Positions 1 to 64,000 of a stretch of DNA of 64,000 bases are shown piece after piece (the stretch's first letter is position 1; each line of letters starts with the position of its first letter). The notes below the pieces were generated by a model. The model was given only the letters and a program-made list of their open reading frames with translations, was not told the DNA's origin and did no database searches. The stretch is from an uncultured Acidobacteriota bacterium (GTDB taxonomy: Bacteria; Acidobacteriota; Thermoanaerobaculia; Multivoradales; UBA5704). The DNA is taken from positions 1,728,001 through 1,792,000 of the forward strand of contig CAVYRF010000002.1 of the NCBI GenBank assembly GCA_963770895.1, read 5' to 3'. A program made the position numbers and the translations under genes.

Positions 1-2
1 CC

Positions 3-1616
3 GGCTACGTCGGCGGCGGGGTGCTCTCGCTGCTGGCCTCCGGCGCGGCGCTGGCGGTCGCCTGCGCCAACCTGGCCGGCCTGCTGATCACCCGCGGTGC
101 CGGGCGCCGGCGCGAGATCGCGGTGCGGCTCGCCCTCGGCGCCAGCCGCCGGCGGCTGATCCGTATGCTGCTGACCGAAAGCCTGCTGCTGGCCCTTACC
201 GGTGGCGCGGGCGGCCTGCTGATGGCAGTCTGGCTGCGGGACGCGCTGTGGTCGCTGCGGCCGCCCAACTTTCCGCAATCCCTGCCGATCGGCATCGACG
301 GCCGAGTCCTGCTGTACACCCTGACGCTGGCGCTGCTGACCGGCGTGCTCTTCGGCCTGGCGCCGGCGCTGCAGATCTCGCGCCCGGACCTGGCCGAAGC
401 GCTCAAGAACCCATCCGGCCACCCCGTCCGGCGAGGATGGCGCGGCCCGCGGCTGGGCCAGCTGCTGGTGGCGGCGCAGGTGGCGTTCGCGATGCTGCCG
501 CTGTTCGGCGCCGGGCTTTTTCTGCGCAGCTTCGACAGCGCCAGGCGGTTCGACCCCGGATACCAGGTCGATCGGGAGGTCGTGGCAACCTTCGACCTGG
601 GCACCGCCGGGTACTCGCTGGTGCAGGGCGCGATGCTCTATCACCACCTCCCCGACCAGATCCAGGCGCTGCCCGGAGTGGCGGACGCGGCGCTGGCGGA
701 GAGCCTCAATCTCGACCCCGAAAACTTCTTGCGCACCGTCTTTCGCCGCAAGGAGCACGACGCTGCCGACGCCACGCTGGTGAACTCCAACGTGGTGACT
801 CCCTCCTATTTCAAGACGCTCGGCATCCCGTTGCTCGCGGGCCGCGGCTTCACGGATACAGGCGGTTGGGGGGCGCCTCCCGAGGCGGTGGTCAACAGCG
901 CCCTGGCGGAGCGCCTCTGGCCGGGAGATTCGGCCGTCGGCAAGCGGCTCTACCTGTTCCGCTCCGACGAGCCGATGGTGGTCGTGGGCGTCGTGCGCGA
1001 TGCCAAGTACCTGTCGCTGATGGAGGAGCGGCGGCCCTATCTTTACCTGTCGCTGGTGCGGGAGTTCACCACCCCGATCTACGTGCACGTGCGCGTGGCG
1101 CCTCACATCGATCCGGCGGCGGTCCTGGGCGCGGTGCGCAAGACGATCCGCCGCCTGGCGCCGACCGTCGCCATCGGCGATACCCTCACTCTGCGAGAGC
1201 TGTTCGCGCGCAGCCTTTGGGCGCCCCGCCTGGGCGCCGCCGTGCTGGTGAGCTTCGCGATCCTGGTGCTGGTGCTGGTGGCGATCGGGCTCTACGGCGC
1301 GGTGTCCCAAGCGGTCCGCCACCAGCGCCGGGAGCTGGGGATCCGCATGGCAGTGGGCGCCAGCCGGTGGGCAATCCTGAGGTCGGTGCTCACCGCCGGC
1401 CTGGGCCCGGCCACCGCCGGCCTCGCCGTGGGAGCTGCCGGATCGCTCCTGGTCGCCCCGGCGGTGTCGCCGTTCCTGTTCCGCCTGGGCGGCGGCGACG
1501 GGCCGGTGCTCGCCGGCGCCGTCCTGGTGCTGATTGCCGCGGCCTGGATCGCCAGCCTGTCCGCCGCGCACCGCGCCATGGCAATCGACCCCGTCGACGT
1601 GATCAAACAGGAGTAG
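3..1616 (+). CDS. ADOP-type (MacB/FtsX-like) duplicated ABC permease, 5'-truncated by the window edge
   Basis: Frame is open from base 3 (GYVGGGVLSL...). Motifs ACANLAGLL..RRREIAVRLALGA, VVGVVRD, RRELGIRMAVGA and C-terminal IDPVDVIKQE. Colinear with the C-terminal part of 9445..12117. Confidence 0.9.
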   Translation, partial: GYVGGGVLSLLASGAALAVACANLAGLLITRGAGRRREIAVRLALGASRRRLIRMLLTESLLLALTGGAGGLLMAVWLRDALWSLRPPNFPQSLPIGIDGRVLLYTLTLALLTGVLFGLAPALQISRPDLAEALKNPSGHPVRRGWRGPRLGQLLVAAQVAFAMLPLFGAGLFLRSFDSARRFDPGYQVDREVVATFDLGTAGYSLVQGAMLYHHLPDQIQALPGVADAALAESLNLDPENFLRTVFRRKEHDAADATLVNSNVVTPSYFKTLGIPLLAGRGFTDTGGWGAPPEAVVNSALAERLWPGDSAVGKRLYLFRSDEPMVVVGVVRDAKYLSLMEERRPYLYLSLVREFTTPIYVHVRVAPHIDPAAVLGAVRKTIRRLAPTVAIGDTLTLRELFARSLWAPRLGAAVLVSFAILVLVLVAIGLYGAVSQAVRHQRRELGIRMAVGASRWAILRSVLTAGLGPATAGLAVGAAGSLLVAPAVSPFLFRLGGGDGPVLAGAVLVLIAAAWIASLSAAHRAMAIDPVDVIKQE

Positions 1617-1763
1617 CGCGCCGGCACGCCTCTCTGCGTCGGCACCCATCTATCTCAACGCCATGGGTGGCGGGGGGCTGGAGGCGAGCGGCCGAGCGCC
1701 GGCCCGGCGTATGGATGCCGGGCCGGCGGGGCATTGGAGGATCAGCCGGTGCAGGCCGGCCGG

Positions 1764-2336
1764 TCAGCGGCCGACGGGGGCCGCGACCTCGCTCTTGGCG
1801 AAGAGGGCGACCATCTCGCGGTTGAAGGCCGGGATGTCGTCGGGCTTGCGGCTGGTGACCAGGTTGCCGTCGGCCACCACCTCCCTGTCCACCCAGCGGC
1901 CGCCGGCGTTCTTGAGATCGGTCTTGATCGACGGGAACGAGGTGATCTCGCGGCCGCGAACGACGTCGGCTTCGGCCAGCATCCAGGGTCCGTGGCAGAT
2001 CGCCGCGACCGGCTTGCCGGCGTCGAAGAAGCTGCGCACGAAGCGGACCGCCTGCGGCTCCCGGCGCAGGTGATCGGGGTTCATCACTCCGCCAGGCAGC
2101 AGCAGGGCGTCGAATTGGTCGGCCCGCGCTTCGGCGAGCGGCGTGTCGACCTTCACCTCCTTGCCCCAATCGGTCATCTTCCAGCCTTTCACCTTGCCCT
2201 TGGCGGGCGAAACCACCACCGTTTTGGCGCCCGCATCCTCCAGCGCCTGCCGCGGCTCCATCAGCTCCACCTCTTCGAAGCCGTCCGCGACCAGGATCGC
2301 GACCTTCTTGCCTTTGAGATCTTCCTTGCTGGTCAT
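1764..2336 (-). CDS. pfpI: PfpI/DJ-1 family type 1 glutamine amidotransferase-like protein (protease/deglycase)
   Basis: [32 protein letters not shown] nucleophile elbow, [11 protein letters not shown] at 2336 with AAGGAGGT Shine-Dalgarno at 2341-2348. Confidence 0.92.
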
Positions 2337-2476
2337 GCAAACCTCCTTCTGCTGCTGTCCGGCGACGCCCCGTACCCGCTCGTCGAAGCACGATTGCGCA
2401 AGCCCGCGGGCCGGCATCCGTCGCCACCCCCAGCCTGGAGCAACATGGATGCCAGACCGCCTGCAACCCTTTCCCC

Positions 2477-2507
2477 TTGCCGGCGCCGCGGCGGATCAGC
2501 GTATGAT
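2477..2507 (+). promoter_or_regulatory. Possible sigma70 promoter for the SEC-C gene
   Basis: TTGCCG (2477-2482), 19-nt spacer, TATGAT (2502-2507). The spacer is long. Confidence 0.3.
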
Positions 2508-2560
2508 GTGCCGCCTTGGCCGCCGCAAGATCAGGCTGAGGACCAAAAAGGAGGTGCACC

Positions 2561-2812
2561 ATGCCAACCAAGGACGGATTCGACGACCTGCCCCGCTTTT
2601 GAACGGAGCAGCAAACGACGTCAGGGCTTCCCCTCCGAAACCCGCGTCAAACGCGGCCCAAGGACGGTCCACGGGGACAAGGAGCTGCTCGAAAAGCTCG
2701 GCCGCAACGACCCATGCCCCTGCGGCTCCGGCCGCCGCTTTCAAAAACTGCTGTCTGCCCGCCGGCCGCTTTTGAAGGGTCGGAGCGCGGCCACTACCTC
2801 CGCCCACCGTAA
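2561..2812 (+). CDS. Small SEC-C (zinc-binding) motif protein, 82 aa, split into four segments by three +1 shifts (programmed frameshift candidate; otherwise a pseudogene)
   Basis: AAGGAGGT SD (2548-2555) then ATG 2561. Segments [13 protein letters not shown] / [47 protein letters not shown] / [10 protein letters not shown] / [12 protein letters not shown]-stop are joined by +1 shifts at CGC-TTT-Y (2594-2600, 2736-2742, 2767-2773). Confidence 0.7.
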
Positions 2813-2822
2813 CCACTGAACC

Positions 2823-2850
2823 CGGGCCGGCCGCCGTACTGGCCGGCCCG
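2823..2850 (+). terminator. GC-rich hairpin downstream of the SEC-C gene
   Basis: CGGGCCGGCC-8 nt-GGCCGGCCCG, a perfect 10-bp stem starting 10 nt after the TAA at 2812. No U-tract. Confidence 0.45.
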
Positions 2851-3004
2851 ATTCGGCGTCCCGGCGCGTGCCACGAGGCTTAGGATGCGGCGGCGCGGCG
2901 AGGAAACGACCGGCGGCTTTTGCCGGCGGCCCGCTTGCGTTCGGATTGGCGTTATACTTCCGTAAAGCGCTGCATGAAGCTGCGGTGCTTCGCGTGAGGT
3001 TCCA

Positions 3005-3688
3005 GTGAATACAGGGGTCAGGCAGGATGGGCAGGATCTGCGGGCGACGCCGGCGTATACGGTCGCCGAGGCGGCACGCTACCTTTCCATTCCCTATCCG
3101 ACGCTGCGATCTTGGTTTGCCGGGATTGAAGGGCATTTCAAAGCGGTCGTGCGTTGGGAAGTTGCTGAGGACCACCGCCTCTCGTTCTCGAACCTCGTCG
3201 AGGCGCACGTGCTCCGGGCGCTCAGGACCAAATATGGGATCTCGATGTCCAACGTGCGCACGGCGATCCGCTACGTTGAGCAAAGGGAGAACATCGACCG
3301 CCTGCTCCTGCATCCTGGCCTTCGCGCCGGGCTTGGCCGCCTCTTCCTCAAGAAGTACGCCGAGCTGATCGAGCTTGCCCCAAGCACCCAGCACGTCATC
3401 GAGCGGGCTTTTGAACAATATCTGGAAGCTGTCGTGCAGGATCCCGTCGGTGTGCCGGTCAAGCTGCATCCGTGGATACCGGATCCGCAGGTCGGTCCCA
3501 AGAAGAGTATTGTCATCGATCCAAAAGTCTCGTTCGGCCGGCCGGTAACAACGATTCGCGGTATCACGACGGTCGTGCTGGCCGACCAGTTTGACGCCGG
3601 CGCTTCGATCGAAGCGCTCGCGGAAGACTATGGGCTCTCGCAGGCAGCGATCGAGGACGCCCTTGCCTTCGAACGAGCCGCCGCCTGA
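3005..3688 (+). CDS. DUF433-domain antitoxin (VapB45/Rv2018-like) with N-terminal HTH
   Basis: PAYTVAEAARYLSIPYPTLRSW HTH, LSFSNLVEAHVL, C-terminal IVIDPKVSFGRP..GASIEALAEDYGL (DUF433). Overlaps the downstream PIN gene. Confidence 0.85.
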   Translation: MNTGVRQDGQDLRATPAYTVAEAARYLSIPYPTLRSWFAGIEGHFKAVVRWEVAEDHRLSFSNLVEAHVLRALRTKYGISMSNVRTAIRYVEQRENIDRLLLHPGLRAGLGRLFLKKYAELIELAPSTQHVIERAFEQYLEAVVQDPVGVPVKLHPWIPDPQVGPKKSIVIDPKVSFGRPVTTIRGITTVVLADQFDAGASIEALAEDYGLSQAAIEDALAFERAAA

Positions 3689-4094
3689 CCCTGTCTTCTT
3701 TGTAGATCGGGATCTTGGCCGGCGGTTTCCAGCAATCCTTAAGATAGGCGGTCTCTCGGTAGAGATCCACGACGACCACTACCCGGGTGTCGAGAAGCCA
3801 CCCGATCACGTTTGGCTTCAGATGACAGCGGAACGGGGTTGGGTTGCAGTTTCCCACGACGCCAACATCCGCCATACGTCGCGGTCGCGAGACATCATCG
3901 CTGAAGCCCGCGCGCGGCTGATCGTGGTGAAGGGAAAGGCTCGCACCCAGGACCTGGCCCAGAACTTCCTCCGCACCTACGCCGCGATCTCCCGTTTTAT
4001 CGCGCTTCGCAGGGGTCCAAGGATCGCCAAGCTCTACAGGCATGCGGAGGATGCAGCGCGGCCTGGAAGGATTGAGGGGTGGTGGGAGGGCTGA
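3630..4094 (+). CDS. PIN-like toxin (VapC45/Rv2019-like)
   Basis: FFVDRDLG, D-x-x-W, GWVAVSHDANIR motifs. Start is ATG 3630 or TTG 3663. Confidence 0.8.
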   Translation: MGSRRQRSRTPLPSNEPPPDPVFFVDRDLGRRFPAILKIGGLSVEIHDDHYPGVEKPPDHVWLQMTAERGWVAVSHDANIRHTSRSRDIIAEARARLIVVKGKARTQDLAQNFLRTYAAISRFIALRRGPRIAKLYRHAEDAARPGRIEGWWEG

Positions 4095-4211
4095 TGGGTC
4101 GTTCGGGACGGCAGAACGCCCGAGGCAAGCGTTCCGATGTTCCGATCGGCGCCTCTTGGCAACGGATCGACGGGTGGGTTATGATGGCGGCATCATCACG
4201 ATGCTACGAAG

Positions 4212-5357
4212 GTGAATCGCCGCGATGTATTAAGGGTTGGTCTGCTGGTCGGAGGGCAGGCCGCGTTTGCCCCGCTGCTCCGTCTTTGCTCGGCGCAGGT
4301 GCTGCCTGCGGGGCCGGGTCAGATACCGGCTTCTGCCCCGCCGCAGCTGCCGCTGTCCGATCGCGCCGCGGAGATCGTTCACCAGACCACGGTGGTGGAC
4401 ATGTTGAGCCTGCTGACGCTCGACTGGCCGCAGCTGTATGCGTGGGAGCGCGAGCCGCGCCGGCTGGGCATTCCTGAGATCGCACGTCTGCGGGCGTCCG
4501 GGATCCGCGTGTTTCATCCGGCGGTCGACCCCAACTCGCCGGACGCGCGGGGAGCGGCGTTGCGTTGGATGAGCGGCTGGAACCGGCTGATCGAGGGCCA
4601 TCCGCTGACCCTGCGGCGGATCGACGGCGTGGCCGATTTCGGCCGGCTGCAGAGCGAGGACCGGATCGGCCTGTTGCTCGGCTTCCAGAACTCCAACCAC
4701 TTCCATTCGGCCGCCGACGTGGAGGAGTTCTACAACCTGGGACAGCGGGTGTCGCAGCTGACGTACAACGAGCGCAACCGGTTGGGCAGCGGCTGCACCG
4801 ATCCTGACCAGGGCGGGCTGTCGGAGTTTGGCGCCACGATCGTCGCGGCGATGAACCGCCAGGGCATGGCGATCGACATTTCCCACTGCGGCGAGCGCAC
4901 TTCCCTGGACGCCCTGGCGGCATCGACCAAGCCGGTGCTGATCACCCACTCGAACTGTCGCGCCCTGGTGCACCATCCGCGCTGCAAATCGGATGCGGTG
5001 ATTCGCGCCATGGCCGCCAAGGGTGGCGTGATCGGTATCAGCGTGCTGCCGATGATGCTGTCGGTCGGCCGCCCCGCCACCCTGGACGACGTTCTCGACC
5101 AGTTCGACCACGTGGCCGGATTGGTCGGCGTGGAACACGTCGGTCTGGGCAGCGACACCGACGTCGATGCCATCGATCCTCGCACCCACCGCACCCGCTC
5201 GGGCTACGCCGTGCGCGGCCTGAACCACGTCCATCGCGTCTTCGAGCTGGCCGAGGGCCTGCTGCGCCGCGGCTTTGGCGCCGCCGACGTGGCCGGCATC
5301 CTGGGCGGCAACTTTCAGCGCGCCCTGACCGACATCTGGACTCCCACCGCGGCCTAG
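4212..5357 (+). CDS. Membrane (renal) dipeptidase M19-family protein with Tat signal
   Basis: MNRRDVL twin-arginine leader. QLTYNERNRLGSG, GLSEFG, IDISHC, ITHSNCRAL, HVGLGSD, ILGGNF. Confidence 0.85.
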   Translation: MNRRDVLRVGLLVGGQAAFAPLLRLCSAQVLPAGPGQIPASAPPQLPLSDRAAEIVHQTTVVDMLSLLTLDWPQLYAWEREPRRLGIPEIARLRASGIRVFHPAVDPNSPDARGAALRWMSGWNRLIEGHPLTLRRIDGVADFGRLQSEDRIGLLLGFQNSNHFHSAADVEEFYNLGQRVSQLTYNERNRLGSGCTDPDQGGLSEFGATIVAAMNRQGMAIDISHCGERTSLDALAASTKPVLITHSNCRALVHHPRCKSDAVIRAMAAKGGVIGISVLPMMLSVGRPATLDDVLDQFDHVAGLVGVEHVGLGSDTDVDAIDPRTHRTRSGYAVRGLNHVHRVFELAEGLLRRGFGAADVAGILGGNFQRALTDIWTPTAA

Positions 5358-5373
5358 CCTAAGCCTGGCCGAG

Positions 5374-6597
5374 CTAGCGTTTCGCGGCCGGCTGACGACG
5401 GGGCTTGGTGGGCGGGATGCCGGCTTCGCGCAGCACTTCGGCGGTGTGCTGGCCCACGGCGGGTGGCGGCTTCGCGGGGGCTGGCCGCGCGCCGTCGAAC
5501 AGGAAGGGCGCGGCGATGGATTGGAGCGCGCCGTAGATGCCGTCCGGCAGGTCGATGAGCTGGCCGCGGTCGCGCGCCTTGGCGATGGCTTGGGCCATCG
5601 TGGCCGGCGGCCCGGCGGGGACGCGATGGGCGCGCATCGCGGCGTCCCAATGCGCCACCGGCTGGGCGGCGAAGATTGGGGCCAGCCGCGCCTCCAGCGG
5701 CACGCGGTGCGTCACGCGGTCCCGCGCCGTGGCGAAGCGCGGATCGTGCTCCAGGTCGGGGCAGCCGATCGCGGCGCAGAAGCGGCCCCACAGGTCGGGG
5801 CTGCCGACGCCGACCACGAACCAGCCGTCCGCCGCCTGGAACGCCTGGTAGGGCGTGAGGTTGGGGTGTCCCGAACCGAACCGGCCGGGCTGGCGGCCAT
5901 CGGCCAGCCAGGATTGCACCGCATAGGACAGAAACGAAGCGCCGGCGTCGACCAGCGAAACTTCGACGTGCTGTCCCCGTCCCGACGCGTCGCGCTGGCG
6001 CAGGGCGGCGAGCGTCGCGGCGAGGCCGTACAGCGCCGACGCGAGGTCGACGATCGCCACGCCCACGCGGACCGGTTCGCCGCCGGCGAAGCCGGTGAGC
6101 GACATCAACCCCGATTCGGCCTGCAGCACCAGGTCGTAAGCGGGCCGGTCGGCCTCGGGGCCGCTCGAGCCGTAGCTGGTGACCGTGCACTGCACCAGCC
6201 GCGGATGGCGGCGGGTGAAGCGCGCGCTGCGAAATCCCAGGTTTCGCCACTGCGACGGCAGGAAGTTCTCGATCAGGATGTCGGCGCCGGCGAGCAGCCG
6301 CTGCAGCGCCGTCCGCCCCGCCGCCGTCGCCAGGTCCAGCGCCACCGAGCGTTTGTTGCGGTTGGCGGAGACAAAATAGGCGCTGGTGCGGTGCGCCCCG
6401 GTCCCCACCCACGGCGGCCCCCAGGCGCGCGTCTGGTCGCCGTCGCCCGGCCGCTCGATCTTGATCACGTCGGCGCCCAGGTCGCCCAGCATCATCGCCA
6501 GGTACGGCCCGGCCAGCACGCGCGACGCATCCACCACCCGCACGCCGGCAAGCGGCAGGGAGCGACGACCACGACGCTGGCGGCTGCTGGCACCCAC
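5374..6597 (-). CDS. CaiB/BaiF family (class III) CoA-transferase
   Basis: PLAGVRVVDASRVLAGP, LGADVIKIERPG.GD, NRNKRSVALDL, AYDLVLQAESGLM, PPAVGQHT. Confidence 0.92.
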   Translation of the reverse strand: MGASSRQRRGRRSLPLAGVRVVDASRVLAGPYLAMMLGDLGADVIKIERPGDGDQTRAWGPPWVGTGAHRTSAYFVSANRNKRSVALDLATAAGRTALQRLLAGADILIENFLPSQWRNLGFRSARFTRRHPRLVQCTVTSYGSSGPEADRPAYDLVLQAESGLMSLTGFAGGEPVRVGVAIVDLASALYGLAATLAALRQRDASGRGQHVEVSLVDAGASFLSYAVQSWLADGRQPGRFGSGHPNLTPYQAFQAADGWFVVGVGSPDLWGRFCAAIGCPDLEHDPRFATARDRVTHRVPLEARLAPIFAAQPVAHWDAAMRAHRVPAGPPATMAQAIAKARDRGQLIDLPDGIYGALQSIAAPFLFDGARPAPAKPPPAVGQHTAEVLREAGIPPTKPRRQPAAKR

Positions 6598-6797
6598 TGC
6601 GCGGCGATGCTACCAGGCCGCGACGCTCCGCGGGCTGCCGACCCGCGCGCGGAGCGCGCGGACACTGCGGGCCGGCATCCTGAAAGGGTTGCCCACGCCC
6701 TGCCGCGGACCTGTTCCAGATCTCGATGCCGGCAGCGTCGCGGACCGGCAGCTCGCGCTTCTGGCGCAGCGCATCGCGGTAGTGGTCAAGGCTGCCG

Positions 6798-8909
6798 TCA
6801 GTTGGGCGTCAGCGCAAAAAGCCCGCCGCTCCCTTCGACGCCGGCATAGATGGTGGTTCCTGTCAGCGGATTGGCGGCCACGGTGAGGACCGAAGAGGCC
6901 GGCAGACCGATGCCCAGCGGCGCCCAGGTGACACCGCGATCGAGCGAGGCGAAGACTCCTTGGGAGGTCGCGGCGTAGAGTCCGGGCGCGGGCGACCCGG
7001 CGCCCACCGTGAGCGCCCGCGCGGTGCGGGCCGGCAGGCCCGAACCCGGCGCCTGCCAGGTCTGGCCGCCGTCCGCGCTGGCGACGAACGTGCCGTCGAC
7101 CTGGATGCCGTAGAGGCGCTGCGGTTGCACCGGGTCGACGATCAGGTCCAGCAAGGTCTCTGCCGTGGGCAAAAGGCTCCAGGTCCTGCCGCCGTCCACG
7201 GTCTTGATCAGCGTCCCGGCCTCGCCAAGATAGGCGGTCCGCGCGTCGACGGGGTCGATGCGGACGAACCAGCCGGCTGGGCTGGGGATCAGCGTGGTGG
7301 TCAGCGGGATGTCGATGGGCGGGAGGTTTTCGGCGACGCTCCAGCTGGCGCCGCCGTCGGCGCTGATCGCCACCGCGGCCTGGCAATCCTCGGGGCACGG
7401 CAGGCCGCGCGGCTCGACCAGGTAGCCGGCGGCGAAGAGCGTTCGCGGGGCGGTGGGTGCCGCCGCCACGTCGAAGGCGACGATGCCGAGAGTCGTCCGG
7501 GGCTGCCAGGTGGCGCCCACGTTGCTGGTGTGGAAGAGAGCCGTCGAGCCGGACGCCGGGAGGTTGCCGGCGGCCTGAAACACCGGTGCGGCCAGAGCAT
7601 AGGCAGCCCGTGCCGCGGCCGGATCGGCCACCGGCCGCTGCACCGGCGGCAGGCCGCCGACGACCTTCCAGCTGGCGCCGCCGTCCGCACTGACCCGGAA
7701 CGTCGACGTCGGCAGCATCGGGGGCCGCGCCGCCGTCGGGCTGAGCAGTGCGACCGCGTACAGCAGGCCGGTGGTAGACGGATCGAGGGCCAGCGCGGTG
7801 ACCGAGCTGGCGTCAATGCGGTTGCCTTGCGGGCTCCAGCCGCCGCCGGTGAGCGGCCCATGGAAGATGCCGTCCGGCACCGCGGCGGCGTAGGCGCGCT
7901 GCGGGCGCAGAGGATCGCCCAGCAGGGCGGAGAACGGCGAACCGCTGAGCACCAGGTTCCACGTCGCGCCGTCGTCCGTGCTCTTCCACAGACGGCCGCG
8001 TGCGCGATCGGTCGCTGCGTAGAGGGCTCCCGGTGCGTCGAACGCAAAGGTCACGGCAGTGTAGGTGGCGGCCGGCAAGCCGGCGACCCGCGACCAGACG
8101 CCGCCGCCGTTGCGGGTGACGAACAGGGCGACGTCGGTGGCGGCGATGGCGGTGCCCGGCCGCGCCGGGTCCACCGCCAGGCCGAACACCTGCGAGGCGC
8201 CGGGCAGCCCGACCTCCCGCCAGTTCTCGCCGCCGCTGCGGCTGATCAGCGCCACGCCGGCGCTGCCCAGGTAGACATGCTGCGGCGAAAGGGTATCCAC
8301 CGCCAGCACGGATAGCGGGAGCAAGCCGCCGAAGTCCCTTTCCAACGTCCACGTGCTGCCGCCGTCGTCGCTGCGATAGACGGCGTCCGCGTCCGCAACA
8401 TAGAGCGTGTCCGGTGCCGAGGGAGCGACAGCGAAGGCGGTCGGGATGCCCCCGAAGCCCGTCTGGTGCCAGCTGGTGGCGGCATCGTCCGAGCGGAAGA
8501 GGCCGCTTTCGGTGCCGGCATACAGGGTGGAGGCGCCGGCGGCCGGACTGGCCGCCAGGGCTCTGACGTTCACGCCGGCGAGGCCGGCGTTTGCCGGCTG
8601 CCAGGTGGCGCCGCGATCGGAGGTGCGAAACACCCCGCCGTAGGCAGTGCCGGCAAACACGGTGGGCGAGCCGGCCACCGCCGCCAACACCTGAACGTCG
8701 CTGCCGCCCGGCGGAATCGGCACCCAGGCGGCGCTGGCCGTGGCCGCGGCCGCGACTCCAGCCCCAGGCCCAGGCTCAGCCGCCACCCCAGCCGCCAGCG
8801 AAAGGAGAATCCAGAGACCTGGAATGAGGATCGGACGATGAAACAACCGTGCGTTCGACAAACGTTTCCCCCTGCGGCGGACCCACCGCCGTTGGGCGCT
8901 ATCGCCCAT
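6798..8909 (-). CDS. Secreted BNR/Asp-box repeat beta-propeller protein
   Basis: Many S-x-D-x-G-x-T-W Asp-boxes (TSDRGATW, SDDGGSTW, STDDGATW, SADGGASW, TVDGGRTW, SLDRGVTW) and a hydrophobic signal peptide. True start may be slightly downstream. Confidence 0.85.
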   Translation of the reverse strand: MGDSAQRRWVRRRGKRLSNARLFHRPILIPGLWILLSLAAGVAAEPGPGAGVAAAATASAAWVPIPPGGSDVQVLAAVAGSPTVFAGTAYGGVFRTSDRGATWQPANAGLAGVNVRALAASPAAGASTLYAGTESGLFRSDDAATSWHQTGFGGIPTAFAVAPSAPDTLYVADADAVYRSDDGGSTWTLERDFGGLLPLSVLAVDTLSPQHVYLGSAGVALISRSGGENWREVGLPGASQVFGLAVDPARPGTAIAATDVALFVTRNGGGVWSRVAGLPAATYTAVTFAFDAPGALYAATDRARGRLWKSTDDGATWNLVLSGSPFSALLGDPLRPQRAYAAAVPDGIFHGPLTGGGWSPQGNRIDASSVTALALDPSTTGLLYAVALLSPTAARPPMLPTSTFRVSADGGASWKVVGGLPPVQRPVADPAAARAAYALAAPVFQAAGNLPASGSTALFHTSNVGATWQPRTTLGIVAFDVAAAPTAPRTLFAAGYLVEPRGLPCPEDCQAAVAISADGGASWSVAENLPPIDIPLTTTLIPSPAGWFVRIDPVDARTAYLGEAGTLIKTVDGGRTWSLLPTAETLLDLIVDPVQPQRLYGIQVDGTFVASADGGQTWQAPGSGLPARTARALTVGAGSPAPGLYAATSQGVFASLDRGVTWAPLGIGLPASSVLTVAANPLTGTTIYAGVEGSGGLFALTPN

Positions 8910-9036
8910 TCTTAAGCACTGCCATTACATTGATCTACGCGGGGATGGCCTTGGACGTCTAGTACGGGCGCGCCGGCCGGCCGCGGGCTTGGTTGGAGCC
9001 TGGTCGCGTCCCGCACGCCTCGCACGCCGCCGCCGC

Positions 9037-9088
9037 TTGACTGGCGGCAAAAACTGCCTAGACTGCCTATTGGCCTTCGATATTGAAG
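9037..9088 (+). promoter_or_regulatory. padR promoter and candidate PadR operator
   Basis: TTGACT (9037-9042)-16 nt-TAGACT (9059-9064). Near-palindrome CTTCGATATTGAAG (9075-9088). Direct repeat ACTGCCTA x2. Confidence 0.5.
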
Positions 9089-9099
9089 CATTTCGGACC

Positions 9100-9444
9100 A
9101 TGGGAGAGCACATGCAGAAGTCTGCCGAGCTGGTACAGGGAACGCTGGATCTGCTGATCTTGCGGACGTTGGCTCTGGGGCGGCGGCACGGCGTGGGCAT
9201 CGCCGACCGCATCGGACAGGTGACGCGCGGGGTGTTCAACGTCAAGCCCGGCTCGCTGTTCCCGGCACTGCACCGGTTGGCGGCCAAGGGCTGGATCGAA
9301 GGCGAGTGGGGCGAAACCGAAGACGGGCACCGCGCCAAGTTCTACGTCCTGACCAGCTCCGGCCGCCGGCAGCTGGCGATCGAAACGCGCACCTTCCGCA
9401 GGGTCTTCGCCGCCTTGAACCGGGTTGTCGAAGGGGAAACCTGA
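9100..9444 (+). CDS. PadR family transcriptional regulator (acidobacterial type)
   Basis: LVQGTLDLLILRTL..HG.GI..GSLFPALHRL..GWI..EWG..RAKFYVLTSSG. Start is ATG 9100 or 9112. Directly abuts the ADOP permease. Confidence 0.92.
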   Translation: MGEHMQKSAELVQGTLDLLILRTLALGRRHGVGIADRIGQVTRGVFNVKPGSLFPALHRLAAKGWIEGEWGETEDGHRAKFYVLTSSGRRQLAIETRTFRRVFAALNRVVEGET

Positions 9445-12117
9445 TTGACGCCGCCGCTCAGGAAGCTGCTGGGCGGCCGGCGCCGGCGCGAAGAAGACCT
9501 GGATGCGGAGCTGCGAGCCGCCTTTGACATCCTGGTCCGGCAGTACGCTCAATCGATGCCGCTGGCGGACGCCAGGCGGCAGGCCCGGCTTGAATTCGGG
9601 GCCTTCGATCCGATCAAGGAGAACGTGCGCCGGGTGGCGGTGGTCCAGGCCGCCCTCCACACCGTCGGGCAGGATCTGCGGCACGCCCTGCGCGCGCTCG
9701 GGCGGGACCGCGGCTTTACCGCCGTGGCCCTGCTGTCGCTGGCGCTGGGCATCGGCGCCAACTCCGCGATCTTCACCTTTTTCAATGCGGTCCTGCTGCG
9801 CCCCGTCGCCGCCCGCCAGCCGGCGCAGCTGATCGCGATCTACACCAAGGCGGCCGGCGGCCCGATGCTGCTGCGCAACTCGCTGCCCAACTATCGCGAC
9901 CTGTGCGCCCGCAGCCGCGCCTTTGCAGGGATCGCCGCCTTCACCGGCGCGGGCTTGTTGGTCAATCGCAGCGGCAAGGGCGGGCCCGAGCAGGAGCACG
10001 CCCAGCTGGTTTCCGACAACTACTTTTCCGTCCTCGGCGTACCGCTCCGGGGCCACGGATTCAGCGCCGGGGCGGTCGATCCGTCGGGCGGTCCCGGCGA
10101 AGTGGTGATCTCCGATCGCCTGAGGCGCCTGCTGCACGGTGGCGGGCACGCAGCCTTGGGCGGCGTCCTGCAGGTCAACGGCCAGGCGCTCGCGATCGTC
10201 GGCGTCGCGCCGCCCGGCTTCTCCGGTCTCAACCTGCTGGCGCCGGCGGAGATATGGCTGCCGGTGCGGCTGGCCCGGCGGCTGGGCGTCGACAACTTTG
10301 GCGGCTTCACCGGCTCACGCCGGATGGGAGTGTTCGACGTCGTCGGGCGCCTGCGACCGGGCGTCAGCCGGGAAGCGGCGGACGCCGAGATGCGCCGCCT
10401 GGGCGCCGATCTCGCGGCGCGCTTTCCGGTCGAAAACCGCGGGCGAACCTTCCGCCTGCTGGGGCCCGAATCGTCCGCCATCGACCCCAACGTGCGGGAC
10501 GGCTACGTCGGCGGCGGCGTGGTCTCGCTGCTGGCCGCCGGTGCGGCGCTGGCGGTCGCCTGCGCCAACCTCGCCGGCCTGCTGATCGCGCGCGGTGCCG
10601 GGCGCCGCAGGGAAATCGCTGTGCGGCTCGCCCTGGGCGCGACCCGCGGCCGGCTGATCCGCATGTTGCTGACCGAAAGCCTGCTGCTGGCGCTGGCCGG
10701 CGGCGCGAGCGGCCTGCTGCTGGCGCTCTGGATCCGGGGCGCCCTGTGGTCCTTGCGGCCGCCGACCTTTCCGCCGTCGCTGCAGATCGGCATCGACGGC
10801 CGGGTGCTGCTGTTCACCCTGGCACTGGCGCTGGCGACGGGAGCACTCTTCGGCCTTGCGCCGGCGCTCCAGCTGTCGCGCCCCCATCTGACCGAAGCGC
10901 TCAAGAATGCGTCGGGTCGCCCCGCCGGTCGAGGCGCGCGCCGTCCGCGCCTGGGCAGCCTGCTGGTGGCGGCCCAGGTGGCGTTCGCGATGCTGCCGCT
11001 GTTCGGCGCCGGCCTGTTTCTGCGCAGCTTCGACGACGCCGGGCGGTTGGACCCCGGTTTCCGCCTCGACCAGGAGGTCGTGGTGGCTTTCGACCTGGCC
11101 ACCGCCGGCGATTCGGAGCCGCGCGGAGAAGAGCTCTATCGTCGTGTCGCCGGTCAGGTCCGCGCGCTTCCCGGAGTCGCCGCCGTGGCGCTGGCGGAGA
11201 GCCTCAACCTCTACCCGTTCGGCTACGTCATGCGCACGGTGTTTCGCGGCAAGGACCATGACTTCGCGCGGGCCACGATGGTCTATTCCACCGTCGTCAC
11301 CGCCACGTACTTCGACACGCTGGGCATACCGCTGCTGGAGGGGCGTCTGTTCACCGATGCCGGCGGTCCCGGGGAGCTCTCCGAGGTGGTCGTCAACAGC
11401 GCGATGGCGCAGCGCTTCTGGCCGGGGGAGTCGGCCGTCGGCAAGCGGATCTACCTGTTTGGCTCCGATGAGCCGGTGGCGATCGTGGGCGTGGTGCGCG
11501 ATGCCAGGTACCTGTCGTTGCTGGAGGAGCGGCAGCCCTGTCTGTACCTGCCTCTGGCGCAGATCTTCACCACTCCGATCTACGTGCACGTGCGCGGCCG
11601 CCCGCGCGCCGATCCGGCGGCGCTGCTGCTCCTGGTGCGCAAGACGATCCGCGGCCTGGCTCCCAACGTCGCGCTCGGCAGCGCCTTCACCATGCGGGAG
11701 GTGTACAGGCGCAGCCTGTGGGCCCCCCGCCTGGGTGCCGCCGTGCTCGCAAGCTTCGCCGCGCTGGTGTTGGTGCTGGTGGCGATCGGGCTTTACGGCG
11801 CGGTCTCCCAGGCGGTCCGCCACCAGCGCCGGGAGCTGGGGATCCGCATGGCTCTGGGCGCCAGCAGGTGGACGATCATGAAATCCGTGCTGAAGGCTGG
11901 CATCGTCCCGGCCACTGCCGGCCTCGCCGCGGGCACGGCGGGTTCGGCGCTGATCGCCCCGGCGGTGTCGCGCTTTCTTTTCAAGCTGAGCGGCGGCGAC
12001 GGGCCGGTGCTCGCCACCGCCGTGTTCGTGCTGGTTGCCGCCGGCTGGATCGCCAGCCTGTCCGCCGCGCATCGCACCGCGGCGATCGACCCCGTCGACG
12101 TCATCAAGCAGGAGTAG
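9445..12117 (+). CDS. ADOP-type duplicated ABC permease (MacB_PCD + FtsX, twice)
   Basis: N-terminal EEDLDAEL..ARRQARLEFG prefix, QDLRHALRAL, SLALGIGANSAIF, two FtsX-like halves. No ATPase gene adjacent. Confidence 0.92.
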   Translation: MTPPLRKLLGGRRRREEDLDAELRAAFDILVRQYAQSMPLADARRQARLEFGAFDPIKENVRRVAVVQAALHTVGQDLRHALRALGRDRGFTAVALLSLALGIGANSAIFTFFNAVLLRPVAARQPAQLIAIYTKAAGGPMLLRNSLPNYRDLCARSRAFAGIAAFTGAGLLVNRSGKGGPEQEHAQLVSDNYFSVLGVPLRGHGFSAGAVDPSGGPGEVVISDRLRRLLHGGGHAALGGVLQVNGQALAIVGVAPPGFSGLNLLAPAEIWLPVRLARRLGVDNFGGFTGSRRMGVFDVVGRLRPGVSREAADAEMRRLGADLAARFPVENRGRTFRLLGPESSAIDPNVRDGYVGGGVVSLLAAGAALAVACANLAGLLIARGAGRRREIAVRLALGATRGRLIRMLLTESLLLALAGGASGLLLALWIRGALWSLRPPTFPPSLQIGIDGRVLLFTLALALATGALFGLAPALQLSRPHLTEALKNASGRPAGRGARRPRLGSLLVAAQVAFAMLPLFGAGLFLRSFDDAGRLDPGFRLDQEVVVAFDLATAGDSEPRGEELYRRVAGQVRALPGVAAVALAESLNLYPFGYVMRTVFRGKDHDFARATMVYSTVVTATYFDTLGIPLLEGRLFTDAGGPGELSEVVVNSAMAQRFWPGESAVGKRIYLFGSDEPVAIVGVVRDARYLSLLEERQPCLYLPLAQIFTTPIYVHVRGRPRADPAALLLLVRKTIRGLAPNVALGSAFTMREVYRRSLWAPRLGAAVLASFAALVLVLVAIGLYGAVSQAVRHQRRELGIRMALGASRWTIMKSVLKAGIVPATAGLAAGTAGSALIAPAVSRFLFKLSGGDGPVLATAVFVLVAAGWIASLSAAHRTAAIDPVDVIKQE

Positions 12118-12167
12118 AGCGGCAGCGCCTCACGCCAGCCCGTCCCGGCGGTGGTTCAAAATGCAGG

Positions 12168-12189
12168 CATAGCATGTCTATGCTATGAT
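12168..12189 (+). promoter_or_regulatory. Inverted repeat overlapping an extended -10 element
   Basis: CATAGCAT-GTCT-ATGCTATG (12168-12187) overlaps TGC-TATGAT (12181-12189), upstream of the Asp-box gene. Confidence 0.5.
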
Positions 12190-12247
12190 GGACGTGGCAA
12201 GCCGGGGAAGCAGGGAAGCGGCGATGGCAATCCTGGGGGGGAGGGCG

Positions 12248-14302
12248 ATGGCAACGACACAAGCGGCGACGACGTCCTGGAAGCGATGGACCGGCATGCT
12301 CCTGCTGGGCCTGGCCTGGAGCGGTCCGGTGGCGGCGCAGCGCTGGGTTTCGGTCGGCCCGGCCGGCGGGGTGGGTGGCCAGCTGACGGCGGCGAGCGCC
12401 GATGCGAGCCGCGTCTACCTGCTCGGCCGGAGGCCCTCCGATACCTCGCTGGCGCTCTACGCCAGCGGCAATGGCGGACGCAGCTGGCAGACGGTGCCCG
12501 GACCGGCGCTCGCGGCGCTCTTCGCCGTCGACCCGGCGCGGGCCGACACCCTGTTCGGCCTGGTCATGGACGGTTCCCAGGCGCACCTGAGCAAGAGCGT
12601 CGACGGCGGCCTGCAGTGGCAGCCCGCCGACGCCGGCCTCGACGGCGACGCGGATCCTTTCACCGTCAACGCGGTGGTCTTTGACTCCCCGACCGGCGGC
12701 TCGCTGCTGGCGGCCACCGACGACGGCCTGTTTGCGAGCCAGGACGGCGGCGACTCCTGGCAGGTGCTGGCGCCGTTGGCCGGCGTGCCGACCGGCGCCC
12801 TGGCGGTTTCGCCGGTGCCGCCGTCGCACTGGCTTGCCGCGGTGGAGCTCCCTCTGCCCGGCAGCGCCAACTGCGACCCGGACACCGCGACGTGCACCTA
12901 CGCCGACGTGCTGGAGAGCGTCGACCGCGGTGCCACCTGGCGGTCCACCCACTATCCCGCGCCCGACGCCGTGATCACCCAGCTGGTGGCCGGCGCCGCC
13001 TGGCAGGCAGCCCTGGCCGGCGGCCAGGTGATGCGGCGCCGCCCCGGCGGCGCCTGGCAGCCCGGCGCAGCGCTCCCCGACGCGGCCTTGCAGCTGGCGC
13101 GTTCGCCGGACGACGTGCTGTATGCGGCGACCGGCGTGGGGGTCTTTTACAGTCTGGACGGCGCCCGGTCGTGGCTGCCACGCGTTGCCAAGGCGCAGCC
13201 CCACGCGGGCGTCGATTCCATCGTCGTGCTCGCGGATGCGACGCGTACCGTCCTGGCGTCGGGACAGGACCTGTGGCGCTCGGAAGACCGGGGCCACACC
13301 TGGCTGGACTCCAGCACCGGCCTTTCGGGTCAGTTCATCGAGGCCCTGGCGGTGGCCGCCGACTCCAACGTCTACGCCGGGCTCTTCCCCCAGGGAGTGA
13401 TGACCACCGCCAACCAGGGCGCGTCGTGGCTGCCGCTCAACCAGGGGCTGGGCGTCGACCGGCTGCCGCCGTTCGTCGACGACACCGCTTCGTTCGGCAT
13501 CAACGACCTGGCCGCCGATCCGCACGATGCGGCGCGGGTCTACCTGCTGCTCGCCAAAGGCCAGACCAACCAGGTTGCGCGCCTCGCCGCCGGCGGCCAA
13601 GGCTGGGAGCTGCGGCCGCCGCTGCCGCTCGCCGCCCACTCCTTTGCCGGCGCCGTCCGCGTCGATCCGTCGACCGCCGGCAGCCTGTACGTGCTGGCCC
13701 AGGAGCCGGCGTCCGGCGACAACTACACCGCGGTCCTGCTGCACAGCAGCAACGACGGCCTCAGCTGGCGCCGGTTGCTGACCGACCCCCTGGCGATCTC
13801 CTCGCTGGCCATCGATCCGCGGCAAGCCGGCACCCTGTACGCCTGGACCTTCACCCGCGGCATCCTCAAGAGCACCAACCTCGGCGCCACCTGGCGGCAG
13901 ATCGGCACCCAGCTGCCCAGCATCTCCAGCAGCCTGGCCGACACCCTGGCCCTGGACCCCCAACAACCGCAAAACCTGTACGCCGGCACCATCCACGGCG
14001 TGTACGCCAGCCACGACGCCGGCGCCACCTTCTCCCCCATCACCAGCGGCCTGCCGCAGGTGACCTACAGCCGCAAGCTGATCGTCGATCCGCAATCCCC
14101 GGCCGACCTGTACCTGCTCGATCAATCCGGCTTCTATCGCTGGAACGCCGCGACCCCTGTCTGGGTCGCCGACGACAGCGGCCTTCCCGATCCCAGCTTC
14201 CTGGCGCAACTGACCATCGACCCACAGCACGCCGGCCTGCTCTACGTCGGCACCGACAGCCACGGCATCTACCGCCTGCAGATCGGCTCTGGATCGCCAT
14301 AG
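12248..14302 (+). CDS. Secreted BNR/Asp-box repeat beta-propeller protein
   Basis: Signal peptide (..GMLLLGLAWSGPVAA-QRW). Asp-boxes SGNGGRSW, SVDGGLQW, SQDGGDSW, SVDRGATW, SEDRGHTW, STNLGATW. ATG 12248 follows GGGGAGG. Confidence 0.85.
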   Translation: MATTQAATTSWKRWTGMLLLGLAWSGPVAAQRWVSVGPAGGVGGQLTAASADASRVYLLGRRPSDTSLALYASGNGGRSWQTVPGPALAALFAVDPARADTLFGLVMDGSQAHLSKSVDGGLQWQPADAGLDGDADPFTVNAVVFDSPTGGSLLAATDDGLFASQDGGDSWQVLAPLAGVPTGALAVSPVPPSHWLAAVELPLPGSANCDPDTATCTYADVLESVDRGATWRSTHYPAPDAVITQLVAGAAWQAALAGGQVMRRRPGGAWQPGAALPDAALQLARSPDDVLYAATGVGVFYSLDGARSWLPRVAKAQPHAGVDSIVVLADATRTVLASGQDLWRSEDRGHTWLDSSTGLSGQFIEALAVAADSNVYAGLFPQGVMTTANQGASWLPLNQGLGVDRLPPFVDDTASFGINDLAADPHDAARVYLLLAKGQTNQVARLAAGGQGWELRPPLPLAAHSFAGAVRVDPSTAGSLYVLAQEPASGDNYTAVLLHSSNDGLSWRRLLTDPLAISSLAIDPRQAGTLYAWTFTRGILKSTNLGATWRQIGTQLPSISSSLADTLALDPQQPQNLYAGTIHGVYASHDAGATFSPITSGLPQVTYSRKLIVDPQSPADLYLLDQSGFYRWNAATPVWVADDSGLPDPSFLAQLTIDPQHAGLLYVGTDSHGIYRLQIGSGSP

Positions 14303-14312
14303 CGGAGACCGC

Positions 14313-14341
14313 TTGCGCCCATTGCAGGCATCGCCTACAAT
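14313..14341 (+). promoter_or_regulatory. sigma70-type promoter of the TA operon; transcript probably leaderless
   Basis: TTGCGC (14313-14318)-17 nt-TACAAT (14336-14341). ATG at 14348 lies where +1 is expected and has no SD. Confidence 0.6.
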
Positions 14342-14347
14342 ACATGC

Positions 14348-14590
14348 ATGCAATACACGCTGAGAGATATTCCGCCCTTCCTGGATTCTGAGCTGCGCCG
14401 GCGGGCGAAGGTCGAAGGCAAGAGCCTGAACGCTGTTGCCCTCGAATCCCTGGCGCGTGGCGTTGGCCTGAACGACATGCCGCGGCGCTACCGCGATCTG
14501 AGCGATATCGCGGGTACCTGGAAGGAAGACCCCGAGTTCGACAAGGTGATCGCCGACCACGACCAGATCGACGAAGGTCTTTGGCGGTGA
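14348..14590 (+). CDS. Ribbon-helix-helix (FitA/Arc-like) antitoxin
   Basis: MQYTLRDIP..L..RAKVEGKSLNAV RHH pattern with an acidic tail. GTGA overlap with the PIN gene. Confidence 0.85.
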   Translation: MQYTLRDIPPFLDSELRRRAKVEGKSLNAVALESLARGVGLNDMPRRYRDLSDIAGTWKEDPEFDKVIADHDQIDEGLWR

Positions 14591-14970
14591 GGCTCGCTCT
14601 CGATACCAATCGCTATACCGACCTGTGTCGCGGGACCGACCAGGCGCAGGCAACGGTCGAAAGCGCAGAGGCAGTGCTGCTGCCCTTTGTCGTGCTCGCC
14701 GAGTTGCGCGCCGGCTTTGCCGCGGGCACGCGTGCCTCTGACAATGAGCGCGTCCTCCAGCGGTTTCTCATGAAGCCCCAAGTGCAGGTGCTCTTCGCGG
14801 ACGCGCAAACGATCCCCCACTACGTCGCCGCCTATCGCCAGCTGCGGCATCAGGGAACTCCAATCCCGACCAACGACCTTTGGATCGCCGCGCTGGTGCT
14901 GCAGCACGATCTCGTGCTGTTCGCACGCGATCGTCACTTCGACCAGCTGCCCCAAATCGCGCGCGCCTGA
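14587..14970 (+). CDS. vapC: VapC family PIN-domain toxin
   Basis: LALDTN, VVLAEL..G, IPTNDLWIAA, LFARDRHF: the acidic PIN residues are present. Confidence 0.92.
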   Translation: MRLALDTNRYTDLCRGTDQAQATVESAEAVLLPFVVLAELRAGFAAGTRASDNERVLQRFLMKPQVQVLFADAQTIPHYVAAYRQLRHQGTPIPTNDLWIAALVLQHDLVLFARDRHFDQLPQIARA

Positions 14971-15127
14971 GTACACAGCGGAGGTGCGGTCCAGGCGCTG
15001 CCGATCGGCCTGCGAATCGTCACCTCTGAGACACGAAAATTCACCTCAAGTTCGCAGTGCCGTGATGGCCGGGCGGTACGGTGGTCAAGCTCGTAGGTTC
15101 GCTGAACAACCTGAGAGGGAGATCATC

Positions 15128-17359
15128 ATGCAAGCAGGCCATGACGCATCGATAGGGAAAAGGAGCAGACAGGCGCTGTCCGTATGGGCGGTGCTGGCGG
15201 TCACGTCGCTGGCTGGCGTTGGCGCGGTGGTACCCGCGGCGGCCCAGGACGGCGGCGCCGCTGACGGCGAGAGGGCGATCTCGGGGTGCCGGCTCAGGAA
15301 CGCTGCCGGCGCGCCGATCGAACACGTGATCTACATCCAGTTCGACAACACGCACTTCCGCCGTGACACGGCCAACGTGCCGTCCGACCTGGAGCAAATG
15401 CCCAACCTGATGAATTTCATCAAGAGCCAGGGCGTGCTGAACACCGAGGACCATACGGTCCTCATCTCGCACACCGCCGGCGGCATCCTGTCGTCGCTCA
15501 CCGGCGTCTACCCGGACCGCCACGGTCAGACGGTGACCAACAGCTACGTGCGGACCTCGCCCACCGGGACGTTTTCGTTTCCCAGCGCGTTCAGCTACTG
15601 GACCGATACGATTGCCGAGAACGTGCCGAACCTGATCACTCCGACCGGCGTCAACGCGCCGGCGCCGTGGGTGCCGTACACGCGGGCCGGCTGCAATGTC
15701 GGCGGCGTCGCCACCGCCGACATCGAGCTGGAGAACACCAACACCGACGCCGGCGGCGACATCACCAAGGTGTTCGGCAATCCGTCGCCGCAGTACAGCG
15801 AGGCGGTGGCCTCCTACAACGCCCCCTACGGCTCGGCGTTGGCCGCAAAGGCGACCACCGACTTTGAGGGCCTGGCGATCCACTGCGCCGCCGGCTCGTC
15901 GCTGTGCGCCGCGGGACAGAACGACGTCCTGCCCCAGGAAGTGGGCGGCTACAGCGGTTTCAAGGCGCTGTTCGGCGCCCAGGAGATCGACCCGATGTTG
16001 ACCGGCAAGGCGGCGACGCCGCTCACCGACCTGGCCGGCAAACCGATCGCCGATTCGTTCGGGCAGCCCGGCTTTCCGGGTTTCGACGGCATGACGGCGG
16101 CGGTGTCGCTGGCCTACGTCGCGGCGATGCACGAGCACGGCGTGCAGGTCAGCTTCGCCTACATCTCGGACGCACACGACGATCATGGCGTCGACGGCAC
16201 CGGGCAGTCCGCGTACGGGCCGGGCGAAGCCGGCTACGTGCAGCAGCTGAAGGCCTATGACCAGGCGTTCGGCGCCTTCTTCAAGCGCCTGGCGCACGAC
16301 GGCATCACCCCGACGAACAGCCTGTTCGTCATCACCGTCGACGAAGGCGATCACTTTGTCGGCGGCGCGCCCACTTCGGCGGCCTGCGACGGCGTGACCG
16401 TGGCGTGCAACTGGCCCGACGGCCAGGTCGGCGAGGTGGACGTCAACATCGATACCGTCCTGTCCAACCAGTACCCGGCGCTCGGTGCGCAGTTCCTGGG
16501 CAAGACCGCGCCGTATGCGTTCACGGTGCACGGCGACGACGCGCCGCCGTTCTACCTGGCCAAGTACGGCACGGGCGGCGGGCCGCTGGGTCAGACCGAT
16601 CCGCTGACGCGCCAGTTCGAGCACGCGGTGGCCCGGCTGACCGTGGTCAACCCCTATACCGGACTGCACGACTACCTGCTGGCGCAGATGGCCGATCAGA
16701 CCGAAATGAAGGCGCTCCACATGTTCACCACCGGCGACCCGGTGCGCAACGCGACGTTCGTGCTGTTCGGCGACCCGACCTACTTCATCACCGACTATCC
16801 GTCCAGCACCTGCGAAACCTGCGTCGATTCAGCCTACGCCTGGAACCACGGCGACGTGCAGGTGGAGATCGGCAACACCTGGTTCGGCATGGTCGGGCCC
16901 GGCGTCCGGCGGTTGGGTGAAACCGCGATCTGGACGGACCATACCGATCTGCGGCCGACGATCCTGGAGCTGGTCGGGCTTGCCGACACCTACGAGTCGG
17001 ACGGCCGCGTCATCGTCGAGGCGCTGAACGCCTACGCCCCTGCCCTGGCCGCCAACCGCGCGACGGTCGAACAGCTGGGCGCCACCTACAAGCAGCTGAA
17101 CGCGCCGTTTGGCGCCTTTGGCATGAACACCCTGATCGCTTCGACGCGCGCGATCACCGGCAACGACTCAACCTATACGGCGACCGAAGCCCAGATCGCC
17201 AGCCTGACCACCCAGCGCGACGCCCTGGCGACCCAGATCCGCACCGCCCTGGACGGCGCCGCCTTCCACCGCCAGCCTGTCGACCCGACACAGGCAGCCG
17301 CCTGGATCAAGCAGGCGCAGAGCCTGCTGACCCAGGCCGCGGACGTCGCCGCGCAGTAA
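15128..17359 (+). CDS. Secreted alkaline-phosphatase/phosphoesterase-superfamily protein, function unknown
   Basis: Signal peptide ending AAA-Q. IEHVIYIQFDN, SHT..ILSSLTG.YPDRHG, DAHD, VDEGDH, NHG, DHTDLRPTIL. ATG 15128 follows GAGGGAG. Confidence 0.7.
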   Translation: MQAGHDASIGKRSRQALSVWAVLAVTSLAGVGAVVPAAAQDGGAADGERAISGCRLRNAAGAPIEHVIYIQFDNTHFRRDTANVPSDLEQMPNLMNFIKSQGVLNTEDHTVLISHTAGGILSSLTGVYPDRHGQTVTNSYVRTSPTGTFSFPSAFSYWTDTIAENVPNLITPTGVNAPAPWVPYTRAGCNVGGVATADIELENTNTDAGGDITKVFGNPSPQYSEAVASYNAPYGSALAAKATTDFEGLAIHCAAGSSLCAAGQNDVLPQEVGGYSGFKALFGAQEIDPMLTGKAATPLTDLAGKPIADSFGQPGFPGFDGMTAAVSLAYVAAMHEHGVQVSFAYISDAHDDHGVDGTGQSAYGPGEAGYVQQLKAYDQAFGAFFKRLAHDGITPTNSLFVITVDEGDHFVGGAPTSAACDGVTVACNWPDGQVGEVDVNIDTVLSNQYPALGAQFLGKTAPYAFTVHGDDAPPFYLAKYGTGGGPLGQTDPLTRQFEHAVARLTVVNPYTGLHDYLLAQMADQTEMKALHMFTTGDPVRNATFVLFGDPTYFITDYPSSTCETCVDSAYAWNHGDVQVEIGNTWFGMVGPGVRRLGETAIWTDHTDLRPTILELVGLADTYESDGRVIVEALNAYAPALAANRATVEQLGATYKQLNAPFGAFGMNTLIASTRAITGNDSTYTATEAQIASLTTQRDALATQIRTALDGAAFHRQPVDPTQAAAWIKQAQSLLTQAADVAAQ

Positions 17360-17387
17360 CGCGGCAGCAGCCAGCAGCACTCCGACC

Positions 17388-17431
17388 GGGTTGCCGCCGC
17401 CGCCGCCATAACGGGCGGGCGGCGGCAGCCC
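17388..17431. terminator. Hairpin between convergent genes
   Basis: GGGTTGCCGCCGCC (17388-17401) pairs with GGCGGCGGCAGCCC (17418-17431), one G-U pair. Confidence 0.5.
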
Positions 17432-17472
17432 GCGCCGCAGATGCCCCCGCCCGCGCCCCTGCCCGACCCCGA

Positions 17473-18306
17473 TCAGTCCTGGTCTGGCCGCTGCCCGGCG
17501 AGGACCGGCGCGAACCAGACGCCATAGCCGTCGGGGTCGCGGATCGTCGCCAGCATGTCCTGGAAGTGGGCGATGCACTGGTCGCGCGTGATGTTGGTGT
17601 GCAGGGCGATCGCGTCCGCGTAGCCGTCGCTCCAGGCCTGCCAGATCGCGGCGAACGTCTGGCGCGGCACGCGCACCGTATCCACCACCAGGTAGTCGAC
17701 GGTGACGTTGCGCAGGCCCTGCTGGCGCAAGAGCCGGTACATCTTGCGGCCGCTCAGCAGGTCGGTGTCCGTCGCCTTGCCGAACTGCGGCGGGGCGTTG
17801 TGCCAGAAGTCGCTGGCATCCATGGCGCGGGGTTCGAACGCGATCATCCCGTAATCTTCGGCCAGGACGTGCAACGTGCCTCCCGGACGCAGCACCCGCT
17901 TGAGCTCGGCAAGAACCTGGTCGATGTTGGGAATCGAGTGCAGCACGTGGCGGCACAGCACCAGGTCGAAGCTGGCATCGGCCAGGCCCAGCTGGTAGAT
18001 GCTGCGCTCCTCGAAGCGCACCCGGTCTGCAAGGCCCAGCTGATCGGCGCGCTGCCGCGCCAGCTCGAGGTGCCCGGCAAGAATGTCGACGCCGAGCAGC
18101 TTGGCCGCGGGGAACATCTGGGCCAACCGCAGCGTCATTTCGCCGGTGCCGCAGCCGGCATCCAGGATCTGGGCGGTGGGCGGCAGCGCATAGCGCGCAA
18201 AGAGCGGCGCCTCCTGCGGCCACAGTGCTTCCGCCTGCGCTCGCAACGTGCGCACCATCGATTCGTCCGCCATTTCCCGTTCGTGCGGAAACCGATTTTC
18301 TGTCAT
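17473..18306 (-). CDS. Class I SAM-dependent methyltransferase
   Basis: ILDAGCGTG motif I, LLGVDI, SFDLVLCRHVL, RVLRPGG. ATG 18306 with GAGGAG upstream. Confidence 0.9.
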   Translation of the reverse strand: MTENRFPHEREMADESMVRTLRAQAEALWPQEAPLFARYALPPTAQILDAGCGTGEMTLRLAQMFPAAKLLGVDILAGHLELARQRADQLGLADRVRFEERSIYQLGLADASFDLVLCRHVLHSIPNIDQVLAELKRVLRPGGTLHVLAEDYGMIAFEPRAMDASDFWHNAPPQFGKATDTDLLSGRKMYRLLRQQGLRNVTVDYLVVDTVRVPRQTFAAIWQAWSDGYADAIALHTNITRDQCIAHFQDMLATIRDPDGYGVWFAPVLAGQRPDQD

Positions 18307-18390
18307 GATCCAAAGGCTCCTCAAGCGCCGCGTGGCCTGTCTCTGTCCCGATCTGCGCCTCACGTAGTGGAGGGTAGAACGGAGGATACC

Positions 18391-19473
18391 GTGGAACGTA
18401 CAATCAGATACGCGAAGCTGGTCCTGCTGCTGCTCCTGCCGCTGGGCGGGCTGACCGGCTGCGGCATGGTGGATAGCATGGCGGGTTACTCGGAGGCCAA
18501 GGACCTTCAACGGGTGGGGGTTCCCGCCCAGGCGAAGATCCTGGCCATCGGCGAGACCGGGATGTCGATCAACGATGAACCGGTGATCCGCATCGACGTG
18601 GAAGTGCAGCCCGCCGACGGGCCGCCGTACCAGGCGACGATCAAGCGGCTCCTCATCTCCCGGCTGGAGATCCCGCAGTACCAGCCCGGTCAGGTGATCG
18701 CCGTCCGCTACGATCCGCACCAGCCGGACCGGGTTTCGATCGACCTCGGGCCGCCGCCCGCCGCCAAGACCGGCAATCCCTTCGCCGACAACTTTGTCGC
18801 GGAAGCATCCCAGTCCAACCACCGGCTGCCGTCGTCGGCCGCGCCGTCGCTCTATCGCGGCAGCGACGACGATCTGGCCGACGTGCGGGCTCTGGAGCAG
18901 AACGGCTACCTGCGGCTGGGAGTCTCTTCCTTCGAGGGCGGCGCCGCGGACCCGCGGCAGGCGGTGGAGCAGGGGACGCGCCTGGGCGCCGCACTGGTCG
19001 TCGTCTACGGCCAGACGACCGCCGCGGAGGGCGCCATCCCGCAGCCGCTGCCGTACCATCCCGACTCAGCCGGCGGCGCGGCGACGCCGGCGGTCGCCGA
19101 CACCTCGGGCGCCGCCGCCACGATCGGCCTGCTGCCGCCGCGCCCCCCCTCCCAGCACAGCGCAAGCTATTGGGCGAAGCTGCCGCCGATGGTGCTGGGC
19201 GTCATGACGCGGGCACTGTCCGACCAGGAAAAGGCACGCCTGCAGCGCAACGACGGCATGGTCGTCGAGCTGGTGGTCAACAATTCCCCGGCCTCCAGCC
19301 ACATCGTGCCCGGCGACGTCATCACCGCGATCGACGGCAAAAAGATCCTGGACTTCCGGGCCGTGCCCGCCTTCCTGGATTCGATCGCCGGCCGCAACGT
19401 CCGCATCGACCTGCTGCGCTACGGTTCGCCCCTGACGGTCGACGTCCAGCTCAACCCCCTGCCGCCTGCCTGA
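18391..19473 (+). CDS. Lipoprotein with C-terminal PDZ domain
   Basis: GGAGG SD then GTG 18391. Lipobox LTG-C. C-terminal GMVVELVVNNSPA..IVPGDVITAIDG..LLRYG (PDZ). N-terminal beta-rich (OB-like) domain. Confidence 0.8.
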   Translation: MERTIRYAKLVLLLLLPLGGLTGCGMVDSMAGYSEAKDLQRVGVPAQAKILAIGETGMSINDEPVIRIDVEVQPADGPPYQATIKRLLISRLEIPQYQPGQVIAVRYDPHQPDRVSIDLGPPPAAKTGNPFADNFVAEASQSNHRLPSSAAPSLYRGSDDDLADVRALEQNGYLRLGVSSFEGGAADPRQAVEQGTRLGAALVVVYGQTTAAEGAIPQPLPYHPDSAGGAATPAVADTSGAAATIGLLPPRPPSQHSASYWAKLPPMVLGVMTRALSDQEKARLQRNDGMVVELVVNNSPASSHIVPGDVITAIDGKKILDFRAVPAFLDSIAGRNVRIDLLRYGSPLTVDVQLNPLPPA

Positions 19474-19489
19474 AGCCCCGTCTGCAAAG

Positions 19490-19515
19490 CAGGGGCGCCC
19501 GCGCGGGCGCCCCTG
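19490..19515. terminator. Perfect 26-bp palindrome between convergent genes
   Basis: CAGGGGCGCCCGC|GCGGGCGCCCCTG, between the stops at 19473 (+) and 19576 (-). Confidence 0.6.
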
Positions 19516-19575
19516 ACCTGAGGCAGGCCACGATTCCGTTCCAGGCGCAGGGCGGCGCGGGCCGTTGGCGGCCGC

Positions 19576-20547
19576 TCAGATCCGCTTGAGCTCGGCCAGG
19601 CGGCGATAGTGCTCGCCCAGCGCGGTGAGCTTGCAGGATTTCGATTCGATTGCGGCGTTCCACATATGCGGAGCGTCGACGGGAACGACCAGGTTGACCC
19701 GGTTGTATTTCTGCAGGATCTTGAACTTGGCAACGTTTTGGGGGTCGGGGGGCGGCGCGCCGTCCGGCCGCCCGCGCATCTCGGGCTCGAAGGAGGGATC
19801 GAGCTTGAAGTCGAATCCCACCGACGGGAACAGTGCCGTCATCTGTTGCAGCTCTGCCAGGTCGACCGGCGCCGCCACCTCGCGCAGGGATACAAACCTC
19901 GTGACGTTGGTCTTGAAGACCGGCCGCTGCTGCCAGGGACCGAGGGACTGATCGATATGCGCATACACGCTGCCCGGTGTGACGTCGCCCACCAGGTTGG
20001 CCGCGGCTCCGCGCATGGCGTCCACGAACAGGGCGGTGAAGACGCCGCTGCCGTTCTCTTCACTGGCGTACTGATCCTTGGTCGACGCGGTGAGGATGGT
20101 CATTCCTTCGTTGATCTCTGCCGCCTGCCTGCCGGCCGGAGTTCCTGCTACCCCCGAATGGCAGCTGTCGAGCACGATGATCTTGTTTTGCGATGGCGAG
20201 TCGTTGGCCATCGTCAGCACCTCGCCGAGGGCCAGGCCGTCGTCGCCTCTTTTGCAGTCGCTGGCGCACAGGTAACCACCGGTCGATTCGACGTGGCCGT
20301 GGCCGGCAAAATAGAGCAGCGCAATGTCATGTTTGTCGGCAAACAGCCGAGCGACCTCATCTTTGATGTCTGGCCGCGACAGAGCCGTCTCGCCGCCGGT
20401 GGCGGTCATCAGCTGGACGCCGAAATTCGGCTTGCCGTTGGCATGCCGTTCGAGCACCGCCTGCACGGCATGTGCATCGTTGACGCAGCCGAACAGAGAC
20501 GGCACGTGTTGGTAATAATCGATACCGATCACAAGGGCCTTGCGCAT
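19576..20547 (-). CDS. Caspase-family (peptidase C14) protease with C-terminal extension
   Basis: [25 protein letters not shown] (His), IVLDSCHSG (Cys), [21 protein letters not shown] upstream. Confidence 0.92.
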
Positions 20548-20583
20548 GGAAATCGAATCCCTCCTCAAAAATAGTTGTGATGT

Positions 20584-21924
20584 TCAGCCGGCGCGTGCCG
20601 CAAGGGCGTCTTCCAGGACCTGCGCCCACGCCAGGATCTCGCCGCGGCGCTGCCTGGCTTCGCGGATGATGCGGAGGTTGCGGGCGGTGGTCTGGGCTTC
20701 CCAGGCCGCGCGGACGACGGCCAGGGCGTCGGCCAGCGCCGCACTGGCGCGCGCCTCATCCTTGGCCAGGACGGCGAGCTCAAGCCTGGTCGCGTAGTCC
20801 CAATAGTCGGACTTGCCGGCAGCGATGCGCCGTTCCACGGCGTAGGCGACGACCGGCAGGATCTGCAGGCGCGCGGGATCGGGGGGATCCGCCACCTCCA
20901 TGAGCGTCACGGCGTTCACCCCCGGATAGGCGTCCCGCCAGTCCGCTTCGAAGCCGCGACGGTAGCTGTCGATCGCCCTGGTCAGCAAACCCTTGGCGGT
21001 GAAGACGTCGCCCTTGTCGCGCGCGCGTTCCCAGCGGTCCTTGTAGACGCGGCCGAGGATGCCGCAGGTTTCGCTGCTGGGGCCGCGTTTTGCGATCAGC
21101 GCCACCAGGATCTGCTCCGCCTCCTCGCCGCGGCCCATCCGGTTGAGCGCCAGACCGAGCTGCTCCTGCACCAGCACGGTCTGGGCCAGGGGGCCCGGCA
21201 TCTTGCGCGCCAGAGCCACCATCCGTTCCCAGGCCGAAACCGCGCGATACGAAAGGAAGAGATCGATCACCACGCCGGCCTCGACGTCGGAGAGCGGTCC
21301 CAGGCCGTCCTCGACGGTCGCCACGGCCGCCTCGTCCTTGGACCGGGCGTCGGCCAGGCGCTGCTTCTGCTCCGCCGAGTAGCGCACCTGTTCACGAAAC
21401 ACGTCGGTTCTGTCGTGCGCGATCTGGTTGGGGTAGCCGTCCACCAGCTGGTAGATCGGGCTGTCGGCAGGCGGCTGATCGGCCGCGGCAGCGCGCGCTT
21501 CGCGCAGCCGCTTGACCAGATGCGACCGCGTATCGTCGAGGTCGGCCGGCGTGCCGGCCGGCGTCAGCGGGTAGGGCATCGCGCGCAGCGGCGCCACGTC
21601 GAACGGCAGCCGCCCGCCCTCGGCGAACAGCGCCACGGTGCTCCACGGCCGCACCGCATGGCGCAGCCCAAGCTCGTAGAACACGTTGGCGCTGGCCGTC
21701 GTCAGGTCGGCCACCGCGTACTCGCAAAGGATCAGCCGCTCGAACATCGGCTTGTGGATGATTCCCCCCGCCACCTCCTCGTCGGCGCGCAAGGGCTCGA
21801 GGCCCGCGGCACGGATCGCGGGAGCGATCAGCTCCCGATAGACACCGTCGAAGTCGATCAGCATGCCGCCAGCATCAGTCTTGGCGCCGAACGGCATCAG
21901 CACGAAGCAAAGCGGAGAGGGCAC
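20584..21924 (-). CDS. DUF4071/MAP3K TRAFs-binding-like protein: N-terminal deoxyribohydrolase/TIR-like domain + TPR-S repeats
   Basis: CFVLMPFG..DFDGVY..I.PA..RADEE..G.I..MFERL..ADLTT.SANVFYELGLRHA..LPFD, followed by LSYRA, ALNR, GILGRVYKD, YRRGFE, YPGVNA, DYWDYAT. AGGAGA SD. Confidence 0.85.
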   Translation of the reverse strand: MPSPLCFVLMPFGAKTDAGGMLIDFDGVYRELIAPAIRAAGLEPLRADEEVAGGIIHKPMFERLILCEYAVADLTTASANVFYELGLRHAVRPWSTVALFAEGGRLPFDVAPLRAMPYPLTPAGTPADLDDTRSHLVKRLREARAAAADQPPADSPIYQLVDGYPNQIAHDRTDVFREQVRYSAEQKQRLADARSKDEAAVATVEDGLGPLSDVEAGVVIDLFLSYRAVSAWERMVALARKMPGPLAQTVLVQEQLGLALNRMGRGEEAEQILVALIAKRGPSSETCGILGRVYKDRWERARDKGDVFTAKGLLTRAIDSYRRGFEADWRDAYPGVNAVTLMEVADPPDPARLQILPVVAYAVERRIAAGKSDYWDYATRLELAVLAKDEARASAALADALAVVRAAWEAQTTARNLRIIREARQRRGEILAWAQVLEDALAARAG

Positions 21925-21948
21925 GGTTCAGTCTCCTGGTGAAGGTCG

Positions 21949-21985
21949 ATTGTACTGATTCTACAATGATACTGAACTTTTGAGA
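21949..21985 (-). promoter_or_regulatory. AT-rich promoter region of the TPR-S/caspase operon with an inverted repeat
   Basis: ATTGTA-7 nt-TACAAT (21949-21967). The minus strand carries TAGAAT and TACAAT -10-like hexamers. Confidence 0.4.
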
Positions 21986-22028
21986 CAGCGCGAAACGCGG
22001 CCGCCTGGAGCCGCGGGTGCCGCGGTGA

Positions 22029-23465
22029 TCAGACTTCGAAGAGGATGCCTTCGGTGGCGCCGCGGGCGGAATTGATGACGCCGGTGGAGTCGTGGCGCGG
22101 CATCATGCGGATGAAGCCGCCGCCGTAGGATTCGCCGAAGGCGAAGAGGCCCCAGACCAGGTCGTGGACGGCGGTGCCGTGGTCGCCATATTGATAGAGG
22201 TGCGGCCGGGAGGCGACGTGCTCCTGGGCCAGGTAGCCGGGTTGACCGGCCAGGCGGTCGACGACGGCGCGCCAGGCTTCGGGCGTCATGGCGGGGCCGA
22301 CGAAAACGTCCCTTCCCTGGAAGCCGGCGATCGGTTTGATGACGAAGCTGCAGCGCTCTTCGCGCAGCAGTTGCGAAAGGTTTCGGGTTTCGCCGCGGTA
22401 GGTGACCTGGCTGTCGGCCAGGTCGCGGCACCAGGGCACGTGGGCTTCGATGATCGCTCGCTCCTCGGGCGTGAAACGGTCGCCCGCGGCATGTTGCGAC
22501 AGCAGCGCCAGGTTGCGCTTGTCGTTGAGGATCAGCTCGACAGGGCCGTTGTACAACGTCAGCTGCTCGGCCTTGAAACTGCGGTAGATCGCCTGCGGCC
22601 GGTCTTCGCTGCTCATTTCGATCAGCGCGTGCAGCGGCATCGCGCCGAGGTAGACGATGCCGCCGCGCACCGCCAGCTGGCCGAAGTGGGCGACGATCAG
22701 GTGACCGGCGGCGGCGCCCGCACGCCGGAGCAATGATTCATACATGCCGTTCAGTTCGTCGAAGGAGAGGGCCGCGGCGAGGTCCGGCGAGGTCACCACG
22801 GCGCAGTTGACGGCGCCGTCCGCGCAGTGCGGGCGCGCCACGTTGTCCTCTACGACGTGACGCAGGAGAACCTCCAGCGGGTCGACGTGCACGGGGTGCA
22901 AGCCGCGCTCGGCGATAAAGGAGGCGACCAGCGGATGCTTGCGGCATGCCTCTTCGAAGTAACGCAATTGCCAGCCTCCCAGGCGGCCGGCGTTGACTTC
23001 GATGCACTTGACGCCGGCGACCGAATCGATGAGGTCGCAGCGCGCGACGGCGGTGTCGATGCCGTTGGGCGGCGCCAGCAGCAGGGTCGCCATCAGCTCG
23101 CTGGACAGGCGGTAATACTTGGCGATCCGCACCGGGTCGCCGTCGAAGATGCGTTCGGGGATGCTCTTGAGCAGGCGGGTTACGCCGACCGTGGCGCGGC
23201 GCAGCTCCGCCGACTTGCGGGCGTCGACGAAGGTGGGCCACGACTGCAGGCGGTAGTACTCGCCCGCCTGCACCCGCAGCCAATCGGGATAGCTGGCGGT
23301 GCGATAGTCGATCGGCGCGAGCCCCAGCGGATGGGCGGCGGCGAAGTCGAGGAACTGGCGCGCCGCGGCTGACAGATCCATGGCGCTGGCAAGAGCTTCC
23401 GCCGGCGGCGAAGCCGCGGACGGCCCGGCCGGCGGTTGCTGCGCATTCGAAATCAGCTGGTTCAT
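22029..23465 (-). CDS. Circularly permuted ATP-grasp / glutathionylspermidine-synthase-like ligase
   Basis: ARCDL..KCIEVNAG, NDKRNLALL, FVIKP..G..V..G, YLAQEHV, VINSARG. ATG 23465 with GAGGAG SD. Divergent from the NRPS. Confidence 0.75.
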   Translation of the reverse strand: MNQLISNAQQPPAGPSAASPPAEALASAMDLSAAARQFLDFAAAHPLGLAPIDYRTASYPDWLRVQAGEYYRLQSWPTFVDARKSAELRRATVGVTRLLKSIPERIFDGDPVRIAKYYRLSSELMATLLLAPPNGIDTAVARCDLIDSVAGVKCIEVNAGRLGGWQLRYFEEACRKHPLVASFIAERGLHPVHVDPLEVLLRHVVEDNVARPHCADGAVNCAVVTSPDLAAALSFDELNGMYESLLRRAGAAAGHLIVAHFGQLAVRGGIVYLGAMPLHALIEMSSEDRPQAIYRSFKAEQLTLYNGPVELILNDKRNLALLSQHAAGDRFTPEERAIIEAHVPWCRDLADSQVTYRGETRNLSQLLREERCSFVIKPIAGFQGRDVFVGPAMTPEAWRAVVDRLAGQPGYLAQEHVASRPHLYQYGDHGTAVHDLVWGLFAFGESYGGGFIRMMPRHDSTGVINSARGATEGILFEV

Positions 23466-23641
23466 TTCCTGCTCCTCAACCTTGCGCAAGAAGGATAGCA
23501 GGCGCGCGCCGTTCGCGCCCAGTTGCGTGCAATCTTTTAGAACAATTATGCCGACATTCGCATTCTATGGAATCTAAAGTTAGTGCAGATATTGTGAAGA
23601 TCCAGATTTTGAGATCTTTGCGTCATACTTCCTGGAATCCC

Positions 23642-23670
23642 TTGCTTCACGAATTAGCTTGGCCTAGCAT
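23642..23670 (+). promoter_or_regulatory. Candidate sigma70 promoter for the NRPS operon
   Basis: TTGCTT (23642-23647)-17 nt-TAGCAT (23665-23670), within an AT-rich divergent intergenic region. Confidence 0.4.
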
Positions 23671-26600
23671 GACACCGCAGAAACACTTACCTGGTGGCGC
23701 CTTGCGCAAGGACTCTACAGAGAGCATCCGGCGGGAACCCTTTTCGTCGACGAGCAACCAGCCGCGGCCGCGACCGGCGGATTTGCCTGCCGATCTTTCG
23801 CAAGGCGAGCGGTCGCTGTGGTTCGTGCACCACCTGGCGCCCGAAACCGGCGCATATAACATCGCCGCCGCGGCGCGCGTGTGCACCGCCGTCGACAGCG
23901 GCGCCCTGGAGCAAGCTTTTCAAGGGTTGGTGGACCGTCACGCCGCCTTGCGCACCCGCTTCCCCGAGCTGGACGGCGCGCCGCGCCGGCAGGTCGCGGC
24001 AAAGGCGCGCGTGGCCTTTGTGCGCCAGGACGTCGCGGCGCTGAGCCGGGACCAGCTGCGCGAGCGGCTGGCCGAGGAGGCCTGGCGCCCCTTCGACCTG
24101 CGGCGCGGCCCCCTGCTGCGCGTGACCCTGTTCGAGGGCGATCCCCACGGTCCGGTGCTCCTGCTGGTGGTGCACCACATGGTGGCGGACTTCTGGTCGC
24201 TGGCGATCCTGGTCCGCGAGCTGCCGGCGCTCTACGGCCAGGCCGCCTGCGGCAGGCCCGCCGAGCTGCCGCCCCCGGGCCTGCCCTACGAAGAGCACGC
24301 GCGGGCGGAGCGTGAGACGCTCGCTTCGCCGCGCGGCCCGGCCCTGCTGGCCTTCTGGCGCCAGCAGCTGGCCGGCCTGCGGACGCTCGACCTCCCCCTC
24401 GATCGTCCTCGCCCTGCCGTGCAGACGTTCCGCGGCGATTGCGTCCGGCTGCGGTTGCCGGGTCCGCTGACCGAGGGCCTGCGGGCGTGGAGCCGCCGGC
24501 GTCACGCGACGCCGTTCATGGCGTTTACCGCGGCGTTCCAGACGCTGCTGAGCCGCCATGCGGGCCAGACCGACCTGGCGATCGGCGCGCCGCGCGCCGG
24601 ACGCTCGCAGTCGCAGTTCGCCGGCACCGTGGGCTACTTCGTCAATCCCGTCGTGTTGCGCGGCGACCTGGCCGGCGATCCGACGTTTGCCCAGCTCCTG
24701 GAGCGCACCAGGACCATGGTGCAGGCGGCGTTCGCTCACGGCGACTGCCCGCTGCCGCTGCTGGTCGAGCACCTGGAGCCGCTGCGCGACGCCAGCCGGA
24801 CGCCGCTGTTTCAGGTCTCCCTGGTGATGCAGAAGGAGACGCGCGGCGTTGCGGGTCTCACCGCCTTCGCGCTCGGCGAAGCAGGAATCGAGGTCGGCAC
24901 CGACGACCTGCGGCTCGCATCGCTGTCGCTCGACCGGCCGCCCGCGCCCTTCGACCTGCAGCTCCACGCGGTCGAGCGGCAGGGCTCGCTCAGCCTCGCC
25001 CTGCAACACAACGCCGACCTGTTCGACCGCACCACGGCGGCGCGCTGGCTGGAGCGCCTGGCGGCGCTGGTGGCGGGCGTCGTCGCCGATCCCGAGCGGC
25101 CGCTTTCGGCGCTGCCGCTGCTCTCCGCCGCCGAGCGGCACCAGCTGCTGCGCGAATGGAACGACAGCGCTCGGCCGCTGCCGGCCGCGGCGCCGGCAAC
25201 GCTGCACGGCCTTTTTGCGGCGCAGGCGGCGCGCACGCCGAACGCCGTCGCCCTGGTGGCAAACAGCGCGAACGCCGCAAACGCCGCCGCCGATGCCTCC
25301 AGCCCGGCCGCGGCGCGCTGGACCTACGGCGAGCTGGACCGCTGGTCCGATCACCTGGCGCGCCGCCTGGCCTCCCTTGGCGTCGGACCGGAGGTTCGCG
25401 TCGGGGTCTGCCTGCCGCGCACGCCGCTGCTGGTCGCCTCGCTGCTCGCCGTGCTCAAGGCCGGCGGCGCCTACGTGCCGCTGCTCCCCGACCATCCGGC
25501 CGATCGCCTGGACTTCCTGCTGCGCGACAGCGGCGCCGCGGTGCTGCTGACCGAGCGGCGATTGGCCGCCAGGTTCCCGGCGGCGGCCGGCGGCGCCACG
25601 CCGCGCGTCAAGCTGCTGCTGGTGGCGCCGCCCCGCGGCCGCAACCAGCGCCGCTGGCGGCGGGCGCCCGCCGTCGGGTCCGGCAACCTGGCGTACGTCA
25701 TGTACACCTCGGGTTCGACCGGCAGCCCCAAGGGGGTGGCGATCGAGCACCGCAGCGCCGTGGCGTTCGCCCGCTGGGCGCGCATGGTGTTCGCACCCGC
25801 AGAGCTGGCCGGCGTGCTCGCCGCCACCTCGATCGCCTTCGACCTGTCGGTCTTCGAGCTGTTCGTGACCCTGGCCTGGGGCGGCAAGGTGGTGCTCGCC
25901 GCCGATGCGTTTGCGCTGCCGCGGCTGGCCGCGGCGGGCGAGGTCGTGCTGCTCAACTCGGTGCCGTCGATCGTCGCCGAGCTGGCGCGCCAGGGGGCGC
26001 TGCCGCGGTCGGTGCGCACGATCAACCTGGCCGGCGAGCCGCTCAAGCGATCGCTGGTCCAGACGCTGCGCGACGCTTCCGCCGCGTCGCGCGTGCTCAA
26101 TCTGTACGGGCCCTCCGAGACCACGACCTACTCGACCTGGGCGCCGGCGCCCTTCGACGAAGGGCGCGAGCCGGCGATCGGCCGCCCGATCGCCGGCAGC
26201 CGCGCGGTGCTCCTGGGCCGGTCGGGCGAGCCGGTGCCGGTCGGCGTGCCGGGCGAGCTGCTGCTGGGCGGCGCCGGCCTGGCGCGCGGCTACCTCAACC
26301 GGCCGGACCTGACGGCGGAGCGCTTCGTGCCCGATCCGTTCCCGTCCGCGGCGGACGGCGCGGCGGGCGGCCGCCTGTATCGCACCGGCGACCTGGCGCG
26401 CTGGCTGCCCGACGGACGGCTCGACTACCTCGGGCGCATCGACGCGCAGATCAAGCTGCGCGGCATCCGCATCGAGCCGGGCGAAATCGAGCACGCGCTC
26501 GGCCGCCATGCCGCGGTGCGCGCCGCCGCTGTGCTGCTGCGCGACGACCTTCCCGGCGGCGCCGGCCTGGTGGCCTACGTCGCGTCGTCGCTCGCGCCGC

Positions 26601-29600
26601 CGACGCCGGTGTCGGCGCCGGCGATGGCCGACGAGCTGCGCGAGCACCTGCGCCGGCTGCTGCCGGACGCGATGGTGCCGTCCGCCTTCGTCATCCTGCC
26701 CAGCCTGCCGCTCACCGCCAACGGCAAGCTCGACGTCAAGGCGCTGGCGCGCCTGCGTCCGGAGCGTGCCGCGGCCCGCGCTGCGGACGAGGCGGACGCG
26801 GCGGCGCGCGGTGCGGCGGCGCTGTCTCCCGGCGCGGAGCTGGTGGCGGGGATCTTCGCCGAAGTCCTCGGCCTGGCGCACGTCGCGGCGGAGGAGAGCT
26901 TCTTCAGCCTGGGCGGCCATTCCCTGCTCGCCATGCAGGCCGCCTCGCGGGTGCAGGCCGTCTTCGGCGTCGAGCTGCCGGTGCGGGCGCTCTTCGAAGC
27001 GCCCACCGCCGCTGGCCTGGCGCGCTGGATCGAGCGTGCGGTCACGGGCGCAGCGGCGGGCGCGGGCGCGCCGGAGCCGCCCCTGACGGCCGGCGCCAGG
27101 CCGGCGCCGCTGCCGCTCTCCTTCGCCCAGGAGCGCCTGTGGTTCCTCGATCGGCTGGCCCCCGGCGAGGCGGTGTACAACGTGCCGGGCGCTCTGCGCC
27201 TGCGCGGCGACCTGGCCGCCGGCGCGCTGGCGGCGGCGCTCGCCCAGCTTGCCGTCCGGCACGAGGCGCTGCGCACCGTGTTCGTCGTGCCGCCGGGAGC
27301 GGCACGGCCGGTGCAGTGCGTGCTGCCGGCGTCCGATCCGGCGTCGGCGCCGGCGGCGCCGCCGGTCACCGAGATCGACCTGGGGGCCCTCACCCCCGCC
27401 GCTGCCGAGCGCGAAGGCCGGCGGCTGCTCGAAGCCGAGGCCGGGCGTCCCTTCGATCTCAGCCGCGGGCCGCTGTGCCGCGCCCTCCTGCTGCGGTTGC
27501 CGCGCCGGCAGCCGCGCGAGAGCCTGCTGCTGGTCAACCTCCATCACATCGTGACCGACGGGTGGTCGCTCGGGGTGCTGTTCGACGACCTGGCGGCGCT
27601 CCTCACCGCCGCGCCGCTGCCGCCGCTGCCGGTGCAGTACGCCGACTACGCGGTGTGGCAGCGGCGGCGCATGCAGGGCGAGCCGCTGGCGCGCTCGCTC
27701 GCCGCCTGGCGCACCCTGCTTGCCGGCGCGCCGCCCACGCTGGACCTGCCGCTCGACCTGCCGCGCCCGCCGCTGCAGACGTTCCGCGGCGGCGTCGTCG
27801 AGATCGATCTGCCCGAGGAGCCGAGCCGCGACCTCCGCCAGCTGGCCCGCCGGGAGGGCGCGACGCTGTTCATGACGCTGCTGGCCGGCCTGGGCGTGGT
27901 GCTCTCCCGCTACAGCGCCCAGGCTCAGGTGGTGATCGGCACGCCGGTCGCCGGCCGCCCGCGCCGCGAGCTGGAACGGCTGATCGGTCTGTTCGTCAAC
28001 ACGCTGGCGCTGCCGGTGGCGGTGGATGAGGCGGAACCCTTCGCCGCGCTCCTGGCCCGCGTCCGCGCCGCCGCGCTCGTCGCCTATGCGCACCAGCAGG
28101 TGCCGTTCGAGCGCCTGGTCGAGGAGCTGGCGCCGCGGCGCGACCTGTCGCGCTCGCCGCTGTTCCAGGTGCTGCTGGCCACCGCCGAGGAGGCGCCGCG
28201 GCCACGGCTTCCCGGCGTCGAGGCCGAGCGCATCCCGCTGCACAACGGCACCGCCAAGTTCGATCTCACCGTGACGCTCGCGGCCGAGCCGCGGCTGCGC
28301 GGCACCATCGAGTACAACCGCGACCTGTTCGACCGCGCCACCGTGCGGCGCCTGGCGGGCAGCCTGGCGACGTTGCTGGGCCGCGTCGCCGCGCACCCCG
28401 AGCAGCGCCTGGCGAGCGCCGGCATGCTGTCCGCGTCCGAGGCGTGGCAGCTGGCCGGCGAGTGGAACGCCGCGGCGAGCCCGGCCGCCGCCTTGGAGCG
28501 CACCGGCACCGCCGATCCGTCCGACCTCTACGGGGTCTTCGCCCGCCAGGCCGCGCGCTCGCCGCGGGCCGAGGCGCTGGTCTGGGGCGAGCAGCGCCTG
28601 ACCTATGGCGAGCTCGCGGCGCGGGCGTCGGGCCTGGCCGCCCTGCTGCGGCGGCGGGGCGTGGGGGCGGAGACGCTGGTCGGGCTCTTCTTGCCGCGCA
28701 CGCCGGCGCTGGTCGAGGCGATGCTGGCGGTGGTCGCGGCGGGGGGCGCCTACGTGCCGCTCGACCCCGCACATCCGCGCGAGCGCCTGGCGCACGTGCT
28801 CGCCGACAGCGGCGCCGTGCTGGTGCTGAGCGATACCGCCCTGGCCGGCCGGCTGCCGCCGGTGACGATGCCGGTCGTCTGCCTCGACGCCCTGCCGCCG
28901 GCCGCGGCGCCCGCCCGGTCGCCGGCGCGCGCTGGCCTGCCGGGGGCCGCGGCCGCCGCCCGCCATCCGGAGCGGCTGACGCACGTGATCTACACGTCGG
29001 GCTCGACCGGCCGGCCGAAAGGGGTGGCGGTGCGCCAGGCCGGCGTGCTGGCCCTGGTCGGCTGGGCGCGCGCGGCGTTCTCCGTCCAGGACCTGGCGGG
29101 AGTCCTGGCCGCGACGCCGATCGGCTTCGACGTGTCGGTCTTCGAGCTCTGGGTCACGCTCTGCCTGGGCGGCCGGGCGATCCTGGTGGAGAACGTCCTG
29201 GCGCTGGCCGACGGGTCGCTCGCCCCGGCCGCGGCGGCGGCGGTGACGCTGATCTGTGCAGTGCCTTCGGCCATGGCCGAGCTGCTCCGTCTGGGGGCGC
29301 TGCCGCCCGCGGTGCGGGTGGTGAACCTGGCTGGCGAGGCGCTGCCGCGCCAGCTGGCGGCGCGGCTCACGGCGCTGCCGGGGATGGCGGCGGTCTACAA
29401 CATCTACGGCCCCACCGAGGACACCACCTATTCGACCTGGGCCCGCGTCCCTGCCCGGCCGGCGCAGGCGCCGCCCATCGGGCGCCCGGTTGCCGGCTCG
29501 CGCGCCTACCTGCTGGACGCGGACCTGCTGCCGGTGCCGCTGGGGGCCATGGGCGAGCTGTGGCTGGGCGGCGCGTCCCTCGCCCGCGGCTATTGGTCCC

Positions 29601-32600
29601 AGCCGGCCTTGACGGCGGAGCGCTTCCGCCCCGACCCCTTCGCCGCGGCGCGGGGGGAGCGCGGCGCCCGCCTCTACCGCACCGGCGACCTGGCGCGCTT
29701 CCGCCACGACGGCGCGCTCGACTACCTGGGCCGCCGCGACCACCAGGTGAAGGTGCGCGGGTTCCGCATCGAGCTGGGAGAGATCGAGGCGGTGCTGCAG
29801 GCGCATCCGCGCGTGGCGCAGGCGGCGGTCGTGGCCCGCGACGACGGGCGCGGCGACCTGCGGCTGGTGGCGTACGTGGCAGGGGCGGCGGGGGACGACC
29901 TGCGCGACTACCTGCGGCAGCGCCTGCCGGGCTACATGGTGCCGGCGGCGTTCGTCCTCCTGGCGGCCCTGCCGCTGACCGCCAGCGGCAAGGTGGACCG
30001 CGGCGCCCTGCCGGAGCCGACCGGCAGCTGGGGCGAAGTGGACGGCAGGCGCGCGCACGTCCCGCCGCGCACGCCGGTCGAAGAGCTGGTCGCCGGGATC
30101 TGGGCCGACCTGCTGGGCATCGAAGAGATCGGCGCCGCCGACGATTTCTTCGCCCTGGGCGGCCATTCGCTGCTCGCCACCCAGCTGGTGTCGCGTCTGC
30201 GCGCGGCGTTCGCGGTGGAGCTGCCGCTGCGCGCCGTGTTCGCCAACCCGACGCTGGCGGCGCTGGCGGCGGCGGTCGACGCGGCGCGCGCCGCGTCCGC
30301 CGGCGGCGAGGGCGAACCGGGGCAGGCGCAGGCGGCCGGCGCCGGGGTCGTGCCGGTGCCGCGCGACGGCAGGGCGCTGCCGCTGTCCTTTGCGCAAGAA
30401 CGGCTGTGGTTCCTGGACCAGCTGGAGCCGGGCGGCGTCGCCTACTCGCTGCCGGTGGCGGCGTGGCTGGCGGGGCCGCTGCGGGTGCCGGCGCTGGCCG
30501 CGGCCCTGGAGTCGGTGGTCGGCCGCCACGAAGCGTTGCGCACGTACTTGCGAATGGGAGTCGCGGCGCCCGAGCAGGTGATCGTGCCGCCGGCGCCGCT
30601 GGCCCTGCCGGTGGCGAGCGTCGAGGCGCTGCCGGCGGCGGTGCGCCAGGACGCGGCGATGCGTCTGGCGGCGGCAGCGGCGGCGCGGCCTTTCGACCTG
30701 GCGCGCGGGCCGCGAGATCCGGCGAGTGCCGGCGGGCCACCGCGGCCTGCCGGCCTGCTGCGGGTGTTGCTGGTGCGGTTGGACGCGGAGCGGCACCTGC
30801 TGGTGCTCAACCTGCACCACGTGGTGAGCGACGGCTGGTCCATGGGGGTGCTGCTGCGCGAGGTGGCGCAGGGGTACGCGGCGTATGCGTCCGGGCGGCG
30901 GCCGGCGCTGCCCGAGCTGCCGGTCCAGTACGCGGACTACGCGATCTGGCAGCGGCAGCGGCTTGCCGGCCAGGTGCTGGATCGCCAGGTGGCCTGGTGG
31001 CGGCAGCGGCTGGCCGGCGCGCCGGCGACGCTGGACCTGCCGGCGGACCGGCGGCGCGGCCTGCTGCCGGTGGCAATCGCGGCCGCGGCAACGGCGGCCG
31101 CTGCCGGCGAGCCGGGCGGCAGCGTGCCGCTGGCGCTGCCGGTGGCCCTGGAAGCCGCATTGCGCGGCGCCGCGGCGCGCGGCGGCGTGACGGTGTTCAT
31201 GCTGCTGCTGGCGGCGTTCCAGGCGTTGGTGGCGCGGCTCGCGGGCCAGGAGCGGGTGGTCGTGGGGTCGCCGATCGCCAATCGCACCCGCCGCGAGATC
31301 GAAGGGTTGATCGGATTTTTCGTCAACACGCTGCCGCTGCCGGCGGACCTGTCGGGCGGCCCGTCGGTGGTGGACTTCCTGGGTCAGGTGCGCGACACGA
31401 CGCTGGGAGCGTACGCCCACCAGGAGGTGCCGCTCGAAAAGCTGGTGGCCGAGCTGGCGCCGGATCGCAGCCTGGGCCGCAACCCGCTTTTCCAGGTAGT
31501 CCTGGCGCTGCAGAACGCGCCCCTGCCGGCGTTCGACCTGGGCGGCCTGCGCCTGGCGCCGGTCGCGTTGCCCACCACGACGGCCAAGTTCGACCTGACG
31601 CTGGCGCTGGCGCCGGGCGCGAGCGGTCTTGGCGGCGCTGCCGGCATGGCCGGCACGCTCGAATACGCGCGCGCCCTCTTCGATCGCGCCACCGCCGGGC
31701 GGCTGGCGGCCAGCTACCTGACCCTGCTGGCGGCGATGGCGTCTGCCCTGGGCGCCGCGGAGGCGCCGGCCGCGCGCGTTGCGGAGCTGCCGCTGCTGTC
31801 GGCGGCCGAGCTGCAGCAGCTGCGGGAGTGGCGTGGCGAAGCCGAGCTTCCGGTGGCGCCGGAGGCGGGGCGCGAGACGATCGCATCGCTGTTTGCGGCG
31901 CAGGCGGCGCGCACGCCGGACGCGGTGGCGGTGGCTGCGGCCGGCGGGGGCGATGTCAGCGGTGTCGGCGATGTGCGCGATGTCCGCAGCGAGGCGGTGA
32001 CCTACGGCGAGCTGCGCCGGCGGGCGGGGGTCCTGGCGGACCGCTTGCGGGCTGCCGGGGTGGGGCCGGAGGTGCCGGTGGGTCTGCTGGCCGAGCGGTC
32101 GGTGGGGATGGTGGTGGCGACGCTCGCGGTGCTGGAGGCGGGCGGCGCCTACGTGCCGCTCGACCCCGCGGCGCCGCCGGCGCGGCTGGCGCGGCTGCTG
32201 GCCGAAGTGAGCCTGCCGGTGATCGTCGCCCAGCGGCACCTGGCCGCCGGCCTGCCCGCCGCCGCGGGGCTGGCAGGGATGGTGGTGGAGATCGACGGCG
32301 GCGGCATCGCCAGCTCGCCGGCGGCTCCCCCGCGTCCACGTCCCGCCGCGCCGCCGGCTTGGTGCGAGCCGGACGGGCTGGCATACGTGATGTTCACGTC
32401 GGGTTCGACGGGCACGCCCAAGGGCGTGGCGGTGACGCAGCGCGGCGTGGTGCGCCTGGTGCGGCGGACGTCGTACGCGCGGTTCGGTGCGGACCAGGTG
32501 TTTTTGCAGCTGGCGCCGATCGGCTTCGACGCGGCGACGTTCGAGATCTGGGGAGCGCTGCTCAACGGCGGCCGTCTGGTGCTGGCGCCGCCGGGACCGG

Positions 32601-35600
32601 TTTCGACGTCGGAGCTGGGGGAGCTGCTGGCGCGCCAGGGGGTGACGACGCTGTGGCTGACGGCGGGTCTGTTCCACGAGATGGTGGAGCAGAACCTGCC
32701 AGGTCTGCGTCCTGTGCGTCAGCTGCTGGCGGGCGGCGACGCGCTGTCGCCGGCGCTGGTGTCACGGGCATTATCCGGCCTGCCGGGGACGCGGCTGATC
32801 AACGGCTACGGTCCGACGGAAGGGACGACGTTCAGCTGCTGCGCCACGGTCACCGCCGAGTCGGTGGGAGCGACGGTGCCGATCGGGCGCCCGATCGCCG
32901 GCACGGAGGTGGCGGTGGTGACGGGTGAGGACCAGCCGGCGGGGGTGGGTGTGCTGGGCGAGCTGGTGGTGGGCGGGCAGGGCCTGGCGCGGTGCTACTG
33001 GGGCCGTCCGGAGCTGACGGCGGAGCGATTCCGGCCGGACGCGGGCGGCCCTTCCGGCGGTCGGGTGTACCGGACGGGGGACCGGGTGCGTTGGCTTGCC
33101 GGCGGCAGCCTGGAGTTTGCCGGCCGTCTGGACCGGCAGGTGAAGATCCGCGGCTACCGCATCGAGCCGGGCGAGATCGAGGCGGCGCTGCGTTCGCACC
33201 CGCGGGTGACGCAGGCGGCGGTCGTGGTGCGCGCTGCCGGCGACGCTGCCGGCGCCGCTGCCGCTGCCGGTGACGGGGGCGTAGGCGGAGGCGACAAGCG
33301 GCTGGTGGCATACGTGGCGGGGGCGGAAGGGGACGACCTGCGCGGCTATCTGCAGGAGCGCCTGCCGGGCTACATGGTGCCGGCGGCGTGGGTCCGCCTG
33401 GCGTCGCTCCCCCTCACCGCCAACGGCAAGGTCGACCGCGCCGCCCTGCCCGAGCCCGCGGCCGCCGACCGAGGCGGGGAGCGCGAGCGGTTCCACGTCG
33501 CGCCGCGCACCCCGGTCGAAGAGCTGGTCGCCGGGATCTGGGCCGATCTGCTGGGCATCGAGCAGGTCGGCGCCGGCGACGACTTCTTCGCCCTGGGCGG
33601 CCACTCGCTGCTCGCCACCCGGCTGGTGTCGCGCCTGCGCGCGGCGCTCGCGGTAGAGCTGCCGCTGCGCGCGGTGTTCGCCAACCCGACGCTCGCGGGG
33701 CTGGCGGCGGCGGTCGAAGAAGCCCGCGTCCTGCCTGCCGGCGGCGTCGACTCGGCGCGCCGCGGCCCTGCCGGCGCCCCGCTCCTGCCGGCGCCGCGCG
33801 ACGGCGCGCCCCTGCCGCTTTCGTTCGCCCAGGAGCGGCTGTGGTTCCTCGACCAGATGGAGCCGGGCACGACGGCCTACAACATGCCCCTCCAGGTCGA
33901 GCTCACCGGCCGGCTGCTGCCGCCGGCCCTGGCGGCGGCGCTGGCCGAGGTGGTGCGCCGGCACGAGGCGCTGCGCACCACCTTCACGGCCGCCGGCGGC
34001 ACGCCGCGCCAGCACGTCGCGCCCGCCGCCGGCACCTTCCCGCTGCCGCTGCTGGACCTGGCCGGGCTGCCTGCCGCCCGCCGCGAGCGCGAGGCGGAGC
34101 GCCTGGGCCGCGAGCAGGCCGCCGTGCGCTTCGCGCTCGACCGCGGGCCGCTGTTCACGGCGCTGCTGGTGCGGCTGGGCGCGGAGCGCCACCGCTTCCT
34201 GGCGACGCTCCACCACGTCATCGCCGACGGCTGGTCGGTGAGCGTCCTGGTGCGCGAGCTGGCGGCGCTCTACGCGGCCGTCCGCGCCGGCCTGCCGTCG
34301 CCGCTGCCGGCGCCGCCCATCCAATACGCCGACTTCGCGCTCTGGCAGCGCGGCTGGCTGGCGGCGTTGGAAGCGACCGAGCTGGCCTATTGGGAGTCGC
34401 AGCTGGGCGGCGAGGTGGCGAGCGTCGAGCTGCCCGCCGACCGGCCGCGTCCGGCGATCCAGACCTACCGCGGCGGGCGCCGCCGGCTGGCGCTGACGCC
34501 CGAGCTGACCGCGCGCCTCAAGGGCTTCGGCCGCGCCGCGGGGACGACGCTCTTCATGACGCTCCTGGCCGCCGTCAAAGCGCTGCTGTGCCGCCACAGC
34601 GGCGAGCACGACGTGCCGGTGGGCGCGCCGGTCGCGGGCCGCCGCTGGCAGGAGACGGAGGCGCTGATCGGGTGCTTTCTCAACACACTGGTCCTGCGCA
34701 CCGATCTGGCGGGTCCGCCCACCTTCCGCGAGCTGGCGGCGCGGGTGCGCGCCGTGACGCTCGCGGCGTACTCCCACCAGGACGTGCCGTTCGAGGCGGT
34801 GCTCAACCGCCTGCGCCTGGCGCGCGACCTGTCGCGGGCGCCGCTGTTCCAGGTGCTGTTCAACATGCTGAACCTGCCGGCGTGGGACGCCTCCCTGCCG
34901 GGGCTCGACCTGCGCATCCTCGCCGTCGCCGACACGCCGTCCAAGTTCGACCTCACCTTCTACGTCGCCGAGGCCGATGCCGGCGTCGCGATCGACCTGG
35001 TCTACAACGCCGACCTCTTCGACGAAGCGCGCATGGCCGACGTCCTGGCGCAGCTGGCGCAGTTTCTCGCCCAGGCCGTCGAGCGGCCGGACGAGCCGAT
35101 CGACCGCCCGTCGCTCGCCACCGCCGCGGCGCTGGCGCTGCTGCCCGACCCCGCGGCGCCGCTGGACGCGGGCTGGATCGGCGCCGTGCACGAGCTGTTC
35201 GCGGCGCAGGCCGAGCGCGCGCCGGGACGCTTGGCAGTGGCCGACCCGGACGTCGAGTGGACCTACGGCGAGCTGCTCGCGGGGACGCGGCGCGTCGCCG
35301 GCTGGCTCGCCGGCCGGGGGGTGCGCGCCGGCGACCCGGTCGCCATCTTCGCCCATCGCAGCGCGCCCCTGGTGGAGGCCGTCGTCGGCGCCCTCACCGC
35401 CGGCGCCGCCTTCATGGTGCTCGATCCGGCGTACCCGCCGGCGCGTCAGGTCGAGATGCTGGACCTGGGCGCGCCGCGCGCCGCGCTGGCGCTCGCCGCC
35501 GCCGGGCCGCTGCCGCCCGAGGTGCAGTCGTGGCTGGGCGCGGCGGGCTGCGCCTGCCTGGAGCTCCCGGCGGGCGGCACCGCGGCGGTCCCGGCGCTGG

Positions 35601-38600
35601 CCGGGTTCGGCGGGTTCGGCGCCGCCGCCCCGCCGGCGCGGGTCGGCCCCCATGACGTGGCCTGCATCGGCTTCACCTCCGGCTCGACCGGCGGTCCCAA
35701 GGCCATCGCCGGGCTGCACGGCCCGCTGTCCCACTTCCTGCCGCGCCACTGCCAGGTCTTCGAGCTCGGCCCGGACGATCGCTTCTCGCTGCTGTCGGGC
35801 CTGGCGCACGACCCGCTGCAGCGCGACATCTTCACGCCGCTCTTCCTGGGCGCCGCCATCGTCGTCCCCGACCCCGCCGACAGCGGCATCGCCGGCCGCT
35901 GGGCGCGCTGGATGCGCCGCCGGGGCGTGACCGTGGCGCACCTCACGCCGGCGCTCGGCCAGCTGCTCGCCGAACGGCCGCCGGACGGCGAGCTGATCGA
36001 GGTGCCCAGCCTGCGCCGCGTCTTCCTGGTCGGCGAGGCCCTCACCTGCCGCGACGTGGCCCGCCTGCGCGCCATGGCCCCGGCGGTGACCTGCCTCAAC
36101 CTGTACGGCTCGACCGAGACCCAGCGCGCCGTCGGCTTCCACCGGGTGACGGCGCGGGAGGCGGAGTCGGATGCGGCGCGCGACAAACAGGTGTTGCCGC
36201 TCGGCCGCGGCATCGACGACGTGCAGCTGCTGATCGTCAACCCTGCCGGGCGGCTCGCCGGTATCGGCGAGGTCGGCGAGATCGCCGTGCGCAGCCCGCA
36301 CCTGGCCCGCGGCTACCTGCGCAACCCCGCGCTGTCGGCCGAGCGGTTCCAGGTCAACCCATTCACCGGCGCGCCCGGCGACCGCGTCTACCGCACCGGC
36401 GACCTGGGCCGCTACCGGCCCGACGGCGAAGTGCTGTTCGCCGGCCGCTCGGACTTCCAGGTCAAGCTGCGCGGCTTCCGCATCGAGCTGGGAGAGGTCG
36501 AGGCGGTCCTGCTGCGCCATCCCGCGGTGCGCGAAGCGGTGGTGGTGCTGCGCGGCGACCTGCCGGGGGGCAGCGGCCTGGCCGCCAACGTGGTCGTCCA
36601 CGGCGCCTCCCCTGAGAGCGCCGAGAGTGCGGACGACAGCACCCAGGCGCTGCGCGCCTGGCTGGCACACCGTCTGCCCGCCTACATGGTGCCGGCGGCC
36701 TTCGTGCGGCTGCCCGCCATCCCCCGCACCGCCAACGGCAAGGTGGACCGCCGCGCCCTGGAGCGCATCCCCTTGCCGCACGCCGACCAGGGCGCCGCCG
36801 CCCCCGCCGCCGGCCCGCGCACCCCCGCCGAGGAGCTGCTGGCGGGCATCTGGGCGCAGGTGCTCGGCCGCGAGCGGATCGCCGCCGCCGACAGCTTCTT
36901 CGACCTGGGCGGCCATTCGCTGCTCGCGACCCGCATGACGTCGCGGGTCCAGGAGGTGTTCGGCGTCGAGCTGCCGCTGCGGCGGCTGTTCGCCAACCCC
37001 ACCCTGGCGGCGCTGGCGGCGGACCTGGCGGCGAGCGCGCGGCCGGTGGCGCTGGCGGCGGCGCCGGGCGTGCCGCGGCTCACCCGCCGCCTGCAGCACG
37101 CCGGCCGCGGCGAGGGCCTGCCGCTGTCGTTCGCCCAGCAGCGGCTGTGGTTCCTCGACCGCCTGGAGCCCGGCCCGCTGTACAACATGAGCTCGGCGCT
37201 GCGCCTGACGGGCGCCCTGCACACGGCGGCGCTGGCCGCGGCCCTGCAGGCGATCGTCGCCCGCCACCAGGCGCTGCGCGCCACCTTCGACGGCGCGGAC
37301 GGCATGCCGCTCCAGCGCGTGGCGCCGCCGCACGCCGTGCCGCTGCCGGTCGTCGACCTGGCCGCCCTGCCGGCGGCGTGCCGCGACCGCGAGCTTGCCC
37401 GCGGCGGCGCCGCCGGCATCGCCCGCCCATTCGACCTGGCGCGCGGTCCGCTGCTGCGCGCCACGCTGTTCCGCCTGGGCGCGGGCGATCACGTGCTGGT
37501 GATCGTCGTGCACCACATCGCCGCCGACGGCGCGTCGATCGGCATCTTCGCGCGCGAGCTGTCGGCGCTGTATGCCGGGCTGGTCGGCGGCCAGCCGCCG
37601 TCGCTGCCGCCGCTGCCGGTGCAGTACGCCGACTACTCCGTGTGGCAGCGCGACTGGCTGCAAGGCGACCGGCTGGCGGCGCTGCTCGACGCCTGGCGCG
37701 ACCGCCTGGCCGGCGCTCCCGCCGGTCTCGAGCTGCCCACCGACCGGCCGCGGCCGGCGGTGCAGAGCTTCCGCGGCGCCAGCCTGCCGGTCGAGCTGGC
37801 GCCGCCGGCCGTGCGGGGCCTGCGCGCCCTGGCGCGCGGCCACGGCACGACGCTCTTCATGGCGCTGCTCGCCGCCTTCCAGGTGCTGCTGCACCGGCTG
37901 AGCGGGCAGGACGACCTGGTCGTCGGCTCGCCCATCGCCGGCCGCAACCAGGTGGCGATCGAGGGGCTGATCGGCCTCTTCGCCAACACCTTGGCCCTGC
38001 GCAGCCGCCTTGACGGGCGCCCGGCCTTCCGCCAGGTGCTGGCACAGGCGCGCGACACCGTGCTGGACGCCCATGCCCTGCAGGACCTGCCGTTCGAAAG
38101 GCTGGTCGAAGAGCTGCGGCCGGAGCGCGACCTGGGCCGCTCGCCGCTGTTCTCGGCGATGCTGGTGCTGCAGGACCCCGCCGCCGGCCTGCCGGAGCTG
38201 CCGGGCCTGGCGGTCACGCCGGTCGCCCTGGCCCCCGCCACGGCGCGCTTCGATCTGCTGCTCTCCCTGGCCGAAACCGGCGAGCGCCTGGCCGGCCGCG
38301 TCGAGATCGCCGCCGACCTGTTCGACCGCGCCACCGCCAAACGCTGGCTCGCGGCGCTGGCCGCGCTGGTCGAAGCGGCCGCCGCCGACCCCGGCTGCGC
38401 CGCGGGCGACCTGCCGCTGCTCTCAGCCGCCGAGCGCTTTGCGCTGTGCACGGAGTGGAACGACAGCGCGGCGTTGTCCGCCGGGTCCGCCGGGTCCGCC
38501 GCGCCCACCACCCTGCCGCAGCTCTTCGCGCAGCACGCCGCGCGCACGCCGCTGGCGCCGGCCTGCGCCGACGCCCATGTCCGCCTGACCTACGGCGAGC

Positions 38601-41600
38601 TCGACCGGCGCTCCGACCGCCTGGCGCACCGCCTGCGCGCGCTGGGAGTGGGGCCCGAGGCGATCGTCGCCATCGCCATGGAGCGATCGGCCGCGATGGT
38701 GACGGTGCTGCTGGGCGTGCTCAAGGCCGGCGCCGCCTACCTGCCGCTCGACCCCGCCTATCCCGCCGCGCGGCTGGCGTTCATGCTGCGCGACAGCGGC
38801 TGCGGCCTGGTGCTGGCGGACGCGACGGCCGCGGCGCTGCCGCCGCACGACGCCCGCGTGCTGGACCTGGCGCAGGCCTGGGACGCCGACGAAACCCTGG
38901 TGGCGGCGCGCCCGGCCGCGCTGCCGGCGCCGGCGCCGGCGCCGGACAGCCTGGCCTACCTGCTGTACACCTCCGGCTCGACCGGCATGCCGAAGGGTGT
39001 GCAGGTGCCACACCGCGCGCTTGCCAACTTTCTGCGCGCGATGCTGCGCGAGCCGGGCCTCGGCGCGCGCGACCGCCTGCTCGCGGTCACCTCGCTGTCG
39101 TTCGACATCGCCGGCCTGGAGCTCTTCCTGCCGCTCGCCGCCGGCGGCTGCGTCCACGTGGCCAGCGCCGCCGAAGCCGCCGACGGGCATCTTCTGGCCC
39201 AGCGCATCGCCGCCAGCGCCATCGACGTGCTGCAGGCGACCCCCGCGACCTGGCGCATGCTGCTGGCCGCCGGGTGGCGGGGCGGCGGTGGTTTCCGCGC
39301 CCTGTGTGGCGGCGAGGCGCTGCCACCCGACCTGGCGGCGGCGCTGCTGGCGCGGGCCGGCGAGCTGTGGAACCTCTACGGCCCCACCGAGACGACCATC
39401 TGGTCGGCGGTGTGCCGCGTCGGCGGCGACGGCGTGCACCTGGGTCGGCCGATCGCCGACACGGCGTTGCACGTGCTGGATCGCGACCGCCGGCCGGCGC
39501 CGTTCGGCGCGCCGGGCGAGCTGTGGATCGGCGGCGCCGGGCTGGCGCGCGGCTACCTGGGACGGCCCGAGCTGACGGCGGAGCGCTTCGCGCCCGACCC
39601 GTTCGCCGGCGCCGGCGCGCCGGGCGGGCGCCTGTACCGCACCGGCGACCTGGTGCGCCGCACCGCCGGCGGGCGCCTGGAGTTCCTGGGGCGCGTCGAT
39701 CACCAGGTCAAGCTGCGCGGCTTCCGCATCGAGCTGGGCGAGATCGAGGCGGTGCTGCTGAGCCACCCGGCGGTGGGTCAGGCGGTGGTGGTGCTGCGCG
39801 GCGATCAGGGAGGCCTCTCGGGCCGGCCGCGGTTGCCGAGCGGCGGCGGCGAGCCGTACCTGGCCGGCTACGTGGTGCCGGCGGTTCCCGCGTCGCCGCC
39901 GGGTCCCGCCGAGCTGCGCGCCTGGCTGGCGGAGCGCCTGCCCCGGCACCTGGTGCCGCAGGTGATGATGACGCTGGACGCCCTGCCGCTCACCCCCAAC
40001 GCCAAGGTCGACCGCCTGGCGCTGCCGGCTCCCCGGCGCGCCGCCGCGGGCCAGCCGGAGCCGCCGCGGGGGCCGCTCGAAGAGCTGCTGGCCGACGTCT
40101 GGGGCGAGCTTCTGGGGCTCGACCAGGTGGCGCGGGACGACGATTTCTTCGCCCTGGGCGGGCACTCGCTCCTGGCGGTGCGGGTGGTGGCGCGCCTGCG
40201 CCAGGGCCTGGGCGTCGAGCTGCCGGTGCGCGCCGTGTTCGAGGCTCCGGCGTTGCAGGCCCTGGCGCGGCGGGTCGAGGGCGCGCTGGGCGGCGTCGAC
40301 GTGGCGGCGGCGCCGCCGCTGGCGCCGCGGCCCTGCCTGGACGCGCCGCCGCCGCCGCTCTCCTTCGCGCAGGAGCGGCTGTGGTTCCTCGACCGGCTCG
40401 ATCCGGCGAGCGCCAGCTACAACGTGTCGGCGGCCGTGCGCCTGACCGGCGCGCTCGACCCGGCGGTGCTGCGCCGCTGCCTGGACCAGGTGGTGCGGCG
40501 GCACGAGGCGCTGCGCACCACCTTCGACCTGTGCGGCGAAGCGCCCTGCCAGGTGGTGCATCCGGCCGCGCCGGTGGCGTTTGCCCGGGTCGACCTGCCG
40601 GCGACGCCCCGTGCTGCCAACGCCGCCGACGCCGCCGCCGCTGCCGACGCCGCCGACGCCGCCGGCGAAGCGGAGGTCGCGCGCCTGCTCGCCGCGGCGG
40701 CCCGCCGGCCGTTCGACCTGCGGCGCGGGTCGCAAGATCCGGCGACTGCCGGCGGGCTACCGCGGCCTGCCGGCCTGCTGCGCGCGCTGGTGCTGCGCCG
40801 CACGGAGCGGGACTGGGTGCTGCTCCTGACGCTCCACCACATCGTCGCCGACGGCTGGTCGATGGGCGTTCTGGTCGGCGAGCTGGCGGCCCTCTACCGC
40901 GCCTATGCCGCGGGCGAGCCTTCGCCGCTCGCCGAGCTGCCGGTGCAGTACGCCGACTTCGCGGTGTGGCAGCGGACCGCCATGGCCGGCGAGCGCCTGG
41001 CCGCCGAGCTCGCCTTCTGGCGGCAGCAGCTGGCGGGAGCGCCGGTCCTGCTGCCGCTCCCGGCCGACCGGCCGCGGCCGGCGGTGCGCAGCCAGCGCGG
41101 CCGGCGGGTGGCGCTGCGCCTGGCGCCGGCGCAGCTTGCCGGAGTGCAGGCGATGGGCCGCCGCCATGGCGCGACGCTCTTCATGTCGCTGCTCGCGGCC
41201 TGGCAGCTGCTCCTGGGCCGCACCGGCGGCGCCGCCGACTTGCTGCTCGGCTCGCCGGTCGCCAACCGCCAGCGGCGCGAAACCGAAGGCATGATCGGCT
41301 TCTTCGCCAACACCCTGGTGCTGCGCGCCCGGTTGGCGGACGGCCCCTTCGCCGACCTCCTGGAGCAGACGCGCGCCACCGCGCTCGCGGCCTTCGCGCA
41401 CCAGGACCTGCCGTTCGAAAAGCTGGTGGCCGAGCTGGCCCCCGAGCGCAGCCTGACCGCCAACCCGCTGGTGCAGGCCGTCATCGCGATGCAGGACGTC
41501 CCGCTGCCTGACTGCGACCTGGGCGGCCTGCGCCTGGAGCCGCTGCCGCTGCCGGGAAACACCGCCAAGTTCGACCTCACCCTGATGCTGGCTCCCCTGG

Positions 41601-44600
41601 CTCCCCTGGCTCCCCTGGCGCCCCTGGCGCCCGACGGCGCCGGGCTCGCCGGCGCCCTGGAATACGCCTGCGACCTCTTCGACCACACCACCGCGGCGCG
41701 GCTGGCCGCCAGCTTCGTCACGCTGCTCACCGCGCTGGCCGGCGGTGCGGTGGCGCAAACCCCCATCGCCGAGCTGCCGCTGTTGTCGGCGGCCGAGCTG
41801 CAGCAGCTGCGGGAGTGGCGCGGCGAAGCCGTGCTTCCGGCGGCGCCGGAGGCGGGGCGCGAGACGATCGCGTCGCTGTTCGCGGCGCAGGCGGCGCGCA
41901 CGCCGGATGCGGTGGCGGTGACCGCGGCGGGCGGGGGCGATGTCGGCGATGTTGGCGATGTCCGCAGCGAGGCGGTGACCTACGGCGAGCTGCGCCGGCG
42001 GGCGGGGGCCCTGGCGGATCGGCTGCGGGCTGCCGGGGTGGGGCCGGAGGTGCCGGTGGGTCTGCTGGCCCAACGGTCGGTGGGGATGGTGGTGGCGACG
42101 CTCGCGGTGCTGGAGGCGGGCGGCGCCTACGTGCCGCTCGACCCCGCGGCGCCGCCGGCGCGGCTGGCGCGGCTGCTGGCCGAAGTGAGCCTGCCGGTGA
42201 TCGTCGCCCAGCGGCACCTGGCAGCCGGCCTGCCCGCCGCCGCGGGGATGGTGGTGGAGATCGACGCCGGCGGCCTGGCGGTTTCGCCGGCGGCTCCCCC
42301 GCGTCCACGCCCCGCCGCGCCGCCGGCTTGGTGCGAGCCGGACGGGCTGGCATACGTGATGTTCACGTCGGGTTCGACGGGTACGCCCAAGGGCGTGGCG
42401 GTGACGCACCGCGGTGTGGTGCGCCTGGTGCGGCGGACGTCGTACGCGCGGTTCGGTGCGGACCAGGTGTTTTTGCAGCTGGCGCCGATCGGCTTCGACG
42501 CGGCGACGTTCGAGATCTGGGGAGCGCTGCTCAACGGCGGCCGTCTGGTGCTGGCGCCGCCGGGACCGGTTTCGACGTCGGAGCTGGGGGAGCTGCTGGC
42601 GCGCCAGGGGGTGACGACGCTGTGGCTGACGGCGGGTCTGTTCCACGAGATGGTGGAGCAGAACCTGCCAGGTCTGCGTCCTGTGCGTCAGCTGCTGGCG
42701 GGCGGCGACGCGCTGTCGCCGGCGCTGGTGTCACGGGCATTATCCGGCCTGCCGGGGACGCGGCTGATCAACGGCTACGGTCCGACGGAAGGGACGACGT
42801 TCAGCTGCTGCGCCACGGTCACCGCCGAGTCGGTGGGAGCGACGGTGCCGATCGGGCGCCCGATCGCCGGCACGGAGGTGGCGGTGGTGACGGGTGAGGA
42901 CCAGCCGGCGGGGGTGGGTGTGCTGGGCGAGCTGGTGGTGGGCGGGCAGGGCCTGGCGCGGTGCTACTGGGGCCGTCCGGAGCTGACAGCGGAGCGATTC
43001 CGGCCGGACGCGGGCGGCCCTTCCGGCGGCCGGGTGTACCGGACGGGGGACCGGGTGCGTTGGCTTGCCGGCGGCAGCCTGGAGTTTGCCGGCCGTCTGG
43101 ACCGGCAGGTGAAGATCCGCGGCTATCGCATCGAGCCGGGCGAGATCGAGGCGGCGCTGCGTTCGCACCCGCGGGTGACGCAGGCGGCGGTCGTGGTGCG
43201 CGCTGCCGGCGACGGAGGCGACAAGCGGCTGGTGGCGTACGTGGCGGGGGCGGAGGGGGACGACCTGCGCGGTTACCTTCAGGAGCGCCTGCCGGCCTAC
43301 ATGGTGCCGGCGGCGTGGGTCCGCCTGGCGTCGCTCCCCCTCACCGCCAACGGCAAGGTGGACCGCGCCGCCCTGCCCGAGCCGGCGGCCGGCGTAAGAA
43401 CGGCCGCCGCCGCTCTTGAACCGCTGCGCGCCAGCGAAGAGATCGTCGCGGCGATCTGGTGCGAGCTGCTCGGAGTGTCGCGCGTCGGCCGCCGCGACGA
43501 CTTCTTCGACCTGGGAGGCCACTCGCTGCTCGCCACGCGGCTGGTGTCGCGCCTGCGCAGCCACTTCTCGGTCGAGCTGCCGCTGCGCGCCGCGTTCGAG
43601 GCTCCCACCCTGGCCGGGATGGCGGCGGCGGTCGAGGCGCTGCGCACCCAGCGCGCGGCCGGCGGCGCGATGGAGCGGCTGCCCCGCCCCGAGCGGCTGC
43701 CGCTGTCCCACGCCCAGGAGCGGGTGTGGTTCCTGTACCGCGTCGATCCGCTGAGCACCGCGTTCAACATCGGCGGCGCCGTGGAGCTGACCGGCGCCCT
43801 GGACGTCGGCGCGCTGCGCGCCGGCGTGGACACCGTCGTCGGGCGCCACGAGATGCTGCGCACCAGCTTCCACGAGCTGGACGGCGAGCCGGTGCAGGTG
43901 GTCGCGCCGGCGGCGCCGCAGCCCCTGCCGCTGGTCGACCTGAGCGCCCTTGCCGAGCCGCGGCGCGAGCTGGAGCGGCTGGCCGCCGCCGAGCGGCGCC
44001 GCCCGTTCGACCTGTCCGGCGGGCGCCTGCTGCGCGTGCACCTGCTGCGCCTGGCGGCGCGGCACCACGTGGCGCTGCTCTTCCTGCACCACATCGCCGG
44101 CGACGGCTGGTCGATGGCCATCCTGGAGCGCGAGCTGGGCGACCTCTACGAGCTCTTCGCCTGCCGCGCCACCGTCGCCACCAACGCGCCGCCGCCGGCC
44201 GCGCCGGCCGCGCTCATCCTGCAGTACGCCGACTACGCGGTGTGGCAGCGCCGCTGGCTGGCCGGCGAAGAGCAGGACCGCCAGCTGGCCTACTGGCGGC
44301 GCCAGCTCGCCGGGCCGCTGCCGGTGCTGCAGCTGCCGATGCGCCGGCAGCGCCCCGAGACCCCCAACCTGGTCGGCGCCAGCGAGCGCCTGCGCGTGCC
44401 GCGCCGCGAAGCCGCGGCGCTCAACGAGCTCAGCCGCCGCGAGGGCGTGACCCTGTTCATGACCCTGCTGGCGGCGTTCAAGACGCTGCTCTACAGCTAC
44501 ACCGGCCAGGACGACATCGTGGTCGGCACCAACGTCGCCAACCGCAACCGCACCGAGGTCGAGGGGCTCATCGGCTGCTTCATCAACAACCTGGCGCTGC

Positions 44601-45079
44601 GCACCGACCTGTCCGGCAACCCCACCTTCCGCGAGCTGCTGCGCCGCGTCCGCGACGTGGCGCTGGACGCCTACGCCCACCAGGACGTGGCGTTCGAAAA
44701 GGTGATCGCCGACCTGCAGCCGCGGCGGCAGGGCGGCTACTCGCCGGTCTTCCACGTGATGATGGTCTTTGAGAACTACCCCACGGCGCCGCGCCGGGTG
44801 GCGGAGCTGGAGATGGCGTCGCTGCCGCTGCCCACCGACGCCGCCAACTTCGAGCTCATGCTGGCGCTGGGCGAAGACCGCGACGGCTTGAGCGGCCGCC
44901 TCACCTACGACAGCGACCTGTTCGACGCCGCCACCATGACGCGGCTGGCGGCGGACTACGCGGCGCTGCTGGCGCAGGTCGCGGCCTCTCCCGACCTGGC
45001 GCTGGCCGGCTTCGCCCTGGCCCCCGACGCCGGCGACCGCGGCCTTGCCAACAGCTTCAACGAGGTGCTGGAGGCATGA
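23669..45079 (+). CDS. NRPS 1: (C-A-T)x6-C; predicted Ala, Ala-like, Val, Aad/Glu-like, Gly, Val
   Basis: Seven HHxxxD C motifs, six TSGSTGxPK A cores and six GGHSL carriers. Codes read by eye: DLFNNALTYK, DVFCNAITYK, DAFWLGGTFK, DPRHFVLRAK, DILQLGLIWK, DAFWLGGTFK. No E or TE domain. Start uncertain (23567, 23669 or TTG 23702). Confidence 0.95.
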   Translation: MTPQKHLPGGALRKDSTESIRREPFSSTSNQPRPRPADLPADLSQGERSLWFVHHLAPETGAYNIAAAARVCTAVDSGALEQAFQGLVDRHAALRTRFPELDGAPRRQVAAKARVAFVRQDVAALSRDQLRERLAEEAWRPFDLRRGPLLRVTLFEGDPHGPVLLLVVHHMVADFWSLAILVRELPALYGQAACGRPAELPPPGLPYEEHARAERETLASPRGPALLAFWRQQLAGLRTLDLPLDRPRPAVQTFRGDCVRLRLPGPLTEGLRAWSRRRHATPFMAFTAAFQTLLSRHAGQTDLAIGAPRAGRSQSQFAGTVGYFVNPVVLRGDLAGDPTFAQLLERTRTMVQAAFAHGDCPLPLLVEHLEPLRDASRTPLFQVSLVMQKETRGVAGLTAFALGEAGIEVGTDDLRLASLSLDRPPAPFDLQLHAVERQGSLSLALQHNADLFDRTTAARWLERLAALVAGVVADPERPLSALPLLSAAERHQLLREWNDSARPLPAAAPATLHGLFAAQAARTPNAVALVANSANAANAAADASSPAAARWTYGELDRWSDHLARRLASLGVGPEVRVGVCLPRTPLLVASLLAVLKAGGAYVPLLPDHPADRLDFLLRDSGAAVLLTERRLAARFPAAAGGATPRVKLLLVAPPRGRNQRRWRRAPAVGSGNLAYVMYTSGSTGSPKGVAIEHRSAVAFARWARMVFAPAELAGVLAATSIAFDLSVFELFVTLAWGGKVVLAADAFALPRLAAAGEVVLLNSVPSIVAELARQGALPRSVRTINLAGEPLKRSLVQTLRDASAASRVLNLYGPSETTTYSTWAPAPFDEGREPAIGRPIAGSRAVLLGRSGEPVPVGVPGELLLGGAGLARGYLNRPDLTAERFVPDPFPSAADGAAGGRLYRTGDLARWLPDGRLDYLGRIDAQIKLRGIRIEPGEIEHALGRHAAVRAAAVLLRDDLPGGAGLVAYVASSLAPPTPVSAPAMADELREHLRRLLPDAMVPSAFVILPSLPLTANGKLDVKALARLRPERAAARAADEADAAARGAAALSPGAELVAGIFAEVLGLAHVAAEESFFSLGGHSLLAMQAASRVQAVFGVELPVRALFEAPTAAGLARWIERAVTGAAAGAGAPEPPLTAGARPAPLPLSFAQERLWFLDRLAPGEAVYNVPGALRLRGDLAAGALAAALAQLAVRHEALRTVFVVPPGAARPVQCVLPASDPASAPAAPPVTEIDLGALTPAAAEREGRRLLEAEAGRPFDLSRGPLCRALLLRLPRRQPRESLLLVNLHHIVTDGWSLGVLFDDLAALLTAAPLPPLPVQYADYAVWQRRRMQGEPLARSLAAWRTLLAGAPPTLDLPLDLPRPPLQTFRGGVVEIDLPEEPSRDLRQLARREGATLFMTLLAGLGVVLSRYSAQAQVVIGTPVAGRPRRELERLIGLFVNTLALPVAVDEAEPFAALLARVRAAALVAYAHQQVPFERLVEELAPRRDLSRSPLFQVLLATAEEAPRPRLPGVEAERIPLHNGTAKFDLTVTLAAEPRLRGTIEYNRDLFDRATVRRLAGSLATLLGRVAAHPEQRLASAGMLSASEAWQLAGEWNAAASPAAALERTGTADPSDLYGVFARQAARSPRAEALVWGEQRLTYGELAARASGLAALLRRRGVGAETLVGLFLPRTPALVEAMLAVVAAGGAYVPLDPAHPRERLAHVLADSGAVLVLSDTALAGRLPPVTMPVVCLDALPPAAAPARSPARAGLPGAAAAARHPERLTHVIYTSGSTGRPKGVAVRQAGVLALVGWARAAFSVQDLAGVLAATPIGFDVSVFELWVTLCLGGRAILVENVLALADGSLAPAAAAAVTLICAVPSAMAELLRLGALPPAVRVVNLAGEALPRQLAARLTALPGMAAVYNIYGPTEDTTYSTWARVPARPAQAPPIGRPVAGSRAYLLDADLLPVPLGAMGELWLGGASLARGYWSQPALTAERFRPDPFAAARGERGARLYRTGDLARFRHDGALDYLGRRDHQVKVRGFRIELGEIEAVLQAHPRVAQAAVVARDDGRGDLRLVAYVAGAAGDDLRDYLRQRLPGYMVPAAFVLLAALPLTASGKVDRGALPEPTGSWGEVDGRRAHVPPRTPVEELVAGIWADLLGIEEIGAADDFFALGGHSLLATQLVSRLRAAFAVELPLRAVFANPTLAALAAAVDAARAASAGGEGEPGQAQAAGAGVVPVPRDGRALPLSFAQERLWFLDQLEPGGVAYSLPVAAWLAGPLRVPALAAALESVVGRHEALRTYLRMGVAAPEQVIVPPAPLALPVASVEALPAAVRQDAAMRLAAAAAARPFDLARGPRDPASAGGPPRPAGLLRVLLVRLDAERHLLVLNLHHVVSDGWSMGVLLREVAQGYAAYASGRRPALPELPVQYADYAIWQRQRLAGQVLDRQVAWWRQRLAGAPATLDLPADRRRGLLPVAIAAAATAAAAGEPGGSVPLALPVALEAALRGAAARGGVTVFMLLLAAFQALVARLAGQERVVVGSPIANRTRREIEGLIGFFVNTLPLPADLSGGPSVVDFLGQVRDTTLGAYAHQEVPLEKLVAELAPDRSLGRNPLFQVVLALQNAPLPAFDLGGLRLAPVALPTTTAKFDLTLALAPGASGLGGAAGMAGTLEYARALFDRATAGRLAASYLTLLAAMASALGAAEAPAARVAELPLLSAAELQQLREWRGEAELPVAPEAGRETIASLFAAQAARTPDAVAVAAAGGGDVSGVGDVRDVRSEAVTYGELRRRAGVLADRLRAAGVGPEVPVGLLAERSVGMVVATLAVLEAGGAYVPLDPAAPPARLARLLAEVSLPVIVAQRHLAAGLPAAAGLAGMVVEIDGGGIASSPAAPPRPRPAAPPAWCEPDGLAYVMFTSGSTGTPKGVAVTQRGVVRLVRRTSYARFGADQVFLQLAPIGFDAATFEIWGALLNGGRLVLAPPGPVSTSELGELLARQGVTTLWLTAGLFHEMVEQNLPGLRPVRQLLAGGDALSPALVSRALSGLPGTRLINGYGPTEGTTFSCCATVTAESVGATVPIGRPIAGTEVAVVTGEDQPAGVGVLGELVVGGQGLARCYWGRPELTAERFRPDAGGPSGGRVYRTGDRVRWLAGGSLEFAGRLDRQVKIRGYRIEPGEIEAALRSHPRVTQAAVVVRAAGDAAGAAAAAGDGGVGGGDKRLVAYVAGAEGDDLRGYLQERLPGYMVPAAWVRLASLPLTANGKVDRAALPEPAAADRGGERERFHVAPRTPVEELVAGIWADLLGIEQVGAGDDFFALGGHSLLATRLVSRLRAALAVELPLRAVFANPTLAGLAAAVEEARVLPAGGVDSARRGPAGAPLLPAPRDGAPLPLSFAQERLWFLDQMEPGTTAYNMPLQVELTGRLLPPALAAALAEVVRRHEALRTTFTAAGGTPRQHVAPAAGTFPLPLLDLAGLPAARREREAERLGREQAAVRFALDRGPLFTALLVRLGAERHRFLATLHHVIADGWSVSVLVRELAALYAAVRAGLPSPLPAPPIQYADFALWQRGWLAALEATELAYWESQLGGEVASVELPADRPRPAIQTYRGGRRRLALTPELTARLKGFGRAAGTTLFMTLLAAVKALLCRHSGEHDVPVGAPVAGRRWQETEALIGCFLNTLVLRTDLAGPPTFRELAARVRAVTLAAYSHQDVPFEAVLNRLRLARDLSRAPLFQVLFNMLNLPAWDASLPGLDLRILAVADTPSKFDLTFYVAEADAGVAIDLVYNADLFDEARMADVLAQLAQFLAQAVERPDEPIDRPSLATAAALALLPDPAAPLDAGWIGAVHELFAAQAERAPGRLAVADPDVEWTYGELLAGTRRVAGWLAGRGVRAGDPVAIFAHRSAPLVEAVVGALTAGAAFMVLDPAYPPARQVEMLDLGAPRAALALAAAGPLPPEVQSWLGAAGCACLELPAGGTAAVPALAGFGGFGAAAPPARVGPHDVACIGFTSGSTGGPKAIAGLHGPLSHFLPRHCQVFELGPDDRFSLLSGLAHDPLQRDIFTPLFLGAAIVVPDPADSGIAGRWARWMRRRGVTVAHLTPALGQLLAERPPDGELIEVPSLRRVFLVGEALTCRDVARLRAMAPAVTCLNLYGSTETQRAVGFHRVTAREAESDAARDKQVLPLGRGIDDVQLLIVNPAGRLAGIGEVGEIAVRSPHLARGYLRNPALSAERFQVNPFTGAPGDRVYRTGDLGRYRPDGEVLFAGRSDFQVKLRGFRIELGEVEAVLLRHPAVREAVVVLRGDLPGGSGLAANVVVHGASPESAESADDSTQALRAWLAHRLPAYMVPAAFVRLPAIPRTANGKVDRRALERIPLPHADQGAAAPAAGPRTPAEELLAGIWAQVLGRERIAAADSFFDLGGHSLLATRMTSRVQEVFGVELPLRRLFANPTLAALAADLAASARPVALAAAPGVPRLTRRLQHAGRGEGLPLSFAQQRLWFLDRLEPGPLYNMSSALRLTGALHTAALAAALQAIVARHQALRATFDGADGMPLQRVAPPHAVPLPVVDLAALPAACRDRELARGGAAGIARPFDLARGPLLRATLFRLGAGDHVLVIVVHHIAADGASIGIFARELSALYAGLVGGQPPSLPPLPVQYADYSVWQRDWLQGDRLAALLDAWRDRLAGAPAGLELPTDRPRPAVQSFRGASLPVELAPPAVRGLRALARGHGTTLFMALLAAFQVLLHRLSGQDDLVVGSPIAGRNQVAIEGLIGLFANTLALRSRLDGRPAFRQVLAQARDTVLDAHALQDLPFERLVEELRPERDLGRSPLFSAMLVLQDPAAGLPELPGLAVTPVALAPATARFDLLLSLAETGERLAGRVEIAADLFDRATAKRWLAALAALVEAAAADPGCAAGDLPLLSAAERFALCTEWNDSAALSAGSAGSAAPTTLPQLFAQHAARTPLAPACADAHVRLTYGELDRRSDRLAHRLRALGVGPEAIVAIAMERSAAMVTVLLGVLKAGAAYLPLDPAYPAARLAFMLRDSGCGLVLADATAAALPPHDARVLDLAQAWDADETLVAARPAALPAPAPAPDSLAYLLYTSGSTGMPKGVQVPHRALANFLRAMLREPGLGARDRLLAVTSLSFDIAGLELFLPLAAGGCVHVASAAEAADGHLLAQRIAASAIDVLQATPATWRMLLAAGWRGGGGFRALCGGEALPPDLAAALLARAGELWNLYGPTETTIWSAVCRVGGDGVHLGRPIADTALHVLDRDRRPAPFGAPGELWIGGAGLARGYLGRPELTAERFAPDPFAGAGAPGGRLYRTGDLVRRTAGGRLEFLGRVDHQVKLRGFRIELGEIEAVLLSHPAVGQAVVVLRGDQGGLSGRPRLPSGGGEPYLAGYVVPAVPASPPGPAELRAWLAERLPRHLVPQVMMTLDALPLTPNAKVDRLALPAPRRAAAGQPEPPRGPLEELLADVWGELLGLDQVARDDDFFALGGHSLLAVRVVARLRQGLGVELPVRAVFEAPALQALARRVEGALGGVDVAAAPPLAPRPCLDAPPPPLSFAQERLWFLDRLDPASASYNVSAAVRLTGALDPAVLRRCLDQVVRRHEALRTTFDLCGEAPCQVVHPAAPVAFARVDLPATPRAANAADAAAAADAADAAGEAEVARLLAAAARRPFDLRRGSQDPATAGGLPRPAGLLRALVLRRTERDWVLLLTLHHIVADGWSMGVLVGELAALYRAYAAGEPSPLAELPVQYADFAVWQRTAMAGERLAAELAFWRQQLAGAPVLLPLPADRPRPAVRSQRGRRVALRLAPAQLAGVQAMGRRHGATLFMSLLAAWQLLLGRTGGAADLLLGSPVANRQRRETEGMIGFFANTLVLRARLADGPFADLLEQTRATALAAFAHQDLPFEKLVAELAPERSLTANPLVQAVIAMQDVPLPDCDLGGLRLEPLPLPGNTAKFDLTLMLAPLAPLAPLAPLAPDGAGLAGALEYACDLFDHTTAARLAASFVTLLTALAGGAVAQTPIAELPLLSAAELQQLREWRGEAVLPAAPEAGRETIASLFAAQAARTPDAVAVTAAGGGDVGDVGDVRSEAVTYGELRRRAGALADRLRAAGVGPEVPVGLLAQRSVGMVVATLAVLEAGGAYVPLDPAAPPARLARLLAEVSLPVIVAQRHLAAGLPAAAGMVVEIDAGGLAVSPAAPPRPRPAAPPAWCEPDGLAYVMFTSGSTGTPKGVAVTHRGVVRLVRRTSYARFGADQVFLQLAPIGFDAATFEIWGALLNGGRLVLAPPGPVSTSELGELLARQGVTTLWLTAGLFHEMVEQNLPGLRPVRQLLAGGDALSPALVSRALSGLPGTRLINGYGPTEGTTFSCCATVTAESVGATVPIGRPIAGTEVAVVTGEDQPAGVGVLGELVVGGQGLARCYWGRPELTAERFRPDAGGPSGGRVYRTGDRVRWLAGGSLEFAGRLDRQVKIRGYRIEPGEIEAALRSHPRVTQAAVVVRAAGDGGDKRLVAYVAGAEGDDLRGYLQERLPAYMVPAAWVRLASLPLTANGKVDRAALPEPAAGVRTAAAALEPLRASEEIVAAIWCELLGVSRVGRRDDFFDLGGHSLLATRLVSRLRSHFSVELPLRAAFEAPTLAGMAAAVEALRTQRAAGGAMERLPRPERLPLSHAQERVWFLYRVDPLSTAFNIGGAVELTGALDVGALRAGVDTVVGRHEMLRTSFHELDGEPVQVVAPAAPQPLPLVDLSALAEPRRELERLAAAERRRPFDLSGGRLLRVHLLRLAARHHVALLFLHHIAGDGWSMAILERELGDLYELFACRATVATNAPPPAAPAALILQYADYAVWQRRWLAGEEQDRQLAYWRRQLAGPLPVLQLPMRRQRPETPNLVGASERLRVPRREAAALNELSRREGVTLFMTLLAAFKTLLYSYTGQDDIVVGTNVANRNRTEVEGLIGCFINNLALRTDLSGNPTFRELLRRVRDVALDAYAHQDVAFEKVIADLQPRRQGGYSPVFHVMMVFENYPTAPRRVAELEMASLPLPTDAANFELMLALGEDRDGLSGRLTYDSDLFDAATMTRLAADYAALLAQVAASPDLALAGFALAPDAGDRGLANSFNEVLEA
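30056..30279 (+). repeat. Carrier-domain repeat, copy 1 (module 2)
   Basis: Near-identical DNA to 33494-33717. Confidence 0.8.
31784..33456 (+). repeat. Val A-domain duplication, copy 1 (module 3)
   Basis: Near-identical DNA to 41771-43383 apart from a few substitutions and short in-frame indels. Confidence 0.92.
33494..33717 (+). repeat. Carrier-domain repeat, copy 2 (module 3)
   Basis: Near-identical DNA to 30056-30279. Confidence 0.8.
41588..41632 (+). repeat. In-frame 9-bp tandem repeat (CTGGCTCCC x3 + CTGGCGCCC x2; Leu-Ala-Pro)
   Basis: Read directly from the sequence. Confidence 0.85.
41771..43383 (+). repeat. Val A-domain duplication, copy 2 (module 6)
   Basis: Near-identical DNA to 31784-33456. 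Confidence 0.92.
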
Positions 45080-46014
45080 CGGCCGCCGCCGCCCCCTTCG
45101 CGGAGGTGCTGGGCCTGCTGCGCGGCGGCGGCGGCCGCATGGAGCTGTTCCGCTACTCGGCCGGGGATCTGCACGAGCTGTACGGCGACGCCTGGGCCGC
45201 CGACGCGCTCTTCGTCCTGCGCAAGGTCGAGGCGTTCGCGCGCCTGTGCGGCGAGGACCTGGCGGCGGCGCTCGCCAGCTACGGCGAATGGATCGAGCGC
45301 GCCCTGGCGGAACGCGCCAGCCAACCCGCGCCGGGATCGCCGCAGGACGATCCGCGCTTCGGCATCCACTACCTGTACGCCCTGACGCTCAGCACGGCGC
45401 TCAACCGCTCCCGCTACGAGCTGCTCTGCGACTACCGCCAGGCCGTCGTGCGGCACCTGCCGGCGGGAACGCGCAGCCTGGAGATCGGCGCCGGCAACTG
45501 CATGGCCGCGGCGCTCGCCGGCGAACGCGGGCGGGTGAGCGCCTACGAGATGAACGAGCTGAGCCGCCTGTGGCCGGGCGTGCTCGAGCTTGGCGGCAGC
45601 GTCGACCTGCGCATCGAACCCTATCGCTTCGACGAGCCGGGCGCGTTTGGCTTCGTCACCATGATCGAGCTGCTGGAGCACGTCGCCGATCCCGCCGCCT
45701 ACCTGGCGGGGGCCGGCCGCGTGCTGGCGGATGGCGGCCTTGCCTATCTCACCTTCGCCGTCCGCATGCCGCAGTTCGATCACCTGGTCGATTTCGCCAC
45801 AGTGGAGGAGTGCCGTCAGCTGGTCGCGGACCACGGTTTCACGGTGCGCGACGAGCGGTGCCTGATCGACACCTATCAACCCTTCGCGGAGGCCGACCGC
45901 TGGCGTCTGGCGGCAGACCCGCGGCACGCCGTCATCTATTGCTGCCTGGCGCAAAAGGACCCGCGGCCCGAGCCGTCCCTGGCGCTGCGTGCATTCAATC
46001 TGGAGATCGACTGA
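45076..46014 (+). CDS. Stand-alone class I SAM-dependent methyltransferase-like tailoring enzyme
   Basis: SLEIGAGN motif I, IELLEHVADP..L..L.DGG. ATGA overlap with the NRPS 1 stop and GGAGG SD. Confidence 0.8.
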   Translation: MTAAAAPFAEVLGLLRGGGGRMELFRYSAGDLHELYGDAWAADALFVLRKVEAFARLCGEDLAAALASYGEWIERALAERASQPAPGSPQDDPRFGIHYLYALTLSTALNRSRYELLCDYRQAVVRHLPAGTRSLEIGAGNCMAAALAGERGRVSAYEMNELSRLWPGVLELGGSVDLRIEPYRFDEPGAFGFVTMIELLEHVADPAAYLAGAGRVLADGGLAYLTFAVRMPQFDHLVDFATVEECRQLVADHGFTVRDERCLIDTYQPFAEADRWRLAADPRHAVIYCCLAQKDPRPEPSLALRAFNLEID

Positions 46015-46016
46015 CC

Positions 46017-47945
46017 ATGGCGCACGAACCGATTCATCAGACCGTCCGGCGTGCCGCGGAGCGTTTCGGCGACCACCTTGCCGTGGACGCGGCGGATCAC
46101 CAGCTGACCTACCGCCAGCTCGCCCAGCGGGCCGGCGACCTGGCCGCGGCGCTCACCGCCAGCGGCGCGGGGCCCGGGTCGCTGGTGGCGATCCTGGCCG
46201 GCCGGGTGGGCGACGTCATCGCCGGCATGCTGGCCGCGCTCGAAGCGGGCTGTGTCTTCGTGCCGCTGGACGCCGGCTTTCCCGTCGCCACCCTGCCCGC
46301 GGTGACCGCCGCGGCGCAGCCGGGCTGGTGGCTGGTCGGCCGCGAGCACGTCGACGCCGTGGCCGATCTGCGCGCCGCGCACGGCTTGACCGCCACGGTG
46401 CTGCCGCTCGACGAGGTGGGCGGCGGCGTGGCTCTGACAGTGCCGTCCGCACCGGCCGCGGCCCCCGCCGCCTGGGACCCCGACGGGCTCTGCTACGTCT
46501 ACTTCACCTCCGGCTCGACCGGGCAACCGAAGGGGATCGGCGGCCGCCTCAAGGCGATCGATCACTTCATCCGCTGGGAGGCCGAGACCCTGGGCGCCGG
46601 GCCCGGCATCCGCGTCAGCCAGCTGACCTCGCCGGCCTTCGACGCCTTTTTGCGCGACGCCTTCCTGCCGCTGTCGGTGGGCGGCACGGTGTGCGTGCCC
46701 GGCGGCCGCGACGTGCTGCTGGACGGCCGCCGCCTGGCGGAGTGGATCGATCGGCAGGGCGTCAACGTCCTGCACTGCACGCCGTCGCTGTTCCGCTCGC
46801 TGTTCGCCGCCGACCTGGACGCCGGGCGCTTCGCCGCCCTGCGCCACGTGCTGCTGGCCGGCGAACCGCTGCTGCCCGCCGACGTGCGCCGCTGGTGCGC
46901 CGTGTTCGGCGAGCGCATCCGGCTGATCAACCTCTACGGGCCGAGCGAAACCACGATGGTCAAGTTCTTCTACCCGGTGCGTCCGGAAGACGGCGCTGCG
47001 CCGTTCGTGCCGATCGGCCAGCCGATGCCCGGCGCGCGCGCCGTGGTGGTCGACGAAAACGGCCAGGTCTGCCAGCCCGGCAAGGTGGGCGAGATCTATA
47101 TCCGCACCCCCTACCGCACCCTGGGCTACGTCAACAATCCGCAGCTCACCGCCGAGGTGTTCATCCAGAACCCCTGGAGCGACCGGCCCGACGACATCGT
47201 CTACAAGACCGGCGACCTGGGGCGGGTGCGCGAGGACGGCAACTTCGAGTTCCTGGGCCGCCGCGATCACCAGGTGAAGGTGCGCGGCGTGCGCATCGAG
47301 CTCGCGCCGATCGAAGACCTGCTGCGCTCCCACGCGCAGGTCGCCGACGCGGTGGTGGCGGCGTGCGACGACCCGCAGGGCAGCAAGTTCCTGTGCGCCT
47401 ACGTGGTGCTCAAGGAAAAGGTGGCGCCCGCCAGCCTGGCCGAGTTCCTGCGCCCGCGCCTGCCCGAGGCCATGGTGCCGACGGCGTTCGTCGAGCTGGA
47501 AACGCTGCCGCGCACCTTGAGCGGCAAGGTCAACCGCCGCGCCCTGCCCGAGCCCGGAGCGCTGCTCGGCCGCGACTACGTGGCGCCGCGGACGCCGGTG
47601 GAGCACGACCTGTGCGACATCTTCTCGCAGCTGCTCGCGGTGCCGCGCGTCGGCATCCACGACAGCTTCTTCGACCTGGGCGGCCACTCGCTGTCGGCCA
47701 CCCTGCTGCTGTCGCGCATCCGCTCGCGGCTGGGCGTCGAGGTGCCGCTGCGCCAGGTCTTCCGCACCCCGACCGTGGAGCAGATCGCCCTGGCGGTGAC
47801 GCGCCTGCAGCTCGAACAGGAGGACGCCGGCGAGATGGCCCGCCTGCTCAGCGAGGTCGCCAGCCTGTCGGGCGACGCCCTGGCGAGCGCCGTGCGCCAG
47901 GAGGCCGAGGCGGAAGAGGTCGTCGTGCGCGAGGGACAACCGTGA
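46017..47945 (+). CDS. Stand-alone NRPS A-T didomain (code DARHLALMVK; Asp/MeAsp-like)
   Basis: YFTSGSTGQPKG, NLYGPSE, YKTGDLG, GGHSL. ATG 46017 follows GGAG. The longer ORF-track start (45045) overlaps the methyltransferase. Confidence 0.9.
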   Translation: MAHEPIHQTVRRAAERFGDHLAVDAADHQLTYRQLAQRAGDLAAALTASGAGPGSLVAILAGRVGDVIAGMLAALEAGCVFVPLDAGFPVATLPAVTAAAQPGWWLVGREHVDAVADLRAAHGLTATVLPLDEVGGGVALTVPSAPAAAPAAWDPDGLCYVYFTSGSTGQPKGIGGRLKAIDHFIRWEAETLGAGPGIRVSQLTSPAFDAFLRDAFLPLSVGGTVCVPGGRDVLLDGRRLAEWIDRQGVNVLHCTPSLFRSLFAADLDAGRFAALRHVLLAGEPLLPADVRRWCAVFGERIRLINLYGPSETTMVKFFYPVRPEDGAAPFVPIGQPMPGARAVVVDENGQVCQPGKVGEIYIRTPYRTLGYVNNPQLTAEVFIQNPWSDRPDDIVYKTGDLGRVREDGNFEFLGRRDHQVKVRGVRIELAPIEDLLRSHAQVADAVVAACDDPQGSKFLCAYVVLKEKVAPASLAEFLRPRLPEAMVPTAFVELETLPRTLSGKVNRRALPEPGALLGRDYVAPRTPVEHDLCDIFSQLLAVPRVGIHDSFFDLGGHSLSATLLLSRIRSRLGVEVPLRQVFRTPTVEQIALAVTRLQLEQEDAGEMARLLSEVASLSGDALASAVRQEAEAEEVVVREGQP

Positions 47946-50900
47946 GCGGCGCGGCCGACCTGGCGGCTCTCACCCCCGAGCAGCGCGCCCTGCTGGAGCT
48001 GCGCCTGCGGCAGCGCCGGCAGCAGGCCGCTCCCGGCGCGGCGGCGCCGGACGCCGCCGCCGCGCTGCGCCTGGTGCCGCAGCCGCTGGGCAGCGGCGAG
48101 TTCGTGCTGTCGTTCTCGCAGCTGCGCATGTGGTTCGTCGATCAGCTGGAGAGCGGCAGCGCCTTTTACAACGTCGCCTCCGCCGTGCGCCTGAGCGGCG
48201 CCTTCGATCGCGAGACGCTGCGCCGCGCCCTGGACGAAGTGGTGGTGCGCCACGAATCGCTGCGCACCACGTTCGCGCTGCGCGGCCCGGAGCCGGTGCA
48301 GATCATCGGGCCGCCGCGCGCGACGCGGCTGCCGCTGGTCGACCTGCGCGCCGCGGCGCCCGCCGAACGCGACGCCCTGGCCCGGCGCCACGCGGCGCAG
48401 CTGGCGCGCCAGCCGTTCGACCTGGCGCGCGGACCCCTGCTGCGCCTGTTGCTGGTGCGCCTGGGCGACGCCGAGCACGTGCTGGTCTGCGTCACCCACC
48501 ACATCGTCTCCGACTGGTGGTCGCAGCGCGTCCTGGTGCGCGACCTGGCGGTCGTCTACGGCGCCCTGGCGCGCGGCCTGCCGTCGCCGCTGCCGCCGCT
48601 GCCCGTGCAGTACCGCGATTTCGCCGTCTGGCAGCGTGGCTGGCTGCGCGACGGCGTCCTGGCCGAGCAGCTGGCGTACTGGCGGTCCCGCCTGGCCGGC
48701 GCCCCGACGCAGCTGATGCTGCCGCTCGACCGGCCGCGTCCGGCGGTGCAGAGCTACCGCGGCGGCCACCAGCTGTTCGCCTTCCGCCGCGAGCTGCCGG
48801 CGGCCGTCGGCGCCCTGGCCCGCCAGCAGGGCTGCACGCCGTTCACCGTGCTGTTCGCCGCCTTCCAGGTGCTGCTCTGCCACCGCACCGGGCAGGAGGA
48901 CCTGGTGATCAGCGCGCCGGTCAGCTACCGCAATTCGGCGGAGAGCGAAGGGGTGATCGGGTTCTTCGTCAACACCCTGCTGCTGCGCGCCGACCTGACC
49001 GGCAATCCCGGCTTCCGCGCCCTGCTGGCGCGCGTCTACGCCGCGACGGTGGACGACCTGTCGCACCAGCACCTGCCGCTCGAACGGCTGATCGAGGCGC
49101 TGGCGCCGCAGCGCAGCTTGAGCCACAGCCCCTACCTCCAGGTCGGCATCAACTACGCGGAGGACTTCGCCGGCCAGGGAGAGATCGCCTCCAACCTGGG
49201 TATCGTGGACTTCGATTTCGAGCCCGGCTCGTCGCAGTTCGAGCTCAACCTGATCCTCAACCTCACCGATGAGAACCTGTTCGGCTCCATCCAGTACCGC
49301 ACCGACCTGTTCACGGCGGCGCGGATCGATGAGCTGATCGCCCAGTACCGCGCCATCCTGGAGGCGGTCGTCGCCGAACCGGACGTCGACCTGGCGCGGC
49401 TGCGCGGCAAGCTGGCGGCGGACGCGACGACTCCGACGGCGCCAGGCGGGTTCTTGCTGTCGCCGCAGCAGGAGCGCCTGTGGGCCGCCAATTCCGCCTG
49501 CCGCGCGCTCTGCCTCATCGAGGCGACGGGCGAGGTGGAGGCCGCGGCGCTGGGCCGCGCCCTATGCGCCGTCGTCGCGCGCCACGAGATCCTGCGCACG
49601 ACCTTCCAGGCGCTGCCCGGCCAGCGGTCGGCGCTGCAGGTGGTCGGCGACGGCGCCCCGTGCGCCCTGCGCTACCTGGACCTCGCGCAGAGCGAGCCCG
49701 CGGCCCAGCAGGCGCGGCTGACGCAGGTCTTCGACCAGCTGGAGCGCGAGCCGCTCGACCTGGCGCGCGGGCCGGCGCTCACCGCCGCGATCCTCACCCT
49801 GGCGCCGGGCCGCCAGGTCCTCTGCCTGTGCCTGCCGGCCCTGTGCGCCGACGCGCCGACGCTGCGGCTCCTGGTGGACCAGGTGGCCCTGGCGCTCGGC
49901 GCCGGCTTCGGCGAGGACGAGCCGATCCAGTTTGCCGACGTGGCGCAGTGGCAGAACGACCTGCTGGCCGCCGCGCCGGTGCCCGCATCCGCTGCAACGC
50001 AGGTGGCGATCGCCGAGGCGGGCATGCCGCACGTGCTGTCGTCGTCGCCGGGCGCCGCCTTCGCGCCGCGGTCCGTGGCGCTGCCGCTCGCCCTCCCGGC
50101 GGCCGCGGACGTCCAGGCGGTGCTGCTCGCCGGCTGGCAGACGCTCCTGCAGCGCCTGGCGGACCCGGCCGAGGTGGCGACCGGGGTGCGCGTCTCCGGC
50201 CGCGGCGATCCGGGCCTGGCGGCGGCGCTCGGCCCGCTGGCGCGCTATCTGCCGCTGCCGCCGCCGGCGAGCGGCACGTCGTTCACCGAGCGGGTCGCCG
50301 CGGCGGCGGCGGGCCTGCGCCGGGCCGAGGCGGAGCAGGACCTGGCGCCGGCAGGTGGCGCCGGCTCCTTTTCGTTCTGCTTCGATTTCGACCAGCTCCC
50401 GGCGGCCGTCCCTGGCGGCGGCCCCGGCGGCCCCGGAAGCCCAGCGCTTTCGCTGCGCCGCCTGCGCGCCACCAGCGACCGCTTCCGGCTCAAGCTGGCG
50501 GCCACCCGCCAGGGCGGCGAGCTGGCGGCGGAGCTGTGCTTCGACGCCGGGAGCGTGCTTGCCGCGGAAGCCGAGCGCCTGGGCGGCTGGCTCGCCGCCC
50601 TGCTCGGCAACGCCCTGGAGGCGCCGGACGCGCCGGCGGCGGAGCTGTCGCTGCTGACGCCGGCGGCGCGGCGGCAGGTGCTGGGCGCCCTGGCCGGCCC
50701 GCGCGGCGATTGGGGACCGGACGCGACCCTGCCGCGGCTCTGCTGGGAGCAGGCGCGGCGCACGCCGCACGCGGTGGCGCTGGCCGGCGGCGGCCGCCGC
50801 CTCACCTACGCCGAGCTCGACGATGCCGTCGCCCGCCTGGCCGCCCGCCTGGCCGCCTGCCTGGCGCCGGCGGACGCGGTGCCGGACGCGCGCATCGCCC

Positions 50901-52587
50901 TGGCCGTGGACCGCTCGCCGGAGATGGTCGTGGCGATCCTCGCCATCCAGCGCGCCGGCGCGGCGTACGTGCCGCTCGATCCCGACTTCCCGCCGGACCG
51001 CCTGCGCTTCATGCTGGAAGATTCGCGCGCCGCGCTGCTGGTGAGCCAGGAGCGCCACCTGGCCAGCTTCGCAGGGGTGGCGACGCGGGTGCTCTGCCTG
51101 GCCGCCGGCGAGCCCGCCGCCGCGGCGGCCGCGGCGCCGCCGGCACCGCCAGAGGCCTGGCCGTCGCCCGCCGACCTGGCGTACGTGATCTACACCTCGG
51201 GCTCGACGGGACGCCCCAAGGGGGTCATGGTGAGCCACGGCGCGATCGCCAACCGCGTGCTGTGGATGCGGCGGCAGTTCCCCATGGCGGCGGACGACGT
51301 GCTGCTGCAAAAGACTCCCTACGGCTTCGACGCCTCGATCTGGGAGATCTTCCTGCCCCTGATCTGCGGCGCCCGCCTGGCGATCGCCGAGCCCGGCGGC
51401 CACCGTGACGCGGCCTACCTGGCGGCGGCGATCGCCGAGCACGGCGTGACCGTGCTGCAGCTGGTGCCGTCGCAGCTCGCCATGCTGCTGGAGGCGCCGG
51501 ACCTGGGCCGCCACGCCGCCACGCTGCGGCGGCTTTTCTGCGGCGGCGAGGCGCTGCCCGGCGAAGCGGTGCGGCGTTTCCGCGCCGCCGTCGACGCCCC
51601 AGTCTGCAATCTCTACGGCCCCACCGAGACGGCGATCGACGCCACCTTCCACCTCTGCCCGGCGGCGGCGCCGGCCGGTGTGGTGCCGATCGGCCTGCCG
51701 CTCGACAACCTCCAGGTCTACGTGCTCGACCGCGGCATGCAGCCGGTGCCCCCCGGCCTGCCCGGCGAGCTCTACGTCGGCGGCGTCAGCCTGGCGCGCG
51801 GCTACCTGATGCGCCCGCGCTTGACCGCCGAGCGCTTCGTGCCGCACCCCTGGAGCGCCGCGCCGGGGGAGCGCCTGTACCGCACCGGCGACCAGGTGCG
51901 GTGCGCCGCCGGCGGCGTGCTCGAATTCCTCGGCCGCGGCGACGGCCAGGTCAAGGTGCGCGGCGTGCGCATCGAGCTGGGCGAGATCGAGGCGGCGCTC
52001 GCCCGCCATCCGCAGGTTGCCGCGGCGGTGGCGACGGTGCGCGACGACGCCGCCGGGACGGGCGGCGAGCGCCAGCTGGTGGCCTATTTCCAGGCCGGCG
52101 CGGCGGGGTCGCCGGCGCCGCGCGAGCTGCGCGAGCACCTGCTGCGCACGCTGCCCGAGGCGATGGTGCCGGCGGTGTTCGTCGAGTTGCCGGCGCTGCC
52201 GCTCGCGCCCAGCGGCAAGGTCGACCGCCAGGCGCTGCCGCGGCCCGGCCACGGCGCGCCGCGCCAGGCCGAGTACGTGGCGCCGCGCACCGCCGTCGAG
52301 CAGGCGTTGGCGACGATCTGGGAGGGGCTGCTGGGCGTCGGCCAGGTCGGGGCGCACGACAACTTCTTCGACCTGGGCGGCCACTCGCTGCAGGGCATGC
52401 GGCTGGTCTCGCACGTGCGCGACGCGCTGGGCGTCGAGCTGCGCGTGCGCAGCATCTTCGAGAACCCCACCCTGGCCGGCCTGGCCCAGGTGGCGACCGA
52501 CGAAATGGTCGAGCAACTTGGCGAGGAGCTGGTGTCGCAGCTGCTCGCCACGGGCGCCGGCCCCTCCCTGGCAGGCGGAGAGAGCGC

Positions 52588-52591
<4 letters not shown>
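47942..52591 (+). CDS. NRPS 2: C - degenerate C (interface-like) - A(Gln) - T
   Basis: GTGA overlap start. HHIVSDWWS. Second C-like domain has LPALCAD in place of HHxxxDG. Code DAWQFGLIDK. GGHSL. Confidence 0.92.
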
Positions 52592-62499
<9,908 letters not shown>

Positions 62500-62518
62500 G
62501 CGGGGGAGACGCGGCGCA

Positions 62519-64000
62519 ATGGCAGAGACAGGCGAAGACCGGCGGGCGTTTGAAGTCGCCATCGTGGGGGCGGCCGGCCGCCTGCCGCGCGCCGCCGACC
62601 TGGCGGAGCTGTGGCGCCACCTGCGCCAGGGCGCGGAATGCATCACGTTCTACTCGCGCGAGGAGCTGGCGGCGGCGGGAGTGCCGCCGGAGCTGCTCGC
62701 CCTGCCGCGCTACGTGCGGGCGCGCGGCGCGCTGGCCGACAGCGATCACTTCGACGCCGCCTTCTTCGGCTTCACCGCGCGCGAAGCCGAGATCACCAGC
62801 CCGCAGCACCGGCTGTTCCTGGAGGCCAGCTGGCAGGCGCTGGAAGACGCCGGCTACGACCCGGCGGCGGCGCCGGGAGCGATCGGCGTCTTTGCCAGCG
62901 CCGCCACCTGCACCTACCTGTTCGACCTCTACGCCGACCCGGCGCTGGTCCGGAGCATCGGTTCGTTCCGCCTGCAGATCGCCAACGAGAAGGAGTTCCT
63001 GCCCACCTGGGTCTCCTACAAGCTGGATCTCAAGGGGCCGAGCGTCAACGTGCAGACCGCCTGCTCGTCGTCGCTGGTGGCCGTCCACCTGGCCTGCCAG
63101 AGCCTGCTCAACCGCGAGTGCGACCTGGCGCTCGCCGGCGGCGTCTCGGTGCGCCAGCGCGACCCCGCCGGCTATCTCCACGAAGAGGGCAGCATCCTGT
63201 CGCCCGACGGCCACTGCCGCGCCTTCGACGCGGCGGCGGGCGGCACGCTCGACGGCGACGGCGTCGGCGTCGTGGCGCTCAAGCGGCTGCTCGACGCGCT
63301 GGCCGACGGCGATCACATCCACGCCGTGATCAAGGGCACCGCGGTCAACAACGACGGCGGGGCGCGCATCGGCTACACCGCCCCCGGCCTGGGCGGCCAG
63401 ACGCGGGTGGTGGCCGAGGCGCTGGCGGTCGCCGGCGTCGATCCCGCCACCGTCACCTACGTCGAAGCGCACGGCACCGGCACGCGGCTGGGCGATCCGA
63501 TCGAGATCGCGGCGCTGGCCGATGCCTTCCGCGCCCACACCGCGGAGCGCGGCTACTGCGCCGTCGGTTCGATCAAGACCAACGTCGGCCATCTGGACGC
63601 CGCCGCGGGCATCGCCGGCCTGCTCAAGACGACGCTGGCGCTGCGCCACCGGCAGCTGCCGCCCAGCCTCCACTTCACCGCCGCCAACCCCGAGATCGAC
63701 TTTGCCCGCACCCCGTTCTACGTCAACGCCCGGCCGGCGGCGTGGGAGCCGCCCGGCGGCGTGCGCCGCGCCGGCGTCAGCTCGTTCGGCATCGGCGGCA
63801 CCAACGCCCACGCGGTGCTCGAAGAGGCGCCGCGGCAGGAGTCGGGGCCTTCGCGGCCGTGGCAGCTGCTGGTGTGGAGCGCCCGCACGGCGCCGGCGCG
63901 CGACGCCGCGGCGGCCAACCTGGCGGCGGCGTTCGCGGCGGAAGCCGCGCCCGACCTGGCCGACGCCGCCTACACCTTGCAGCGCGGCCGGCGCGCCTTC
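62519..64000 (+). CDS. Type I PKS, hybrid-type ketosynthase; 3'-truncated by the window edge
   Basis: Absent from the ORF track because there is no stop. ATG 62519 after GGGGGAG gives MAETGEDRRAFEVAIVGAAGRLP..PQHRLFLE..GPSVNVQTACSSS..EAHGTGT..KTNVGHL..AGVSSFGIGGTNAH. Confidence 0.93.
   Translation, partial: MAETGEDRRAFEVAIVGAAGRLPRAADLAELWRHLRQGAECITFYSREELAAAGVPPELLALPRYVRARGALADSDHFDAAFFGFTAREAEITSPQHRLFLEASWQALEDAGYDPAAAPGAIGVFASAATCTYLFDLYADPALVRSIGSFRLQIANEKEFLPTWVSYKLDLKGPSVNVQTACSSSLVAVHLACQSLLNRECDLALAGGVSVRQRDPAGYLHEEGSILSPDGHCRAFDAAAGGTLDGDGVGVVALKRLLDALADGDHIHAVIKGTAVNNDGGARIGYTAPGLGGQTRVVAEALAVAGVDPATVTYVEAHGTGTRLGDPIEIAALADAFRAHTAERGYCAVGSIKTNVGHLDAAAGIAGLLKTTLALRHRQLPPSLHFTAANPEIDFARTPFYVNARPAAWEPPGGVRRAGVSSFGIGGTNAHAVLEEAPRQESGPSRPWQLLVWSARTAPARDAAAANLAAAFAAEAAPDLADAAYTLQRGRRAF

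Follow-up and report, generated by a model that had tools for sequence, protein, structure and literature searches.

A widespread family of SEC-C knuckle genes with serial TTT-Y sites, probably expressed by programmed +1 ribosomal frameshifting

We found that a small gene within the 64-kb stretch of DNA analysed here (the window) is a live gene and belongs to a widespread, uncharacterised family of proteins of about 80 residues, in which a basic N-terminal half is followed by a SEC-C Cys-x-Cys..Cys-Cys knuckle. Full-length SEC-C protein is probably made by programmed +1 ribosomal frameshifting, through slippage of tRNA-Phe in the P site. The original prediction, drawn from the letters of the window, had set out the layout of this gene as a Shine-Dalgarno (SD) element, an ATG at 2561, an opening frame of 13 codons, three +1 shifts, the KNCC that follows the second shift and a closing hairpin, and our analysis confirmed it in every detail (Table 1).

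Table 1. Coordinates of the SEC-C gene, its shift sites (S1 to S3) and its divergent neighbour in the window.
Feature	Coordinates	Strand	Remark
DJ-1/PfpI family gene	1764-2417	-	divergent from the SEC-C gene
Shine-Dalgarno AAGGAGGT	2548..2555	+	5 nt upstream of ATG 2561
Segment 1, codons 1-13	2561..2599	+	ATG to S1 Phe
Shift site S1, TTT_TGA	2597..2602	+	P-site UUU (TTT 2597-2599), 0-frame stop UGA (TGA 2600-2602)
Segment 2, codons 14-60	2601..2741	+	+1 frame; basic region and C-P-C-G-S-G-R-R-F
Shift site S2, TTT_CAA	2739..2744	+	TTT 2739-2741, preceded by CGC; 0-frame CAA is a rare Gln codon
Segment 3, codons 61-70	2743..2772	+	second +1 shift gives K-N-C-C..G-R-F, SEC-C motif complete
Shift site S3, TTT_TGA	2770..2775	+	CGC TTT TGA; TTT 2770-2772, TGA 2773-2775
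Segment 4, codons 71-82 (E-G-S-E-R..) and stop	2774..2812	+	third +1 shift, back in the ATG frame; 12 codons, TAA 2810-2812
11-bp G+C-rich hairpin	2823..2850	+	fold, 3' of the stop; no T tail

The frame that opens at the window ATG runs for 13 codons only and closes at CGC TTT TGA. At all three sites the P-site tRNA can re-pair in the +1 frame, on UUU_U or UUU_C; the runs themselves are T4, T3 and T4, and the 0-frame codons presented in the A site are UGA, CAA and UGA. CAA is rare in the source genome (3789 vs 41402 for CAG), and CGA is rare as well. The segments that follow S1, S2 and S3 have neither a start codon nor an SD of their own, and the remaining two Phe codons of the gene are TTC, as had been noted. 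A fourth site of the family, S4, is absent from the window gene, which has CTC in place of the TTT of others. Scans at the window gene found no canonical terminator and no sigma-70-like promoter.

When TTTY was taken as a single four-base step, the window product (P0002) had 82 residues. This product matched all 19 positions of the Pfam SEC-C model (PF02810), the Cys-Cys pair included, with 37.7 bits against a cut-off of 20.4; the unshifted window frame matched positions 1-15 only, with 29.3 bits. Both the length and the motif agree with the 82-residue SEC-C protein that had been reconstructed. The knuckle was the sole family signal in the product. Among the NCBIfam models none reached its cut-off, and the sub-threshold matches were to SEC-C tails only; the AF2 model of P0002, built from alignment A1 (pLDDT 59, pTM 0.35), was too poor for a fold search. 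Our search of a phage collection returned no true family member, the only matches being the YecA-like tails of four E. coli phages. A protein atlas queried with P0007 returned SEC-C clusters only, and the two nearest were labelled mostly viral (Uroviricota), which we record as a lead only.

It had also been claimed that the three junctions share CCGCTTTYRAA. We found three copies of this string in the 64-kb window, every one inside the SEC-C gene, and none in 100 shuffles, and the shorter CGCTTTY was not enriched in the window (11 found vs 11.9 expected). The CCGC prefix holds at the window junctions but is local to the source genome, as the codon preceding TTT varies and is TGC, TCC, CGG or TAC in other lineages.

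The inspection of the T-runs that had been proposed was carried out on assembled contigs. Logan contigs from 4 runs and 3 studies, one run of which may be the source sample, were gap-free over 2450-2900. Contig X1 spans the three sites and shows 0 differences; X2 spans sites 1-2, X6 sites 2-3 and X5 site 1, with no gaps at the sites. Since short-read contigs from other runs show all three T-runs, sequencing error is effectively ruled out. The nearby 21-kb ORF, said to be intact, proved to be so (23567-45079, + strand, 21.5 kb, 7170 codons). Positions 51901-62499 contain another giant ORF, of 3532 codons. ARAGORN called a tRNA-Met(cat) of 70 nt within the 21.5-kb ORF (window about 31167-31236; C2:1759167-1759236), which is probably a false positive, and several over-long tRNA calls and two 'tRNA-???' calls elsewhere in the source genome look dubious.

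We scanned the whole genome for +1 frame transitions and recovered prfB as the positive control, at C2:4858615, with its classical cassette GGGGG-TAT-CTT-TGA-C. The scan found no further TTT-Y break in long genes; small genes such as the SEC-C gene escape it because 25 codons are required on either side. The sole TTT-Y candidate, at C2:5691796, was rejected as the ordinary gene junction between the end of rpoN and hpf.

Orthologues were present in 15 of the 92 genomes of the window's taxonomic family and in 6 of its 11 genera. Thirteen of them were parsed. Reading from the SD-associated ATG with TTTY taken as four bases, a procedure blind to the protein, gave 81-82 residues for each. The homologous TTT-Y break was found at S1 in all 13 and at S2 in 12, the exception (L010) having an in-frame TTC AAG, and S3 was in frame as TTT GAC in four. 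Many orthologues carry S4 at the C-terminus, where TAC TTT TAG is followed by R-D/E and a stop; a few have it in frame as TTC AGA GAG. L009, L010 and L011 have breaks at matching places written in different letters (TGC TTT C, GGC TTT C and CGG TTT C). The N-terminal pattern D-x-F-x-D-L-P-x-F of segment 1 is shared by the orthologues, the E-G-S-E-R of segment 4 is common to the window, L028, L029 and L031, and GGAGGTG followed by ATG, with spacing equal to that of the window, recurs in the orthologues and in many lineages. In L011 (about 1497), ATA replaces the ATG of the orthologues behind a perfect SD, and an in-frame GTG lies within the SD itself. The gene is sporadic in the phylum-wide sample, being present in 7 of 401 genomes.

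Across phyla the family is broad. The protein database held 1557 small relatives at E <= 1e-5, and contigs of one genome per species yielded at least 593 confirmed loci (593 of the 600 pattern matches listed). The best 80 of these at least 593 loci include members from Planctomycetota, Verrucomicrobiota, Acidobacteriota, Gemmatimonadota, Chloroflexota, Cyanobacteria, Melainabacteria, Pseudomonadota, Bdellovibrionota, Deinococcota and Actinomycetota, and the 78 distinct loci, from more than 10 phyla, add Desulfobacterota and others. The isolates Massilia pinisoli, Chthoniobacter flavus Ellin428, Stieleria magnilauensis and Acidobacteriaceae KBS 96 all carry the frame-broken gene.

Frameshift-aware alignment of the 78 distinct loci placed 179 four-base steps at TTT-Y and 9 elsewhere, on other codons, and called for zero two-base steps. 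This alignment was fitted to the protein with TTT-Y steps scored cheap, which biases the placement of steps and not the frames. At least one TTT-Y step was required in 77 of the 78 loci, and the steps cluster at four Phe positions that are homologous between loci (S1 to S4). A protein-blind reading anchored at the start codon got to the family C-terminus in 67 of the 78 loci, and the stricter rule TTT-Y-purine again read through 67; the other 11 fail the simple TTT-Y reading rule. The plain ORF from the same start codon is mostly 10-25 codons long. Start-anchored readings that reached a stop took one, two, three or four steps in 5, 14, 36 and 9 loci, respectively. Sites are lost and regained between lineages, two to four per gene being the rule within a range of one to four.

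We then compared codon-position entropies in the four frame segments of these loci. The values for positions 1, 2 and 3 were 0.95/0.97/1.41 at the N-terminus, 0.47/0.43/1.48 in segment 2, which is the best conserved, 0.83/0.67/1.36 in segment 3 and 0.80/0.64/1.40 in segment 4. The third position has the highest entropy in all four, about twice that of positions 1 and 2, a profile that shows purifying selection in every frame segment as judged from the aligned codons. A step precedes the SKRR block in 61 of the 67 start-anchored readings. In L039, L050 and L092 the site has moved and the N-terminus is unconserved, and a shift is still needed. A step between start and core is thus near-universal, even in loci with an unconserved N-terminus and a displaced site, and this persistence argues for selection of the shift over simple tolerance of it.

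As an independent sample, we examined the 120 best database proteins, 113 of which contain the Cys-Pro-Cys core. Among these 113, 53 end at S3 and 21 at S4, a further 28 continue out of frame past S2, and in none does a single frame read to the Y-F-R-D/E end. Gene finders annotate the middle ORF alone. Two database proteins, P0052 and P0109, read S2 unshifted and then have ..F-D-G-A-x-R.. in the same frame; they seem to have a different net shift at S3, without a net +1.

The 0-frame codon that follows TTT differs between sites and lineages. At S1 it is CGA (25), TGA (5) and CAC or TAC (8), at S2 CAA (26), at S3 TGA (31) or CGA (14), and at S4 TAG (36) or CAG (10). These are mostly stop or rare codons (TGA, TAG, CGA, CAA), with CAC and TAC at S1 and CAG at S4 being common ones. 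S2 is a TTT-Y step in 28 of the 78 loci and in frame in 50, with TTC as the in-frame codon in 41 of those 50. S3 requires a +1 step in 48 loci, at TTT-Y in 43 and in the rest at CTT_TGA, CTT_CGG or CTG_CGA. Across all sites, 179 of the 188 four-base steps in the 78 loci fall at TTT-Y and the others include CTT_T and CTT_C; the nine non-TTT-Y breaks comprise CTT_TGA (3 loci), CTT_CGG (3), CTG_CGA (2) and one unclear case in L010. The three CTT_TGA breaks are of the prfB type and lie at S3, one of them (L073) with GGAGG 4 nt upstream. We found no general 5' SD-like stimulator, as a 4-mer within -16..-3 was present at S1 in 3/51, S2 in 5/28, S3 in 8/48 and S4 in 4/59, and no conserved downstream structure at the TTT-Y sites (window mRNA fold, z = -1.34). 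In 7 loci of the 78, S1 is written T7C (L054, L062, L069, L078, L086, L102 and L114); since the frames on either side differ by +2, these loci need two +1 steps or one -1 step. Phase variation was considered and rejected, given the shortness of the runs and an 'off' register in almost every allele.

TTT-Y is not avoided in the source genome, where we counted 3353 in-frame cases in 2830 long ORFs. Within the family itself, TTT CCN at the G-F-P-S position is decoded as a triplet in 7 loci. Both observations imply that TTT-Y alone is not decoded as four bases. Since TTT-Y is common and unavoided in ordinary genes, it would not account for a high efficiency at the sites of the SEC-C gene, nor would any cis stimulator.

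In the mechanism that we consider probable, peptidyl-tRNA-Phe (anticodon GAA) would sit on UUU in the P site with a slow 0-frame codon in the A site, would re-pair one base downstream onto UUY, and decoding would go on in the +1 frame. The slow codon of the window gene would be UGA at two sites, S1 and S3, and at S2 the rare CAA. Three such shifts would be needed for this gene and one to four for its relatives. Ribosomes that do not shift would release a 13-residue peptide at S1, a product lacking the Cys-Cys pair at S2 and a C-terminally short form at S3, losses that the strong SD would offset. The correction would lie with the ribosome and not in the RNA. We infer that each site works at sub-maximal efficiency; as each would pass only part of the ribosomes, full-length output would be the product of the site efficiencies, and it may rise steeply with any loosening of the P-site tRNA-Phe, for example by loss of the ms2 group on A37. 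The available text of PMC5009743 documents that in bacteria UUU_Ynn is a site especially prone to +1 shifts. The source genome has a single ordinary tRNA-Phe(GAA) with the 7-nt loop CUGAAAA (ARAGORN).

Several other explanations must be weighed against slippage of tRNA-Phe. Decay of the gene, or errors of sequencing or assembly at the T-runs, could be suspected from three frame breaks within 250 nt, and the source genome is a 3-contig assembly scored 95% complete. However, dozens of independent assemblies, isolates among them, show these breaks too, the alignment contains only +1 changes, at four homologous sites, and no -1 steps, the third-position entropy points to selection in all frame segments, and independent contigs match a window in which other long genes are intact. 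It had been set out beforehand that recoding should leave homologues with TTT-Y breaks at the same positions and with all four segments conserved at the protein level; this is what we observed, and it effectively excludes both error and a pseudogene, a reading that we regard as very improbable. An alternative in which the mRNA itself is brought into frame, by slippage of RNA polymerase at the T-runs or by U deletion there, is a little less far-fetched and still improbable. The main sites are all T-runs, including the T7 of seven loci. Productive transcriptional slippage is known at runs of about 7-9 or more, but most sites here are just T3 or T4 (TTTC), and T7 occurs in only those 7 of 78 loci and only at S1. 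CTT_TGA, CTT_CGG and CTG_CGA contain no homopolymer at all, and TTT CCN within the same genes is read in frame. Among public sequencing runs matched to the window locus, none were RNA runs.

Absence of any full-length protein is another reading, in which the gene would give separate products, such as a leader peptide and internally initiated fragments, or in which the middle ORF alone would matter. It agrees with the middle ORF being what gene callers annotate and with the S3-ending form retaining the whole zinc knuckle where S2 is in frame. Yet no start codon and SD of their own follow S1, S2 or S3 in the window, the Cys-Cys pair is lost without the S2 shift, the last segment and its R-D/E tail are conserved in the shifted frame, and the strong SD precedes an ATG that is out of frame; we think this reading unlikely, if somewhat less so than correction of the RNA. 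A dedicated decoder, for instance a tRNA with an 8-nt anticodon loop for UUUY that translates four-base words, would match the success of the four-base rule in reading through most loci, but we give it hardly any credence. ARAGORN, the one program used for this search, found no tRNA with an 8-nt loop or a RAAA anticodon in the whole genome. Moreover, TTT-Y is abundant in normal genes and TTT CCN is read as a triplet within the family, some sites are not TTT, and the family spans many phyla.

Among the cellular genes of bacteria, conserved +1 frameshifting is, to our knowledge, confined essentially to prfB and a small number of isolated cases. As in prfB, the P-site tRNA of the SEC-C genes would slip by +1 beside UGA soon after the start, once a short 0-frame ORF has been read; the arrangement is likewise conserved across phyla, and three family members carry CTT_TGA itself at S3. 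In prfB, autoregulation by RF2 is proven. However, prfB has a single site with an SD-like stimulator, whereas the SEC-C family has one to four sites, mostly UUU_Y, with no general stimulator, and a 0-frame codon that is often a sense codon. The same tetranucleotide as in the SEC-C family is described for the UUU_Y error sites of E. coli, for YopN-TyeA and for a rhizobial ICE activator (+1 at UUU) in the available text of PMC5009743, and presumably the same tRNA-Phe slippage would operate there and in the SEC-C family. As described in that text, those are single sites that yield a minor fusion product or an error, in contrast to several sites within one 250-nt gene, all required for the main product and conserved across phyla. 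In nuclear genes of Euplotes and mitochondrial genes of Perkinsus, as in the SEC-C family, a single gene has several +1 sites that share one codon type, but in the accounts available their frameshifting is a property of decoding in the whole organism or organelle. The shifting of the bacterial SEC-C gene would be gene-specific, since thousands of TTT-Y codons elsewhere are read normally. Lastly, the SecA tail, YecA and YchJ share the Cys-x-Cys-x8-Cys-Cys motif; unlike these domains, the SEC-C family consists of stand-alone proteins of about 80 residues, in which the basic half is distinct and conserved. The metal-binding domain of SecA, as covered in the sources available, binds zinc or iron, SecB and ribosomes. 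In the portions of the literature available (PMC3711429, PMC5009743 and bioRxiv 10.1101/2025.10.02.679949 included), we found no account of a frameshifted SEC-C family and no description of programmed +1 sites placed several in series within one bacterial gene. The class of mechanism is known, and the serial arrangement of sites appears not to be.

Genomic context offered little guidance, as no gene family lay beside the SEC-C gene in more than 5 of the 78 loci. The DJ-1/PfpI gene, which had been named as a stress gene, does lie divergent from the SEC-C gene in the window, but the pairing is not conserved in other loci. Downstream, an overlapping pair on the + strand (3005-3688, HTH/DUF433; 3591-4094, PIN_10) looks like a toxin-antitoxin module.

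What the family does can be approached from its sites. The 0-frame codons across the family are TGA, TAG, CGA, CAA, CAG, CAC or TAC, so RF2 cannot be the common input; the original prediction had counted RF2 activity among the inputs, and gating specific to RF2 was rejected on these grounds. The element common to the sites is tRNA-Phe, which fits the idea of an input from its modification. According to the available parts of PMC5699536, +1 P-site slippage increases 3-9-fold when A37 of tRNA-Phe and tRNA-Tyr lacks ms2, a group that the Fe-S enzyme MiaB supplies to ms2i6A37 in a step impaired by iron restriction. Both miaA and miaB are present in the source genome. With three serial sites, 3-9-fold at each would amount to roughly 30- to 700-fold induction. 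These findings make the translation-fidelity sensor of the original prediction a plausible hypothesis, in the form of a sensor of tRNA-Phe A37 modification and of iron. More tentatively, and at odds that we judge to be against it, the family could be an ultrasensitive gauge of tRNA-Phe frame maintenance, in which two to four serial UUU_Y sites multiply the response and the SEC-C product acts on the ribosome or on metal homeostasis. Passage of ribosomes at each UUU_Y site would then be proportional to P-site slippage, and the basic SEC-C product, whose knuckle belongs to a type that binds ribosomes as well as iron or zinc, would possibly close a feedback loop like that of RF2 on prfB.

For annotation, our results mean that present records of this family are fragments that end at a Phe or continue in the wrong frame. 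If programmed frameshifting is true, a family that spans more than 10 phyla and places two to four +1 sites in series within about 250 nt would be a new arrangement, and it would serve as a natural reporter of frame maintenance, tRNA-Phe modification and 'shifty stop' kinetics. Should the sensor idea also be true, the family would link tRNA modification or iron status to a metal knuckle of the ribosome-binding type.

Follow-up and report, generated by a model that had tools for sequence, protein, structure and literature searches.

A putative two-gene operon of effector genes from two Thoeris-type systems, without a TIR gene, in an uncultured acidobacterium

Two adjacent genes in the genome of an uncultured Acidobacteriota bacterium are best read as a two-gene operon, restricted to one lineage, that was put together from effector genes of two distinct Thoeris-type systems and lacks the TIR gene (thsB) of either. 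The first, gene A, belongs to the ThsI/BcTpr type, in which an N-glycosidase head precedes an ASK1-like TPR-S module, and the second, gene B, encodes a ThsE-type caspase-like protease. The locus is an unusual rearrangement of known parts and not a new kind of system. A preliminary description of the DNA had presented the pair as potentially novel; that claim is withdrawn here, as each gene matches a component of a named system, namely ThsE (type IV) and ThsI (type VIII; also BcTpr). The link to type IV Thoeris drawn in the same description has become stronger, gene B being a member of the ThsE family.

Thoeris types I, II, IV and V to VIII are, in the available parts of their descriptions, each built around a TIR enzyme that makes an alarm molecule. 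The present pair places two different Thoeris effectors in one TIR-less operon that is kept intact in two strains. Should the two proteins respond to TIR enzymes whose genes lie at other loci, TIR signalling in bacteria could work as a genome-wide network and not solely as a set of closed operons. Should gene A itself be the source of the signal, a non-TIR N-glycosidase could generate Thoeris messengers and a Thoeris-type pathway could operate without any TIR domain; this would have implications for the ancestry of the regulatory region of animal ASK1, and would settle a disagreement between preprints as to whether ThsI/BcTpr-type proteins make or only receive cADPR isomers. For either possibility the pair offers a compact test case in nature, with two genes, three catalytic residues (Glu84, His83 and Cys129) and candidate ligands that are already known. 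The weight of the arrangement is limited by its occurrence in a single lineage and by the putative nature of its expression and of any protection.

Results

Organisation of the locus

The features of the locus are listed in Table 1; the window referred to is the whole 64,000-nucleotide stretch of DNA that was analysed. Gene A and gene B are both intact, lie co-oriented on the minus strand and are separated by 36 nt, as had been described. No inverted repeat was found within the spacer between them. The junction of the two genes is spanned by a 1131-nt contig from the soil metagenome run X2, which matches positions 19609-20739 with 0 differences; its independent support for the junction is weak because run X2 may derive from the source sample itself or from a sister of it.

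Table 1. Features of the gene A/gene B locus (positions in the window)
Feature	Position	Strand	Remarks
Upstream spacer of the pair, presumed promoter region	21925..22028	-	56.7% GC vs 73.1% GC for the window
Gene A	20584..21924	-	446 aa, GTG start; ThsI/BcTpr-type, DRHyd/MilB/DNPH1-like head + ASK1-like TPR-S
Gene A, predicted N-terminal flavodoxin-like N-glycosidase domain	21550..21924	-	residues 1-125
Gene A, Ser78 codon	21691..21693	-	N-A-N-V-x-Y-E active-site loop; Asn in 29 relatives
Gene A, Glu84 codon (NVFYELG), predicted catalytic glutamate	21673..21675	-	invariant in 30 and in 33 sequences; aligns with Rcl/DNPH1 YELG
Gene A, helical linker + TPR-S/MAP3K_TRAF_bd	20587..21417	-	residues about 170-446; presumed ligand-receiving module
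A-B spacer	20548..20583	-	36 nt; GAGGAGG 7 nt before gene B ATG (ribosome-binding site)
Gene B	19576..20547	-	323 aa from ATG; ThsE-type caspase-like protease; longer TTG-started frame reaches 20568
Gene B, caspase-fold domain	19876..20547	-	residues 1-224
Gene B, His83	20299-20301	-	invariant in two alignments (12 and 25 sequences)
Gene B, Cys129	20161-20163	-	invariant in two alignments (12 and 25 sequences)
Gene B, C-terminal domain	19579..19875	-	residues 225-323; unnamed
Palindrome	19490..19515	.	13+13 nt, 100% complementary, no loop, GC-rich

The region preceding gene A had been taken for an AT-rich promoter region. It is indeed relatively AT-rich, and no sigma-70-like consensus site was found in 21925-22028, which may nevertheless serve as the promoter of the pair, to judge from its position and composition. 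An imperfect hairpin (21985-22026) follows the upstream gene and precedes the spacer of the pair. The palindrome said to close the pair was found to be perfect. It lies in the gap between gene B and a gene for a PDZ protein, which converge on it, and could possibly act as a two-way terminator; since no run of T comes after it, it did not score as an intrinsic terminator.

The surroundings of the pair consist of housekeeping and NRPS genes and do not form the defence island that had been anticipated. Gene B, at 62.8% GC (GC3 79.9%), is less GC-rich than its neighbours, in agreement with the earlier impression, while gene A (70.2%, GC3 88.1%) resembles the flanking genes (67-70%, GC3 87-90%). 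The two genes have separate histories, the difference in GC content pointing to separate arrivals. The component models of PADLOC-DB 2.0.0, a library of 2023 that predates Thoeris types IV and VIII, include no single named system matching both genes; at the domain level gene A matched 'Effector TIR' (6e-6, residues 50-117) and gene B 'caspase' (2.5e-18).

No TIR gene is present in the 64-kb window, as judged by inspection of its open reading frames and by genome-wide searches with PF08937 and PF13676, the matches of which all lie outside it. Nine TIR_2 matches over the Pfam cut-off were identified in the 8.16-Mb genome. The TIR proteins of the genome are all multi-domain proteins of 314-638 aa and none is a minimal ThsB. 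The only other TPR-S protein of the genome is a TPR-S-trypsin, which adjoins a SIR2-TIR protein.

Gene A

The motifs CFVLMPF, ADLT and NVFYELG noted earlier in the N-terminal domain of gene A are all present, with the glutamate codon exactly where it had been placed. The nucleoside-deoxyribosyltransferase/TIR-like fold proposed for this domain is in keeping with the predicted model of the whole protein (pLDDT 84.8), residues 2-169 of which superpose on the TIR domain of TIR-STING (9lmq) with a Z score of 12.0 and an rmsd of 2.9 over 135 residues. A profile of the head built from 33 sequences gives a weak match to Rcl/DNPH1 (E 0.021-0.052) in which the YELG motif is aligned, and among the matches listed for this profile 11 of 13 are DNPH1/Rcl or 5-hydroxymethyl-dUMP N-hydrolase. 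Pfam PF05014 was not matched by gene A, the isolated head domain retrieved no family at E values up to 10, and no similarity was detected between the N-terminal profile and the ThsB partners of ThsE (hhalign probability 0.3%).

The ASK1-like TPR-S region assigned to the remainder of the protein is supported by Pfam matches above the cut-offs, to MAP3K_TRAF_bd (PF13281, former DUF4071; 6.4e-43; 147.6 bits, cut-off 24.1) and TPR-S (PF20308; 2.1e-24; 86.5 bits, cut-off 27.6), and by matches to ASK1 sequences in the PDB (5ulm, 3.8e-5; 8qgy, 8.6e-5). The model superposes on ASK1 5ulm with Z 22.9 (rmsd 2.7 over 253 residues, 20% identity), the best generic TPR row reaching Z 16.1, well below this value, and the whole of gene A aligns to ASK1 8qgy across 471 columns. 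Strongly conserved motifs of the TPR-S region include GFEADWRDAYPG, DYWD and GRVYKDRW. The linker (residues 119-178) contains six Arg residues, and the blocks at 150-180 are modelled with low confidence (pLDDT 52-55).

Gene A retains 83 of the 84 columns that are invariant among 29 relatives. The only departure, N78S, is shared by P0001, the 97% identical gene A protein of a second strain. No fused gene A-caspase form was found among the 21 longer relatives.

Gene B

The description of gene B as a caspase with an intact His/Cys pair and an extra C-terminal region of approximately 100 residues holds. Residues 1-213 match Peptidase_C14 (PF00656, 2.6e-18), and the caspase-fold part of the predicted model (pLDDT 91.5) superposes on the MALT1 paracaspase (3v4o; Z 23.4, rmsd 2.6 over 200 residues), metacaspase-4 (Z 22.7) and caspase-9 (Z 22.1), Foldseek also retrieving MALT1 (4.1e-14). 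The C-terminal region of about 100 residues matched no Pfam family at E values up to 10. All 60 columns invariant among 24 relatives are kept, the C-terminal domain included; the invariant residues of the C-terminal part include R222, P251, E254, F275, L278, P289, M295, A298, A299, C305, T308, G311 and Y314, with D250 invariant in one of the two alignments.

With tblastn, homologues of gene B were located in 88 plasmid records. On one of these, an E. coli plasmid, a TIR gene of 125 aa precedes a caspase gene with a gap of 9 bp, and the caspase of this TIR-caspase operon shares 61.6% identity with gene B. On an E. coli chromosome, a TIR and caspase pair has a Pycsar effector gene on one side and a Kiwa gene on the other. 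An assignment of gene B to the EACC1-associated caspases (NCBIfam NF047832) was rejected, as the score of 95.3 bits is below the cut-off of 140 and no adjoining EACC1-type gene was seen.

Gene neighbourhoods and conservation of the pair

The pair is confined to one lineage, and its expected conservation across neighbourhoods was not observed: the caspase gene accompanies gene A relatives at 0 of 80 loci, gene A accompanies caspase relatives at 0 of 80, and both genes occur together in 0 of 40 related genomes. Within the same genus, one genome (G009) carries gene A alone and another (G007) the caspase alone. Only one further strain carries both genes intact, on a contig equal in length to the one studied here, with proteins 97% (A) and 96% (B) identical and changes that are mostly conservative.

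Among 79 metagenome loci of gene B relatives, a TIR gene is found within three open reading frames in 51 and directly adjacent in 49; 19 of the 28 loci without a TIR have an incomplete flank on one side, and nine loci whose flanks extend for 900 bp or more in both directions lack a recognisable TIR. A quick tree places the caspase of the window in a subclade of five rows (SH-aLRT 90), no judged member of which has a recognisable TIR neighbour.

Immediate co-oriented neighbours of gene A relatives were scanned at 77 loci, 14 of which adjoin some TIR-domain gene and 45 of which have no conflict-type neighbour. Small ThsB-type TIR genes lie beside eight relatives with 55-63% identity to gene A (L025, L043, L047, L056, L059, L065, L067 and L070), and SLATT (ThsH-like) genes adjoin relatives at three loci. 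TPR-S-patatin fusions account for 8 of 35 downstream neighbours; TPR-S fusions to trypsin, CHAT and alpha/beta hydrolase also adjoin gene A relatives, and pYEATS is likewise among their neighbours. Such fusion of TPR-S to interchangeable effector heads is what a receiver module would be expected to show. In a quick tree gene A falls into a clade (SH-aLRT 91) of eight rows, most of them from Acidobacteriota; conflict-type neighbours are absent from all eight.

Discussion

The reading preferred here, though tentatively, is that the pair encodes two signal-gated effectors acting in parallel and fed by a TIR encoded elsewhere. The TPR-S module of gene A would receive a TIR-made cyclic ADP-ribose signal, as is thought for the family, and the C-terminal domain of gene B would receive N7-cADPR. 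Both proteins would be latent, ligand-gated suicide enzymes whose parallel action aborts phage infection, the Glu84 head of gene A cleaving nucleotides or NAD+ and gene B, with His83 and Cys129, performing broad arginine-directed proteolysis. The activating signal would originate from at least one of the nine over-cut-off TIR-domain proteins encoded outside the operon, gene A would have no place ahead of gene B in the pathway, and the caspase gene probably arrived beside a resident 'solo' gene A.

Several points weigh against this parallel action. The 36-bp spacer with its ribosome-binding site and the position of gene A in the thsB slot suggest functional coupling. ThsI answers canonical cADPR and ThsE N7-cADPR, as far as the available texts describe them, and it is not evident how a single TIR from outside could supply both; the want of a minimal ThsB among the TIR proteins of the genome adds to the difficulty. 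The texts consulted describe no case in which a Thoeris TIR activates an unlinked effector in trans, the surroundings are not those of a defence island, and BcTpr is described as converting NAD+ into a cADPR isomer itself. The caspase subclade without TIR neighbours fits rewiring to other inputs equally well as trans signalling.

It is doubtful, though worth serious consideration, that the juxtaposition arose by chance, a horizontally acquired ThsE gene, already deprived of its TIR, having come to lie beside an unrelated resident gene A, with the two co-transcribed and functionally unlinked and one or both possibly orphans. The non-conservation of the pair, the different composition of the two genes and the non-defence context are compatible with such an accident, as are the nine TIR-less caspase loci with long flanks on both sides, the many gene A relatives without conflict-type neighbours and the survey in which 'core Tpr alone' is the commonest arrangement (29 of 78 operons in the available part of the preprint; Liu et al., bioRxiv 10.1101/2023.05.26.542521). 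However, both genes are of TIR-signalling origin and their chance pairing in a non-defence region is improbable. The retention of nearly all invariant columns indicates no decay, the second strain also has intact copies of both genes in which most of the changes are conservative, and the short spacer contains a ribosome-binding site.

We regard it as unlikely that gene A replaces the TIR, as the preliminary description had supposed, its TPR-S part sensing infection and its head making from NAD+ a cADPR-type messenger that activates the ThsE-type caspase; such a system would resemble type IV Thoeris but be independent of a TIR. Gene A does occupy the position of thsB in canonical operons, upstream of the caspase gene and co-oriented with it, and its head combines a TIR-like fold with an invariant Glu. 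DRHyd has been grouped with TIR among the possible messenger-generating domains (Kaur et al. 2020), and BcTpr, not BcTir, is reported in the available part of a preprint to turn NAD+ into a cADPR isomer, with a requirement for the TPR part (bioRxiv 10.1101/2023.05.26.542521). The caspase subclade devoid of recognisable TIR neighbours, the intactness of both genes in two strains and the fixation in both of the sole invariant-column change, N78S, in the active-site loop point in the same direction. Against a signal-making gene A stand the restriction of the pair to one lineage, the GC difference indicative of separate arrivals, the lack of an A-caspase fusion among the longer relatives found, the receiver-like joining of TPR-S to many effector heads and the dissimilarity of the N-terminal profile to the ThsB partners of ThsE. 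Moreover, in the available part of a later preprint ThsE is activated specifically by N7-cADPR, lysates of 12 other TIR systems being inactive on it, and the type VIII ThsI is an effector activated by cADPR from a TIR partner (bioRxiv 10.64898/2025.12.03.692087). The BcTpr claim is unreviewed, and its portrayal of BcTpr as a cADPR-isomer-making NADase (10.1101/2023.05.26.542521) conflicts with the effector-only view of ThsI (10.64898/2025.12.03.692087). The more specific proposal of a TIR-independent generator, in which an infection-sensing gene A, its head carrying the lineage-specific N78S change, would turn NAD+ into an N7-cADPR-like activator of the ThsE caspase, is quite unlikely.

A cascade in which the activated caspase cuts the gene A linker and frees an uninhibited N-glycosidase head, or a complex in which each protein gates the other by direct binding, seems very improbable: the arginine-directed, broad cleavage by ThsE, the six Arg residues and low-confidence stretch of the linker, and the reports of NAD+ depletion by the isolated BcTpr head, of the restraint of this head by the TPR part and of a BcTir-BcTpr complex (available text of Liu et al., bioRxiv 10.1101/2023.05.26.542521) would accommodate it, whereas the non-conserved pair carries no signal of co-evolution and the promiscuity of ThsE (bioRxiv 10.1101/2024.10.24.620036) makes a dedicated substrate unneeded.

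Comparison with known systems

The parallel-effector reading draws on the likeness of each gene to a described system; statements taken from the preprints are those of their available parts. Type IV Thoeris comprises a ThsB TIR and the ThsE caspase-like protease, which cuts after arginine with broad specificity; binding of N7-cADPR by the C-terminal domain of ThsE is a hypothesis of its authors, and C129A is the inactivating mutant of PsCaspase (bioRxiv 10.1101/2024.10.24.620036). Gene B falls into the length class of ThsE (about 320 aa), carries its Cys at position 129 like PsCaspase and possesses the His/Cys dyad and the conserved C-terminal domain. The connection was made via caspases of TIR-caspase operons and not via the tested proteins of Pseudomonas sp. 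1-7 and E. coli 328. Unlike in type IV Thoeris, the ThsB slot upstream of gene B is filled by a 446-aa N-glycosidase-TPR-S protein.

Type VIII Thoeris comprises a ThsB TIR and ThsI, a 'CMP hydrolase + TPR' effector; two such systems are toxic upon supply of canonical cADPR, and rare Thoeris operons with two effectors have been reported (bioRxiv 10.64898/2025.12.03.692087). Gene A shares the two-part architecture of ThsI and has relatives beside ThsB-type TIR and SLATT genes, its orthology to the tested ThsI being drawn from this architecture and neighbourhood. It differs from type VIII in having no adjacent TIR, and the members of its clade have no conflict-type neighbours.

BcTpr of Bacillus cereus is a 415-aa protein with a MilB-like N-glycosidase head and a TPR tail, and its protection requires BcTir; its E86 was matched to E103 of MilB, the Asn that corresponds to Ser78 of gene A makes a modelled phosphate contact, and the legend of Figure 5 names 'Caspase' among the genes accompanying Tpr (bioRxiv 10.1101/2023.05.26.542521). 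At the places of I10, M11, N80-P81-N82 and E86 of BcTpr, gene A carries L9-M10, S78-A79-N80 and E84. BcTpr differs in its length and in its dependence on BcTir, gene A having 446 aa and no TIR gene nearby.

With human ASK1/MAP3K5, gene A shares the N-terminal and central regulatory region (5ulm, 8qgy), on which its TPR-S part superposes. Where gene A has the catalytic Glu of FYELG, ASK1 has His (FYHLG), although the aligned stretch did not reach significance (-3.5 bits). ASK1 also bears a kinase domain, and we know of no N-glycosidase activity of ASK1.

Burroughs and Aravind are said to have predicted in 2020 the TIR/TPR-S conflict systems, in which a TPR scaffold, reportedly common to the animal ASK signalosome, recognises NAD+-derived signals and is combined with variable effector heads, the systems being centred on a TIR signal source. 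The gene A/gene B pair differs from these systems in that no TIR is near it; the relatives of gene A resemble them in the company they keep, with TIR, patatin, trypsin, CHAT, SLATT and pYEATS among their neighbours.

Organisation of the gene pair

The families of gene A (an N-glycosidase-like head followed by an ASK1-like TPR-S region) and gene B (the downstream caspase-like protease) are known; the unusual feature is that the two share one operon with no TIR gene. Found in one lineage only, the pair makes up a Thoeris-like operon with two effectors and no TIR. The two co-oriented genes lie head to tail with 36 nt between them, and GAGGAGG precedes the ATG of gene B. The junction is spanned with zero differences by a 1131-nt soil-metagenome contig, from a run that may be the source sample.

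The sequence observations of the preliminary description are confirmed with respect to both reading frames and their spacing, the motifs quoted from gene A, the Glu84 codon, the closing palindrome and the lower GC content of the caspase gene (62.8%, GC3 79.9%) relative to gene A (70.2%, GC3 88.1%) and the flanking genes (67-70%, GC3 87-90%). The proposed AT-rich promoter region holds in part: the 104-nt spacer 5' of gene A has 56.7% GC against 73.1% for the window, but a promoter scan found no sigma-70-like consensus site in it. The sole site returned by the terminator scan lies within gene B, on the opposite strand.

The expected location in a defence island was not borne out, the surroundings of the pair being housekeeping genes and a giant NRPS gene. 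The NRPS frame, with repeated condensation/adenylation/thiolation-like sequence and about 76% GC, starts 78 bp from a divergent 486-aa gene. The latter was considered as a third member of the module and rejected, as it bears no resemblance to the ORF 5' of the gene-A relative in the related genome G009, and a hairpin and the AT-rich spacer stand between it and gene A. Its sole Pfam-type match is to circularly-permuted ATP-grasp type 2 (0.023, weak and below cut-off), and it probably belongs with the NRPS and not with the pair.

Coordinates of the gene pair, its surroundings and selected features of comparison loci
Feature	Sequence	Position	Strand	Remarks
Palindrome	the window	19490-19515		perfect, 13+13 nt, after gene B
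Gene B	the window	19576-20547	minus	323 aa from ATG; TTG seven codons upstream also open
CpcN-like region of gene B	the window	19780-19935		residues about 205-256
Gene A	the window	20584-21924	minus	446 aa, GTG start
Glu84 codon of gene A	the window	21673-21675
Ser78 codon of gene A	the window	21691-21693
486-aa gene	the window	22029-23489	minus
NRPS	the window	23567-45079	plus	single 7170-aa frame
TIR/TPR-S locus	L177	G000:C1:422000-434000		source genome
Region of closest caspase relative	L188	6073-8662		genome G007, same genus
Larger TIR partner of ThsE caspase	L155	3524-4567
Larger TIR partner of ThsE caspase	L157	6912-7973
Larger TIR partner of ThsE caspase	L144	3809-5893
Larger TIR partner of ThsE caspase	L134	915-5132
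pYEATS gene	L022	5667-5975
pYEATS gene	L079	5028-5375

Domain architecture and conserved residues of gene A

The assignment of gene A appears to be right: a head that is TIR-like and probably related to deoxyribohydrolases precedes a TPR-S region of the ASK1 type. The protein matches the Pfam families MAP3K_TRAF_bd (former DUF4071; 6.4e-43) and TPR-S (2.1e-24), and a PDB sequence search returned human ASK1 only (5ulm, 3.8e-5; 8qgy, 8.6e-5). Its AlphaFold2 model (pLDDT 84.8) fits the central regulatory region of ASK1 with Z 22.9 and rmsd 2.7 over 253 residues, well above the best generic TPR protein (Z 16.1), and Foldseek likewise retrieved ASK1. Over residues 2-169 the model resembles the TIR domain of TIR-STING (Z 12.0, rmsd 2.9 over 135 residues). 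A profile of residues 1-125 (33 sequences) gave weak matches to the deoxynucleotide N-hydrolases Rcl/DNPH1 (E 0.021-0.052), whose YELG was aligned to that of gene A.

Glu84 is invariant among the aligned relatives. Of 84 columns that do not vary among 29 relatives, gene A differs at one only, by N78S in the N-A-N-V-x-Y-E active-site loop adjoining the predicted catalytic Glu; Ser78 is common to both strains, being present also in P0001, the 97% identical protein of the second strain.

The possibility that the head is a cryptic ThsB, the TIR signal maker of Thoeris systems, was rejected by hhalign against 13 ThsB partners of ThsE, the type IV Thoeris caspase (probability 0.3%). Fused gene A-caspase proteins were absent among the 21 longer gene-A relatives found, a search that constitutes weak evidence. 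Rare fusions of the gene-A architecture (P0244, P0253-P0255, P0243) were observed with TIR and LRR domains, cyclic-nucleotide-binding domains and a ParA-like NTPase.

Domain architecture and conserved residues of gene B

The caspase belongs to the ThsE family, the name ThsE being given to the type IV effector in a later preprint (bioRxiv 10.64898/2025.12.03.692087). Gene B carries a Peptidase_C14 domain (2.6e-18, residues 1-213) and, as had been described, an intact His/Cys pair and an extra C-terminal region: His83 and Cys129 are invariant among relatives, and the remaining ~100 residues match no Pfam family. Structure searches, Foldseek among them, covered residues 1-224 of the model (pLDDT 91.5) and retrieved the MALT1 paracaspase (Z 23.4), metacaspase-4 (Z 22.7) and caspase-9 (Z 22.1). 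All 60 columns invariant in 24 relatives, including those of the C-terminal domain, are conserved in gene B. Inactivating mutants of type IV Thoeris, PsTIR E79Q and PsCaspase C129A, are reported in bioRxiv 10.1101/2024.10.24.620036. Assignment as an EACC1-type caspase was rejected, the score being under the cut-off. Residues about 205-256 also match the phycobilisome linker CpcN (PDB 8imn) five times over, each time weakly, with a whole-sequence E of 1.8e-5 and no single stretch significant alone.

Distribution and conservation of the pair

At E <= 0.001, relatives numbered 7492 of the 8000 scored candidates for gene A and 7997 of 8000 for gene B. Each of the two has thousands of close relatives, spread over many phyla and constant in length; among the best 120 for each, identities are 66-100%. 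The gene-A relatives at loci L001-L080 (50-74% identity, near-constant length, at least 12 phyla) show a uniformity that is unusual for a conflict gene, and one of them, in a Nitrososphaeraceae archaeon (L023), adjoins a SLATT gene.

Conservation of the pair, which the preliminary description had anticipated, was not found. No gene-B relative was detected by tblastn (E <= 1e-5) at the best 80 genome loci of 508 confirmed for gene A, examined with flanks up to 6 kb, and no gene-A relative (E <= 1e-3) at the best 80 metagenome loci of 173 confirmed for gene B; a DNA search of 40 related genomes found both genes together in none. Among the relatives, gene A occurs without the caspase in G009 (78%), G016 (74%) and G024 (69%), and the caspase without gene A in G007 (75%). 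The only other instance of the pair is a near-identical strain, whose P0001 and P0263 are 97% and 96% identical to gene A and gene B, respectively, and are each recorded on a 27,862 bp contig. No insertion site could be defined, because the flanking genes of the relatives are shared with the window only in scatter, at about 72% DNA identity.

No operon of ThsI (the type VIII Thoeris effector) with ThsE, or of a DRHyd-TPR-S protein with a caspase, lacking a TIR gene was found in the text of the literature searched, and supplements of the preprints may hold cases. The legend of Figure 5 in bioRxiv 10.1101/2023.05.26.542521 lists 'Caspase' among the genes accompanying Tpr.

Genomic neighbourhoods of the caspase relatives

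The caspase ORF was located at all of the 80 loci but L115, which left 79; TIR labels were assigned by Pfam on 68 neighbours and extended via BLAST clusters. A TIR-domain gene lies at most three ORFs away in 51 of the 79 loci and directly adjoins the caspase in 49. Of the 28 loci without TIR, 19 are truncated, with under 900 bp on one side, and nine are not. The commonest partner is a ThsB-type TIR of 120-140 aa; larger partners include TIR-FGE-sulfatase, TIR-SLOG and SEFIR/TIR-nSTAND1 proteins. An E. coli plasmid carries a 125-aa TIR gene 9 bp 5' of a caspase 61.6% identical to gene B, and a TIR-caspase pair on an E. coli chromosome has a Pycsar effector gene on one side and a Kiwa gene on the other.

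The closest caspase relative (G007, 74% identical) has no adjoining TIR gene. It is followed 3' by genes for membrane proteins of 132 and then 388 aa, both without a Pfam family; neither has relatives in the window or among the other 160 loci. By eye only, a strand-Asp and W-E pattern recalling TIR-like domains can be made out in the C-terminal part of the larger one. A 748-aa neighbour at locus L081 had no match in the Atlas.

A gene of ~92 aa was observed directly 3' of the caspase in 14 of the 79 ThsE-type loci (L101, L105, L106, L108, L110, L113, L119, L121, L123, L126, L127, L128, L135, L139). The five scanned have weak similarity to the RyR domain (best 7.8e-6, below cut-off), and in some type IV Thoeris operons this gene may represent a third component.

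Genomic neighbourhoods of the gene-A relatives

The gene-A ORF was recognised in 77 of the 80 loci (L053, L066 and L068 were left out), and the scan took in immediate co-oriented ORFs within 350 bp (35 downstream, 42 upstream). Conflict-type neighbours were identified at 32 of the 77 loci, 14 of them with a TIR domain. They comprise small ThsB-type TIR proteins at eight loci (L025, L043, L047, L056, L059, L065, L067, L070), TPR-S-patatin proteins (8 of the 35 downstream neighbours), CHAT proteins with or without TPR-S (four loci), SLATT proteins (three), STAND NTPases (three: L007, L046, L069), TPR-S-trypsin (two), pYEATS (two) and alpha/beta-hydrolase-TPR-S (one). Both pYEATS genes stand directly 5' of the gene-A relative, and TIR-containing proteins then follow. 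TPR-S thus behaves as a module fused to many swappable enzymatic heads, often near TIR. The pattern matches the TPR scaffold that, as Burroughs and Aravind reportedly predicted in 2020, recognises NAD+-derived signals.

Evolutionary histories of the two genes

Quick maximum-likelihood trees were inferred, with SH-aLRT as the only support measure and a midpoint root used for display. The sister of gene A is a Thermoanaerobaculia protein (support 99); gene A falls in a clade of eight rows, mostly Acidobacteriota, of which none has a conflict-type neighbour (support 91). Gene B groups with the G007 copy from the same genus (support 91) in a five-row subclade (support 90) that is nested among TIR-partnered rows and in which no judged member has a recognisable TIR neighbour. 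The trees and the GC difference of the two genes together indicate that a TIR-less ThsE gene was placed beside a resident 'solo' gene A.

TIR proteins of the source genome and possible modes of action

The window contains no TIR gene. In the 8.16-Mb genome, nine TIR_2 matches exceed the cut-off. All lie outside the window, in proteins of 314-638 aa that include two SIR2-TIR, a TIR-CHAT, a TIR-AAA, a TIR following a trypsin gene and a TIR-SEFIR protein that follows an MNT/HepT pair. The sole other TPR-S protein, a TPR-S-trypsin of 929 aa, is encoded on another contig, where it adjoins genes for an nSTAND1-WD40 protein (1444 aa) and a SIR2-TIR protein (638 aa).

It is tentatively proposed, with somewhat less than even confidence, that both proteins are ligand-gated effectors: TIR proteins encoded elsewhere in the genome would supply the activating signal, and gene A and gene B would each be gated by a ligand and act in parallel. 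In favour of this arrangement, TPR-S behaves like a receiver, the C-terminal domain of ThsE is fully conserved, the two genes have had separate histories, and bioRxiv 10.64898/2025.12.03.692087 reports cADPR-triggered toxicity for type VIII systems. However, the two genes are tightly spaced, gene A occupies the thsB slot, no minimal ThsB is present anywhere in the genome, different ligands are reported for the ThsI and ThsE families and BcTpr, the TPR protein of the B. cereus BcTir/BcTpr pair, is reported to synthesise a cADPR isomer itself.

A chance juxtaposition of two orphan genes would agree with the lack of conservation of the pair, but both genes are intact in two strains, and this explanation is considered unlikely. 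Because of the five points against parallel effectors, the earlier model, in which gene A replaces the TIR as signal maker for the caspase, is kept in play as a rather doubtful alternative; N78S in the active-site loop, fixed in both strains, may be relevant to it. A protease-to-glycosidase cascade or a direct complex of the two proteins is speculative and highly improbable.

Comparison with known systems

The interpretation offered in the preliminary description is supported in part: it holds for the families, probably for the head/TPR-S architecture, and for the link of the caspase to type IV Thoeris, but not for a conserved pair or a defence island. Judged by the conditions set in that description, the novelty of the system is reduced, since the pair is not conserved, lies in no defence island and consists of genes that each match a named system, namely ThsE of type IV and ThsI/BcTpr. 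The pair nevertheless provides a compact test of whether ThsI/BcTpr-type proteins generate Thoeris signals or Thoeris effectors listen in trans.

Gene A has the ThsI/BcTpr architecture. In bioRxiv 10.64898/2025.12.03.692087, type VIII ThsI is described as 'CMP hydrolase + TPR', matching gene A in architecture and neighbourhood pattern; the system is toxic upon supply of canonical cADPR, and ThsI is at times in one operon with the SLATT effector ThsH. BcTpr, according to bioRxiv 10.1101/2023.05.26.542521, likewise matches gene A in combining a MilB-like N-glycosidase head, carrying E86, with TPRs; it is reported there to make a cADPR isomer and deplete NAD+, BcTir being catalytically dead, a maker role at odds with the type VIII account.
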